Virus record (IMG/VR): IMGVR_UViG_3300008259_002957 | From: a virus | Taxonomy: Duplodnaviria > Caudoviricetes | Length of the DNA stretch: 64,000 nucleotides | Direction: 5' to 3' (one strand) | Part shown: one piece after another, positions 1 through 64,000 of the stretch | Layout of the letters: every line of letters starts with the position of its first letter | How positions within the stretch are numbered: position 1 is the stretch's first letter | Notes under the pieces: model-generated | The model's input: the letters and a program-made list of their open reading frames with translations, nothing else | Databases searched by the model: none | Told to the model about the DNA's origin: nothing | Translations under genes and position numbers: made by a program

Positions 1-3
1 ATC

Positions 4-3000
4 TTAAAGACCTGCAATTTCTCCTGTGTTCTTAAGACGTAGCGGAATATAAATAAATTCAATTGCCTTAACTGGTTCAATTGCAATATCTACATACAGT
101 TCGTTTCTATCAATTCTACTTGGTGTGTTGTTTGTTTCATCACACACAACTAGATAGTCGTAAAGTGCTCTTAAGCCTACAAGTTCAACCAATAGACTTT
201 CTACCTGCTGTTTGATTTCATCGCGTGTAATTTTGTCGTTTGGTTCAAATATATAAGGCTTTGCAAGTGTTTTTAATTGGCTGCGTAGATAAATTACAAG
301 ACGTGCTACGTTAACTCTATCTAGAGCACTTGCATTTCTTGCACGAGTCTTTTGACCATAAACTACAAGACCTGCACCGTTAAGGAACGTGATTGGGTTA
401 ACGTTGTTTTGGTACAATGTGTCTCTTTGTCCAGTGTTAAGAGCAGTGCTTATAAATTCACCTTCACTGTTTAAGTAACCTGTTGCAGTTGCGTTAGTTA
501 CACCACCGCGACGTGTACCAGCAGGAGCAAACCATGGATATGCAACTTGGTCATTGAGTGCAATAACACGCAATACCATGTGACTTGGCGGTACAACAAT
601 GTTGTTGCCTGCATTATCGCTACTAAAGCCCCATGGATAGTAAACACCTAGATATTCGTCTCTGCTTACTAGTCCGGAGTCGTTATCCTCTACGGCGCTG
701 TTAACGTTGGTTGCCCAGTTGCTAATTGCAGTTGTAGTCGGTTGCAATCTTGCAGGACTATCACCAACAACAAACGCTGTTAGGCCTCTGTCATTATTTA
801 GACTAATCAATTCACCAATTAGTTCTGGATATCCAGGGCAAGCAATTAGGTTGAATATTCTTGATTCATCATCTCTAACATCCTGATTGCTGTTTACACT
901 TGCTTGTAGAGAACGTACAACTACTTTGCGTTGTGCATTTAATCCAAACGATCCTGAACCGTCGTCATTGTTTTGTGATTCAGTAACCCAACGGTGTGGA
1001 TAGTAACCACTCATTGATTCGTCACCGACTCTAGTATTTTCACCATCAATATCGATGTAGTTACGCTCAAAACGCTTCACGTTAAATCCGCTGCGACGTA
1101 GGTTCCATAGCAACATACCGCGTGGGTATAGTGACGGATCTGGTGCATCAGGATCGAGATAATCACTCTCAAGTAGTTCTGTGATTTCGCCAGCAACATC
1201 GCTGTTTGCGCCAGCAGTGTTATAACGTGCATCAGCAAATAATACACCGTTTTCAGTTGTTTGATCAGTTTTATCAATTAGTACCCATTTGCTGGTTACA
1301 CTGCTATAACGATAAATTTGCGGATAGTTTTGTATGTCTGCGGTAGAGATCCATAGATCACCGTCAACTAAGTTGCTGAGATCTGAACGGTCGCCGTTTA
1401 TAGGTTCTGATGCGCCAACAATAGGTCCGGCTGGGTCAGTTAGAGGATAAACTTCTCTATATCCCTTCCAAATAGTGCCGTTGTGTACCATGATGTCAAC
1501 TTCGTCATTAACACTGCTATACCATAGAGCACCATCTGCAGGAATAGTAGTAGGTGCAGTATCTTGTGCGTCATAAACCAACGCCTTCCAAAGTGTTGCT
1601 ACAAACTGCTTTGGCGAAGTACTAACATCAGTGCCTGGTACAAAGTATAGATTTGTAGTTGTTGTTGAGATTGTTGCATCAAATGGTGTAAAGATATTAT
1701 CAAAACCGCCAGTAGTATCAACTATTCTAATTTCTCCGCCAGTTGCATGTGAAATTACAACTCTGTTTTGACTATCAACTGTTGCTGTAATATTTGTAAA
1801 TCCTGCACTGTTAATAGCATTTGCTAATGTATCTGCGTCTGTTCCTACGTTTCCTGAAGTAAACGAGATAGTTTTAGTAGTTAGCGTACTAACCCCTGTT
1901 GTACTTTCTGACATATCAAATGTGAAAGTACCAATTGGGAAAGAACCTACTGCAACTCTGCTACTAGTAATAGTAGTTGCACCTGAACCATTTTTTCTAA
2001 AGATTTTAAAATCTGCTAGAGTATTAGTAGCCTCTGAAGAATTATACTGTATGTATAGAGATCCTTCGGCAATGTTTGCGCCGCCACCAGTGCTGTCTAA
2101 TCCATAAATGGCTGAGTGATTAGTTGCGTAGATTGGAGAGTTAATTTTTGTCCACGAATCTGTATCGGAACTGTAACGCTTAACATCCCAATTTGCACCT
2201 AGATTTGGAGTTGTAATCTTAACCCAAATAGAACCTGTTGGACGTGGCGAAACGTCTGCTGTTTTAAACGCAGGAACTTGTGTGTGAGGTGATACTTGAA
2301 TTGATGGTGGATAATATAATCTAGGCTGTGTAATGCCCAGTGCAGAAAATGTTGCATCATCACCAAATAGTTCAATTACATCGCCATTTGAACCGTTATA
2401 GAAAAGATTTAGTCTACCGTTTGTAACACTAGCAGTAATACCATCTGCTACTAGTGCGCTGTTTGCATTTATGTCTGCTGCTAGTTGTGCTACAGTTGTA
2501 CCTGTTGTTATGATTTCATAAAGTGTTGCACCACTACTATCTGCTGTTAGACTGATTCCAAAAACTTTTCCAGTGGTTAGTGTTGGATTAGCAATAGACG
2601 CAGTTACAAATGGAAAACTTGCTTTCCACGCTGCGCTTCCAACTGCAACCCAAGTACCTGCAGAATTCTTATACCATAGTTTATTAGTATTTGTAACAGC
2701 AACAACAGCATAGTCACCAATTGCACCTACACTACCTTTTGGTGTATAATTTGCACCACTGAAGTTAACTACTTTGGTTGTGTCTGTGATAACCAACGGA
2801 ACTTTATTTACAAATGTTTGTCCACCAGTAACGTTTGCAGCATTGCCGTTCCACTCAAATACACCGTATAGCGAGTCATTGGTGTCAAACCAGTATGCAC
2901 CATTAGTTGGCTTGCCGGCAGTTTCTGTTGCACTAGCAGTAAGTGCAGAAAGGTCTAGATTTGCTCTTACAACATATGCTCTGTTTGAAACACCAAGGAA

Positions 3001-3297
3001 TGAGTACGCTGCTTGAAGACCATATTCGTTTTGTTCGCCGCCGTGTATTGGATTGTTATTAGCATCTGTATAAAACAGTGCATCGCCAAATGTTTCAGAA
3101 AGTTCTCTCTGTGATGAAACCAAGTAAACTTTACCAGCGTTTGATGCTAGTGTACCGGGTGCAATACCAGTGCCTCCTGGATTCGGTTTATTTGTTTGAG
3201 TTGCGATAAAAATAAGAGGTACAGTACCCGGTTCGGCCGGAGTATAAAAACTCTCGTCGATAACGCTAACCTGTACGCCTGGTGATACCAATGCCAT
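4..3297 (-). CDS. gp18: Tail sheath protein (T4 gp18-like), enlarged to 1097 aa
   Basis: N-term MALVSPGVQVSVIDES and C-term YPWFAPAG.RRG, NPI..GQKT, LDRVNVARL, FEPND, DIAIEPVKAIEFIYIPL are typical sheath motifs. AGGAG SD and TAAATA box upstream. Confidence 0.95.
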   Translation of the reverse strand: MALVSPGVQVSVIDESFYTPAEPGTVPLIFIATQTNKPNPGGTGIAPGTLASNAGKVYLVSSQRELSETFGDALFYTDANNNPIHGGEQNEYGLQAAYSFLGVSNRAYVVRANLDLSALTASATETAGKPTNGAYWFDTNDSLYGVFEWNGNAANVTGGQTFVNKVPLVITDTTKVVNFSGANYTPKGSVGAIGDYAVVAVTNTNKLWYKNSAGTWVAVGSAAWKASFPFVTASIANPTLTTGKVFGISLTADSSGATLYEIITTGTTVAQLAADINANSALVADGITASVTNGRLNLFYNGSNGDVIELFGDDATFSALGITQPRLYYPPSIQVSPHTQVPAFKTADVSPRPTGSIWVKITTPNLGANWDVKRYSSDTDSWTKINSPIYATNHSAIYGLDSTGGGANIAEGSLYIQYNSSEATNTLADFKIFRKNGSGATTITSSRVAVGSFPIGTFTFDMSESTTGVSTLTTKTISFTSGNVGTDADTLANAINSAGFTNITATVDSQNRVVISHATGGEIRIVDTTGGFDNIFTPFDATISTTTTNLYFVPGTDVSTSPKQFVATLWKALVYDAQDTAPTTIPADGALWYSSVNDEVDIMVHNGTIWKGYREVYPLTDPAGPIVGASEPINGDRSDLSNLVDGDLWISTADIQNYPQIYRYSSVTSKWVLIDKTDQTTENGVLFADARYNTAGANSDVAGEITELLESDYLDPDAPDPSLYPRGMLLWNLRRSGFNVKRFERNYIDIDGENTRVGDESMSGYYPHRWVTESQNNDDGSGSFGLNAQRKVVVRSLQASVNSNQDVRDDESRIFNLIACPGYPELIGELISLNNDRGLTAFVVGDSPARLQPTTTAISNWATNVNSAVEDNDSGLVSRDEYLGVYYPWGFSSDNAGNNIVVPPSHMVLRVIALNDQVAYPWFAPAGTRRGGVTNATATGYLNSEGEFISTALNTGQRDTLYQNNVNPITFLNGAGLVVYGQKTRARNASALDRVNVARLVIYLRSQLKTLAKPYIFEPNDKITRDEIKQQVESLLVELVGLRALYDYLVVCDETNNTPSRIDRNELYVDIAIEPVKAIEFIYIPLRLKNTGEIAGL

Positions 3298-3330
3298 TGT
3301 CTATTCTCCTTGTGGATCTTTGCTTAATAT

Positions 3331-3336
3331 TATTTA
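3331..3336 (-). promoter_or_regulatory. T4-type late promoter (TAAATA) for the sheath gene
   Basis: GCTAAATAATATT about 35 nt upstream of the sheath ATG. The same hexamer precedes most structural genes in the window. Confidence 0.7.
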
Positions 3337-3384
3337 GCATATCCATCGAGAAAATACTCGTTACAACACCAAAAAAAGCGTAGT

Positions 3385-3882
3385 TTATAATATGTGATTA
3401 ACCAACTGATCTATATTACGTTCTAATTCTGCTAAAGAACCGTTGTTATCAATTACATAATTTGCCATCCAAATTTCAAGACTCATAGAAGTTGGAGGTT
3501 CTGGAGGCAAATAATCTGACCTATCAACCCAAATTGCATAATCAAATACGCCTGTGTTACGCATTGCATGAAATTCTGCTTTGTTACGTAATCCGCAATA
3601 GATATCATGTTCTTCGAATATTTCTCTACCCAGTCGTGCTGCGTCAGGACGACAATAATCACGAATCATTTCATACCATTCTTGGCGATGATTATGACGA
3701 TCTGCGTAGCATTCTTCTTCGTTATAATATCCATAAACGTTTTTTAGACGATCAAAGATAAATCGCTTACTACAAAAACGACTAGAAGATTCAAAGTTAA
3801 ATTTGTATTTTTCTTTTAAAATTTCGCAGACTGTGTCTTTACCATGTCTGCCGTGTCCGATTACTAGTAATTTTTTTCTCAT
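3385..3882 (-). CDS. Deoxynucleoside monophosphate kinase-like P-loop protein (T4 gp1-like)
   Basis: N-terminal LLVIGHGRHGKDTV P-loop, plus CGLRNKAEF and IDNNGSLAEL motifs as in phage dNMP kinases. Confidence 0.7.
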   Translation of the reverse strand: MRKKLLVIGHGRHGKDTVCEILKEKYKFNFESSSRFCSKRFIFDRLKNVYGYYNEEECYADRHNHRQEWYEMIRDYCRPDAARLGREIFEEHDIYCGLRNKAEFHAMRNTGVFDYAIWVDRSDYLPPEPPTSMSLEIWMANYVIDNNGSLAELERNIDQLVNHIL

Positions 3883-3887
3883 AATGT

Positions 3888-3917
3888 ATATTAAAATAAT
3901 TTTAGATATTTGTCAAC
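3888..3917 (-). promoter_or_regulatory. sigma70-type promoter (TTGACA-N18-TAATAT) for the kinase gene
   Basis: TTGACA at 3917-3912 and TAATAT at 3893-3888, with the ATG only 5 nt further on. Confidence 0.55.
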
Positions 3918-4402
3918 CAAACGTTATTAGGTCCTACATCATATTTTTTTATAACTTCATTTACAGCACGATTAACACCAGGAAAGTCGATATCATGTCC
4001 GGTTAACAGGCCGCCGTTTTTGAGTTTAGGTGCGTATGCTGCTATGTCTTTTTTAACCCATTCGTAACTGTGGTCAGCATCTATAAAAACTAAATCTAAA
4101 CTGTTATTGGACATACTGTTAGCACCCTCAACACTTAATGCTTCAACAGGTATTAATCTTCTACCGTACTTTTCTTTAATTTTGTTATTATAAAAACCTG
4201 CAATACTTTTGTCAACAGCATAGATTGTTAAATCAAGATTTTGGTCTAGCAGATGAAAGGTAGTGCGGCCGTCTCGAACACCCACTTCTGCCATTGTTTT
4301 AACATTGTGTTTTTTTATTAACCAATCAAGAAAATAACGTCTATTGCTTTTACCTGTCCAGGGTACAGTTATATCAACTGCTATACGAGGTCCTTTAGCC
4401 AA
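3902..4402 (-). CDS. Class I SAM-dependent methyltransferase (Methyltransf_24-like)
   Basis: MAEVGVRDG motif I, YAVD motif II, DLVFIDADHSYE..KKD and GGLLTGHD. TTG start overlaps the gp13 stop. Confidence 0.85.
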   Translation of the reverse strand: MAKGPRIAVDITVPWTGKSNRRYFLDWLIKKHNVKTMAEVGVRDGRTTFHLLDQNLDLTIYAVDKSIAGFYNNKIKEKYGRRLIPVEALSVEGANSMSNNSLDLVFIDADHSYEWVKKDIAAYAPKLKNGGLLTGHDIDFPGVNRAVNEVIKKYDVGPNNVWLTNI

Positions 4403-5159
4403 TTAAAAATCCATATCCGTAGCCGCCAGCAAGGCCTAGTGCTACTTCGTTATCTAACTTTTCCATTTCTGCTTGTGCTTCTGCTTTAAGACTCGCACCA
4501 TTAAGCGAAGTACCACCTTGCGGGCCAGCAATAGTAGCAAACTTTTCACGTGCTTCCCCTAGCATATACTTACAACTTGCAAGTGTGTAATCTTTGATCC
4601 ACTGTTTTGATAGATAATCTACTAACAATTCACTGTCCGGTCTATGATTATAGCAGAACAATAGAATTTCTTCACCGGCTCTGGGACGTTGCAACAACGT
4701 CATTTTTCTAGTTGCTGGGTTCCAGGTAAATTCAATAAAACTTCCAAACATACGTCCTACCAATTCTTGTTGCTGTGCAAAAAGTTCGTAAGATAACAAG
4801 CCGCCCATTCCAGACCCTGCAAGCAAGTATGTATTTGTGTAAGCCAAGTTAAACGGTTCAAACAAACTACTGCCATCGCCGCCACCACTGCGTGATCCTA
4901 CACTACGTCTAAAGCATTGACGAACTTCTACAATTTCATGTGGTAAAATGTATTCGTTTTGATCTTCAACTAGTTTGAGCGTTATATAACTTTCTTCTAC
5001 TGAGTTTCCGCCACGCTGTCTATATCTAGTAAGTGCTTTTGTTAATGCAGTATTATAGTGTATTGGATCTAGTTCTACATCAACCATTCCGCCGCCAAGG
5101 AATGTATGAACATAATCAAATACTTCTTGCTTTAATGTTACTAAATTATTATCAGCCAT
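4395..5159 (-). CDS. gp13: Neck protein (T4 gp13-like)
   Basis: LGGGMVDVELD, WIKDYTLASCKYMLG..R.KF and GGTSLNG motifs of gp13-type head-tail adaptors. SD GGAG. Confidence 0.85.
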   Translation of the reverse strand: MADNNLVTLKQEVFDYVHTFLGGGMVDVELDPIHYNTALTKALTRYRQRGGNSVEESYITLKLVEDQNEYILPHEIVEVRQCFRRSVGSRSGGGDGSSLFEPFNLAYTNTYLLAGSGMGGLLSYELFAQQQELVGRMFGSFIEFTWNPATRKMTLLQRPRAGEEILLFCYNHRPDSELLVDYLSKQWIKDYTLASCKYMLGEAREKFATIAGPQGGTSLNGASLKAEAQAEMEKLDNEVALGLAGGYGYGFLIG

Positions 5160-5175
5160 TGTGATTCTCCTAAAC

Positions 5176-5202
5176 TATTTATCGTTTATATTAGGCTAAA
5201 TA
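5176..5202. promoter_or_regulatory. Back-to-back late promoters (TAAATA on - at 5176-5181, on + at 5197-5202)
   Basis: Two TAAATA boxes in opposite orientation in the 47-bp gap between the divergent gp13 and gp14 genes. Confidence 0.7.
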
Positions 5203-5206
5203 TTGT

Positions 5207-6364
5207 ATGCCAAGACTATCTCTTTATAGACCCGAAAAAAGCAATGATTATGAATTCTTAGATAAAGTTATCTTGGAACAATTTTCTATTGGCGGTACTG
5301 ACATTTACTTACACAAGTATTTAGGTCCAAAGAATCCTCAAACAGGCCAAGGTACTGCGGATCAACCAACCTACGATACACTGGATCCTCTTAATATACA
5401 AGACTTGTTATTTTTAGAAAATAGAGATAGAGAATATGACCAAGATATCTATAGAATAAGAGGCATTTATAATTTACAAGACAACGATTTTAATCTAAGT
5501 CAGTTTGGATTGTTTTTAAGTAACGATATTGTTTTTATGACTGTCCACATTAATTCAACTGTTAAGACACTGAGTAGAAAAATTATTTCAGGTGATGTTA
5601 TTGAACTACCACACTTGGCTGACGAATATGCTCTCAACGGGTACGACCTTGCACTTAAACGATTTTATGTTGTTGAAGAAGTCACCCGTGCGTCTGAAGG
5701 TTTTAGTCAAACTTGGTACCCACACTTGTATAGATTAAAGTTAAAACAACTTGTTCCAAGTCAAGAATACCAAGACATACTGGATAAGCCCGCTGGAGAA
5801 AATACAGGTACAACCATTGGTGACTTACTAAGCACCTATAATAAAGAGATTGAAATCAACGATGCTGTTATTGCTCAAGCAGAAGCAGATGCAGGATTGA
5901 GTGGTTACAACACTAGTCATTTCTATACATTACAAGTTGATGAAAACGGAAAAGCAGAATTAGTCACAGCCGATTTAACCAATCTAGATGCTAGTGCTTC
6001 CAGTGAGTTTGCAGATAGAATAAATCAAACTCCGGTAAGAGAAGGATATTCGGGATACTTACTAGGAGACGGTTTTGCTCCCAATGGTGAAGCGTTTGGA
6101 AGCGGCATTACATTTCCTCAGGCGGCAATCAAAGGAGATTACTTCTTAAGAACAGATTTTATGCCTAATAGACTATTTAGATTTGACGGGAGCAGATGGG
6201 TGAAGGTTGAAGACAATGTAAGACATACACTTACAAATAGTGCAATAAGAAGAACTCAAAAAGGTACATTTATTAATAATACAAACACAGATACAATCTG
6301 CGGCGATACCATAGACGAAAGACAAAGCCTAAGTAAGGCATTGAGACCTAGGGCAGATAACTAA
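5207..6364 (+). CDS. gp14: Neck / head-closure protein (T4 gp14-like) with C-terminal extension
   Basis: QDLLFLENRDREYD, LSQFGLFL, GDVIELPHL motifs. Located beside gp13 and gp15. Confidence 0.75.
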   Translation: MPRLSLYRPEKSNDYEFLDKVILEQFSIGGTDIYLHKYLGPKNPQTGQGTADQPTYDTLDPLNIQDLLFLENRDREYDQDIYRIRGIYNLQDNDFNLSQFGLFLSNDIVFMTVHINSTVKTLSRKIISGDVIELPHLADEYALNGYDLALKRFYVVEEVTRASEGFSQTWYPHLYRLKLKQLVPSQEYQDILDKPAGENTGTTIGDLLSTYNKEIEINDAVIAQAEADAGLSGYNTSHFYTLQVDENGKAELVTADLTNLDASASSEFADRINQTPVREGYSGYLLGDGFAPNGEAFGSGITFPQAAIKGDYFLRTDFMPNRLFRFDGSRWVKVEDNVRHTLTNSAIRRTQKGTFINNTNTDTICGDTIDERQSLSKALRPRADN

Positions 6365-7869
6365 TGAGTTTACATTTTTACGACGGCCAAATAAGAAGAT
6401 ATATAACACAAATTATTAGACTGTTAAGTAATTTCAGTTATCAACAAAGCGATGGCACACTAAAAAGAGTGCCAGTGTTGTATGGTGATATATCTAAACA
6501 AGTTGCTGCACTAATTCAAGAAAACAGTGAAAATAAAATGCCGTCAATTCCTCGTATGGCTGTATATGTTACCAATCTTGAAATGGACAGAAATAGAACC
6601 AGTGATTCAAGTTTTGTTTCTAAAGTACACATTAGAGAACGTGCATACGACGAAGCAGGAAACGAATATTTAAATACTCAAGGACGTAACTATACAGTTG
6701 AACGTTTAATGCCAACACCATATACGTTAACTGTACAAACAGATATTATTACAAGTAACTTTGACCAAAAACTACAGATTATGGAACAAATACTAATGCT
6801 GTTTAATCCTAGTCTTGAGATTCAAACAACAGATAACTTTGTTGACTGGACTAGTTTAACCACTGTTAATCTAGAAAATATAACATTTTCAAATAGAACT
6901 ATTCCAGTTGGTACTGAATCTACCTATGATGTATTTTCTTTAACTTTTGCAACTCCTATATATATTTCGCCGCCTGCAAAGGTTAAACGTTTGGGTGTTA
7001 TCACAAATATCATTACTAGTATTTTTACAGATTCAGATGGAAATATAGAACTAGGAATCAACGATGGGAATAATCTCGAAGTCGTTGAAACTAGAGAATT
7101 AACTGATGCTGACGGTAATACTGAGAGATTGGTTGACTATGGACAGTTTCCTAATGTTGGTACAGGCGAAATTGATATTAATGTTAAAAGAACTCTTAGA
7201 CCCATCCAAGCAGGTGCATCATCAAGTAATACAACATACCTTAGTTTAGGATTGTATGTTATTAATAATAAAGCATATATTATCGACAAAGGGTCCATCG
7301 GTACATTTAATTGGACTGCACTAGCAGAAGCATATCCGGGTTGTTACAAGCCTGGTATTAGTCAAATTAGATTATTAAAATCCGATGGAACATATATTGT
7401 AGGTTATATAACTGTTAATCCGTTAAATCAAACAGAACTCTTTGTAGACTGGGACGAAGACACCCTTCCGAGCAACACTGTTCTTACAGGCCCAGCAAGA
7501 AACCCAAATAGTTATACAAGTATTGATTATATTATTGATCCACTGCGCTGGAACCCAGAAACACGACTTGTATCAGGACTAAGACTTCTTACACTCGGAA
7601 AAATAGGCAACGATGCAAACGACGACGGTGCAGATGGGTGGAAAGATCAAACCAGTCCGTTTGGTGATTTAGTTGCAGGTGAAAATGACATCATAGAGTA
7701 CGACGGCGAAGAATGGCATATAATTTTTGATGCTAGTACAGCAACTGAAGAAATCTATATTATTAACTTAGCAACAAATTCTCAATACAGATGGACCGGT
7801 GAGTTTTGGACCAAGAGTTACGAGGGTGAGTGGTCACAAGGAGCATGGATGCTGTTCCCCGAAGGCTAA
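6364..7869 (+). CDS. gp15: Tail terminator / sheath stabiliser (T4 gp15-like) with C-terminal extension
   Basis: HFYDGQIRRYI, VPVLYG, PTPY.L, LQIMEQIL..FNP motifs typical of gp15 homologues. Confidence 0.8.
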   Translation: MSLHFYDGQIRRYITQIIRLLSNFSYQQSDGTLKRVPVLYGDISKQVAALIQENSENKMPSIPRMAVYVTNLEMDRNRTSDSSFVSKVHIRERAYDEAGNEYLNTQGRNYTVERLMPTPYTLTVQTDIITSNFDQKLQIMEQILMLFNPSLEIQTTDNFVDWTSLTTVNLENITFSNRTIPVGTESTYDVFSLTFATPIYISPPAKVKRLGVITNIITSIFTDSDGNIELGINDGNNLEVVETRELTDADGNTERLVDYGQFPNVGTGEIDINVKRTLRPIQAGASSSNTTYLSLGLYVINNKAYIIDKGSIGTFNWTALAEAYPGCYKPGISQIRLLKSDGTYIVGYITVNPLNQTELFVDWDEDTLPSNTVLTGPARNPNSYTSIDYIIDPLRWNPETRLVSGLRLLTLGKIGNDANDDGADGWKDQTSPFGDLVAGENDIIEYDGEEWHIIFDASTATEEIYIINLATNSQYRWTGEFWTKSYEGEWSQGAWMLFPEG

Positions 7870-7877
7870 TTATTTGT

Positions 7878-8324
7878 ATGAAGAAAATAATTTGCTCCGG
7901 TGCTCTTTTCTATACGCTGACCACTAATCGTTTTTTATTGTTACACAGAACTCAAAGTAAACAAAACAACGTTTGGGGACTGGTTGGTGGCACCAACGAA
8001 ACTACCGAAACTCCTTGGGAAGGATTAAAACGTGAAATCCAAGAAGAAATTGGTATTATACCCGAAATAAAAAAAGCAATACCCTTAGAAACTTTTGTTA
8101 GTAACGATGAGCAATTTTTATTTCATACGTATTTGTGTGTAGTTGACAGTGAATTTATTCCACAATTAAACAGCGAGCATGATGGCTATGCTTGGGTTAG
8201 TTTTGGTAAATGGCCAAAACCTTTACACACAGGCTTGGCCAATACTTTAAGATCAAAAACCAATCAGCAAAAATTAGAAACAGTTTTTAAACTAATAGGC
8301 ATGTTTGATCAAACTGTTCTTTAA
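7878..8324 (+). CDS. Nudix hydrolase
   Basis: Perfect Nudix box G-x5-E-x7-REIQEEIG (GTNETTETPWEGLKREIQEEIGI). Start moved to ATG 7878 just after the gp15 stop. Confidence 0.9.
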   Translation: MKKIICSGALFYTLTTNRFLLLHRTQSKQNNVWGLVGGTNETTETPWEGLKREIQEEIGIIPEIKKAIPLETFVSNDEQFLFHTYLCVVDSEFIPQLNSEHDGYAWVSFGKWPKPLHTGLANTLRSKTNQQKLETVFKLIGMFDQTVL

Positions 8325-11300
8325 GCCAGTCAAAGTTGTTGATCATTTTGAGTGCTTCAAGATTGCCTGTATTTGCCAATCCGTAAAGTTTTCCTGCATT
8401 TGCACCTGCAATGCAGTATTCACCAAACGGTTTATCTTGACCTCTGGTACACCAAACGTTTAATCTAAAATCAGTTTCTTCGTCGAGTTGTCCGTTGATA
8501 GACTTACTAGCAAGTTTAACTGTTTCTCTAAAAGCACTGCGCCAAGTGCTAAACGGGTCTGTGTTAAATTTAGTAATGTTGCTAATTCTATTAATACTTT
8601 TAAAGTAAGGTGAAATACTTGTAGTCATGTCCGGCTTTGAGGTATCCATATTTAGAGTTAGTTCTCTTGGTAGTAGTTTTACAGCACCGTAACCGTAAAC
8701 AAGACTGTTTATAGGATTTTGTGCTTTCCATACGTGTACAGTTTTGCGACTGTCTGGATCGTATGCAGGAACATAATAATCAAAATTAAACTTGGGAATA
8801 ATTTCTGCGTCAGCGTCAACGATCCAAATCATATCAGTAGAGCATAATTTTGCTGCCGCAATATGTGCGTTGTGTACACCTTTGACTCCATGCACACGCT
8901 TTGCTCTCGAAAAACGTTCCAACAACTTTGCATAATTTTCGTCTGCATCTTCTTCGTCGTTGCTAATAAACACAATGTCGTAAGGTGCAGGTTCGCTGGC
9001 AATAACATCGTATTGTTTTTTATTAGCAAAGAAACGCATCTTAATTTCTTTTTCTGTAACAAATGTCTTTTTAGAAATCAATGATACACCGTCATAGGCA
9101 GTTCCATTCATGTACACATGATTGATTTCTCTTTCAAATTTTTCATAATGTGGAAAATATAAATCAAAAGCAAAGTCCGATTTTACATTTACTTCTGGAG
9201 GAATCATCCAAAACATGTTTGTTTTAGATTTTTCAACTGCATCGATATAATCTTGATATGTATCAACACTAAACTTTTCATATTGGCGAGGCGTAGATGC
9301 AACAATATCCCAGTCTTTTTTATTAATGTAAAACCTGTTTTCAATTTCTCTTTCAGTTACTGGCGAGTGTTTACTGAACAACACAATTCCGTCACGATGT
9401 TCGCCGTTAAGCATAACATGATTTATTTTTCTATCATATTCATTATCGTGAGTAAAATATAAATCAAAATCAAATGTTAGTTCAACATCATTGGGTATTC
9501 CCCAAAACATTTCTGTAGAGGATTCTTCAAATGCTTTAAAATAATCAACGTAGTTGTTGATTACAAAACAATTGTATTGTTTTTTAGTGCTAGCAACAAT
9601 GTCCCATTCTTTTCTATTAACTATATGTCTATATTCAATTTCTCTTTCGGTAAGAGGAACATGTTTACTGCATAAGAACAGGCCATTGTAGTATTTTACA
9701 TCATCGACTAGATGAACAAACACATGATTTTGTTTACGGTCATATTCGTTATCATGTGTAAAGTAGATGTTGGGTACAGTAGCAGAGATATTTCTACTGC
9801 TCATCCAAAACATTTCTGTAGTAGAATTTTCAAGAGCAAAAAGATAGTCGTTATAAGAATCTATTTCAAATACATCATACTTTACAAGACTACTGCCTAC
9901 AATATTCCATTCTTTACGTTCGGCTGGGAATCTATGTTCTATTTCACGTTCTGTTAATATTTTTTTCTTGCTTAACAATAACAACCCATTATATAGGAGG
10001 TCAGCATCGACTTTATGTTCAAAAGCATGATTCTGGTTTCTATCAACAGTGTCGTGATGAGATATATAAAATGTTTTAATTAGTTCTTGATTAACAGATA
10101 TGTTTTTGCTGCCTGCCCAAAACAGATCTGTAGAGGATTTTTCTAATGCTATAAGATAATCGCTGTAGGATTCGATGTTAAAGTAATCAAAAGATTTAGG
10201 AGTACTAGCAACTATATTCCATTCTTTTTTAGTTATATAAAATCTATAATCGATTTCTTTTTCAGTTAATTCAACGTGTTTACTAAACAACACAATGCCA
10301 TCGTAGGTATCGTTATTTAAAAATACGTGTGTAATATTTCTATCATAAAAATTTTGATGTTCAAAATATAAATCAAAGTCGTAATTGATTTCTACGTCAG
10401 ATGGAATTCCCCAAAACATTTCGGTTGAACTATTTTGTTTTGCATTTAGATAGTCTTGATAATTGTTAATTATAAACTGATTGTATTTCTTTTTTTTACT
10501 GCCTACAATGTCCCATTCTTTGCGTTCAGCAGGAAATCTATGTTCTATTTCACGTTCAGATAATAATTTATTTTTACTTAATAAAAATAAACCATTATAC
10601 AATTTACTGTCAACAACATCATGAACAAACGCATGATTTTGATTTCTATCAACAGAATTGTGATGTGATATGTAAAACGCTTTGATTAATTTTTGATCAG
10701 TATCGATATTTTTACTGCTTGCCCAAAATAAATCTGTAGTAGATTTATTTACAGCATCTAAATATTCATCAAAAGAATCTATCTCAAAGTAGTCAAAAGA
10801 TTTAGGAATACTAGCAATCATATCCCATTCTTTTTTATTTGCATAAAATCTATGACTGAATTCTTTTTCTGTAATTGGAGAATTTTTACTAAACAGTGCA
10901 ATGCCATCGTAATCAGTTCCGTTTAACCAAACGTGATTTATATTTCTATCATACTGATTTTGATGACTAAAGTAAACGTCAAACTTAAAATCTTCACTTA
11001 CAACCACGTCGTCTGGAATAAACCAGAATAGGTCTGTTTTTGAAGTTTGTATTGCATCAAGGTAATCTTGATACGTTTTTAAATAAAATTGATCATACGG
11101 TGCAGGGTTGCTGGCAATAATGTTAAGTTCTTTTTTGTTAGCATAATACCTATACTGCTTTTCTTTTTCTGTAGGCTGATAACTTTTTGGAAAGAGTGCA
11201 ATACCATCTCTAGTTTCTTTGTTGCCATTGCCAAGTACATGAGTGAACTTATGACTCCAGTCGTCTGGAATATATGAAAATTTAAAAAAGTCAGAAACTA

Positions 11301-11826
11301 TAACATCATCAGGAACAATCCAGAACATGTCAGTTGAACTGAGTTTTTGTGCATCGTCTAAGCAATCAACCGCAATAGTATTTGGAAATCTACTTTTTAA
11401 TTTTTTCCATGCTTCGGTATCGGTGTTGCCGCCGAAGAATATATCAAAGTTATCTTTGCCTTGTAATACATCATAGATGCCACAGATAAAGTTTTTTGTA
11501 ATTTTATATTCTGTTTTAATTTTTGTCGGTACAAGTTTTACTTTGTTCCAACTTTTTACTCGCTTGCTAGATTTATATACATATGGAAATAGATAGATTG
11601 CGTCTTCAGTTGGCTTAAACCACCAAGGAAATTCTCTTAGTGTGTTAATGGTTTGATCAACTATCCACACATAATCATGTTCATGTTTGTATTGCTCAAC
11701 AACAGACAAGTCATTGGTATTATCGGTCAGATGTATAGGATATTTGTATAAAATATGATTTTTTAGTACATCTTGACTGTTATAAATTGTTTGGCCAAAA
11801 CGTTGAAATTTATCTATTGCTCTCAT
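8287..11826 (-). CDS. GT-A-like glycosyltransferase with 8 tandem degenerate ~100-aa repeats and a C-terminal DxD domain
   Basis: C-terminal domain YDIVFIS..AHIAAAKLCSTDMIWIVDADA has an intact DxD. The upstream units repeat the same S.T.MFW.IP.D..DGI.LFSK..TEKE..RF..KKEW pattern. Confidence 0.7.
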   Translation of the reverse strand: MRAIDKFQRFGQTIYNSQDVLKNHILYKYPIHLTDNTNDLSVVEQYKHEHDYVWIVDQTINTLREFPWWFKPTEDAIYLFPYVYKSSKRVKSWNKVKLVPTKIKTEYKITKNFICGIYDVLQGKDNFDIFFGGNTDTEAWKKLKSRFPNTIAVDCLDDAQKLSSTDMFWIVPDDVIVSDFFKFSYIPDDWSHKFTHVLGNGNKETRDGIALFPKSYQPTEKEKQYRYYANKKELNIIASNPAPYDQFYLKTYQDYLDAIQTSKTDLFWFIPDDVVVSEDFKFDVYFSHQNQYDRNINHVWLNGTDYDGIALFSKNSPITEKEFSHRFYANKKEWDMIASIPKSFDYFEIDSFDEYLDAVNKSTTDLFWASSKNIDTDQKLIKAFYISHHNSVDRNQNHAFVHDVVDSKLYNGLFLLSKNKLLSEREIEHRFPAERKEWDIVGSKKKKYNQFIINNYQDYLNAKQNSSTEMFWGIPSDVEINYDFDLYFEHQNFYDRNITHVFLNNDTYDGIVLFSKHVELTEKEIDYRFYITKKEWNIVASTPKSFDYFNIESYSDYLIALEKSSTDLFWAGSKNISVNQELIKTFYISHHDTVDRNQNHAFEHKVDADLLYNGLLLLSKKKILTEREIEHRFPAERKEWNIVGSSLVKYDVFEIDSYNDYLFALENSTTEMFWMSSRNISATVPNIYFTHDNEYDRKQNHVFVHLVDDVKYYNGLFLCSKHVPLTEREIEYRHIVNRKEWDIVASTKKQYNCFVINNYVDYFKAFEESSTEMFWGIPNDVELTFDFDLYFTHDNEYDRKINHVMLNGEHRDGIVLFSKHSPVTEREIENRFYINKKDWDIVASTPRQYEKFSVDTYQDYIDAVEKSKTNMFWMIPPEVNVKSDFAFDLYFPHYEKFEREINHVYMNGTAYDGVSLISKKTFVTEKEIKMRFFANKKQYDVIASEPAPYDIVFISNDEEDADENYAKLLERFSRAKRVHGVKGVHNAHIAAAKLCSTDMIWIVDADAEIIPKFNFDYYVPAYDPDSRKTVHVWKAQNPINSLVYGYGAVKLLPRELTLNMDTSKPDMTTSISPYFKSINRISNITKFNTDPFSTWRSAFRETVKLASKSINGQLDEETDFRLNVWCTRGQDKPFGEYCIAGANAGKLYGLANTGNLEALKMINNFDWLKEQFDQTCLLV

Positions 11827-12424
11827 TTGTTTCTTCTATCAAATAGGCTTTGGTTCCGTAGTGTGCAACTTCATTGCTTAAATCTGCATCTACGTAAATT
11901 TCAAATCCAGTATTGTTTGCTTGGCTACAAAAGTAGATATCTTCGCCACTCAAGTCTTTGGTATCTTCGTTCCATATATATTGAAACCACGGCTTTGGTA
12001 GATTTTCAAATACAACTCGAGAGACTAACATACATCCCATTCCAACAGCAAATACTTGATGTAAACCTGTTTTTGCAGCAAGACGTTTATCTAGATTGTT
12101 GTTGTCTAAAAATGCAACACTGCGTTGCGGCTTTATTCTTGTGCTGTACGTTGCTGCACATATTTCTTGATTGTGTTTTTTTAAACGTTCAAAAACAGTT
12201 GCAGGAAAATGCATATCGCTATCTAGCCACAGTATATAGTCTGCTTTTTTTTCTAATGCTGTTTCTGTTAATGTGTTTCGTTGTTGAGGAATTACCGAAC
12301 CTAAATTAAAAATAAGTTCGTAATCTACATTATCTTTTGCTAAACGTGCAGTAAGATTTGCCAGACATTTAGCAAATCCTACCTGCACAGTATCTCTAGC
12401 AGGAACACATATTGCTAGTTTCAT
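11810..12424 (-). CDS. GT2-like glycosyltransferase
   Basis: LAICVPAR start strand, ADYILWLDSDM (DxD), AVGMGCMLV..VFE and GEDIYFC motifs. Confidence 0.8.
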   Translation of the reverse strand: MKLAICVPARDTVQVGFAKCLANLTARLAKDNVDYELIFNLGSVIPQQRNTLTETALEKKADYILWLDSDMHFPATVFERLKKHNQEICAATYSTRIKPQRSVAFLDNNNLDKRLAAKTGLHQVFAVGMGCMLVSRVVFENLPKPWFQYIWNEDTKDLSGEDIYFCSQANNTGFEIYVDADLSNEVAHYGTKAYLIEETNESNR

Positions 12425-12822
12425 TAGATTAGTTCGTTAGCAACCATGTCCAAGTTTAATTCACGTTCTGCTTCGGCAGTAACGTCATTTAGTTTTCTTG
12501 CTGTGCCTGTGGCAATCTTTACTGCTTCTCTAAAATCATCAATTGGAAGTGCTGACATTTCAAGCATGTGTTCTGGTTGAACTTTGCCAAGAGTTAGCAA
12601 ATCTACTGCGGCTTTTTTACCAATAGCAGTAATCCAATGCAATCTATCATCTGCTTCTGCTCTTGCCATAACAGCACTTTTTTCTTCGCCATCAAGGACT
12701 TCTGTTTCATATAGTTTTAGATCTTCGTCTGCTAGTTCAAGCGAATTAAGTTTAGTAAGTTTTCTAGCCTTGCTGTATTCGTTTGCTAGAACGACATTGA
12801 AAATTTGATATTTTGTGTACAT
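12424..12822 (-). CDS. Hypothetical helical protein (~132 aa)
   Basis: Open frame. Start reassigned to ATG 12822, which follows an AAGGAG SD. The stop overlaps the next start (TAATG). Confidence 0.7.
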   Translation of the reverse strand: MYTKYQIFNVVLANEYSKARKLTKLNSLELADEDLKLYETEVLDGEEKSAVMARAEADDRLHWITAIGKKAAVDLLTLGKVQPEHMLEMSALPIDDFREAVKIATGTARKLNDVTAEAERELNLDMVANELI

Positions 12823-12832
12823 TATGTGCTCC

Positions 12833-13000
12833 TTAAATTGTACCTTGACCGCCAAAGGTAGCACTCATTGCTATGGTAGTTCCGACACTGATTCCAAGGA
12901 ATGTTCCTAGATTACTCATTGTAATAGGTGTAGTGGATCCTCCGAAATAGTTTCGGATTTCTAACATAGTAATTGTACTGCCTGTTGGAGGTAACGCCAT
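12833..13000 (-). CDS. Small 55-aa protein (MALPPTGSTITMLEIRNYFGG...), tail-fibre-associated type; absent from the ORF track
   Basis: Translated by hand from ATG 13000 to TAA 12833. MALP..G.I....I...FGG resembles small proteins encoded after phage tail fibres. Promoter motifs lie directly upstream. Confidence 0.7.
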   Translation of the reverse strand: MALPPTGSTITMLEIRNYFGGSTTPITMSNLGTFLGISVGTTIAMSATFGGQGTI

Positions 13001-13014
13001 TTAACTTCTCTGCT

Positions 13015-13048
13015 TATTTAATATTAGCACATTATTTACTTTTGTCAA
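13015..13048 (-). promoter_or_regulatory. Composite promoter: TTGACA-N16-TAATAT plus two TAAATA boxes
   Basis: TTGACA 13048-13043, TAATAT 13026-13021, TAAATA at 13038-13033 and 13020-13015. Confidence 0.5.
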
Positions 13049-13051
13049 GTA

Positions 13052-13077
13052 GAGTAGCCGGTAAAAACCGGCTACTC
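13052..13077 (-). terminator. Strong hairpin after the tail fibre stop (terminator or processing stem)
   Basis: Perfect 11-bp inverted repeat GAGTAGCCGGT / ACCGGCTACTC with a 4-nt loop. The U-tract is weak. Confidence 0.6.
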
Positions 13078-13078
13078 A

Positions 13079-16000
13079 TTATTTATCGGCAAGTTTTTGA
13101 ACCATTGCACGTAGTTCATCAATTTGCTTTTGTTGCTCTTTAAACACTTCAATGAACAAGCCGGCCATTGCACCGTAGTTAACAGTCTTAGTGCCGTCTT
13201 CTAGTGTAGTAACAACTTCTGGAACGTATTGTTCTATTTCTTGTGCAACTACACCCATGTAGACTCTGTCTTTGTCTTCAAGGTCTGTTCTAGTATAGTT
13301 TACACCGCGTATGTTCAATACTTTTGTTAACGGATCTGCAATAACAGTAATGTTGTCTTTTATTCTAGCATCAGAATATGCAGTAACTTCGTTTGTTGCA
13401 GTAAACGCACCGGCACCGGTTAGTGTTGCTGCAAGGGTAGTACCACCGTACCATTTGAAGCCAGCACTTCCTGTATCTACAGAATACCACATATTAGATG
13501 CTTCGATACCTATTGCAAAATCTACTGATGCAGCACCCACGTTTGGATACAATACTAACTTAGTACCTGCACTTCGAGTTGTAAATGCAGGTGCAGCAAT
13601 GCCATTGACATTCCAATCAATTCTATTACCAGTTGCTCCGTTTAAGTATATTTGGCCGCCACCTGTTGCTGTGCTATTTGCAAGGGTTGAAATAAGTCGA
13701 CCGGTTAATGTGCCGCCTGCTAAAGGTAACTTTGTGCTATCGGTGCCAACTACGCCAGTCAGCCCACTACCGTCACCTGTGTATGATGTAGCTGCAATAG
13801 TGCCACTGATGTTAATGCTACCTGTGCCGCTTAGTGTGCCGCTAAATGTATCATTTGCATCACTGCGTAAGAAACTACCCGAATCAATTCCATCGACTGT
13901 GTCAGCATCTAGTCCGGAACCCGATCCGTCGTTTGCAGCGTGCCATACAGTGCTGGTGTTAGTACCGTCAAAGAATTGAAGACCGGTTGTGCCAGTTGAG
14001 AAGTCAATACCGCTTGCACTTCCTTCGTTTCTTATACGGAAAGTTCCGCCGTTTACATATTGTATGTAACCTCTACGTGTAGTAGTTTGATACAAGCTAA
14101 TAAACGGACTGCCAGTTGCACCGCTATCACCAAATCGCATTTGTTCGCCGCTTAGACTTGTAGTAATCAATCCAGTGACTGTATCGGTTGCGTCGCTTCT
14201 TACAAAACTTGCACTGTCGATACCGTCTAATGTTGCAGCATCTACGTTGGTTAATCCACTACCGTTACCAGTAAATATATCTGTACCAATATTAATACTA
14301 CCAAATCCGCTGGTAATTTGACCTGCGTCTAGAGCACCAGTTCCTGTGATGCCAGTATAACTACCAGTCATTCTAGCACTGGGTACAGTACCACTGGACA
14401 AGTTACTAGCATCAAGAGTAGTTAATCCACTGCCGTTACCGTTTAGTGTACCACCGACGTGTAGGTTACCGCCAACACCGACACCACCAGTGATAACAAC
14501 AGCACCACTAGTTGTATTAGTTGACACAGTGCTGTTTGTAAATGTTGATGGTCCATCAACATTTAAGTTACCATCAACATCAACATCGTCAGTAAATCTT
14601 ACTACTGAAGTTGCAGCACCAATTACCACACTAGATGCACCGCCTGCAAAGTTTACAGTTGTTGCGTTAGCATTTACTAAGTTAAATGTTGTAGCAGTTG
14701 TGGTTATATCACCACCGTTAACTGCTAAATCAAGTGTAGTGGTTAAGTTATTTCTAACAGTTGTGGTATGCTGTTGCTGCACCAAATGTGTTAACAGTTG
14801 TGGCTGTTGCATTTAACAAGTTAAATGTTGTTTGGTTTGTGGTTAGGTCGCCGCCTTGTACTTCAAGGTCACCACTTAGTACAACACTGGCATTTCTAAT
14901 AGTTGCAGTACCAGTGGTTGCACCGATTGTAAGTGCTGTTGCTGCACCTGCAAAGTTTGCAGTTGTTGCAGTAGTGTTAACAACGTTTACTGTTGTTGCG
15001 CTAGTGCTTAGTGTGCCAGCAACACCCACTTCGCCAGTGAATGTTGATTTACCACTGGTGTCAATTGTTAGTCTAGTTGCAGAAGTATGCTTAAAATCAC
15101 TGCTTGTACTGCTAGTACCAGTCTTAACAACAAAGTCGCCGCCGACGGCATTACCAGTTCCTAGTCCAGGCTGAACAATAATGTCGCCGCCTGCAACGTT
15201 TGTTCCAATACCATCTTCTCCTCTTAGAGTTGCATCTACTGGGGCTGCACTGCCTTCGGCACTACCAAAGATCACTCTACGATTTCTAATAACCATGGTG
15301 TTGTCTTTGGTAATAGTACCCGACTTTGGAGTTGCTGGGTTAGCAGTTACGTTGGCATCAGTTTGAATTGTAAACGATGTTGCATTCGCAGTTGCACCGA
15401 TCACTGGCCAACTACCATCTAGGTTAGTTACAGTACTGCTAGCAATATTAACAGTGTCGCCTGCACGAATGCCCAATGCAAGAGGTGTATAAGTAAATGT
15501 TAGAGTTGTACCGCTGGTTATTGTACCGGTTGTAACATTACTAAAATAAATGTATTCATCAGTTACGCCACTAACAGTTGTGTTTACAGGAATAGAGCCG
15601 CTTCCAGTCACAATCATACCAGCAATTATGCCGCTGGTGTTGGCCATTGGTACTTCTTTGCCGCCAGTTAGTACTCCGCTGTTTGTTAGTTTAGTAAAGG
15701 ATTCTAGGTTAACTACTACGTTTTGACTGATTGTTGCATTGTAATTTGCAACAAAAGAAGTAATGCTTCTTGTGCTTGTACTCTTACCAATTTTTACATT
15801 TTCGGCATCACTGCCAAGTTCTAGTGTGGTAACATTAGCATTATAAATTTGCCCTGTGCCAGTACTCAGCGATGCTAGTGTTGCACTGCCTACATCAAGT
15901 CCTTCAGAGATATCAAGAGCATTAACCCACTCCGGTGCAGTACCGCTCGACCTTAGAATATTTTTGTTTCTACCGATGTTTAGTGTGTTCAGTGTACCAG

Positions 16001-19000
16001 ACGATGTTGCAAAAAGCATATCGCCAACTGCGTAAGTAGTTAAGTTTGTACCACCTCTTGAAACCGGTACAGCACTAGTTAAGTTTGCTGGGTTTAAGAA
16101 ATAAGAACTATCAAGACCATCTAGTGTTCCTGCATCAACAACTCCGTCTTTGATAAACACCTGTCCTGTGCCGCTGCTATCAACATCAAATTGTGTTTGT
16201 AAGAATCTTACAACACCTAGTGTAGAATAAGTTTGTCCTACATCTAAATTAACATTGGAGATTCCAATGTTTACTGGATCTCCGTAAAATTCTCCAGCAA
16301 CATTTGAACCGGTAAGTGTTATCGGATTGTCTGTGGTATTTGCTTTTTTAATAGATTGAACAACAGTTTGATAACTGCTATCGCCTCTTAGGAATGTGTC
16401 GGTGTTTGCAGTACCGCTCGACGCAAGTCTTGTTGGCGAAACTGTACCAGAAATGATATTGCTTGCGTCAATGTTTGTTACTGCAAGACTGTTCCAGTTT
16501 GTTTTTTCGCTTGAGCTTGTGTTTACTACACTGCTAACTCGAACATTGTTTGCAATAAAATCTGCAGAACCAGATCCTGTAGCAGTTATGTTTCTTGCAC
16601 TAGTAACAAGACCATTGATGCTGCTTAATGCATTCGAACGTAGGTCGTGCAGAGTGAACGAGTTAGTAGTTACAGATCCAACAAAGAATCTACTTCCACT
16701 TGTTACTACATCACTGTTGATTTCAAAGAGTGTGCTTCCTACAACTCTAACAGCATCTCCAGTGACTAGACCGTGTGCAGGCACAATTACACTGTTGTCA
16801 GTTATGTTAACTTGAAATCTTGTAAGATTGTGATTGTTGTTTGCTGGTGTACTTAGGAAAGATACCTTACTTAGTAAAGAATAGTCATTGTATAATTCAA
16901 TGATGTTATCGCTAATACGTTTAGCATAATAAACACTACCGTTTAGCAGGCCGCCGATTGCAACGTTGCTGAGTGTGTCGTATGTTACTGGATTGCCTGA
17001 AGTAAGTCCGTGTGCAGTGATTGTAATTCTGCTGGTAGCATAGTCAACGTTACCCCCAGAACCGATGTCACCTGCTAAGAAGTTATTGCTAATTGTATCG
17101 GTTAATGTTACAGTAATTTTACTTGTAATTGCAGTATTGTCTTCAACAAAGTCAACTGATGACGGAGATGCAACAAACAATTCGCCGCCAAGAATGTTAA
17201 CATATGCTCTATTTTCTATTGCACTTACATCAATAACAAAACTACTTCCAGTGCTAGTACCATCAGTAAGATCGGTACTGTCGATAGTTAACATGTCGCC
17301 AACAGAGTAACCAATACCGCCTCTGCGTATGTCAACGTCGGTAACTGCACCAGCGGTTACAGTAACATCTGCAATGGCACCCGATCCTGTACCAGTTAAA
17401 CTAATCAGTGGTATAAATTCATAAACCTGTGTTCCAAGTGCAGGAACATATCCGCTGCCTCCTGTGATGTTTGCATTGTCTACGTTGGTTAAAACACCAT
17501 AACGTGTTTCAGTAACAGCACCTTGTGCGTTTCCATCTGCACTTGTTACAATAGTTCTTACAGTACCAGTTACCGAAGTTGTAGTTACAGTTGAACCAGT
17601 GTTTGCAATTGTAAAACTAGTTCCGGTTGGAGCAGAAATTACAATTCCGTTTATGTTAAAGGTAGTATCGTCGTTGCAAAGAATTTGAACAGTATTACCG
17701 GCATTTAAGTTATGATTAGTTGTTGTAACAATAGTTGCAACGTTAGTACTTCTAGCAACAGTAGAAATACTTGCGGTTGTGAATGTATAAGTTTCGTCCG
17801 GATCAAGAATCAAGAACTGACTAGTATTACTACTTTTTAAGAAGAAGTTGTCAGTGATAGCACTGCTTGATCCTAGCACAGTTGGCGCTTGTCCTGTGCT
17901 TACTCCGTTAACACTAATAACATTTGTTGTGTCAAAATCAGTTCCAGTTGAGTCATCGCCTGCTTTAAATTCTCTATCAACACTTGCAACTAGTACGTTA
18001 AGACTTAAACTATAGGAACCTTTTGCATAACCTCTAGCACCAGTTACTGCTTGTTGGATTAAATCACCGTCGGCGGCAGTAACACCTGAAGCAAAGGTTA
18101 ATTCAATCTGTTCATATTCTTCAGTAGCAATGTCACCTGCTTTTAAATCGACTGCTGGTATTTCGTCAATTTGTCCAAGTCTTGACAGATAACCATCCGT
18201 TGTGGTGTTTGTAAACTGACGTGTTGCAGGAATTAATTCAGCGTTTAACTGCCCGTTTGTGTTAAGTTGAACAATTGCGCCTGGTACAGCCGCAGTACTA
18301 ACAGTTTTGTCAATAAACCCGCCTAGTCTGTTGCTTAGGAAACTTCTTATAGCAAGTTGTGTTGTTAATCTATTATTAGTTGGGCCACCGATTTCGTCGT
18401 CGCCTAGATTGACACTTTGAGAAATTTCTTCGATAACAATATCAGAAAATGCAAGACGTAGTACATCGAGTTCGTCTACTGTAACTTTGTTGCGGAATGT
18501 AATGTTACCAGTTCTGTTAAAGGCTGTAATAAAATTACCAACTTTAAAGTCACCAAGTTCGTTAGTACCCGATGAGTAAACTCTTCCAGGTAATTCCGAA
18601 AACTGTTCATATTCGACTCTTGTGTTACCACCGTTCTGCGGCAGTGCGTTATAGTCTGTACCAGAACCTGCGTATTCCCAAGTATGTCCAGAACTGTTAA
18701 CAATACTTGGTCTGTGGAACCAAACTTGCTTTTCAAGTAGGTTAACTAGATTTGTTAATGCAGCACCGTCAACTGTTCCTGTTATTGAAAATGTTGAAGT
18801 ACCGAGCCCAGTTCTCGCAGCAACTTCGTTAACAGTAATACTAGTATTTGGAACATCTGCGTGATCGCTTGTGATTATACTGGTATTGTTAAACTGTACT
18901 CTTTGTGTAGATGATCCTACTGCAACTAGTTCTACAGAAACAACCAGTCTTCTCTCAGTTGGCTCCCAACTATAAACAAATGCACTGTTGTTGTTTGCAC

Positions 19001-21269
19001 CAGTAGTACCAACAATAGCACGTCCTGGAACAAACTCATAACTTTCAGCACCTGATTCAAGTATCAGTGTTTGATAAGTTTGGTGACTGCTTATAATTTC
19101 ATTTACAAAAAATTCTTGTACGTTACTTAGAATTTTATGAGTGCCTGTACTAGTAGCAATAACATCTACGTTAAAGTCGAGACTTTCGTCAAAGGCTAAA
19201 GTAAATTCGTCGTTATTAACAATCTTAACATAATAAGTTTGTTCAGCATCTAGTCCTCGTATAGGTGAATTACCGTTGGGATCATAGATGACTTTTTGAG
19301 CATTACTAAAACCGTGCCCAAGTATTGTAAAGATATTAGTTGTTGCATTAACATCTGCCGCAGCATCAAATTCAGTAGCAGTAGGAGCAGGTTTGAAACT
19401 ATTTGTAACGTCGCCTTCGGAACTTACTTCGGTTGGGTTCGGAGCGTTGTCAGGATTGCCAATAATATCTTTTACAATATCAAACTTTTCGTCGACAAAC
19501 GATCTTACAGTACTATCAAGATCTGAAATATATGTAGCAGCATATACACTTGCCTGTTCAATTGCTGCAATAGTTTGATCTTCTTGGCCACTGATTAGGA
19601 TCGCCGAACTGTCTTGAAGATTTTTATTATAGTATGCAAGACCAACACTTCTTGTATATCTGTTACCAGTATCCCATGTGTCTTTAGCGACTGCTTCAAC
19701 AATTAATAGTGTATCTCTATAGCACTTTGACTCATTATATGTAAATCCATCCCACAAACTTCCAGGTGTTGCTCCTGCAATTTGAGCATTGATCCAGTCA
19801 ACTGTATCCTGAGCAATAGCTATTTTATTTTCGATTAGTCTATCATGAGCTAATCTATATTCAGGATCACGGAATTTAATAATATATTGTTCAACAGGGG
19901 ACTCTCTATTAATACCTACGATAGTTAATGTTTGTTGTCCTTCACTAACGCCAGTACCTACTACAAATGCACGATCGAACAAGAACGCTTTTGGAGAGAA
20001 ACCAGAAGCACGTAGAGCATAAAGACCAAAGTTAGTAGCACTGTTGGTGATAGAGCAATAACCCCCTGACTGACAATAAACACCGTTAAGCAAGAAGATT
20101 TGGAAGCAACTAACCAACTGAGCATAAGCATCATTTGTTAAACGCCAACCAGTACCACCAAAACTAATGTGAGTATATGCGTTGGCAACCATTGATTTAC
20201 CTTGTTCAGGTGTTGCACCGATTACAGGATTTTCTGCCTCGATTGAAATTACCGGAACGTTTGGTGAGTTAACTTTAGTACCATCAATTTTAGCGCCATT
20301 CATTCCCAAGAACGAAATAATAGAGCAGTTCTGAATGTATGGTGATGTTGTGATAGTTGGCTTTGTGGTTGGTAGATTAGTATATCCTACACGACTTGTA
20401 AAGATATCATCTGGGTCATCAAATGCTACAGCATAGTCGGCTGTTATTAGAGGAACAAAGTTTACATCAACGCCGTCGCGGAAAGTAAATTCACCAAAAT
20501 AACATGCGTTACGAACACGTAGAATATCTTGGTTAGCATTTGCAGGACGAATAATACATCCTCTTAAACCGTCACCTTTGATAACAACGTTATCAGGAAC
20601 GATAATAGGGTTTTGTTCGGTATAGTCGCCAACTGCAACTTTAACGTTAATTCTAGTGCCGTTTGGTGTACCATCTACATTGTAAACCAATGCAGAAGCA
20701 AGTTGGCAGGCACGCTTAACTGTTTTAACAGGAGCACTTTGTCCATTGTTTACGTCGTCTCCCTGCTCAGAACTAACATAAATTGTATTACCGCCAAATG
20801 TATCAGCATCGGAAAATTCTAACTGTCCTAAGCCGTTGGTTTTAATAACCTGACCAACAGTACCGTTGTTAAATGGAAGTTTTAATGTATAACTGTTTGG
20901 TAGGTTGTCTGGTGCTTTAAGTGTAATACCGTCGTCGCCTGAAGCAGTTAGTTCTCTAAATGTAATACCAGTTGCATTCTCCATGTCAACGTCTTCGTAA
21001 ACGTTGATAGTAGAATCAGTGATGATCATTTTGTCGGAGCCATCAACATTAGCAGTAATTGTACCTTGACTGTCGCCAGGATCGTTTACTTCAACTCTTG
21101 TATTGTTTTCAAAGATTTTTTGTGTAAGATCTTGTACTGTGTTGTCATCTTTTAGCAAAAACACTTTGCCGTCTGCTGTGTTAAGTGCTAATTCACCCGA
21201 CTCTATTTGAGAAACAATTGGCTTTTTGCCAGGAACAGAACTACGCTTATGTTTGATTTTAGTTGCCAT
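13079..21269 (-). pseudogene. Giant tail fibre (~2,730 aa if joined) with C-terminal peptidase S74 chaperone, broken by a frameshift near 14767
   Basis: ORF 14754..21269 (N-term KIKHKRSS..GELALNTADGKVF) and ORF 13079..14812 continue one GGDLTT..TFNL.NA..TTVN repeat pattern across the frame change. The C-term SDARIKDNI..GVVAQEIE..PEVV is S74-like. Confidence 0.75.
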
Positions 21270-21377
21270 TACGGCTGTCTCCTATTTAGGTACGGGTCAG
21301 GACCGACGGTCGCCCAGAGTTAAATGATAGTAATCATTGTTAAATTTATTTATCAAAGAGAATACGGTGGCAGCGTT

Positions 21378-24300
21378 TTAGAAACTGCCACCGTCTATTG
21401 TATCTGTCCAAATTGGAGTTGCATCTACATCACTGGTTACAGTTAATATTTGATAAGAAGTTGTAGCATCACTGGTACCTGCTGCGTCAGTTACTTGTAA
21501 CGGATCTGTGCCGTCGCCATAAACGATACCGTTGATGGTAAATGTACTTGCACCAGTGCCACCGTATTGAACTTCTAGGTTAATGTTTGTTAGTATCAAC
21601 GATCCGTCTACTGTTACGTTACCGTTAACTGTTCCGCCGGTTATTTTATTAAGATATCTGTTTTCAACATAATTTACAACTGCATTTTGTGTTGGAACAG
21701 TATCACTTGCTGCAACACCTGTACTGGCTATAAGATCAGTACTGTCACTAACTTCATTTAGAGTAACTCCAACCGGAATACCGTCTCTTTGGAATGGTCC
21801 AAGACTAGAAATACCTGATAAGTTAAGTTGGTTAGCATTTAGTGTAATAGCGCCAGTAAGAGCGTTAACATTAAAGTAATTACCTACTTCAAAGTTACCA
21901 ATTTGGTCAGAACTTGTCCAGAAAACTTTACCTGTATTAGTTTCAACAACTTGGTTTGCTTGTATTGGTGTGCCACCAAAGAATGGTAAAGCGTTATAGG
22001 TAATACCCGCACCTACATATTCAAACGCATGTCCTGCTGTCGAAATAGTGCTTACATTTTGCAAACTAGCAAGAGTATTTTCGAGTACAAAAACTACACC
22101 CGGGAATAATGATAGAATAGAAACGCCGCCGTATTCTAAGTTAAGATCAAAAATTGCTTCATCTTCGATGTTGTCTAAGTCTGCAAGTATCGTTATTCGT
22201 CTGTTGTTTAGATCTCCAGAATTTAATGTTTCGTAAGAATGACCTATTTCAGTTGGTAATGCTGCACCACCTATAACATCTGCAATTTTATTAATTAATA
22301 TTGACAATGTGTTGGCTGCATTTGTGCTGCCGCCAGGAGTAATAAGTGTTTGTGTAAGTGTAACACCTTCGCTAGGTGTAATTGCAATGTTTCTAGAAAC
22401 ATTGCTCATTACACTTGCTAGATGTTTATATGAAAACTCAGTTATATCTTCTTGACCTACAATAACAGCATTGCTATAATATGCTTCCATTGCACGTCTA
22501 GTTTGTAGATTTCCGCCATACATCATGTCGTATACTGCGGCATCAATAATATAACCAGTGTCTCTTTCACACTTTTCGATGTTATACGAAAATCCAATAA
22601 TGTTATTTGTAATATAATCAATTACCGACTGTTGTATGGTTTCGCTGCCGGTAAGCATGTTCGATGCAATTATTGTAATAGCAGAAGTAATCCAACTATA
22701 GTCAGGATCATCGTTTTGTGGAGTTGTTACAAGTCCACCGGTGATAGCATTAATTACAATATTAAATAGATCTGCTGATTCAGCACTTTCAGTTGATGTA
22801 CCAAATCCTGGAGTTAAAATCTGACTTTCTGGGTTGCCCGGAGTTTTAATAACTGCGGCACCTTCTATAACATCTGTTGCTACATCTCTTAATCTTTCGA
22901 GTGCATCAACAGTTTCAGTTTCTTGTCCAAGAATAGTAGAAGCACCATCATCAAAATATGCTCTAGCAGAAATTAGTGTACTTCTGTTACCACCGTATAA
23001 TAAATCGTGTGTTACACCGTCAATTATATAACCAGCATCTCTTCGGCACTTATCTTCGTCATACGATAACGAAGGATAATTTACATTAGTAAATGCTATT
23101 GTTTCTTCAACCAAGAACGTTCTGTTGTCTTGTAGTTGTCTTGCAGCGTCAATTCTTGCTTGACTTGCTGTTCCTGGTGCAGGAAATGTCATTCCTTCGC
23201 TAGGTAATACATCGTATTCAACAATGTTAAGAAGTGCATCCATGCTATCTCTAACTCTTGTTAGTGCAGTTGTGTTTGTTGCTGCAAAAGTTTCAAGTTC
23301 TGATTTTAGGAATCTCAATGCTAGTATTGTTGCCGGTAATTGTTCTGCATCTACTACACTAGCAGTTGCTCTTCTATATGCATTACCTGCAACAATTCCG
23401 TTGTGATTCGTTCCAAGACGCATGTCTCTTGCAACTGCATCAACAATTAATCCAACGTCACGTTTGCATTTTTCTCTATCGTATGTAAAGGATGGGTAAT
23501 TTGTTAATATGTAGGCAGTGACGTTTGTAGCAAAAGTATTTCTTTGTGCAAATATTGCATTAGCAGCACTTTGTATTGTACTAGCAGCCCATACGTAACT
23601 GGGGTATTCGATTTCAACTAGATTTGCAGTTGACCCATCTTCTAATACTTCGATAATATATCCAATTAATGTTGTTGCAGTGTCACCTTCAACACTGGTA
23701 CCATTGCCGCTGGAAAAGTCCTGTGATTCTGTGTTACCTGTTGTAACACTTACTGCAATACCTTGCACAACACTCAATACTACGTTTTGTAGACGTTGAT
23801 AAGCAGAAACTGTTGCTGTAGTTTCGCCAGCGCCTAATTGATTAATTGTTCCTACAAAATATGCGTCTGCGCTGGTTCTTGTTCCACTGTTACCACCGTA
23901 CAATATGTCATATGATAATGCGTCTACTATGTAACCAACATCTCTTGCACAACGATCAATATCATATACTAGTGTCGGAAATTCTTCAGCAATATATGCA
24001 ATAATTTCTGCAATAATAAATGCTCTGTTGGCTCTTAATTGATCTTTTGCATTTGTTCTTGATACTAATCCGCCGGTAGGCGAAGCAAACACAAGATCGT
24101 CTGCACTAGTACTATCACCCTGTTCGATAATCTCAAGTATTTCGTCCATTGCAGCATTTGCTCGAGAAAGAGCAGTAGCAACAGTATTGACAGCACTTAG
24201 TCCTGCAATCTGACTCTTTAAGTAAGTGAAACTGTCTAATGTTTGTGTTTTTTGTTTTAATTCAACATTTGCAGCATTTGCACGTAGATAGGCTTTTCCA

Positions 24301-26174
24301 GCAGTTACAGCATTAAAGTTTGTTCCTAGTGCAACGTCATAAGTTACTGCGGCAGTGATTAGTCTAACATCTCTTTCACACTTATCTTGATTGTAAGACA
24401 GATCTGTAAATTGTTCTGCAATGTACTTTGTTAATTCTTCAATAATAAAGTCTCTGTTTGCAACAATATTATCTTTTGCTGCAATAACACCCGAATCAAT
24501 AGTTACTAAATCATTGTACACAATATCAGGTGCGCTGGTACTATCACCTTGTTGTATTATATTAGTAATAATTGCAAAGCGTTCGATAATTTCGTAACGA
24601 GCAGTTTCGTTTGAAGGATCGCTATCAGGAATTCTTTCAAGCATTGCATCTCTAGCGGCTTCAATACCGTAGATTGTTGGTTCTAGTTGCTCTAGTAAAA
24701 CTTTTTGCGATGTTGATCTTAGATAACTTCTACCAGCAGCAATTGCTTGATAGTTTGTACCCATTACCATATCGCCAACCACTGCATCAACTATTCTTCT
24801 TACATCTCTGCGACATACAGATTCGTCGTAGATAAACGGTTGAACACTTGTAATAGTTTCGGTAATATAATATTTTGTATCATCACCTTCGAATTGTATA
24901 ACACTACCAACCTGAGGAACATCTCGTAAACTGTTTACTGTTATACTTCTATTTGTAGATAAGTTAACAGTTGCTTCTGCTAGAACAGTAAAGCCGCCGC
25001 CAACAAACGCAATGTTTGGAACACTAGTATATCCGCTACCAGCATTTTGTACAGAAACTGATGTAACTTTTCCGGTTGCAAGATCAATACTTGCTGTAGC
25101 AGTTGCTTGAACACCACCTGGTGTTTCAGGAAGATCAATTATCACTGTTGGAGCATTTACATATGATGCTCCTTGATTTGTAACTGTAACGCTAGCAACT
25201 GTTGAGAAATAATCTTGTACTGGTCTAGCAGTAGTATAGACTTCTTCAAATAATCCGTCAGCAATAAGTCCAAATGTACCAAAGTCGCTAACTGAGTTTG
25301 AAATTGATAGATAGCCACCGTTGGTGGTTAAGAACCCCGTACGACAAAAAACTGTAAAGCAACTAACAATCTGTGTATAACCAAAGTTGGTAATATGAAA
25401 ACCAATACCGCCTTGTGCAATTTGTGTAAACGCATCACATACCATTGAGAACACCAGTGATCGTTGATCGTATTCATTACCGTCAACAAGCATACCATTG
25501 CCGCCACCGGTTTCGTTTACACGCTTTCCTAGCGGAACATCCGGATTATTGATAATTGGTCTTGCACCCGGAGTAACGCCTTCGATCTGAACAGTTTCAA
25601 AAGGAACAAACTCAGTACCGTCGTTTAGCCAAGGTCCGTTAAGGTTAGAACAGTTTTGCACATATGGCGAAGTAGTAACTAATGCTCCAGGCTTAATTCT
25701 TACACACCAACCCGGATCTCTCAATCCTCTGAATGTAACTTGAAAAATATAGCAAGCATTATCTACAAAGAAGATGTCATCTTGATTGTTAAGTGGCCAA
25801 ATTTGTGTATTACGTAAACTATCGCCTCTAACAGTTTGACGCTCTTTTAATGTTATAGGATTGTTTTCATAGTAATCGCCAGGTGCTAGTTGAATTGTAG
25901 CACCCACCGGTGCTGCTTCGACAGCAGATTTAATAGTTCTTTTTGCTCTATCAGAACTTGACCCAAGTCCGTCGTTTGCATCATTGCCTTCTAGCGATAC
26001 ATAATATGTTAAACTGTTTGCAGGACCAGTTGCATTTCCTGTTACACGCAGGTCACCGTTAATTAAAACAGTTCCGTTTGTTGGAGTAATTTCAATAGAG
26101 CCGTCGCCTTTGATAATCAGCGAACGATCTTTGACTTTTCTTTCGTGTAAGTTTTGTTCTTTAATATATTTCAT
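21378..26174 (-). CDS. Large virion structural protein (1598 aa) with six helical Y-x3-C-x-RD repeats
   Basis: YYVSLEGND..G..RTIKSA N-terminal motif, six repeats such as FTYDREKCKRDVGLIVDAV, and a GHAFEYVGAG motif shared with the tail fibre. This architecture is seen in T4-like cyanophage structural proteins. Confidence 0.7.
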   Translation of the reverse strand: MKYIKEQNLHERKVKDRSLIIKGDGSIEITPTNGTVLINGDLRVTGNATGPANSLTYYVSLEGNDANDGLGSSSDRAKRTIKSAVEAAPVGATIQLAPGDYYENNPITLKERQTVRGDSLRNTQIWPLNNQDDIFFVDNACYIFQVTFRGLRDPGWCVRIKPGALVTTSPYVQNCSNLNGPWLNDGTEFVPFETVQIEGVTPGARPIINNPDVPLGKRVNETGGGNGMLVDGNEYDQRSLVFSMVCDAFTQIAQGGIGFHITNFGYTQIVSCFTVFCRTGFLTTNGGYLSISNSVSDFGTFGLIADGLFEEVYTTARPVQDYFSTVASVTVTNQGASYVNAPTVIIDLPETPGGVQATATASIDLATGKVTSVSVQNAGSGYTSVPNIAFVGGGFTVLAEATVNLSTNRSITVNSLRDVPQVGSVIQFEGDDTKYYITETITSVQPFIYDESVCRRDVRRIVDAVVGDMVMGTNYQAIAAGRSYLRSTSQKVLLEQLEPTIYGIEAARDAMLERIPDSDPSNETARYEIIERFAIITNIIQQGDSTSAPDIVYNDLVTIDSGVIAAKDNIVANRDFIIEELTKYIAEQFTDLSYNQDKCERDVRLITAAVTYDVALGTNFNAVTAGKAYLRANAANVELKQKTQTLDSFTYLKSQIAGLSAVNTVATALSRANAAMDEILEIIEQGDSTSADDLVFASPTGGLVSRTNAKDQLRANRAFIIAEIIAYIAEEFPTLVYDIDRCARDVGYIVDALSYDILYGGNSGTRTSADAYFVGTINQLGAGETTATVSAYQRLQNVVLSVVQGIAVSVTTGNTESQDFSSGNGTSVEGDTATTLIGYIIEVLEDGSTANLVEIEYPSYVWAASTIQSAANAIFAQRNTFATNVTAYILTNYPSFTYDREKCKRDVGLIVDAVARDMRLGTNHNGIVAGNAYRRATASVVDAEQLPATILALRFLKSELETFAATNTTALTRVRDSMDALLNIVEYDVLPSEGMTFPAPGTASQARIDAARQLQDNRTFLVEETIAFTNVNYPSLSYDEDKCRRDAGYIIDGVTHDLLYGGNRSTLISARAYFDDGASTILGQETETVDALERLRDVATDVIEGAAVIKTPGNPESQILTPGFGTSTESAESADLFNIVINAITGGLVTTPQNDDPDYSWITSAITIIASNMLTGSETIQQSVIDYITNNIIGFSYNIEKCERDTGYIIDAAVYDMMYGGNLQTRRAMEAYYSNAVIVGQEDITEFSYKHLASVMSNVSRNIAITPSEGVTLTQTLITPGGSTNAANTLSILINKIADVIGGAALPTEIGHSYETLNSGDLNNRRITILADLDNIEDEAIFDLNLEYGGVSILSLFPGVVFVLENTLASLQNVSTISTAGHAFEYVGAGITYNALPFFGGTPIQANQVVETNTGKVFWTSSDQIGNFEVGNYFNVNALTGAITLNANQLNLSGISSLGPFQRDGIPVGVTLNEVSDSTDLIASTGVAASDTVPTQNAVVNYVENRYLNKITGGTVNGNVTVDGSLILTNINLEVQYGGTGASTFTINGIVYGDGTDPLQVTDAAGTSDATTSYQILTVTSDVDATPIWTDTIDGGSF

Positions 26175-26503
26175 TATACTTCCAGGTAGCTAATTGTTGC
26201 ACTTAATTTGTCTGAGTCAGGGCTGATTAAGAGAACTCTGTCTCCGCCTTCTAGAATTAGTCTTTCAACACTAAATGTAAATGTTTCCTGTGCAGGCATT
26301 GATACATTGTTAAGAATTTTATTAGCATTGCTTTTAGTGCCGCTGCCAAGTATAACATGCATGTCAAACGAACTATCGTAGATAGAGTTTGTACTGGTTG
26401 AGTAGTTGCATACTAACAAAGTAGTTATAGCATATTTTTCGCCTGCTGGTACAGTTAGTATTATTGTATCTGTTTCTTGAATTAATGCACTTGTAATTGC
26501 CAT
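26174..26503 (-). CDS. Small hypothetical virion protein (beta-rich)
   Basis: Open frame with AAGGA SD. The stop overlaps the next start within a structural operon. Confidence 0.7.
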   Translation of the reverse strand: MAITSALIQETDTIILTVPAGEKYAITTLLVCNYSTSTNSIYDSSFDMHVILGSGTKSNANKILNNVSMPAQETFTFSVERLILEGGDRVLLISPDSDKLSATISYLEV

Positions 26504-26515
26504 CTTGTTATTTCC

Positions 26516-27568
26516 TTAAAATATAATACTATACAATAATGCTTTGTTTCTGCTTATGATTTCATCTCTAGTAGAATTTTCATTTACAAAATATAAGCCT
26601 GTTCCGCCATCTGCTTCAACTTTAGAATAAAGTTTAACACCGTCTGCAGGAGCAATTGGATCGGAACTTTTTGTAAAAAGCAATGTCTCAGGAATTTGCA
26701 CTGATCCTGTTCCATTACCAGACAATACTAGATCTTCGTTTGTTGATAGTACCGAAATTGTGTTGTCAGAAACTACAACATCTTCGATGTTTGTTTGATC
26801 TTCAAAAACTTCAACAACTGTGATATTGTTAATCTTAATAGCAGTCTTGCTAACTGGATCGCCGGCACTGGTATCAAACACTTCAACTTCTGTATCACCT
26901 TCGGATATTTTTTGTTGAAAGTTATAAAGATGATAAGTTCTTACATAGTCAACTAAAAGTTTTACGTTAGGAAGTGCATCATCATCAGAGGGTGTTGCTA
27001 ACTTATCAGGATTCGATCCATTAAATGTAATGTTGCTTCCTGTATAAGCATAAATGTTCTTTTCGTATTCATTGGTTCCAGTTACAGTAACAACGGCATT
27101 ATTTGTTCCGCCAACAGTTGGACCATATCCTAATAATATAAGATCATTGTTACCAGTTGTACCGACATAGTTTGTGTACAACCCAACTAGTGCATTTGTA
27201 TCTTTTTGTAAAACAAATGCACCGTCGGTATGTGTACCGGTTTGAGAATCTAAAAATCCTTTGGTTTCCTGAAAGAAGAATTCTCCATTGGGTAAAGTTC
27301 CTCTATCAAAAATTATACCGGCTTCTTTATCACTCGGAGTTACAGAGGCGGCGCCTATGCCGCCTCCGGTTTCGCCGTTGTTTACAGTGATGGTTTTGTC
27401 TGTTATTAATAAATCTTGAACTTCAAATGATGAAGTTTCGCCGCTTACATTTAGATTACCATTAATTAATACCGTACCGCTGCCGACGTCAAACTCAATT
27501 ACGCCGCCGCTGTTGATTGAATTTCTTAATAGATCTACACCGTAGTTATTAACTTTAGACTTGGCCAT
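26516..27568 (-). CDS. Hypothetical virion structural protein
   Basis: Fibre-like motifs (INGNLNVSG, ITDKTITVNNGE, AGIIFDRG, LVLSGNGTGSV). GGAG SD. Confidence 0.7.
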   Translation of the reverse strand: MAKSKVNNYGVDLLRNSINSGGVIEFDVGSGTVLINGNLNVSGETSSFEVQDLLITDKTITVNNGETGGGIGAASVTPSDKEAGIIFDRGTLPNGEFFFQETKGFLDSQTGTHTDGAFVLQKDTNALVGLYTNYVGTTGNNDLILLGYGPTVGGTNNAVVTVTGTNEYEKNIYAYTGSNITFNGSNPDKLATPSDDDALPNVKLLVDYVRTYHLYNFQQKISEGDTEVEVFDTSAGDPVSKTAIKINNITVVEVFEDQTNIEDVVVSDNTISVLSTNEDLVLSGNGTGSVQIPETLLFTKSSDPIAPADGVKLYSKVEADGGTGLYFVNENSTRDEIISRNKALLYSIIF

Positions 27569-27580
27569 CTTAAACTCCTA

Positions 27581-28054
27581 TTAGATAGCAGTCAACATGA
27601 TGATATTTGCAGTTGAATCGTTATCTACATACCATGAGTAAGCATTTCCACTAAAGTCGTATGCTCTTCTTTTAGTAATTCTTTGTAAATAAATTGGTGA
27701 ACCGTCGGCAGTAATAAAGCCTTGTAGTACCATTTCGCCTTCTGCTAATACCGAACTGTCGTCGTCGTTGACTAATTTACAAATGCCGTCGCCGTTGTCA
27801 GTTCTTACTTTAAATTTTCTAGAACCTTTTTGTGATAGAATGTACGGACCAGATCCTGTTCCCATACTGTCCATAGGTTGACCAGTAATACGTGCTTTGT
27901 AAACTGGAATGTTATAACCTTTGTTCCAGTTTTGTGCTTGTGATGTTAGTGTACGGCCCTGTGGGTCAGCACCATCTGCTGACCATGTATCTCCCGATGC
28001 TGGTGTTGTTGCATCTGTAGGACCGAATAATTTTCTTGGTAGTGGACGTCCCAT
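27581..28054 (-). CDS. Hypothetical late protein (MGRPL...)
   Basis: Strong AAGGAG SD and an upstream TAAATA box. First gene of the structural operon that ends with the 1598-aa protein. Confidence 0.75.
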   Translation of the reverse strand: MGRPLPRKLFGPTDATTPASGDTWSADGADPQGRTLTSQAQNWNKGYNIPVYKARITGQPMDSMGTGSGPYILSQKGSRKFKVRTDNGDGICKLVNDDDSSVLAEGEMVLQGFITADGSPIYLQRITKRRAYDFSGNAYSWYVDNDSTANIIMLTAI

Positions 28055-28070
28055 TGTTTTCTCCTTAATT

Positions 28071-28124
28071 GACGTTCTAGGTCTACGCGGCGGGTTTCCG
28101 CATAAAGTATGCTGTAAGGCACAC
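28071..28124 (-). promoter_or_regulatory. Structured 5' leader with three hairpins between late promoter (TAAATA 28141-28136) and SD
   Basis: GUGUGC-CUUACA-GCAUAC, UAUGCGG-AAACCCG-CCGCGUA and GAC-CUAGAAC-GUC in series. Confidence 0.45.
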
Positions 28125-28172
28125 TCTTGACATAGTATTTATCAAATAAGAAGAAATGGGTTATATACCCAT

Positions 28173-28196
28173 AAAAAAATCCGCACCAGGCGGATT
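28173..28196 (-). terminator. Rho-independent terminator after the 90-aa gene
   Basis: AATCCGC-CTGGT-GCGGATT followed by a T run on the minus strand. Overlaps the stop codon. Confidence 0.75.
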
Positions 28197-28467
28197 ATTT
28201 TGATAGTGTTGCTAAAAACTCTAATTTTGATATTTTTTTAAACATCTGCTCGGCCTCTTGCTTTATTTGTTCTGCTCGTGCAAGACTGCCAACAGATCGT
28301 TTTTGAAAATGTTGTTGCATATTCTTTTGATACTGAATATGCATAGTTTCAAAAGTTTTTTGAACTTTGTAAATTTGCGGAGCGTAACTACGATGTTTAC
28401 GACGCCATTGTTTTAGAGTATCAATGATATCATTCCAAAACGTATCTTGTTCCACGGTAGCCCTCAC
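28195..28467 (-). CDS. Hypothetical helical protein (90 aa)
   Basis: Open frame with GTG start, its own sigma70-type promoter and a terminator. Confidence 0.6.
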   Translation of the reverse strand: MRATVEQDTFWNDIIDTLKQWRRKHRSYAPQIYKVQKTFETMHIQYQKNMQQHFQKRSVGSLARAEQIKQEAEQMFKKISKLEFLATLSK

Positions 28468-28490
28468 TCTACTGTTTGGTGCAGATACTG

Positions 28491-28519
28491 TTTATAATAC
28501 TCTTTTTTGTCTTTGTCAA
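28491..28519 (-). promoter_or_regulatory. sigma70-type promoter TTGACA-N17-TATAAA
   Basis: TTGACA at 28519-28514, 17-nt spacer, then TATAAA, upstream of the 90-aa gene. Confidence 0.65.
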
Positions 28520-28526
28520 GTAATTT

Positions 28527-28715
28527 TTAAATTTTTTCTATATTGTATGCGTATTTTCTATTATTTTTTTCATACTGTTCGTAGGTTACACGATCAGATA
28601 AAAGAAAATCGTATTCTCGTTTATCAAAAAGTATGTCGCCTGCAAAACTTCCATATCGATCCGGTTTAATATACCCATGAGTTTTAGAAAATTTATAAAT
28701 TGTACCAGTGAACAT
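28527..28715 (-). CDS. Cold-shock-domain-like small protein
   Basis: 62 aa. MFTGTIYKFSKTHGYIKP...DILF...DRVTYE...AYNI follows the CspA OB-fold pattern with degenerate RNP1/RNP2. AGGAG SD and TAAATA at 28739-28734. Confidence 0.65.
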   Translation of the reverse strand: MFTGTIYKFSKTHGYIKPDRYGSFAGDILFDKREYDFLLSDRVTYEQYEKNNRKYAYNIEKI

Positions 28716-28741
28716 ACTTTTCTCCTTTAGAATATTTATCC

Positions 28742-28772
28742 AAAAAAATAGGCCCCGTAGGGCCTATTTTTT
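28742..28772 (-). terminator. Bidirectional intrinsic terminator after the major capsid gene
   Basis: A-run ATAGGCCC-CGTA-GGGCCTAT T-run. On the minus strand the loop is the stable C(UACG)G tetraloop. Confidence 0.9.
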
Positions 28773-28787
28773 CTATTTCTTCAACTA

Positions 28788-29966
28788 TTAGCTGAATGAT
28801 AGGTTAGCAGTTGTTACACCAACAACACCTAGGTAGTCCGCTGCGTTACCAAGAGATGACGCTGCGTTAGTTAGTTCTACATAACCGTAACGAGTCATGA
28901 AGCTAACTACTGGTTCGAATGTTGACGGATCAAGAACAACACCACTGCTCATCAACGGAATGTATGGGCAATAGAAAGCGGCTGCGTCTGATTCTGAAGA
29001 ACCTTTGTAACCGATTAGAACGTTGTCGCTTGAAGCATATGTGTTAACATAAACCTTCATTGCGTTGTTTAGTGTACCAACTAGTTTAGTGTTAGTTGGG
29101 GCTTCGAAAGTACCTTCGGTAGTACGAGCGAAAGCACTAGTAGTTGCACTCTGTAGAAGAGTTAGAACAGTTGGTGAAACAACTGCCCAGTTACCAGCAC
29201 CACGACGTGTACGCTGAGCGATCAAGTTTGAAACACGGTTGATTTGAACTGCTAGAGCAGCATGTTCGTCACCAACGAATGTAGCAGTACCGCTAACAGC
29301 AGCCTGGTCGTATGTTTCAACGGCACTACCTGCAAGGGTAGTCAAGCTACGGATAACTTCTTGGTCGATTTCAGCAGTAATTTCTTGAGCAAGAGCAGCC
29401 ATGATTTCGGCTTCAACGTCGATGCCGTGCATTGCTTGTGCATCTTGTGCAGCCTCAAATGTCCAGCGAGCGCTTAGCTTTCTTGACTTTGCTTCTACAG
29501 TTTGCTTCAAGATTTGGATACTTAGTCTGTTTCCAGCAGTACCTTCAAGAACAGCAGTGTTAGCAGCTCTATCAGCACCGGAAACGTTACCTGAGTAACC
29601 TTCTGCGATCTTGAATGGGCTTAGTGCTTCTTCACCAGCAGTTACGTTACCACCTGCGCTACCAGTGAACGAATCACTGTAACGTACTCTTAGAGTGTGG
29701 ATTTGACCAACTGGACCAGTCATTGGCTGAACGCCGACCAGTTCGTTAGCGATAACAGTTGGCATAACACGACGGATAACCGGTAGAATGACTCTGTTTA
29801 GTGTTGCGATATTACCAGCAGAAGTAGCACCAGCAGTTGCACTTTCTGAGAGATACTTACGAGTATTCTCCAGAGTAGTAGCCATAACTGCTTTTTTGTT
29901 GCCTTGTAGGCCTTCAAGAAGGGCTGTTTTTGTCTCCTGCCAGCGACTTTCTAGTAGTTCTGACAT
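28788..29966 (-). CDS. gp23: Major capsid protein (T4 gp23-like)
   Basis: LPVIRRVMP..IA..LVGVQPMTGPVGQI, VEAKSRKL.A.WT.E.AQD..A.HG.D.EAE, FYCPYIPL, TRYG motifs. Confidence 0.97.
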   Translation of the reverse strand: MSELLESRWQETKTALLEGLQGNKKAVMATTLENTRKYLSESATAGATSAGNIATLNRVILPVIRRVMPTVIANELVGVQPMTGPVGQIHTLRVRYSDSFTGSAGGNVTAGEEALSPFKIAEGYSGNVSGADRAANTAVLEGTAGNRLSIQILKQTVEAKSRKLSARWTFEAAQDAQAMHGIDVEAEIMAALAQEITAEIDQEVIRSLTTLAGSAVETYDQAAVSGTATFVGDEHAALAVQINRVSNLIAQRTRRGAGNWAVVSPTVLTLLQSATTSAFARTTEGTFEAPTNTKLVGTLNNAMKVYVNTYASSDNVLIGYKGSSESDAAAFYCPYIPLMSSGVVLDPSTFEPVVSFMTRYGYVELTNAASSLGNAADYLGVVGVTTANLSFS

Positions 29967-29976
29967 AATTTTCTCC

Positions 29977-31065
29977 TTATTTCAATCCTGCTAAACGCTT
30001 AATGTCGAAGACATTACTGTCGCTAGCTTGTTTAATCGAACTATTTTCTCTATTGCCTGTGATTTCTTTGCCTTCTGATAATACTGCCTTCTGCTTTGCT
30101 GGAGACTTACCGTCAATAACTGCCGGTATATACTTTTCAAACGCAGAACGTAGTCTACTTGTTTGAACACTTTCCAGTAAATCTGTCATAATTGCACGTT
30201 GATCTTTGCTCAATGGAGCAACTAACTCGTTCATTACTTTTTCTCTTTCGCGTGACTCTGCAAGACGCTTTACTTCAGCACCTTTTGATTCAGCAATTTG
30301 TACTGCCTTGGCAGTAAGTTTTTTTGCTTCAGCAAGTTGCTTGTCTTTTGCTTCGAGAACTTTTAATAGCTTTTTAGATTCTGATTTTTCATTTAGGTGT
30401 GAATTCAAGTATTCAGAACTAAATGCTTCAAAAACCTTACGACCAAAGTCGTTCTTACGAGCTACTTCAATATCTTCCTTCAACTGATGAATTTCAGACT
30501 TGAGTCCTTTTTCAACAGTTTCAGCAACTAGTTTTGTGGTTCTTTCGATAAAGGTTTGTTTAACTTTAGCGAAGTGTGCTTTAGCCTCACGTACAAGACG
30601 TACTTTTGTTTCGGCTAAATCTTTTTTATCTTCTTGGAATTCTGCAAGTTCTTTTGCAAGTTGTTCAACAATAAATTCTTCGAGTACAGCAAATTTCTTT
30701 GCCATTTCTTTTTGATCTTCGTGTAACTCAGAAACTTCCTTAGCTAGAGATTCTGCTACAAACTTCTTTACTAGTTTTGTATTTTCTCTCATTGCTACAG
30801 CATAACGTGCTTTGGCTTCTGCTAGTTGCTTGCGATCTTCGTGGAACTCTGTCATCTCTTCAGACAACTTCTCTCCAATCAATGCGTCAATAGCCTCAAC
30901 CATAACACTCTTGTCGTGCTCGTATTTCTGTGCAAATTCTTCACGAAGTTCTGCGGTAACAGCAATTCGATTTTCGCGAATCTTTGTGTCCCAAGCCTCT
31001 TGAATTTCTGTTTTCATTTGCTCAGTAATTGCATCACTCTCTAAAAGGGCTCTTAATGTATCCAT
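29977..31065 (-). CDS. gp22: Prohead scaffolding protein (T4 gp22-like)
   Basis: Long Glu/Lys/Ala coiled coil between the protease and capsid genes. Confidence 0.85.
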   Translation of the reverse strand: MDTLRALLESDAITEQMKTEIQEAWDTKIRENRIAVTAELREEFAQKYEHDKSVMVEAIDALIGEKLSEEMTEFHEDRKQLAEAKARYAVAMRENTKLVKKFVAESLAKEVSELHEDQKEMAKKFAVLEEFIVEQLAKELAEFQEDKKDLAETKVRLVREAKAHFAKVKQTFIERTTKLVAETVEKGLKSEIHQLKEDIEVARKNDFGRKVFEAFSSEYLNSHLNEKSESKKLLKVLEAKDKQLAEAKKLTAKAVQIAESKGAEVKRLAESREREKVMNELVAPLSKDQRAIMTDLLESVQTSRLRSAFEKYIPAVIDGKSPAKQKAVLSEGKEITGNRENSSIKQASDSNVFDIKRLAGLK

Positions 31066-31076
31066 AATATTCTCCT

Positions 31077-31703
31077 TTATTGGAGCCTGCTTATTATATT
31101 TAATAAGCTCTCTGCAATGTATTTTTGTGCCTTTTTGTCGCCTTGAACTTCCTTACTAGTAAGGATTGCCTTGTATCCACCTCTTGTATTCATTAGGTGT
31201 TCGTAAATTGGTGTTGGATAAGCGCCTGGCGCACTAGGCTGTGCTACTACGTCAACAGTGATTATCTCAAATTCTGATACAGTATTGCTTTCATCTTCGG
31301 AAACATTACCGCTACCTCGCGATGAGACACCTAGTTTCACGCCGCTTTCCAGCATTGTTCTAACTAGTTGTCCCATCGGAGTTGGTAGTATTTTCAACTT
31401 TCCATAACCGTTTGGTCCATCCATCCACATTTCTGTAATCATATGGCTTACACGGTCGAGGTTGATGTTAAGTCCCTCCGGATGATCTACTTCTCCAAGA
31501 ACTGAATAACCACCAGCAATCTGATCGTTGAGAGTGTTGACAGCCCTGCCGATTTCGTTAACGGGATAGACACGCTGATTTGCGTTTCTTACTCCACCTT
31601 GAATGCAAATACCTTTCATGTAAAGATTTTTGCCTTCTTCAGCAGACTCCACGATCATCCTGGCTTGGTCGAAACTCAAACTCTCTCTTAAGTAGTTCAT
31701 CAT
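31077..31703 (-). CDS. gp21: Prohead protease (T4 gp21-like)
   Basis: RNANQRVYP, LGEVDHP, NLDRVSH, TPMG, GVSSRGSG, TVDVVAQPSAP motifs. Confidence 0.95.
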   Translation of the reverse strand: MMNYLRESLSFDQARMIVESAEEGKNLYMKGICIQGGVRNANQRVYPVNEIGRAVNTLNDQIAGGYSVLGEVDHPEGLNINLDRVSHMITEMWMDGPNGYGKLKILPTPMGQLVRTMLESGVKLGVSSRGSGNVSEDESNTVSEFEIITVDVVAQPSAPGAYPTPIYEHLMNTRGGYKAILTSKEVQGDKKAQKYIAESLLNIISRLQ

Positions 31704-31722
31704 AGGTCCTTACTTTTTTGCC

Positions 31723-32730
31723 TTACTTGTTACGCACTACACCTTTGATGGTGCTTCCTGCGCCCTTGTCGGCAGTTTCTGGCTTACCTTTTTTTTCGGC
31801 GCCGTGACCTGGCTCTGACTTCTTGAAAGAAGTTTTACCAGCTTTACCGCCAGGAACATTTATGTTACCAGCGTTATCTTCCTTTGGAGTTCCTTTGAAA
31901 ACACTAGAACCCTTTAGGTGACCTTTGTTTGCTTCTACACCCGCTTCTGTAGTACTTTTAGCAATATTAGCAGTAGTACCGCCCATATCGTTCTTTGATG
32001 CTACAATTGACTTAGCATTAGTGCCGTTGTCGCCCATTTTTGCAGGAGCAACTTTTTCTACGTATTCACGCATTTGCTCACTGGCTGTCTTTTTTACGTC
32101 GGCTTTCTTTTTGTCGTCGGCTTTCTTGGCTTCAAAAGCAAATGCTTCTTTTGCATCGTCTTCTTCTTCGTCGCCTTCTTCGCCTTCTTCGTCTTCTTCA
32201 CCTTCGTCGTCCATGTCCATGTCCATGTCGTCGCCTTCTTCGTCGTCGCCTTCTTCGCCGTCGAGCATTGCTTGGAAGTCAGCCATTAGTTGCTCAAGTG
32301 CGCTATCAAGATCTGATCTTGTTAGAGGCTCGTCTGAACCGCCCATGTCATCCATGCCGTCCATACCAGCGTCACCCATACCAGCGTCGCTCATCATGTC
32401 GTCGGTTGCGTCGCCACCCATCATTGGGTCTGCTTCTAATTCAAACTCATCAAGTCCAAACATTTCGTCTAGATCATCTTCGGCGGCTTCGTCGACTTCT
32501 TCGTCTTCGTCAGCGGCTTCATCTAGTTCTTCGTCGTCTGAAGCTTCGTCAACTTCTTCGTCGTCGGCTTCGTCGATTGCTTCATCTTCTTCTTCTTCGG
32601 ATTCGATGATGGCTTGATAAATCTCACGTGATTTTTCTACTACAATCTCGTGGAATAATTCTTCTGCACCTGTGCGGTCTTCGTTAATTAGACGCTCAAG
32701 CATTTCTTCAAACTTGTTGCGATCAGTCAT
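31723..32730 (-). CDS. Acidic prohead core-like protein
   Basis: Very acidic central repeats ((I/V/L)DEA..), basic C-terminus, located between portal and protease like T4 gp67/gp68. TAAATA at 32766-32761. Confidence 0.6.
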   Translation of the reverse strand: MTDRNKFEEMLERLINEDRTGAEELFHEIVVEKSREIYQAIIESEEEEDEAIDEADDEEVDEASDDEELDEAADEDEEVDEAAEDDLDEMFGLDEFELEADPMMGGDATDDMMSDAGMGDAGMDGMDDMGGSDEPLTRSDLDSALEQLMADFQAMLDGEEGDDEEGDDMDMDMDDEGEEDEEGEEGDEEEDDAKEAFAFEAKKADDKKKADVKKTASEQMREYVEKVAPAKMGDNGTNAKSIVASKNDMGGTTANIAKSTTEAGVEANKGHLKGSSVFKGTPKEDNAGNINVPGGKAGKTSFKKSEPGHGAEKKGKPETADKGAGSTIKGVVRNK

Positions 32731-32790
32731 TGTTATCTCCTATGTCAAGGCTGTCAATTATATTTACACATAATTAAAAAAAGTACGCAG

Positions 32791-32815
32791 AAATAGGCTC
32801 AAAACAAGCCTATTT
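32791..32815 (-). terminator. Hairpin after the 248-aa gene (probable terminator)
   Basis: 9-bp inverted repeat AAATAGGCT / AGCCTATTT. The U-tract is short. Confidence 0.55.
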
Positions 32816-32827
32816 GATATTTATATA

Positions 32828-33574
32828 TCACAAATTGAAATTTTTCATAAATTTTTCAACTGTGACATGTGTCAAATTAGGTAATCCAATTAAAACATCA
32901 GGAACAAAACTCGATTGATCTTTAATTACTCTAATGTATTTAATCCTTGGATACTTTTTTATACAAGTTGATGTTTGTCTTGTCCAGTTACCATAATATG
33001 TTGCTCTGTCATTTATATTTTTATAATTTACTGTTCCTGAGTAAACATTGTTTACTAATTCATGATTTTTTCCAACGCCCTCGTAATCAAATCCAAGTAT
33101 ATAAATTATTTCGTAATTGTGTTCACTTGCAAGATTTAAAGCACTTGGTCCGCTGCTCCACCCTAGATTAGGATTAAACAAGTTTATCTTTGGTATTTCT
33201 CTAGAGTATCTGTTAGGGTTTGTCCAAACACGATTTTCTAAATGATAACCTGTACTGGTTATTTCTTTAATCATTTTTGTGTCAACAGCAATCAAATGAT
33301 CTGGTCTAAATTCTCTATACAGTGCATTGCATCCGTAGATTGTTCCATACGGCTTTAGATCTACCGGTGATATAGGAGCCCTGCTTGTACCATTTCCTAA
33401 AACAAATGCAGAGTTTTTTAAATTTACTTCTACGTTTGTTACAACAACAGGTGTTGGCAACACAGTTTTGATTACGGGGCTTTTTACTAAGGATGCTTTT
33501 TTTGAAAGTTTTTCTCTTTCTTTTCTAGCACGGCGCTGACTTTTTGTTTCACCTTCGAAATACTTTTTAGACAA
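32828..33574 (-). CDS. MAF_flag10/DUF115-like, sialyltransferase-fold-type protein with basic N-terminus
   Basis: AFVLGNGTS, IYGCNALY, PDHLIAVD, SSG..AL.LA and IYILGFD motifs. Confidence 0.55.
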   Translation of the reverse strand: MSKKYFEGETKSQRRARKEREKLSKKASLVKSPVIKTVLPTPVVVTNVEVNLKNSAFVLGNGTSRAPISPVDLKPYGTIYGCNALYREFRPDHLIAVDTKMIKEITSTGYHLENRVWTNPNRYSREIPKINLFNPNLGWSSGPSALNLASEHNYEIIYILGFDYEGVGKNHELVNNVYSGTVNYKNINDRATYYGNWTRQTSTCIKKYPRIKYIRVIKDQSSFVPDVLIGLPNLTHVTVEKFMKNFNL

Positions 33575-33584
33575 AAGTTATTCC

Positions 33585-33833
33585 TTATACAGTTTCAGCA
33601 GGTGCTTGTGAAGCAATTCCGTACATGGATCTAATATATTCTAAATCTTTTTGTGCTTCTGATCTGTGAAGGTCGTCGGCTCTACGTGCTCGATTAATAT
33701 CTTTTAGTGTAAGTCTAGTCTTGCGTGTATCATCAATATCCACAACAGATTCGTCGCTGAATTCGTCGTAACGATCATCTTCAATCGGTTCCATTGTCTT
33801 TTTATCAAAATAAAATAGTTCACGTAGTATCAT
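33585..33833 (-). CDS. Small hypothetical late protein (82 aa)
   Basis: TAAATA-N5-ATG start directly after the portal stop. Lies in the head module. Confidence 0.75.
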   Translation of the reverse strand: MILRELFYFDKKTMEPIEDDRYDEFSDESVVDIDDTRKTRLTLKDINRARRADDLHRSEAQKDLEYIRSMYGIASQAPAETV

Positions 33834-33841
33834 AATATTAT

Positions 33842-35566
33842 TTATGCCGTAAATGGTTCATTGCCTGCCGGAGGTGCTGCGGCGCCTGCTGGTGCTGCTG
33901 GTGTTTCGCCTTCTGCTCCTAGATCGGGTTCCTCGCCTTCAGCAGATCCGAGATCGTTGCTGATATCCGCACCTGAAATACCAGCGCCTCTCATTTGTGC
34001 TGATGCATCTTGTTCGCCAACAGCAAACGACTCATCGTTTTCTTCTCTCCACATGCGTTCGTTTTCAGCAACTTCTTCTTTTGATAGTCCTAAGAAACGC
34101 ATCAATGCAAAACGATTTGAAATAAATGGAATTTGCTGAATTGTTGAGAATGTGTTGATACGATTTGTATCTAGTTCTGCTTGACGATAACTTGCAAAGT
34201 TTTGCGGAGGTTGCAGTTTTAGATCAAACATCGCAACGTCAATGTTTACACCTTTTTGTGTTAGATAAAGTTTAAACTCTCTGTTGAAAATTTCTGATAC
34301 TAAGGTTTGCAAACGTTCGCAGTAATTGTTGAAACGTAGTTCTTGAATGTATGCTGTTCCAACACGGCCGTCATTGTATTGACTGTTTGCATCATCAGCG
34401 CCAGTTGGAAGGTACGAACTTGGGATACGTAGTCCGCGTAATAACTTATTAGTGAAGTATCGTAAATCATCAATCTCTCCTAGGTTAGTACCGCCTGGTA
34501 GTGTTTCAACTTTACTTCCTCTACCTTCAGCAGTTTGAGGGAAGAAGTAATCTTCATTGATACTCAGTGGGTTGTATGTGCTATCAATAATGTTAGCGCC
34601 GCCGCCAGTTTTACTTGGTATTCTTCTTTGGTGAATTTCTGTTTTAACTCTTTCAACAAACTGCATTGCAAGGTGACTGGGCATGTTACCTACGTCAACA
34701 TAGAATACTCTGCGTTCTGGCGCACGTTGTACACGATAGATAATAATAGCATCTTCCAGCAGTTCTTTTTGTTTATAAACTTTAAAGATAGTTTCAAGTA
34801 AACTGTTGCCAAAAGGAAAATTGTTGTCTAGACCTTCGCTTAGACTTAGATGAACAACATGTTCTGCATCAATTGCTGTTTCGTTTGACTCATTCATAAA
34901 ACGACTAGTTGATGAATCAGGTGTTCTACCTGTCATGTATTTCTGATCAAGTGTTTGATAGCCGGGTTGGTTTCCGCCTGGGCCGTAAGCATTTGTTGTG
35001 TTGATCTTTGTTGCACTTAATCCTTCAAATGCAATGTTTAGATCACGTACAATATACTGCTCAGGTCTTTTGCCTTCGCTTTCGTTAACAATAATCTTTG
35101 TTAGGTTGGCTGGATCAATGTGAAACCATTTTTTATTTTCTGGATCACGAATAAAAAATTGATCGCCATATTTAAAAACGTTACGAATAATTTTAAACAT
35201 ACGAGTTTCAAACTCGTTGATCTTGCACCACTGCTTTAGGTATTGTGCTAGAACTGTAATTTCTGTGTTGGTTGCAGGACTGTTAAACTGAATACGGAAA
35301 GGTGTATTGTTTTCTTTGTTCACTTGAGTACAGAATTCAGCAAGAATATCCAATGCTGCATTAACTTCACTGTCATTGTCCATGGTGTTGTATTGACCGT
35401 AGCGTTCAATACGATTAGGTGATCCAACATAAACATCTGGCAGGTGACTGCTATAGTTTGTAGCAGCAGGTCCTACTCCGGTACCTCGTGCAAAACTAAA
35501 CGGCGAATAACTTCCGCTTACATTCATATTTGTAGGAACGGGGGTAAAATACTTTTTCCAACTCAT
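33842..35566 (-). CDS. gp20: Portal protein (T4 gp20-like)
   Basis: LLEDAIIIYRVQRAPERRVFYVDVGNMP, EDYFFP..EGRGSKVETLPGG.NLGEIDD..YF..KL.RGLRIP motifs. Confidence 0.96.
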   Translation of the reverse strand: MSWKKYFTPVPTNMNVSGSYSPFSFARGTGVGPAATNYSSHLPDVYVGSPNRIERYGQYNTMDNDSEVNAALDILAEFCTQVNKENNTPFRIQFNSPATNTEITVLAQYLKQWCKINEFETRMFKIIRNVFKYGDQFFIRDPENKKWFHIDPANLTKIIVNESEGKRPEQYIVRDLNIAFEGLSATKINTTNAYGPGGNQPGYQTLDQKYMTGRTPDSSTSRFMNESNETAIDAEHVVHLSLSEGLDNNFPFGNSLLETIFKVYKQKELLEDAIIIYRVQRAPERRVFYVDVGNMPSHLAMQFVERVKTEIHQRRIPSKTGGGANIIDSTYNPLSINEDYFFPQTAEGRGSKVETLPGGTNLGEIDDLRYFTNKLLRGLRIPSSYLPTGADDANSQYNDGRVGTAYIQELRFNNYCERLQTLVSEIFNREFKLYLTQKGVNIDVAMFDLKLQPPQNFASYRQAELDTNRINTFSTIQQIPFISNRFALMRFLGLSKEEVAENERMWREENDESFAVGEQDASAQMRGAGISGADISNDLGSAEGEEPDLGAEGETPAAPAGAAAPPAGNEPFTA

Positions 35567-37953
35567 CTACCAACACCTCTCATTGCATCTGTTCCTAAAC
35601 TTTTAATTGATCTTGTAGTCTGTCTTGCTACATTGACAGAATCTTGTAATAAATCTACTGCTTTTAGCATACTTGTATTTAACTCTTCTACTTTTTTAAC
35701 CAATTGCGATTGAATATTATTTAAATTATTATAAACTTGAGTTTCTTGTGGATTCAACACTCTTTCGCCTTGATGAATCTGTGTTATTGCATTGTTTGGC
35801 TCTGCTGGTAATCCAGTTGACCTATAAGTCCCAATCTGTCGACGATTAATATCAGGTGCAGGCACTGCTGGATTACCGGGTCGATAAGCTATAGGAGCTT
35901 TATTTGGATCAGTTAAATTAGCAATAGTTTTTGCAAAAAGTTGTCTTTCTTCTTCAGTCGCTGTTCCTGCTTCGTATTTTGCGCCAAGAGATTCAAGTGC
36001 TGCTTCTATTCTTCCATTCATTGTCCAATAGTCGTCAGCACTATCACCTAGATGTTGCATTAACTTATCGTAGGTTTCTTTACCACCAACAGATTCTACA
36101 CCAGCAACTTCTGATACGTTCCAAAATCCTTTACCAAGTGCTGCGGTTAGTGCATTTTCTACATCAATGTTACCACCTGTAGTTGCTTGTCTGTTTGCAA
36201 CTTCTTCTCTGTCAATACCTAACAAAGTGTTCAAGGTCGTACTATTAACGAACATATCTTCAATAGTTCGTACTAAGCCTTCGAAGAAGTCTGCAATGTT
36301 ATTTCTTAATGCTAAACCGGTTTCACTGTTCCACCAACCAGAAATAGTTTCACCAACAGTTTTCATAGCATCCCAAAAAGCATCATAGATGTTTTGTCTA
36401 CCTTGTTCATCAAATGGATTATAAAGTGTTGGATCAAATCCTTGCAACCACGTTGCAAAATTTTCAAGTTCTGTTGTTATAATAGGTGTATAGTATTCAA
36501 CCCATTGACCAAATTTGTCAAGTCCGCTCATAACTGCTTCGTTTCCAAAGAACGAAGTTACCATTTTTGATAGTGAGTCTCTAACACCTTGTGTTGCAGT
36601 GTCAAATGTAAGTATTGCTTCAGCAGCAGGATCTAATTTACCACCCAGTGAATCAATATCTCCAGAATATATATTTAAACCGTTTATAATTGCATTAAAT
36701 GCGTCACCAATTGGGCTACCTTTCATACTTAAAATAGCAGCAAGTTGTGCATTTTCATCTATCCAACTTTGTAAACTTATTGCTAGATTATGATTTTGTT
36801 CTCGAACAGTGCCCATAAACTCGTCTGTTGATCCAGCAAAGGTTTGTGCAGATTGCTTTTGACTTTCAAGTGCAGATTGAATGTCTGGCATAACTGCCGC
36901 CATCTTTTGAGAGCCTTCAGTTAAAGGTGAAACTCCCATAATAGTTGCCATTGCAAGTTCTCTACCCGAGTCTCCAAATGTAGCACCATATTCTTCAATT
37001 AGTCTCTTATACTTGTCTTGTAAAGCAGGATCGTCTATGCCTGCAATAAACGCTTCGAACCCTTTGTGTAAATTAGCTTTTTCTAATTCACCTTGAATTT
37101 CGTCTACTTGCTTACCTGTTAACTCAGAAAGTTTTCTTAAATTAATAGCATAACCTTGACTCATATTCGTTACATCAGATTCAGTAATAGTTCTTCTTCT
37201 TAGTGCAATAGCATTTTGAGCAAGAAATTCTGTGAATATTTCACCTTGTTCGGAAAAACTCATTCCCCAGGCTGCAAGAACATTTTTGTTATTATTAAAT
37301 GCTCGTTGATTTAAAATCATCGCAGTTCTAGCGCCTTTTGATGCTGTACCAAGCATTGCAAGTTGTTCAGAATTAGCAGCAAGACTAGCAGCCATTCCTT
37401 CGAGTGACTGTCCGGAACCAGCATACATCTCGGTTAAACTTCCAACCATGCCACCAAGTTGTATACCGCTTTTGCTTAGATCTTGAAATGTTGTATAGTT
37501 TCCATAAACAAGTTTAGTAAGAACGTTGACCGCAGTACCTAATCCTAAGATGTTTAATCTGCTATCTTCAATAGCACCAGTAAAGTCTGTAATCGTTGGC
37601 GGAGAAGTAATCATCATTTCAGTAAATTGACTGAATGCAGTTATGCCACTACCAACAGCAGTACCAAGACCGCCAATAATTTTAAATACGCCCATAAATG
37701 CTTTGCCAACAACCGCAACACTTGTTGTTAAAACACTTAAACTACTACCAAGGTCATCAACTTCTTCGGCAGTATCTTCAGAAGCATCTCTTAAATCACG
37801 TAATCCTCTATTGGCACTGCTAGTGCTAGCACCAGATTGTTTTGCTAATTTTTCCATTGCTTCTTTAAGCAAGACTAATGTTGCTTCGCTAGCAGCGTTC
37901 TCTAACAGAGAACCGTCGAGATCACCACCTTTTATACTAACTCTTTCAGCCAT
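35563..37953 (-). CDS. Tape measure protein (probable)
   Basis: 796-aa Ala/Gly/Ser-rich helical protein with amphipathic segments, next to hub-chaperone genes. TAAATA at 38011-38006. Confidence 0.7.
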   Translation of the reverse strand: MAERVSIKGGDLDGSLLENAASEATLVLLKEAMEKLAKQSGASTSSANRGLRDLRDASEDTAEEVDDLGSSLSVLTTSVAVVGKAFMGVFKIIGGLGTAVGSGITAFSQFTEMMITSPPTITDFTGAIEDSRLNILGLGTAVNVLTKLVYGNYTTFQDLSKSGIQLGGMVGSLTEMYAGSGQSLEGMAASLAANSEQLAMLGTASKGARTAMILNQRAFNNNKNVLAAWGMSFSEQGEIFTEFLAQNAIALRRRTITESDVTNMSQGYAINLRKLSELTGKQVDEIQGELEKANLHKGFEAFIAGIDDPALQDKYKRLIEEYGATFGDSGRELAMATIMGVSPLTEGSQKMAAVMPDIQSALESQKQSAQTFAGSTDEFMGTVREQNHNLAISLQSWIDENAQLAAILSMKGSPIGDAFNAIINGLNIYSGDIDSLGGKLDPAAEAILTFDTATQGVRDSLSKMVTSFFGNEAVMSGLDKFGQWVEYYTPIITTELENFATWLQGFDPTLYNPFDEQGRQNIYDAFWDAMKTVGETISGWWNSETGLALRNNIADFFEGLVRTIEDMFVNSTTLNTLLGIDREEVANRQATTGGNIDVENALTAALGKGFWNVSEVAGVESVGGKETYDKLMQHLGDSADDYWTMNGRIEAALESLGAKYEAGTATEEERQLFAKTIANLTDPNKAPIAYRPGNPAVPAPDINRRQIGTYRSTGLPAEPNNAITQIHQGERVLNPQETQVYNNLNNIQSQLVKKVEELNTSMLKAVDLLQDSVNVARQTTRSIKSLGTDAMRGVGR

Positions 37954-38024
37954 TGATTATTCCAAAACATAAACTACGCATATAATTTGAGAGATATATA
38001 CATTATATTTATCAGGAGATAATA

Positions 38025-38888
38025 ATGGTTCCCCAAAGCGCAAATCCTCTATCAAAGCATTTCAGACAGCCTAAAATTTATATACGTCTACCGAGTGAAG
38101 GATTGTGGTACGGCAATGCACTGGAAAAAACAGAATCGGGTGAATACCCTGTGCTTTCTATGACTGCAAAAGACGAACTGTCATATAAAACTCCAGATGC
38201 ATTACTCAACGGTCAAGCAACTGTTGATGTAATTCAAAGTTGTATTCCAAATATCAAAGATGCATGGAAAGTTCCAAACATTGATTTGGATGTTATCTTG
38301 ATTGCAATTAGAATTGCAACCTATGGTGAAAAAATGGACTTAACCATCACTGTTCCAGGTATAAACGAAGAGCGTGGATTCGAAATTGATCTAAGAACAG
38401 TAATGGATCAATTTATGACTGCTTCCTTTGATAATATTGTTGTAGTTGATGAGTTTCAAATTGAAATACAACCGATTTCTTATAAATCTTCAAACGACAT
38501 TTCAATCAAAACGTTCGAAGAACAACGTATATTTTCTCTATTGAAAAACAACAACATCAGTGAAGAAGATAAGTTAACAAGAATTAGAGAAAGTTTTGAA
38601 AAACTCACAAACATCAACATCGAACTGGTAAAAAACAGTATTGTTTCAATTCGTTATAACAATGACGATGCTGTTGTTAATAAAAATTATATAAGTGAAT
38701 TCATTGACAATGCTGACAAAAAAATCTATTATGCAATTGTCAAGCACATTGAAAATCAAAGAAACAAGTTTACTATTAGACCATTTAAAACAACACTGCC
38801 TCCCGAAGATGTTGAACGCGGTGCACCAGAATTTTTAGAAATTCCAATCACATTTGATCAAGCAAGTTTTTTCGGCAAAGGATCTTAA
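38025..38888 (+). CDS. gp26: Baseplate hub / tail assembly chaperone (T4 gp26-like)
   Basis: NPL..HFRQP.IY..LPS, V.SMTAKDE, D.D.ILIAIR..TYGE motifs and a C-terminal ..SFF. CAGGAG SD. Confidence 0.8.
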   Translation: MVPQSANPLSKHFRQPKIYIRLPSEGLWYGNALEKTESGEYPVLSMTAKDELSYKTPDALLNGQATVDVIQSCIPNIKDAWKVPNIDLDVILIAIRIATYGEKMDLTITVPGINEERGFEIDLRTVMDQFMTASFDNIVVVDEFQIEIQPISYKSSNDISIKTFEEQRIFSLLKNNNISEEDKLTRIRESFEKLTNINIELVKNSIVSIRYNNDDAVVNKNYISEFIDNADKKIYYAIVKHIENQRNKFTIRPFKTTLPPEDVERGAPEFLEIPITFDQASFFGKGS

Positions 38889-38928
38889 CTTTACCATTAG
38901 AAGAAATTCTAAAACAAGTTGAGATCCT
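38867..38928 (+). promoter_or_regulatory. Predicted -1 programmed ribosomal frameshift signal
   Basis: Slippery heptamer T-TTT-TTC (38867-38873), 5-6 nt spacer, 13-bp stem (38879-38891 with 38916-38928, one G.U) topped by TTAGAA-GAAA-TTCTAA. Confidence 0.75.
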
Positions 38929-39103
38929 CGAACAAGAGTCAAAACAACTAAAACACGACTTGTACAAATTGTGTTGGTACATGAGAGGAGGCTTATCTGT
39001 TACAGAGGCCTTCGATCTGTCATTCGAAGATAGAGAAATATTATCAAACATTGTCAAGGACAATTTAGAAACTTCTAAGAAAACCGGACAACCGTTCTTT
39101 TAA
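38867..39103 (+). CDS. gp51-like chaperone domain in the -1 frame, with no upstream start codon of its own
   Basis: The frame is open from TGA 38855-57 to TAA 39101-03 and encodes RQRILTLPLEEILKQVEILEQESKQLKHDLYKLCWYMRGGLSVTEAFDLSFEDREILSNIVKDNLETSKKTGQPFF. The first ATG is at 38981. Confidence 0.7.
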   Translation, partial: FFRQRILTLPLEEILKQVEILEQESKQLKHDLYKLCWYMRGGLSVTEAFDLSFEDREILSNIVKDNLETSKKTGQPFF

Positions 39104-39646
39104 TTAAAGTCTTGCTTTTAGTGCAGCTTTTTGTTGAGGTGTTAAACTATTAACAAAGGCTGTTATATCAGGAGCACCGCCAGATGGCGGTGGTGGGTTA
39201 CCACCTGATGGCGGTGGTGGGTTACCACCTGGTGGCGGATTACCTGCTCCTGTAGCAGGTGGAGTAGAAGGTCTAGCATATCTACTTTTTCTCGATCCGG
39301 GACCAGCAGATTGGAACGCTGCTCTAACAGCTTTGTCAACGTATTGTTTAACTTCTGCAGAAGTTAAAGGAGCATCGGGTTCTGTACCTGTGTTGCCACT
39401 TGTACGATCTCCAGCAATACTATCAACAGTGGCTGGATCAAGTCCTTTTTGATCTAAGAAATTTTTAAATTGATCAATAGTAATGTTTGGTAATCTACTA
39501 TGTTTCATCCAAGTTTTGAGATCAGCAGTTATTTGTCCAGCATCGGCTTTGATATTTTTACCTACTTTTCTGTCTTGTTTCCATTGTTTAGTAAATGGAA
39601 TTGCTTCATCTAATTCTGATTCAGAGATAACTTGATTGATTTTCAT
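39104..39646 (-). CDS. Hypothetical late protein with Pro/Gly-rich C-terminal repeats
   Basis: Likely start ATG 39646 (MKINQVISESELDEA) after TAAATA 39678-39673. Contains GGNPPPPS repeats. Confidence 0.7.
   Translation of the reverse strand: MKINQVISESELDEAIPFTKQWKQDRKVGKNIKADAGQITADLKTWMKHSRLPNITIDQFKNFLDQKGLDPATVDSIAGDRTSGNTGTEPDAPLTSAEVKQYVDKAVRAAFQSAGPGSRKSRYARPSTPPATGAGNPPPGGNPPPPSGGNPPPPSGGAPDITAFVNSLTPQQKAALKARL
39183..39230. repeat. Perfect 24-nt tandem repeat (2 copies, plus a degenerate neighbour)
   Basis: GATGGCGGTGGTGGGTTACCACCT twice, encoding GGNPPPPS on the minus strand. Confidence 0.9.
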
Positions 39647-39774
39647 TTTATTAGATCCTAAATGATTTATTTTATTTATCATAGCAAGATGAACTGCGTT
39701 CATCTGTATCTTCGCTTACGCTCAATACATAATCTTTTTTTTAATTATATAAGCACGAAGTGTATAAATTTTCT

Positions 39775-48176: not shown

Positions 48177-50624
48177 ATGATATCTCCACGTCAAATAAGA
48201 ACAAAGACAAGTAGAACAACACAAGAATTGGTAAACACAGGTACTGCTGGTCCGTTCTTGGCAAAAGTTATTGGTCATCTTGATCAAACATTTATGGGAG
48301 GCTTAAAAGTTCAACTTTTAAGAACAACATCGTCAGCAGATAACGATTCTCAAGATGGTGAAATTGTTACAGTGCAATATGCTTCGCCTTTTTCGGGAGC
48401 AACACCGATATATGGTGCAGGCGGCGCTGACAACTATTCTAACACTCAAAAAAGTTACGGTTTTTGGGCTGTTCCACCTGATGTAGGATCTAAAGTTTTA
48501 GTAACTTTTGTAGAAGGTCGCCGAGACTTTGGATTTTGGTTTGCATGTGTGCAGGACGACTTTATGAATTTTATGATTCCTGACGGCAGAGCAGCAACTT
48601 CGAACACTACAGGAAGTGTTCCTGAATATTACAAAGGTAAAAAACTTCCAGTTGGCGAATACAACAAACATCTAATTGATCCACAAGGACAAGCACAGCC
48701 GACATATTATCCTAGACCTGTAAACGACGATTATTTAAAGCGTATGGAAGAACAAGGTCTTGTTGAAGACGATGTCAGAGGACTTACATCAAGCAGTGCA
48801 AGACGCGAAGTTCCTAGCAATGTTTATGGTATGAGCACACCAGGACCTTTAGATAAAAGATCCAATGCACCTAAAGTTCCACGAGGCACCGTAGATTCTG
48901 AAAAATTGTTTTTTTCAAGCAGACTTGGCGGGCATAGTATTGTTATGGATGACGGAGATGAAAAAATTCTTCGCAAAGGTCACGCTAAAGATACTCCACA
49001 GGAATACGCAAACTTAAAAGTAAATCAAACAGACGGAGATCCGACATTACCTGCAAATGAACTATTTAGACTTCGTACTAGAACCGGTCATCAAATATTA
49101 ATGCATAATACTGAAGACTTGATTTATATATCAAATGCTAGAGGTACTGCTTGGATTGAATTAACATCCAACGGTAAAATTGACATCTATGCGTTTGATA
49201 GTGTTAGTGTACACACAAACAATGATTTAAATTTTACAGCTGATAGAGACATCAATTTCACTGCATACGAAAATATGAATTTTGTTGTTGGTAAAGAACT
49301 TAGAATAGATACTGGTGATAGTATTAGTATGACAACTGGTAATTTTTATTCTCTTAATGCAGCAGATAGTATATCTCAAACAGCAGGAGAATTTATTGCA
49401 GGATATGCTGGTTCTAGTGTAACGCTTGTAGCCAACACTGATTTTACAGCACTTGGTGCAGGAGTATCAATTGGATCAACGGGAATAATTGGCATTGAAG
49501 GTTGTAGTGCAGTAAAGATATCAACAGACGGTGATATTCATAACAAAGCATTAGGATCAATTTATAATTCTACTGTAGGCGATATTAACTTTGATACAGG
49601 TCAACGTTTTCTAATTAAAACAGGAAGTGTAGTAGGTGTTGATGCGGGTGGAAATATTATTTTAAAAGCAAACACAGACATTCAATTAAATGGACCAACA
49701 CCGCCGTCGCCGTTACCTGCTACTTTACCGCCTGCTCCGGATCCAGTAAATACATTAGATCCTAAACGTGCCTTACAAACATCAAGACAACCAAATCACG
49801 AACCTTGGTATCAGCACGAGAATTTAAACCCTCTAGCATATACTCCTGAAAGAACTAGAGCAGGATCACAGGCAGTTAATTCCTTTAATATCCCGACTAG
49901 TGATACTTTCTTACCACCAACAAGACAACAACCATCAGGAACAGTTAACTCGACTTACTTCCCACAATACGACGGCACTACCACAGAAGGTGGCTTCCAA
50001 TCATTTGACGGAAGTCCGAATGTCAACGCTTATAGAGGTACACCTGGAGAACCGTTGCCAGAAAGTCAGCTTGTTGGTGTTATCGACGGATTTACAAAGG
50101 CAGAAACAGCAGCGTTTCTTGGAGCAATTGGTAAACGAGAAAGTAACAATGCTTATGATGCAGTTAACTCGATTGGGTTCTCTGGAAAGTATCAATTTGG
50201 GGATGGAGCGTTAGAAGACTTAGGATACCTAAAGCCAGGCACTACTGCAAAATATAGTGTAAAAAATGCATTGTTAATTTCAGAAAATTGGACAGGCAAA
50301 GATGGTATAACCTCTAGAGATGCATGGCTTGCTAATACAACAGTTCAAGAAAAAGCAATGCTTGACTATACTAACAGAAATTTAAAAACTTTAAAAAGAG
50401 TTGGCGGTGTTAGAGAAGGTGATGACAAACTTACTATTTCAGGTATGCTTGCTGGCTCTCACCTACTAGGAGCAGGAGGCATGAAAAAGTGGCGTAATGG
50501 CGAAGGTGGTGCTGATGCATACGGAACAACAGGTGACGAGTATTATGCATTAGGAAGAGCTGCATTGCAAAACGTTTCGTCAACAAGTACTACATCTAAT
50601 AATACCGGAGGAGGTCCTATTTAA
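48177..50624 (+). CDS. gp5: Baseplate spike (gp5-like) with OB fold, short beta-helix and C-terminal lysozyme-like domain
   Basis: SYGFWAVPPDVGSKVLVTF OB-fold, GHSIVMDDG / RTRTGHQI / IELTSNGKID repeats, and a C-terminal RES..Y...N..G..GKYQF glycosidase-type motif. Confidence 0.8.
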   Translation: MISPRQIRTKTSRTTQELVNTGTAGPFLAKVIGHLDQTFMGGLKVQLLRTTSSADNDSQDGEIVTVQYASPFSGATPIYGAGGADNYSNTQKSYGFWAVPPDVGSKVLVTFVEGRRDFGFWFACVQDDFMNFMIPDGRAATSNTTGSVPEYYKGKKLPVGEYNKHLIDPQGQAQPTYYPRPVNDDYLKRMEEQGLVEDDVRGLTSSSARREVPSNVYGMSTPGPLDKRSNAPKVPRGTVDSEKLFFSSRLGGHSIVMDDGDEKILRKGHAKDTPQEYANLKVNQTDGDPTLPANELFRLRTRTGHQILMHNTEDLIYISNARGTAWIELTSNGKIDIYAFDSVSVHTNNDLNFTADRDINFTAYENMNFVVGKELRIDTGDSISMTTGNFYSLNAADSISQTAGEFIAGYAGSSVTLVANTDFTALGAGVSIGSTGIIGIEGCSAVKISTDGDIHNKALGSIYNSTVGDINFDTGQRFLIKTGSVVGVDAGGNIILKANTDIQLNGPTPPSPLPATLPPAPDPVNTLDPKRALQTSRQPNHEPWYQHENLNPLAYTPERTRAGSQAVNSFNIPTSDTFLPPTRQQPSGTVNSTYFPQYDGTTTEGGFQSFDGSPNVNAYRGTPGEPLPESQLVGVIDGFTKAETAAFLGAIGKRESNNAYDAVNSIGFSGKYQFGDGALEDLGYLKPGTTAKYSVKNALLISENWTGKDGITSRDAWLANTTVQEKAMLDYTNRNLKTLKRVGGVREGDDKLTISGMLAGSHLLGAGGMKKWRNGEGGADAYGTTGDEYYALGRAALQNVSSTSTTSNNTGGGPI

Positions 50625-51382
50625 TGTGTCAAGTAGTTATACCACAAACTAGAGTATTATCGCCGAGAAGATGGGTATCTGATCCAGCAGAATTATCGAG
50701 ATATAATTCTAGAACCACAGCAGGTGCTATAAACAGCAGTGCAAGTCCTACTGATATACCTTATGGGCATTCTAATGCATACGGAGGCTTGGGAAACAGT
50801 GGGGGATTTGTTGCATATGAATCGCCAACAAATCCCCCACCTAAAGATACAATTTTTGGTTCAATAGAATATGCATTAAGCGAAGCAGCAAAACTCGGTT
50901 GGGGCGAAAATGGCACTCCGCCAAATCCAAACATTGCCAATTCGTGGCGCATAGCAGCAAATCAAGAAATACCAAATGACGGACGTTCATATCCGTGGTG
51001 TGCGTGTTTTGTAACTTACATTTTGAGTAAAGCAGGTACTGAATTTTTGAAAACTGCATCCTCGCAACAGTATGCTTCGTTTGGAAAAGCAGTAAATTGG
51101 AGAGGTTACAGTACGCTAAGAAAAAATGATATTGTTGTTTTTACACAAAAAGCAGATCCTAGCAAAGGGCATGTTGGATTTTTAGCAAGTGTTGATCCAA
51201 ATACAAAAATTTGGAAAATTGCTGGAGGAAATCAAGACGATAACTTTAATGTCACAAACTATAACGAAGTTGGATCAAACCTTTTTGTTAGAGAAGTTAG
51301 AAGAAACTGGGATATTCCTCCTGATTTTGACAAACCAGTTACTGGAGAAATCACAACAGCAAAAGATGGCAACACACGATAA
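50624..51382 (+). CDS. CHAP / NlpC-P60-type peptidoglycan hydrolase
   Basis: PWCACFV catalytic Cys, GHVGF catalytic His, GGNQ motif. Confidence 0.8.
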   Translation: MCQVVIPQTRVLSPRRWVSDPAELSRYNSRTTAGAINSSASPTDIPYGHSNAYGGLGNSGGFVAYESPTNPPPKDTIFGSIEYALSEAAKLGWGENGTPPNPNIANSWRIAANQEIPNDGRSYPWCACFVTYILSKAGTEFLKTASSQQYASFGKAVNWRGYSTLRKNDIVVFTQKADPSKGHVGFLASVDPNTKIWKIAGGNQDDNFNVTNYNEVGSNLFVREVRRNWDIPPDFDKPVTGEITTAKDGNTR

Positions 51383-51390
51383 ATATTACT

Positions 51391-51834
51391 ATGAGTTCGC
51401 TAGAAAAGAATCTTTATAAAAATCTTAAAATACAATCTCAACAGGTTGTTAATAAACCTATTGCTAGTAGAGCCTATCGTGGTATTTCAACTGTAAATCC
51501 TGACACAAAAGATTTTAAAAGTTATGATCTAGGATTAATCAAACAAGATATAATTAACCATTTTCATATAAGAATAGGTGAAAAACTAGAACGTCCTGAT
51601 TTTGGTACTATTATCTGGGACGTTCTTTATGAACCATTAACAGATTCATTAAAACAAGCAATTGTTAAAAATGTTACAGACATTGTTCGTTATGATCCAC
51701 GTGTTACAGTTGATAAAATAAGTGTAGATACCTATGAATCCGGTATTCAAATACAGTGCGAATTAACCTATCTTGATTACAGCATAAGCGAATTTTTACA
51801 GTTTAGGTTTGATAGACAAAACAACATACTTTAA
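51391..51834 (+). CDS. gp25: Baseplate wedge / sheath initiator (gp25-like)
   Basis: D..LIKQDI.NHF..R.GE...RPDFGT.I...L.EPL, YDPRV motifs. Confidence 0.9.
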   Translation: MSSLEKNLYKNLKIQSQQVVNKPIASRAYRGISTVNPDTKDFKSYDLGLIKQDIINHFHIRIGEKLERPDFGTIIWDVLYEPLTDSLKQAIVKNVTDIVRYDPRVTVDKISVDTYESGIQIQCELTYLDYSISEFLQFRFDRQNNIL

Positions 51835-51886
51835 TCTACGCACTTTATAAATCTCATAAATATAGTATAAAGTAAGGAAAGTGCTA

Positions 51887-54800
51887 ATGTCTTCTACAGA
51901 TAGACAAAATAGATTATTGCTAGCCGAAGATTGGAAAAAAGTTTATCAATCTTTTAAAAATGCAGATTTTAAATCATATGACTTTGACAATCTACGTCGA
52001 ACAATGGTTGATTATCTTCGTACTAATTATCCTGAGGATTTTAATGACTATATTGAGTCAAGCGAATATCTTGCGCTGATCGATATGATTGCTTTCCTTG
52101 GTCAAAACATTGCTTTCCGTGTGGATTTGAATTCGAGAGAAAACTTTTTAGAATTAGCAGAACGTAGAGAAAGTGTACTAAGATTAGCACGTTTGCTTTC
52201 ATACAACCCAAGAAGAAATCAACCTGCTAACGGACTGTTAAAAATAGTTTCTGTAAGCACTACAGAAAACATAATTGATAGTAATAATGTTAACATCAGT
52301 GGCAGAAGCATTGTTTGGAATGACAGCATTAATCCAGATTGGTTTGAACAGTTTATTAAAATACTAAATGCAGCAATGCCTGTACAAAATACTTTTGGAC
52401 GTCCGATTAAATTAGACAGTGTAGCAGGTATTCCAACAGAACAATATAGATTTGCTGGAACAGGTACAACAGTGCCTGTGTATGCATTTACAAAATCCAT
52501 TAACAACACTTCGATGGAATTTGAAGTAGTAAGTGCTGGAGTTGAAAATGGTTCTATTGTTGAAGAGCCGCCGTTGCCGGAAAACCAATTGGCATTTTTA
52601 TATAGAGATAATGGACAAGGTGCAGGCAGTAATTCAACTGGATTCTTTTTACATTTTAGACAAGGTTCGTTGCAGCGTGGAGAATTTACAATAGATTTTC
52701 CAGTTCCGAATCAAAAAATTGATGTTGACATTTCTAATATCAACGATTCAGACGTTTGGCTTTATAAGTTAGATGCAAACGGAAACGAATCCGAGTTGTG
52801 GACAAAAGTTGAAGCAGTTGAAGGCAACAACATTGTTTACAACAGTCTTGCTAAAAACATTAAAAATATTTTTAGTGTTTTAACTAGAGTTGATGACAGA
52901 GTTAGTTTAGTGTTTTCTGATGGTATTTTTGGTAACTTGCCAAAAGGAACATTCCGTTCTTATTATAGAACAAGTATAAACAGAGACTTTACAATTCTTC
53001 CTGCAAGTATTACTAATGTTACACTAAGAATTCCTTATATTAGTAGAATTGGAAGAACAGAAACATTAACAATTATTTGTGAACTAAAAGTTGCAGTTGA
53101 TAACGGTGCAAGTTCTGAATCGTCAGAGAATATTAAAAATAATGCTCCTGCAACATACTACACACAAAACAGACTTATAACCGGCGAAGATTATAATATT
53201 GGTCCACTTGGTGTAAGTCAAGATATTGTTAAAGTAAAATCCGTAAACAGAACTGCTAGTGGAATCAGTAGATATTATGATATATTGGATGCTACTGGAA
53301 AATACAGCAAAACCAATATGTTTGGCACCGACGGTGTTCTTTATAGAGAATACCTTGACGAAAAATCAACATTTAAATTTTTAACAAGAACAGATATTGA
53401 AAGTGTAATTGAAAATCAAATCACCGACATTCTTGGTGATAAAAATGTTAGAAATTTTTATCTTGCAGAATTTCCAAATCAAGAATATGCTGAACTTAAT
53501 TTAAAATGGAATTTAACAACTTCCGACACAAACAGATCAACAGGATATATCAAGGATTCTTCGGATATTGTTTATTCTGTAGGTAGTTTTACAGAAGGAC
53601 CTCTTCGTTTCTTAGAACCAGGTGCTATGGTAAAGTTTATTCCTGAAACTGGCAAGTATTTCTTACCGGATGGTACTACAACTACAAATCCAAACGCTAA
53701 AAACTCGTCTAGTTATAAATGGGTTAAAGTTGTAAGTGTATTTGAAAATGGAACAACAGTAACAACATCAGGATTAGGTCCTATTATTTTCAATGACATA
53801 ATTCCTAACAATTCTAAACTAGTGCAGATAAAACCAAAATTTGTAAGAGATATTGTCGACGATGTTATTGTAGATATGATTGATCAGATTTTTGCTTATA
53901 GAACATTTGGTTTAAGATACGATAGAGAAAATCGTCAGTGGGCAGTGATTACTCAAGAAAACTTGAATATTGTTGGAGACTTTAGTTTAGGACTTGCAGG
54001 AGATACAACAGGACAACAGCAGGACAGCAGTTGGATTGTTTTATTTGAAACTGACGGATCTACATATACTGTAACTTATAGAACACTTAGATATGTATTT
54101 GAAAGTGATGCTGAAATACGTTTCTATTTTGATAGTTCAAAAAAAATATATGATAGCAAAACCGGCACAATTATCAAAGACAAGATTACAGTTTTAAACA
54201 TTAATAATAATGTAAATTCTGGTACAGGTACAAGTCCGTTAACTAGAGATTTTGACTGGGAAGTTACCAAAGAGTATAGAGACACTGACGGATACGTTGA
54301 CAGTAAAAAAGTTGAAGTTGCCTTCTTTGACAGTGACGACGACGGCGTTATTGACGATCCGCAAATATTTGATGAAATTGTTAATACAACAACATACATC
54401 TTTAATAAGAAAGTGGTAATCAATAATAGCGAATTTTTAGTTTATGTTAACGCAGAAACTGAAAACATAATTACCGTTAACAGTAGAGCAGAAATTAATA
54501 CCACAGCAGAAAACAATCCTATTTTTTATATAATTTCCACAGACACATTTGAGCAACTAAACAGTGCTTCAAGATCGTTGACTACTCTTTATGATTACAG
54601 AGCATATACAGGTCGCGACGTAATTAAATTTCAATATATTCATGCCAGCGACGAAAATAATAGAATAGATCCAAGTAGTACAAACATCATTGATTCTTAT
54701 ATTTTAACAAAACAGTATGATATTAGTTTTAGACAATACCTTGACGGAACTGTAACCTCAGTTCCGTTGCCGTTGAGCAGCGATCAACTATTTAGAAGTT

Positions 54801-55321
54801 ATGGCGAAAAGATAAATGCTATCAAATCTATCAGTGATGAAATTATCTATCACCCAGTAAAATATAAAATTCTTTTTGGTAGCAAAAGTGAGACATCATT
54901 GCAAGCAGTTTTTAAAATTGTAAAAAATACAGAAAGAGTTGTAAACGACAATGACCTAAAGTCCAGAGTTATTACAGCAATTAATCAATTCTTTAACTTA
55001 GACAATTGGGAGTTCGGCGAAACATTTTATTGGAGCGAAATGTCTGCTTATATTATGAAAGAGTTATCACCTGATCTAAGTTCAATAATTATTGTTCCTC
55101 GAGCATCAACCAGTGCATTTGGAAGTCTTTATGAAGTTAAATCCGAAGCAGATGAAATTTTTATAAGCAGTGCAACAGTTGACGACGTTGAAGTTATATC
55201 TGCTATTACAGCAGACAGAATTAGATCCTCTGGTGCAATTGTAACATCGTCTAACGTAACTAATACTGGAATACAAAGTGGTACAGATACCACATCTACT
55301 ACTGGAGGCTTCATTTACTAA
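51887..55321 (+). CDS. gp6: Baseplate wedge protein (gp6-like), enlarged to ~1144 aa
   Basis: YDFDNLR..M.DYL..YPEDFNDY.ESSEY.ALID, AERRESVLRLA..LSY and APA.YYTQNR.ITGEDY motifs. ATG 51887 follows AAGGA. Confidence 0.9.
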   Translation: MSSTDRQNRLLLAEDWKKVYQSFKNADFKSYDFDNLRRTMVDYLRTNYPEDFNDYIESSEYLALIDMIAFLGQNIAFRVDLNSRENFLELAERRESVLRLARLLSYNPRRNQPANGLLKIVSVSTTENIIDSNNVNISGRSIVWNDSINPDWFEQFIKILNAAMPVQNTFGRPIKLDSVAGIPTEQYRFAGTGTTVPVYAFTKSINNTSMEFEVVSAGVENGSIVEEPPLPENQLAFLYRDNGQGAGSNSTGFFLHFRQGSLQRGEFTIDFPVPNQKIDVDISNINDSDVWLYKLDANGNESELWTKVEAVEGNNIVYNSLAKNIKNIFSVLTRVDDRVSLVFSDGIFGNLPKGTFRSYYRTSINRDFTILPASITNVTLRIPYISRIGRTETLTIICELKVAVDNGASSESSENIKNNAPATYYTQNRLITGEDYNIGPLGVSQDIVKVKSVNRTASGISRYYDILDATGKYSKTNMFGTDGVLYREYLDEKSTFKFLTRTDIESVIENQITDILGDKNVRNFYLAEFPNQEYAELNLKWNLTTSDTNRSTGYIKDSSDIVYSVGSFTEGPLRFLEPGAMVKFIPETGKYFLPDGTTTTNPNAKNSSSYKWVKVVSVFENGTTVTTSGLGPIIFNDIIPNNSKLVQIKPKFVRDIVDDVIVDMIDQIFAYRTFGLRYDRENRQWAVITQENLNIVGDFSLGLAGDTTGQQQDSSWIVLFETDGSTYTVTYRTLRYVFESDAEIRFYFDSSKKIYDSKTGTIIKDKITVLNINNNVNSGTGTSPLTRDFDWEVTKEYRDTDGYVDSKKVEVAFFDSDDDGVIDDPQIFDEIVNTTTYIFNKKVVINNSEFLVYVNAETENIITVNSRAEINTTAENNPIFYIISTDTFEQLNSASRSLTTLYDYRAYTGRDVIKFQYIHASDENNRIDPSSTNIIDSYILTKQYDISFRQYLDGTVTSVPLPLSSDQLFRSYGEKINAIKSISDEIIYHPVKYKILFGSKSETSLQAVFKIVKNTERVVNDNDLKSRVITAINQFFNLDNWEFGETFYWSEMSAYIMKELSPDLSSIIIVPRASTSAFGSLYEVKSEADEIFISSATVDDVEVISAITADRIRSSGAIVTSSNVTNTGIQSGTDTTSTTGGFIY

Positions 55322-58300
55322 TGGCATACGATAAAGAACAAGAAGATTTTCCCTTACCAGCAGGAAATAACAATTCTATAACTTCGGCAACATTTTTGCC
55401 GAAGTACTTTAGAACTGATACAAATAGAAAGTTCTTAGGTAGCACTGTTGATCAAATGATCCAACCGGGTGTGGTAGAAAAAATCAACTCGTTTGTTGGT
55501 AGACGTTACTCAGTTGCAGCAACTACAAATGACAGTTATCTTCCTGACTTTACAGTAGATAGAGAAAATTATCAGTTTGAACCGGTTTCTTTATACAAAG
55601 ACGAACTAGGCAATGTTGAGTTTTATAAAGATTACAATGATTATATTGGACAAATTAAAAACTTTAAAGGTTCAGCGAGCAATCACAGTATTTTAAACAG
55701 TCAAGAATTCTATTCTTGGGATCCACACATAGACTGGGACAAGTTTACTAATTTTAGAGAATACTATTGGCTACCTATAGGTCCAGTACCTGTGGATGTT
55801 GTAGGACAAACCAGAGAAGTTGTAAGCACATATTCTGTTTCGTTAATTGAAGATGCAGACAATTTTGCATATGTATTTTCCACAGATGAATTTCCAAGTG
55901 CTCCAGTGCTAAGAAATCCCACAGTTAAACTTTACAAAGGACAAACTTATAGATTTGAAATTAACACACTAGGTCATCCGTTCTCTATTGCAATACTAAG
56001 AACTTTCCTGGATAATGATCCTACAGTTGGAACTGACTTTGTAAATCAAAGTACACTTTATAAAAAAGGTGTAGTTGTTTACACTAGAGATGTATTTGGT
56101 AATCTTATAGAAACCACAGACGAGTATATCGAAACTGGTGTAATAGAATTTACTGTACCTGATGATGCACCAGAAGCATTGTATTACATAAGCAAAAACG
56201 ATGTCAACGTTAGCGGTATTTTTTCAGTAAACAACATTGTTGAAAATTCATTCATTGACGTTGAAAAAGAAATTGTTGGTAAAAAAACTTACAAAACAAG
56301 TAGTGGCGTTGAACTAAGCAACGGTATGAAATTATCTTTCAAAGGATTGGTTACTCCGGCAACTTATTCTGAAGGTTATTTCTATGTCGAAGGTGTGGGT
56401 AATTCTATTCAACTTGTTGCAGAACAAGATCTCGAAGTACCTGCAATTTTTACTACACTGTTTGAAATTCCATTTGACGGTGAAAACTTTGGATTTGACC
56501 AATATCCTTACGAAGATGCAACATCGTTTCCTGGCACCAAGGACTATATTGTAATTAACAGAGTCAGTGCCGATCGAAATCCATGGGCTCGTTACAATCG
56601 TTGGTTCCATAGATCTTTAATTGAAGCATCATTTGCTGCAAATAATCTTCCGGTTGTAATTGACGAAGATGCTAGAGCAAAACGTCCTATTATAGAATTT
56701 GAAGCAGGATTGAAACTTTTCAATCACGGCACAAAAGCAAAGAAAAATGTAAATCTAATTGACACTTATACAACAGATGTATTTTCCACAGTTGAAGGAT
56801 CGCTTGGGTATAACGTTGATCAAGTTGATTTAGTTGACGGCATGCGTGTTATTTTTGCTGCTGATACCGACATCTTGGTTAATGGAAAAATTTACGAAGT
56901 ACGATTTATTACACACAACGGTCGTAGACAAATTTCGCTAGTAGAAACTGAAGATTCTGCACCAGCAACAGATGATGCAGTTTTAATTCTTGATGGTATT
57001 GACTATAAAGGAAAAATGTTCTGGTACAACGGAACACAGTGGAAACAGTCACAAGAAAAAACCAGTGTAAACCAAGCACCAACGTTTGATTTATTTGACA
57101 AAGACGAAAATAGTTTTAATGATAACTTGGTTTATCCTGCTAATAACTTTAGAGGAAATAAAGTATTTTCTTATAAAGTTGGCACAGGTACAGCAGATTC
57201 TGAATTAGGGTTTTCTCTAACCTATAGAAATATTACCAATGTAGGCGACATTGTTTTTGAATTTAATCTTTTAAGTGAATCAGTAGAATATCAGATTGAA
57301 CCTTCGGGCGCAGCAAATATCTTTACAGACGTAGGATATTTAAAAAAGTATAATTCAGCAGGCACAGACTTTGTATATGTAAACGGTTGGAAAAAGGCAA
57401 TTGCAAACAGCAAACAGGCTGTGGTTAGACAGTACAACGTTTCGAGTCAAGTTAATAATTTCCGAGTTGACGTTTATAATAACAGCGGAAGTTTGACTGA
57501 CTTGTTTGTAAAAGTCTTTATCAACGGAACAAGAAAAGAACTAAACAAAGATTTTACAATACAAAACATCAATGGATTTGCAACAGTTGTTTTAACTGTA
57601 AACGCAACAGTAGATGATATTGTTTTATTAAAGTGTTATAGTGCGGCTCCTAAAAATTCAAAAGGATTTTACGAAGTTCCTATAAACTTTGAAAAGAATC
57701 CATTGAATGAAAATATAACAACATTTACTTTAGGTGAAGTAAACGATCACGTTGAAAGTATTATTGAAGAAGTTGCGGAATACACTGGATCGTTTCCTGG
57801 AATCTCCAATCTAAGAGACTTAGGAAACGTAACAGCATACGGACAAAAGTTTGTACAACACAGTGGTCCTGTTAATCTCTCGTTGTACCACATGACTGAT
57901 AAAAATTCTAATATTATAAAAAGTATTAGATATGCTCGTAAAGAGTATGCAAAATTTAAAAGAAAGTTTTTATACGAAGCAGAAAAGACAGGATTTCATG
58001 GACCTGTAAAAGATCATGTTGACTTAATTTTAAGCACTATCAAAAAAGATTTTATATCTTCTAGACCATTTTATTTTGGAGACATGATTGGATTTGGTGC
58101 AGCAAGAAAAACAATTCATACTATCGAATACAACGGTCCTGCATATTTTGCACTATCACAAAATTTCAATCTAACTTCTCTTTCAACAAAAGCAGTAAAT
58201 GTTTACTTGAACAGTGAACAGTTGTTGCATGAAAGAGATTACACATTCACTGATAGTTTTGTTTATGTAACACTTGATTTACAAGACGGTGACTTAATCG

Positions 58301-61300
58301 AAGTTTATGAATACGAATCAACCAACGGGTTGCATATTCCTCCTACGCCAACAAAAATAGGATTGTATCCTAAGTATCATCCTGTTATCATTGAAGATAA
58401 TACTTATGCAACTCCAAGACGAATGATACAGGGTCACGATGGCAGTCTTACTCTAGCATTTGATGATTATAGAGACGAACTTATTCTTGAACTTGAATAT
58501 AGAATCTTTAATAATATTAAAACACAGTACAATACTGATTTAGTAGATATCAACGACTTTGTTCCTAGTATTAGTAGATCAACAGGATTTTCTATCACAG
58601 ATATAAATCGTGCAATGACAGCAGATTTTTCTCAATGGCTTGACATCGCTGGAAATCCAAACTTTGCAGAACACAACTTTTGGAACAACGAGAATTCGTT
58701 TACTTTTAACTATTCTAGAACCACAGACAAAGACAGCAACCCGTTAACTGGTTACTGGAGAAGTATCTACAAGTTCTATTATGACACAGATAGACCGCAC
58801 ACCAATCCGTGGGAAATGATTGGTTTTACAATTAAACCAACTTGGTGGGAATCAGTGTACGGCGCTGCACCGTACACCAAGGACAATCTTGTTCTCTGGA
58901 GAGACCTGTCACAGGGTATTGTTAGAGAGCCCGGTAAAGCAGTTATTAGAAATAAAAAATACCAAAGACTGGATCTATTAACTTATATTCCAGTAGACGA
59001 GTACGGTCGTTTACTAAGCCCATTAGAAAGCAACATTGCAAAGAACTTTATTCTAACAGAATCAAAGAACGTCTTTACATTTGGAGATCAAGCACCAGTT
59101 GAAACAGCATGGAGACGTAGCAGCGAATATCCGTTTAGTTTATTAACTGCATGGATACTGCTACAACCATCAAAGATAATTGGACTTGGTTACGATTATA
59201 GCAGAACAGAACGTGACCTTGCAGGTAACATTATCTACAAAGATACACAAAAGAGAATTGCACTTTCTGATTTAGTATTTCCTGCTATATCGTTAAACGA
59301 CACGTTAAATCTAACATCTGGACTAGTTAATTATGTTAGTAACTATATGGCAAGTAGAGTTGCTATTAGATACACAGACTATAAAGAACAATTAACCAAT
59401 CTAACAAATCAACTGGCAATTAAACTAGGCGGATTCACAGACAAGTCAAAACTAAAACTAGTTCTAGACAGTAGAAGTCCGCTTAACAAAAGCAGCGTAT
59501 TTGTGCCGGACGAAAACTATCAGGTTATACTTAATACCAGCAGTCCTTTAGAAACTGCGGTACTAAGTGGTATTATTATTGAAAAAACTGAATCAGGATA
59601 TGTAATTTCTGGATACGACAAAGAAGATCCGGTCTTTAATTATTATACTCCAAAAGACAGAACTGTAGATCCGTCTATAACAGTTGGTGGAATTAGTGAA
59701 AAGTTTGTTGAATGGGATTCTGGAAAAGATTATGTTTCTGGATTAGTAGTTCTTTACAACGCTTTTTATTACAGAACTAAAATTACACACACCAGCACTG
59801 ATGAGTTTGATTCAACAAAGTTTGTTAAACTTGCCGAGTTGCCAATTGTTGGCGGATTAACTGCTATACTAAGACGAGACTTTGAAACAGAAGTATCGCA
59901 ACTTGTATACGGTTCGTTGTTGGAATCTGTGCAAGATGTAGTTGACTTTATGCTTGGATACGAAAAGTATCTAACCGACAGTGGTTTTAAATTTGAATTT
60001 TATAATACTGAAACTGAAGCAGTAGAAGATATGAAACTTTGTGTTAAAGAATTTATGTTCTGGGTAACACAAAATTGGGACAATAGTACAGTGCTTGTAG
60101 TAAGTCCTGTTGCTAACAAAGTAGTATTTGAAAAGCAGTATTTTGTAGTAGATGATATATATGATTCATTCTACGAATATAGTATCTTAGCAGGCGACGG
60201 ATCTAAAATAAGTAAAGATTTCTCAAACATTTTTAGAGACAACTCAAATACCTTTGGTGTTAAGCCTATTAACATTGACGACGGAATTTATCTAGTTAAG
60301 TTACCACTTGTTCAAAAAGAACATGTTATTTTAATTGACAATGAAACTGTGTTTAATGACGTTATCTACGATAAGATTCCTGGTTATAGACAAGAGCGTA
60401 TCAAGGTTGTTGGTTACAGAACCGATAACTGGAACGGCGGATTAAACATTCCTGGATTTATCTACGACAACGCCAAAGTAAAAAATTGGTCAACTTACAC
60501 TGACTATGCAATCGGCGATGTAGTTAAGTACAAAGAATTCTTCTACAGTTCAAACATCAAACACACTAGCGACGAATTTTTCAATGCCAATCGTTGGAAC
60601 AGACTAGATGAACGTCCTGAACCTCGTATGCTTCCAAACTGGGATTACAAAGCAGCACAGATTTCTGATTTCTACGATCTTGAAACAGACAACTTTGATA
60701 CTGAACAGGAACGACTTGCACAACACTTAATTGGTTACCAGAAGAGAGAATATCTTGCAAACATTATCACAGATAGTGTAAGCCAGTACAAGTTTTATCA
60801 AGGATTTATTCAAGACAAGGGTACTAAAAATTCATTAACAAAACTGTTCGATGCATTGAGCAGTGCAAACACCGATAGTCTTGAATTCTACGAAGAGTGG
60901 GCAATTCGTCTAGGACAGTACGGTGCAATTGATAACCTTGTGGAAGTTGAATATCTATTAGACGAAAGCAAGTATAGACTTGAGCCACAGATTATTGAGT
61001 TGGTTAATAATATTTCTCCAACTAGAACAGACTTGGTTTACGAAATTGCTCCATTCCAGGCATATCAGAAGCCTGAAGATTATACTCATAAACCCTTTAC
61101 TATTTTAAATGATATCAAAACATATACAACCGACAACGGCTATGTTAGAGACCAAGAAATCTCGGAGATTGTCAACGACTATGACGGCATTCTTCAACTA
61201 GATATTGAACAGTATCAAGCAGGTGATTTCTTCTGGATTACAAATTACGATCAAGATTGGACAGTATTACGTATGGCAAGAACACCATACAACATTGTTG

Positions 61301-64000
61301 GTTTCCAAAACGAGATTCCTTTTGGTTTTAATCGTGACGACAACGGAGTTGTTGTTGAAGGCATAACTTTAACCATCGATCCAACACCAGACTTTATCGA
61401 AGGTGAAATCATTGGCATCAGTACAGCAGATACTGATCTAAAAGGTTTTTATAAACTACACAAACGAGTAGCCGATAAGATTTACTTGTTAACTGATAAA
61501 ACTTTTGCATCAGATTACGAATCTCCAGACAGTACAGAAGTTGCAATTGCAAGATTTGTTGAAAGAAGATTTGCAGATGCAAACTCAGTTAATCAAAGTA
61601 TTGAACAGTTAAGAAATGACATCAGTGACAAAATCTGGATTGACAACAAAGGTGACGGTAACTGGGGTGTATATACAAATAAAAACATATTTGCAGTACA
61701 AGATGAGATACTAAACCCAACCGAAGAAGGCGACGGGTTCTCTCATAGTTTTGATGCAAACGCATCAAATACTGTAATTGCAATATCAAGTTCATCTCCT
61801 AGACTAGACAGAGATGGCATTTTAAGAATCTATACTAGAAACATTGAATCCTTTACTACAAGTTTTTATCAAGCAGTAGAACCAACTGACGTTTATACTG
61901 GCGTTGGTGGATACGGATTCAGTGTTAGTGTAAGCCCCGATGGAAAATATATTGCAGTTGGTGCACCTTATGCAAGTAATGTTCAAACTAGATTTAGAGG
62001 AGACATTACTGTTGGCGAGAACTATGATCAGGGTGACATTGTAAGAAATAGAGGAACTCTTTGGAAAGCAAAAGTTGACGTGTTGGACTGGAATGCAGAC
62101 AGCACAATTACCGATGACAATCAAGATTGGGAATCTGCATATTTTATTGAAGCAACAACTAGCGTACTTGCTACTGCGTCGACTTATACTTCACAGGGTG
62201 TAGTGTACTTGTACGAAAGAGATACTTCTGGTACATACAACTTGTCTCACACAATTTGTAGTCCTAACCCTTCTACAAACGAAAGATTTGGCTACCGAGT
62301 TATTCTAAAGAATACACTTGATGGCAATGCCAAATTGTTTGTAGGTGCTCCTGGTGAAGAAAATGTAAGCAAAGGAAGAATTTATTTTATTGATAATTTA
62401 TCCGGAGAATGGACATACACAGTTGATAGAAACTACAAAGGATTGTATGAAACTACAGTAAATTATTATAGAAATAACATTGTATTCTATAACGGAACAT
62501 TAAGAACAATAATTTCTGATCTTATAGCACCGACTACTGAAGTTGATTTATTAGAAAGATCTGTGACTGTAAGCGACAACAATGTAGAATATACAGGATT
62601 TATTCCACGCTCAGACATCATCGATGGGGATCAAGACAGTGACTTTAATGATGCTGGTCTTGGCATAAAAAACATTGGTGAAAAGTTTGATGTTAACGCT
62701 CACGGTGATGTTTTGGTATTAGCAGCAAAAGGACAGTATGGTGTAATTGCCGAAGACTTAACTGCGATAACAGAGCGTGTTTCGATATACAGAAAGCCAC
62801 TTGATAGATGGCAATTTGCCCAATCCATTGATACAGAAGATAGCAAAGAAGATTTTGCTCATGTAATTTCAATCAACGACGCTGGTACAAAAATTGCTAT
62901 AGGTGCACCAACAAACGATGTCAACGGCATTGACAAAGGTTGCGTTTATGTCTATGCACAATCAACAGTTAATAATATTTCAACATTCCAAATTCAACAA
63001 ACACTGTCTAGTCCGTTTGATGAAAAGAATGAAGCATTTGGAAATGGTGTTGACTTTAATTCAAACAAGTTAGCAATCTCTAGCAAGAATAGTGATAGAA
63101 GAATTATAACTACTTTTGACACTTATTCTGAAATTTTACCTCCTACAGTTGTTGGGGTCGATGAACTTGGAAACAACATTGTTTCAAGATATGTATTAGA
63201 TTCTAATTCAACAGAGTTGACAAACAAAACTACATTTGATTCTGGAACAACTACTTTTATGACACTGGAAAAAGACGTAGGAAGAATAGGCGTATTCCAA
63301 GAAATTGGCGACTACTATATCTACGGCGAAGATCTACAGTATAACAGAAATACAAAATATAATAACATCAGTAACTTTAAGTTAAATGACAATCACATTT
63401 ATATTGGTTTACCAAAATTAAATCCGTCTACTACACTTGACAATGACTTGGTAGGAAATTATAATCTAACAGAAGATTCGTCATTGGGTGTATTTGCAGA
63501 TCTAAGAGCGCCTAAAAATACAAACAGTTGGGAACTACTAACAGCACAGTCTGAAAAAACTGATCTATCAAAAATACAACGTGTATTCTTGTACTCAGCA
63601 GACTTAAATGATATACTAACCAGCGTTGATCTAATTGATCCACGTCAGGGTAAAATTGCTGGCCCAGCAGAACAAGAAATTACATGGAAAACATTTTACG
63701 ATCCAGCAATCTATTCGAACAACGAAGAAAACAATCCGTCGGTTGTAGTTGACAGTTCGAGTAACTGGGCTGAAGAAAATGTAGGAAAATTATGGTGGGA
63801 TCTAAGTACCGCAAGTTGGTACAATTCTTATCAAGGTGATAGTCAATATAGAATTAGCACTTGGAACAAATTAATTCCTGGTGCAAGTATCGATGTTTAC
63901 GAATGGGTAGGTACAAAATATACACCTAGCGAATGGAACAGCAGAGCAGATTCCAATCGAGGATTTGCCGAAGGCATCAGTGGAACCACCAAGTACGACA
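55321..64000 (+). CDS. Giant baseplate/virion protein (gp7-like position), over 2,890 aa, truncated by the window end
   Basis: ATG overlaps the gp6 stop (MAYDKEQEDFPLPAG..FLPKYFRTD). The frame is open at several spot checks up to 64000 (..GFAEGISGTTKYD). It is missing from the ORF track, consistent with having no stop. Contains CBM5/12-like and FG-GAP-like motifs. Confidence 0.8.
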   Translation, partial: MAYDKEQEDFPLPAGNNNSITSATFLPKYFRTDTNRKFLGSTVDQMIQPGVVEKINSFVGRRYSVAATTNDSYLPDFTVDRENYQFEPVSLYKDELGNVEFYKDYNDYIGQIKNFKGSASNHSILNSQEFYSWDPHIDWDKFTNFREYYWLPIGPVPVDVVGQTREVVSTYSVSLIEDADNFAYVFSTDEFPSAPVLRNPTVKLYKGQTYRFEINTLGHPFSIAILRTFLDNDPTVGTDFVNQSTLYKKGVVVYTRDVFGNLIETTDEYIETGVIEFTVPDDAPEALYYISKNDVNVSGIFSVNNIVENSFIDVEKEIVGKKTYKTSSGVELSNGMKLSFKGLVTPATYSEGYFYVEGVGNSIQLVAEQDLEVPAIFTTLFEIPFDGENFGFDQYPYEDATSFPGTKDYIVINRVSADRNPWARYNRWFHRSLIEASFAANNLPVVIDEDARAKRPIIEFEAGLKLFNHGTKAKKNVNLIDTYTTDVFSTVEGSLGYNVDQVDLVDGMRVIFAADTDILVNGKIYEVRFITHNGRRQISLVETEDSAPATDDAVLILDGIDYKGKMFWYNGTQWKQSQEKTSVNQAPTFDLFDKDENSFNDNLVYPANNFRGNKVFSYKVGTGTADSELGFSLTYRNITNVGDIVFEFNLLSESVEYQIEPSGAANIFTDVGYLKKYNSAGTDFVYVNGWKKAIANSKQAVVRQYNVSSQVNNFRVDVYNNSGSLTDLFVKVFINGTRKELNKDFTIQNINGFATVVLTVNATVDDIVLLKCYSAAPKNSKGFYEVPINFEKNPLNENITTFTLGEVNDHVESIIEEVAEYTGSFPGISNLRDLGNVTAYGQKFVQHSGPVNLSLYHMTDKNSNIIKSIRYARKEYAKFKRKFLYEAEKTGFHGPVKDHVDLILSTIKKDFISSRPFYFGDMIGFGAARKTIHTIEYNGPAYFALSQNFNLTSLSTKAVNVYLNSEQLLHERDYTFTDSFVYVTLDLQDGDLIEVYEYESTNGLHIPPTPTKIGLYPKYHPVIIEDNTYATPRRMIQGHDGSLTLAFDDYRDELILELEYRIFNNIKTQYNTDLVDINDFVPSISRSTGFSITDINRAMTADFSQWLDIAGNPNFAEHNFWNNENSFTFNYSRTTDKDSNPLTGYWRSIYKFYYDTDRPHTNPWEMIGFTIKPTWWESVYGAAPYTKDNLVLWRDLSQGIVREPGKAVIRNKKYQRLDLLTYIPVDEYGRLLSPLESNIAKNFILTESKNVFTFGDQAPVETAWRRSSEYPFSLLTAWILLQPSKIIGLGYDYSRTERDLAGNIIYKDTQKRIALSDLVFPAISLNDTLNLTSGLVNYVSNYMASRVAIRYTDYKEQLTNLTNQLAIKLGGFTDKSKLKLVLDSRSPLNKSSVFVPDENYQVILNTSSPLETAVLSGIIIEKTESGYVISGYDKEDPVFNYYTPKDRTVDPSITVGGISEKFVEWDSGKDYVSGLVVLYNAFYYRTKITHTSTDEFDSTKFVKLAELPIVGGLTAILRRDFETEVSQLVYGSLLESVQDVVDFMLGYEKYLTDSGFKFEFYNTETEAVEDMKLCVKEFMFWVTQNWDNSTVLVVSPVANKVVFEKQYFVVDDIYDSFYEYSILAGDGSKISKDFSNIFRDNSNTFGVKPINIDDGIYLVKLPLVQKEHVILIDNETVFNDVIYDKIPGYRQERIKVVGYRTDNWNGGLNIPGFIYDNAKVKNWSTYTDYAIGDVVKYKEFFYSSNIKHTSDEFFNANRWNRLDERPEPRMLPNWDYKAAQISDFYDLETDNFDTEQERLAQHLIGYQKREYLANIITDSVSQYKFYQGFIQDKGTKNSLTKLFDALSSANTDSLEFYEEWAIRLGQYGAIDNLVEVEYLLDESKYRLEPQIIELVNNISPTRTDLVYEIAPFQAYQKPEDYTHKPFTILNDIKTYTTDNGYVRDQEISEIVNDYDGILQLDIEQYQAGDFFWITNYDQDWTVLRMARTPYNIVGFQNEIPFGFNRDDNGVVVEGITLTIDPTPDFIEGEIIGISTADTDLKGFYKLHKRVADKIYLLTDKTFASDYESPDSTEVAIARFVERRFADANSVNQSIEQLRNDISDKIWIDNKGDGNWGVYTNKNIFAVQDEILNPTEEGDGFSHSFDANASNTVIAISSSSPRLDRDGILRIYTRNIESFTTSFYQAVEPTDVYTGVGGYGFSVSVSPDGKYIAVGAPYASNVQTRFRGDITVGENYDQGDIVRNRGTLWKAKVDVLDWNADSTITDDNQDWESAYFIEATTSVLATASTYTSQGVVYLYERDTSGTYNLSHTICSPNPSTNERFGYRVILKNTLDGNAKLFVGAPGEENVSKGRIYFIDNLSGEWTYTVDRNYKGLYETTVNYYRNNIVFYNGTLRTIISDLIAPTTEVDLLERSVTVSDNNVEYTGFIPRSDIIDGDQDSDFNDAGLGIKNIGEKFDVNAHGDVLVLAAKGQYGVIAEDLTAITERVSIYRKPLDRWQFAQSIDTEDSKEDFAHVISINDAGTKIAIGAPTNDVNGIDKGCVYVYAQSTVNNISTFQIQQTLSSPFDEKNEAFGNGVDFNSNKLAISSKNSDRRIITTFDTYSEILPPTVVGVDELGNNIVSRYVLDSNSTELTNKTTFDSGTTTFMTLEKDVGRIGVFQEIGDYYIYGEDLQYNRNTKYNNISNFKLNDNHIYIGLPKLNPSTTLDNDLVGNYNLTEDSSLGVFADLRAPKNTNSWELLTAQSEKTDLSKIQRVFLYSADLNDILTSVDLIDPRQGKIAGPAEQEITWKTFYDPAIYSNNEENNPSVVVDSSSNWAEENVGKLWWDLSTASWYNSYQGDSQYRISTWNKLIPGASIDVYEWVGTKYTPSEWNSRADSNRGFAEGISGTTKYD

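Follow-up and report, generated by a model that had tools for sequence, protein, structure and literature searches.

A probable programmed -1 ribosomal frameshift in a T4 gp26/gp51-family gene of a freshwater phage and its jumbo-phage relatives

Does a gene of the T4 gp26/gp51 family, found on a 64,000-nucleotide stretch of DNA from a giant freshwater phage (the whole stretch analysed, hereafter the window), end for every ribosome at its own stop codon, or does a fraction of the ribosomes pass into the open -1 frame that follows? In phage lambda the tail assembly chaperones gpG and gpGT reportedly depend on a -1 frameshift that is said to be conserved among tail assembly chaperone genes; in P2 the E and E+E' products come from a frameshift at T-TTT-TTG, and Mu is likewise frameshifted. 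Among the T4 proteins listed as chaperones of hub assembly are gp26 and gp51, of which gp51 is required yet absent from the virion (PMC3004832).

We report that comparison of this locus with its relatives makes it very probable that the gene gives rise to two proteins, of 287 and 359 aa, by programmed -1 ribosomal frameshifting. In a literature search no published report of this frameshift was found. An earlier note on this DNA had inferred a 287-aa protein and a fusion of roughly 359 aa, and both are supported here by the slippery heptamer, by the conservation of the -1 open reading frame (ORF) and by natural in-frame fusions.

The gene, the slip site and the extension frame

The zero-frame protein (Table 1) matched the Pfam family PF12322 (T4_baseplate) over residues 50-248 with 40 bits (cut-off 24.5; E 4.7e-10) and PHROG 150 ("baseplate hub") with an E-value of 2.7e-13; the Pfam search returned no family besides PF12322, and no second PF12322 gene was found within the 64-kb window. 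The 3' end of the ORF reads AGT TTT TTC GGC AAA GGA TCT TAA. The earlier note had described this ORF as gp26-like and its end as carrying a canonical X-XXY-YYZ site, and we confirm both the family assignment and the register of the heptamer. Its account of the -1 frame, i.e. an open stretch of 76 codons with a stop shortly upstream and no ATG until 38981 (codon 36), likewise holds; it did not mention the TTG codons at 38960 and 38969 (codons 29 and 32), and ahead of codon 29 there is no ATG, GTG or TTG. The computed product of a slip comprises 283 + 76 = 359 aa with the junction ..QASFF/RQRILTLP...

Table 1. Positions of the features discussed, numbered along the window
Feature	Position	Strand	Description
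Divergent 796-aa neighbour, probable tail tape measure / hub protein	35563..37953	-	language-model neighbours, synteny
Zero-frame gene	38025..38888	+	287 aa, gp26/gp51-family (PF12322) baseplate-hub assembly protein, predicted short isoform
TGA closing the -1 frame	38855..38857	+	6 codons 5' of the slip site
Slippery heptamer T-TTT-TTC	38867..38873	+	X-XXY-YYZ register; first T is a third codon position
-1 frame extension	38873..39103	+	C-terminal domain of the predicted 359-aa isoform; 76 codons + TAA (39101-39103)
Candidate stimulatory stem-loop	38879..38928	+	13-bp stem 38879-38891 / 38916-38928, one G.U
Zero-frame stop TAA	38886..38888	+	4 codons past the heptamer

Downstream of the heptamer the 13-bp stem with one G.U pair that the earlier note had drawn was recovered, beginning 5 nt past the heptamer and enclosing an inner 6-bp hairpin (38897-38902 / 38907-38912) with a GAAA loop. 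Minimum-energy folding predicted this stem-loop (-22.5 kcal/mol, z -3.7), and none of 200 shuffled sequences was as stable. T-TTT-TTC was counted 34 times in the window, 34.8 occurrences being expected by chance; the heptamer alone is thus at chance level, and its significance rests on conservation among relatives.

Conservation of the junction among related phages

Since megablast found no match to the region among 50,697 phage records, relatives could be reached at the protein level only. The comparison set consisted of 81 evaluable related loci with 30-56% protein identity and included 50 distinct junction sequences; these loci share ancestry, so that all counts across them are taken over non-independent samples. 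The earlier note had suggested conservation across related phages as a check, and the heptamer is in register in 81/81 loci and is kept in the isolate jumbo phages Atu_ph07, Phosso, BF, XbC2, A4, RaK2 and PA5oct, the sole deviating isolate being RsoM2USA with T-TTT-TTT (a T9 run). Specifically, the two Phe codons of the heptamer are TTT in 55/55 and TTC in 55/55 cases, while TTC makes up just 23% of the Phe codons, and the codon before them ends in T in 55/55, whether it encodes N, S, T, D, H, A or R. Each of the remaining 69 conserved codon columns has two or more codons. Part of the heptamer conservation is amino-acid conservation, because FF is kept at the protein level and is also found in T4 gp26; at the three synonymous heptamer sites the conservation exceeds what the protein requires.

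The surroundings of the heptamer are similarly constrained. The zero-frame stop lies one codon after it in 42 of the 50 distinct junctions and four codons after it in 8, and in the relatives a stop closes the -1 frame 3-24 codons ahead of the heptamer (3-17 among the distinct junctions). The -1 ORF is 76-77 codons long in 80 complete related loci, the longer version being that of Phosso; it invariably begins with Arg and shows conservation at residues 3-5, so that the conserved pattern R-x-[RKS]-[LIV]-[LF] ... WYMRGG ... PFF runs from residue 1. A start-less -1 ORF in the relatives, as envisaged in the earlier note, is what most of them have: 40 of the 50 distinct junctions, including that of the window, lack ATG, GTG or TTG at or before codon 1 and 16 lack any before codon 21, whereas 10 do have a start at or before codon 1. 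The -1 ORF of PA5oct has no ATG anywhere and that of RaK2 none before its middle. In about 10 of the 50 (Atu_ph07, Phosso and approximately 8 metagenomic junctions) an ATG at codon 2 overlaps the stop as ATGA, and translational coupling would therefore be possible there. Gene callers assign ragged N-termini to homologues of the -1 ORF, and among the eight isolate records that were read the extension is unannotated in RaK2, PA5oct and RsoM2USA and annotated as a separate hypothetical protein in Atu_ph07 (truncated), Phosso, BF, XbC2 and A4.

Concerning the RNA structure, RNAalifold returned no consensus structure for the 50 junctions, and the stem was therefore tested directly and the sequences were folded singly. 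In the direct test across the relatives 64.5% of the cells pair, with compensatory changes at two positions, which exceeds both shuffles and slid controls. When each sequence was folded alone, the mean minimum free energy downstream of the site was -14.5 kcal/mol compared to -8.0 kcal/mol in segments inside the gene. A hairpin follows the heptamer in about 70% of the distinct junctions, with two alternative 3' partners; about 8 distinct junctions folded without a notable one. Of the covarying hairpin that the earlier note had anticipated, covariation is thus seen at these two positions and a hairpin in the majority of the junctions, but the hairpin is not universal and does not follow a single consensus fold.

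Moreover, natural proteins of 319-351 aa in a sister lineage carry PF12322 and the same C-domain in one frame. They are joined at ..F-R-x-K-L-I.., with Arg as the junction residue here too and without a slippery site, and a profile of these fusions matched both frames of the window collinearly (E 5e-57 and 2e-29). Next to the fusions, and with the synteny unchanged, lies a further PF12322 gene, a short one, giving tandem pairs in uncultured T4-like phages (loci L090 and L091; proteins P0154/P0021 and P0155/P0031). As in the window, a T4-type portal and a divergent gene (here of ~830 aa) precede the PF12322 genes in these loci; the short gene is 28% identical to the window's zero-frame protein over the full length, and the long gene has the same C-domain as the window's -1 ORF. 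Unlike in the window, the C-domain is joined in frame to a second, Cys-containing paralogue, and the slippery heptamer is absent at both junctions of L091. A confident structure model was obtained for a natural fusion (pLDDT 90.5). Searching with this model gave nothing meaningful among the Swiss-Prot AlphaFold models, and only generic helical-hairpin matches in fold searches of the PDB (Foldseek) and of 48,161 chains (VIA-align); in BFVD it matched solely baseplate hub and hub-assembly proteins of other myoviruses.

We propose that the majority of the ribosomes would read FF (TTT TTC) and stop four codons on, which would give the 287-aa form, like T4 gp26. In a fraction of the ribosomes the two tRNA-Phe on UUU-UUC would slip one base back and re-pair on U-UUU-UU, after which decoding would resume in the -1 frame with Arg (CGG); the candidate stem-loop, positioned 5 nt downstream, would probably raise the rate of slipping. 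The slip would add a 76-residue domain, predicted to be helical, and the resulting 359-aa long form would have the architecture of T4 gp51. Both forms may act as non-virion chaperones in the assembly of the baseplate hub and the tape-measure complex, and the extra domain may provide the long form with an additional binding partner, by analogy with gpG and gpGT in lambda.

Other explanations for two overlapping frames

The 76-codon ORF could instead be a separate small gene with its own (possibly non-canonical) initiation or with termination-reinitiation, the T-run being kept solely for the terminal Phe-Phe. The ATGA overlaps would suit such a gene, it is annotated as separate in BF, XbC2, A4 and Phosso, and FF is found in T4 gp26 as well. 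We nevertheless regard it as unlikely given that four fifths of the distinct junctions lack a start at or before codon 1, and given the -1 ORFs of PA5oct and RaK2. The Arg codon 5' of the occasional ATG is invariant and encodes the residue at which the natural fusions are also joined, and the three frozen synonymous positions are unlike every other conserved codon. Less probable still is transcriptional slippage, in which RNA polymerase would drop one U such that a subset of the mRNAs encodes the fusion in frame. It would yield the same two isoforms, and most of the comparative evidence therefore cannot separate it from a ribosomal slip; the homopolymeric T6 run, and T9 in RsoM2USA, would favour it. 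Run lengths of about 8-9 or more are usually needed for efficient transcriptional slippage, however. The strict X-XXY-YYZ register and the invariance of both the T ahead of the run and the C at position 7 are demanded by tRNA re-pairing and not by polymerase slippage, and an RNA hairpin 5-6 nt downstream is typical of ribosomal frameshifting. A search for RNA sequencing runs containing the stretch gave none.

Homopolymers are also error-prone, and together with the in-frame fused versions in another lineage this might suggest an indel introduced by sequencing or assembly, or a gene once continuous and lately split by a frameshift mutation. The sequences at hand effectively refute such an artefact or decay. 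Contigs from three separate freshwater-metagenome studies match the whole stretch without differences or indels (two of them possibly being the source of the window), a contig from a fourth study spans the slip site, and the T-run is the same in all four; because contigs from separate studies agree, the T6 run is no assembly error. The two-frame arrangement with its heptamer recurs in 50 distinct junctions and in isolates from six host genera, and identity with the in-frame fusions is only about 26%, their junction being a different one. Programmed ribosomal frameshifting thus stays the reading that we prefer.

Relation to T4 gp26/gp51 and to lambda-type tail chaperones

In a whole-genome scan T4 had two PF12322 genes, 26 (215.6 bits) and 51 (177.5 bits), and Atu_ph07, RaK2, PA5oct and BF had one each. 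The short T4 member, gp26 (208 aa, ending ..EFFELL), consists of the PF12322 domain only and in this resembles the predicted 287-aa form, and the long member, gp51 (249 aa), has PF12322 and a 48-aa tail (PF28602 in precomputed annotations), i.e. the architecture of the predicted 359-aa form. The junction is at the same point in the T4 pair and in the window, the C-terminal Phe of the PF12322 domain. In contrast to the single gene with a predicted slip in the window phage, T4 has two genes on opposite strands, without frameshift and in the order 26-25 on one strand and 51-27-28-29 on the other, and T4 therefore has no 26-51 junction to compare. Furthermore, FF is encoded by TTC TTT without an extension in T4 gp26 and by TTT TTC in the window, the zinc-ribbon Cys pairs of the T4 proteins are lacking in the window protein, and the C-domain of 76 aa is longer than the 48-aa gp51 tail.

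When the long fusions were compared with the gp51 family using hhalign, the alignment ran collinearly through the tail, though at a probability of just 54% (E 1.3e-4), and the tails alone aligned with the gp51 tails in the same register without reaching significance (E 0.06-0.19). Neither the C-domain profile against the single T4 gp51 or gp26 sequences, nor the C-domain against the gp51 family, nor the tails of the RaK2 group against gp51 tails gave a significant match. The C-domain comparison proposed in the earlier note thus produced collinearity and a shared register, not significant tail similarity, and homology of the 76-aa domain and the gp51 tail is only suggestive. A gp51-like -1 ORF by homology was rejected as unproven, since the tail comparisons were not significant and it is the architecture alone that is equivalent. 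The earlier note had taken the downstream ORF itself to be gp51-like; this did not hold, because T4 gp51 is itself PF12322 plus a 48-aa C-tail and its counterpart is the entire predicted 359-aa fusion.

More tentatively, and with somewhat more doubt than confidence, T4-type myoviruses might have the two-isoform tail chaperone system that is near-universal in long-tailed phages, by way of the non-homologous PF12322 protein. The gp26/gp51 pair could then derive, by duplication and loss of the frameshift, from a single frameshifted gene still present in a large jumbo-phage clade (RaK2, PA5oct, Atu_ph07, this freshwater phage and relatives), with the C-domain recruiting a second partner (tube, hub or tape measure) and a fixed frameshift ratio setting the stoichiometry of hub assembly. 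If gp26 and gp51 go back to one ancestral chaperone, as its short and its long form, this would give a testable model for T4 roles that have been unclear for decades, in which the shared domain binds one partner and the extension another at a ratio set by recoding. It would also extend the frameshifted-pair rule for tail chaperones to T4-type contractile tails through a non-homologous protein, which would argue for convergent selection on fixed isoform ratios. We suggest that the eight isolate records (RaK2, PA5oct, RsoM2USA, Atu_ph07, Phosso, BF, XbC2 and A4) should be re-annotated with a joined CDS.

The earlier note had labelled the system lambda G/GT-type, and as an analogy of mechanism and role the label is apt; the Pfam and PDB fold searches gave no match in sequence or fold to the known tail assembly chaperone families. 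Common to G/GT and, as predicted, to the window gene are a short and a C-terminally extended product sharing the N-terminal domain, an X-XXY-YYZ heptamer a few codons before the zero-frame stop, a start-less -1 ORF, and a tail-assembly gene that adjoins a probable tape measure gene. The T4 homologues of the window protein are assembly chaperones (PMC3004832), which adds a likeness in role. Unlike G/GT, which lies between the tube and tape-measure genes and directly precedes the latter, the window gene runs divergently from its putative tape measure neighbour, its products would be of 287 and 359 aa as opposed to about 140 and 280, and its supposed role is in hub assembly of a T4-type baseplate.

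Finally, the neighbouring gene was called the tape measure gene in the earlier note; that it is adjacent and divergent is correct, and its identity is put forward here with less firmness. The 796-aa protein has no Pfam or PHROG match and no similarity to T4 gp29, and its language-model neighbours are mostly tape-measure clusters (0.93-0.94), which we treat as a lead only. In RaK2 the annotation of the syntenic gene notes similarity to a tape measure protein. The PA5oct gene in the syntenic place is a virion protein by mass spectrometry, unlike the PF12322 gene next to it, which carries no such note, and the divergent arrangement of hub gene and neighbour is also found in RaK2, PA5oct and BF.

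Slip site and -1 frame

The heptamer, its X-XXY-YYZ register, the -1 stop just upstream and the 76 open codons are present in the window as the earlier note had described them (see table). In this -1 frame the earliest candidate starts are the TTG codons 29 and 32, then the first ATG, codon 36 (38981), and a conceptual slip gives the same junction peptide as proposed there and a predicted product of 359 aa (283 + 76). The heptamer is not enriched within the window (34 copies observed vs 34.8 expected).

Features of the predicted frameshift cassette in the window
Feature	Position	Strand	Remarks
Zero-frame ORF	38025-38888	+	287 aa; 3' end AGT TTT TTC GGC AAA GGA TCT TAA
Slippery heptamer T-TTT-TTC	38867-38873	+	first T is a third codon position, giving the X-XXY-YYZ register
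TGA closing the -1 frame upstream	38855-38857	+	
-1 ORF	38873 to TAA at 39101-39103	+	76 codons open
13-bp stem	38879-38891 with 38916-38928	+	one G.U; encloses an inner 6-bp hairpin; begins 5 nt past the heptamer

For comparison we used 80 IMG/VR loci (40-56% protein identity) together with Atu_ph07 and Phosso, of which 81 were evaluable; among these loci there are 50 different junction sequences and 47 different -1 peptides. T-TTT-TTC is in register in 81/81, in keeping with the conserved U-UUU-UUY site that had been anticipated. In the related loci the zero-frame stop lies 1 or 4 codons past the heptamer, and a stop closes the -1 frame 3-24 codons before the slip site. The 80 complete loci have -1 ORFs of exactly 76 codons, except Phosso with 77; in one more locus the ORF is cut by the contig end. 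In BF, XbC2, A4, RaK2 and PA5oct an in-register NNT TTT TTC precedes a -1 ORF of 70-73 codons. RsoM2USA has T-TTT-TTT at the slip site instead of T-TTT-TTC, within a T9 run (L087:2267-2276, in register) followed by a -1 ORF of 80+ codons.

At the codon level, all 55 genes spell the first Phe TTT and the second TTC (55/55 each), with TTC being only 23% of Phe codons, and at least two codons are used in 69/69 other conserved, degenerate amino-acid columns. The codon preceding the T run always has T as its third base (residues N, S, T, D, H, A or R). In T4 gp26, which has no extension, the FF of the C-terminus (..EFFELL) is spelled TTC TTT, so the heptamer is not a consequence of the protein sequence.

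Conservation of the -1 peptide begins at its first residue, an invariant Arg; [RKS]-[LIV]-[LF] follows, and the peptide also has the WYMRGG motif and ends in PFF. The proposed start-less character of this frame extends to the homologues: ATG, GTG or TTG occurs at or before codon 1 in only 10 of the 50 distinct junctions, in 16 none of these precedes codon 21 and in 27 no ATG does. The PA5oct extension has no ATG throughout. Some loci have an ATG at codon 2, a position that elsewhere is I, V, L, Q or S; this ATG is a residue variant and no conserved start.

Our searches found the -1 frameshift reading of this gene neither in the literature (no published report) nor in isolate annotation (0/8 records examined). 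The 'intergenic' gaps that follow the annotated hub genes of RaK2 (L085:2350-2713) and PA5oct (L084:2353-2575) are -1 extension ORFs, and Atu_ph07 gp687 (40 aa, L001:3109-3231) is a truncated call starting at the conserved Met of WYMRGG.

Other possible origins of the predicted long form, and the downstream RNA structure

Assembly error is excluded as the origin of the T6 run and the two-frame arrangement. Freshwater-metagenome contigs from four studies (two possibly the window's own source DNA) show no differences and no indels relative to the window, those of three studies spanning the whole stretch and those of the fourth covering 38700-38893 and 38965-39136; the T6 run is therefore real, and the heptamer is in register in every evaluable relative. 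A separate small gene translated by reinitiation fits only the minority of loci that have an ATGA overlap, and leaves both the upstream Arg invariance and the frozen synonymous sites unaccounted for. Transcriptional slippage is a possible but unlikely source of the long form; the strict register of the heptamer and the shortness of the T run argue against it, and among the slip-site variants it is most plausible at the RsoM2USA T9 run.

For the predicted -1 frameshift, the stem proposed in the earlier note was reproduced as the predicted minimum-energy fold (-22.5 kcal/mol, z -3.7; 0/200 shuffles as stable). Across relatives 64.5% of cells in this stem are paired, above all 500 shuffles and all slid controls, and junctions folded singly average -14.5 kcal/mol vs -8.0 for windows inside the same genes. 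The suggestion of a covarying downstream hairpin held in part: compensatory types occur at two pairs (CG/AU/GU/GC and CG/UA) and ~70% of junctions have a hairpin with its 5' arm from AGG, 5-6 nt past the heptamer, pairing with a distal or proximal 3' arm, but RNAalifold gave no single consensus structure across junctions and about eight lack a notable hairpin. By these folding and pairing results a stimulator structure is likely in the window, yet the hairpin is not constant across the family.

The 34 nt at 38856-38889 (heptamer and 5' stem arm) differ at 2 positions from a second contig in three lake/freshwater metagenomes; this contig, which matches only there and whose flanks do not fit the window, belongs to another, related phage from the same lakes.

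Protein family, neighbours and natural fusions

The 287-aa protein matches Pfam PF12322 (T4_baseplate; 40 bits, cut-off 24.5) and PHROG 150 'baseplate hub', and by these profile matches belongs to both. Around its gene are a T4-type portal (PF07230), a divergent 796-aa protein, a SegE-type GIY-YIG nuclease and a gp46-like SbcC. The region has no match to phage records at the DNA level; in protein comparisons the closest isolates are jumbo phages, namely Phosso and Atu_ph07 (30-33% identity), PA5oct, and the RaK2, BF, XbC2 and A4 groups.

The earlier note took the adjacent divergent gene to be the tape measure. Its position and orientation agree, and the 796-aa product is likely a tape measure: tape-measure clusters predominate among its language-model neighbours, the RaK2 gene in syntenic position carries a tape-measure-like annotation, and MS identifies the product of the PA5oct counterpart as a virion protein. 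The 796-aa protein itself has no Pfam or PHROG family match and no similarity to T4 gp29.

The SegE-type gene (40166-40591, minus strand; 141 aa, PF19835, E 1e-33) lies between the gp46-like gene and the hub locus, and one is also found near the PF12322 pair on a contig of the tandem lineage (uncultured T4-like phages). A 199-aa ORF without Pfam or PHROG match (39104-39703, minus strand) abuts the end of the -1 ORF; its DNA holds a direct repeat (about 39180-39240) that on the coding strand would encode a Gly/Pro-rich peptide repeat.

A -1 peptide profile searched against 1.84 billion proteins gave 488 matches. Most of these are ORF calls of 40-100 aa whose N-termini are ragged, which is what a start-less frame should produce. 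Among the best 150, about 20 are 319-351-aa PF12322 proteins with the C-domain at the C-terminus; in one natural fusion (P0021) the Pfam match runs to residue 255 and the C-domain follows from 256. The fusion junction reads ..F-R-x-K-L-I.. and its DNA has no slippery sequence. The natural-fusion profile matches the window's zero-frame ORF (E 5e-57) and -1 ORF (E 2e-29) collinearly. Fusion contigs share the window's synteny (portal, ~830-aa divergent gene, then two PF12322 genes), the long gene being preceded by a short one (287-294 aa) that resembles the window's zero-frame protein. T4 gp51 is a full PF12322 protein with a 48-aa tail, and per whole record T4 has two PF12322 genes and Atu_ph07, RaK2, PA5oct and BF exactly one each. 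From these fusions, tandem short genes and gene counts, a short and a long PF12322 protein are present, or predicted to be, in all lineages covered here; T4 and the tandem lineage encode the pair in two genes, and the window's clade would make it from one gene and a frameshift. On the GCA_015689235.1 contig the T4-type portal beside the tandem pair is 1015 aa long, with an intein (PF14890) inside the Portal_T4 domain.

Likeness to known assembly chaperones

T4 gp26 and gp51 are listed as hub assembly chaperones, gp51 being described as required yet absent from the particle (Leiman et al. 2010, PMC3004832). In BFVD the confidently predicted model of a natural fusion (pLDDT 90.5, pTM 0.86), with a four-helix C-domain, matches no proteins other than those of the baseplate hub and of hub assembly from other myoviruses; PDB and the Swiss-Prot models gave no match. 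The 76-aa domain, called gp51-like in the earlier note, may be homologous to the gp51 tail, with which its alignment is collinear but weak. In precomputed annotations, gp51 homologues (P0157-P0248) carry a second Pfam family, PF28602, presumably the gp51 C-tail; none was seen there on the long fusion proteins.

The comparison with lambda G/GT made in the earlier note applies to mechanism and role, but not to homology or gene position, by both of which the cassette falls outside that family. As predicted, it would share with G/GT two isoforms with a common N-terminus, a tail-assembly chaperone role and a probable tape measure gene alongside; by analogy, given the hub-assembly chaperone family, the predicted isoform pair and the neighbouring gene, it probably works like lambda G/GT.
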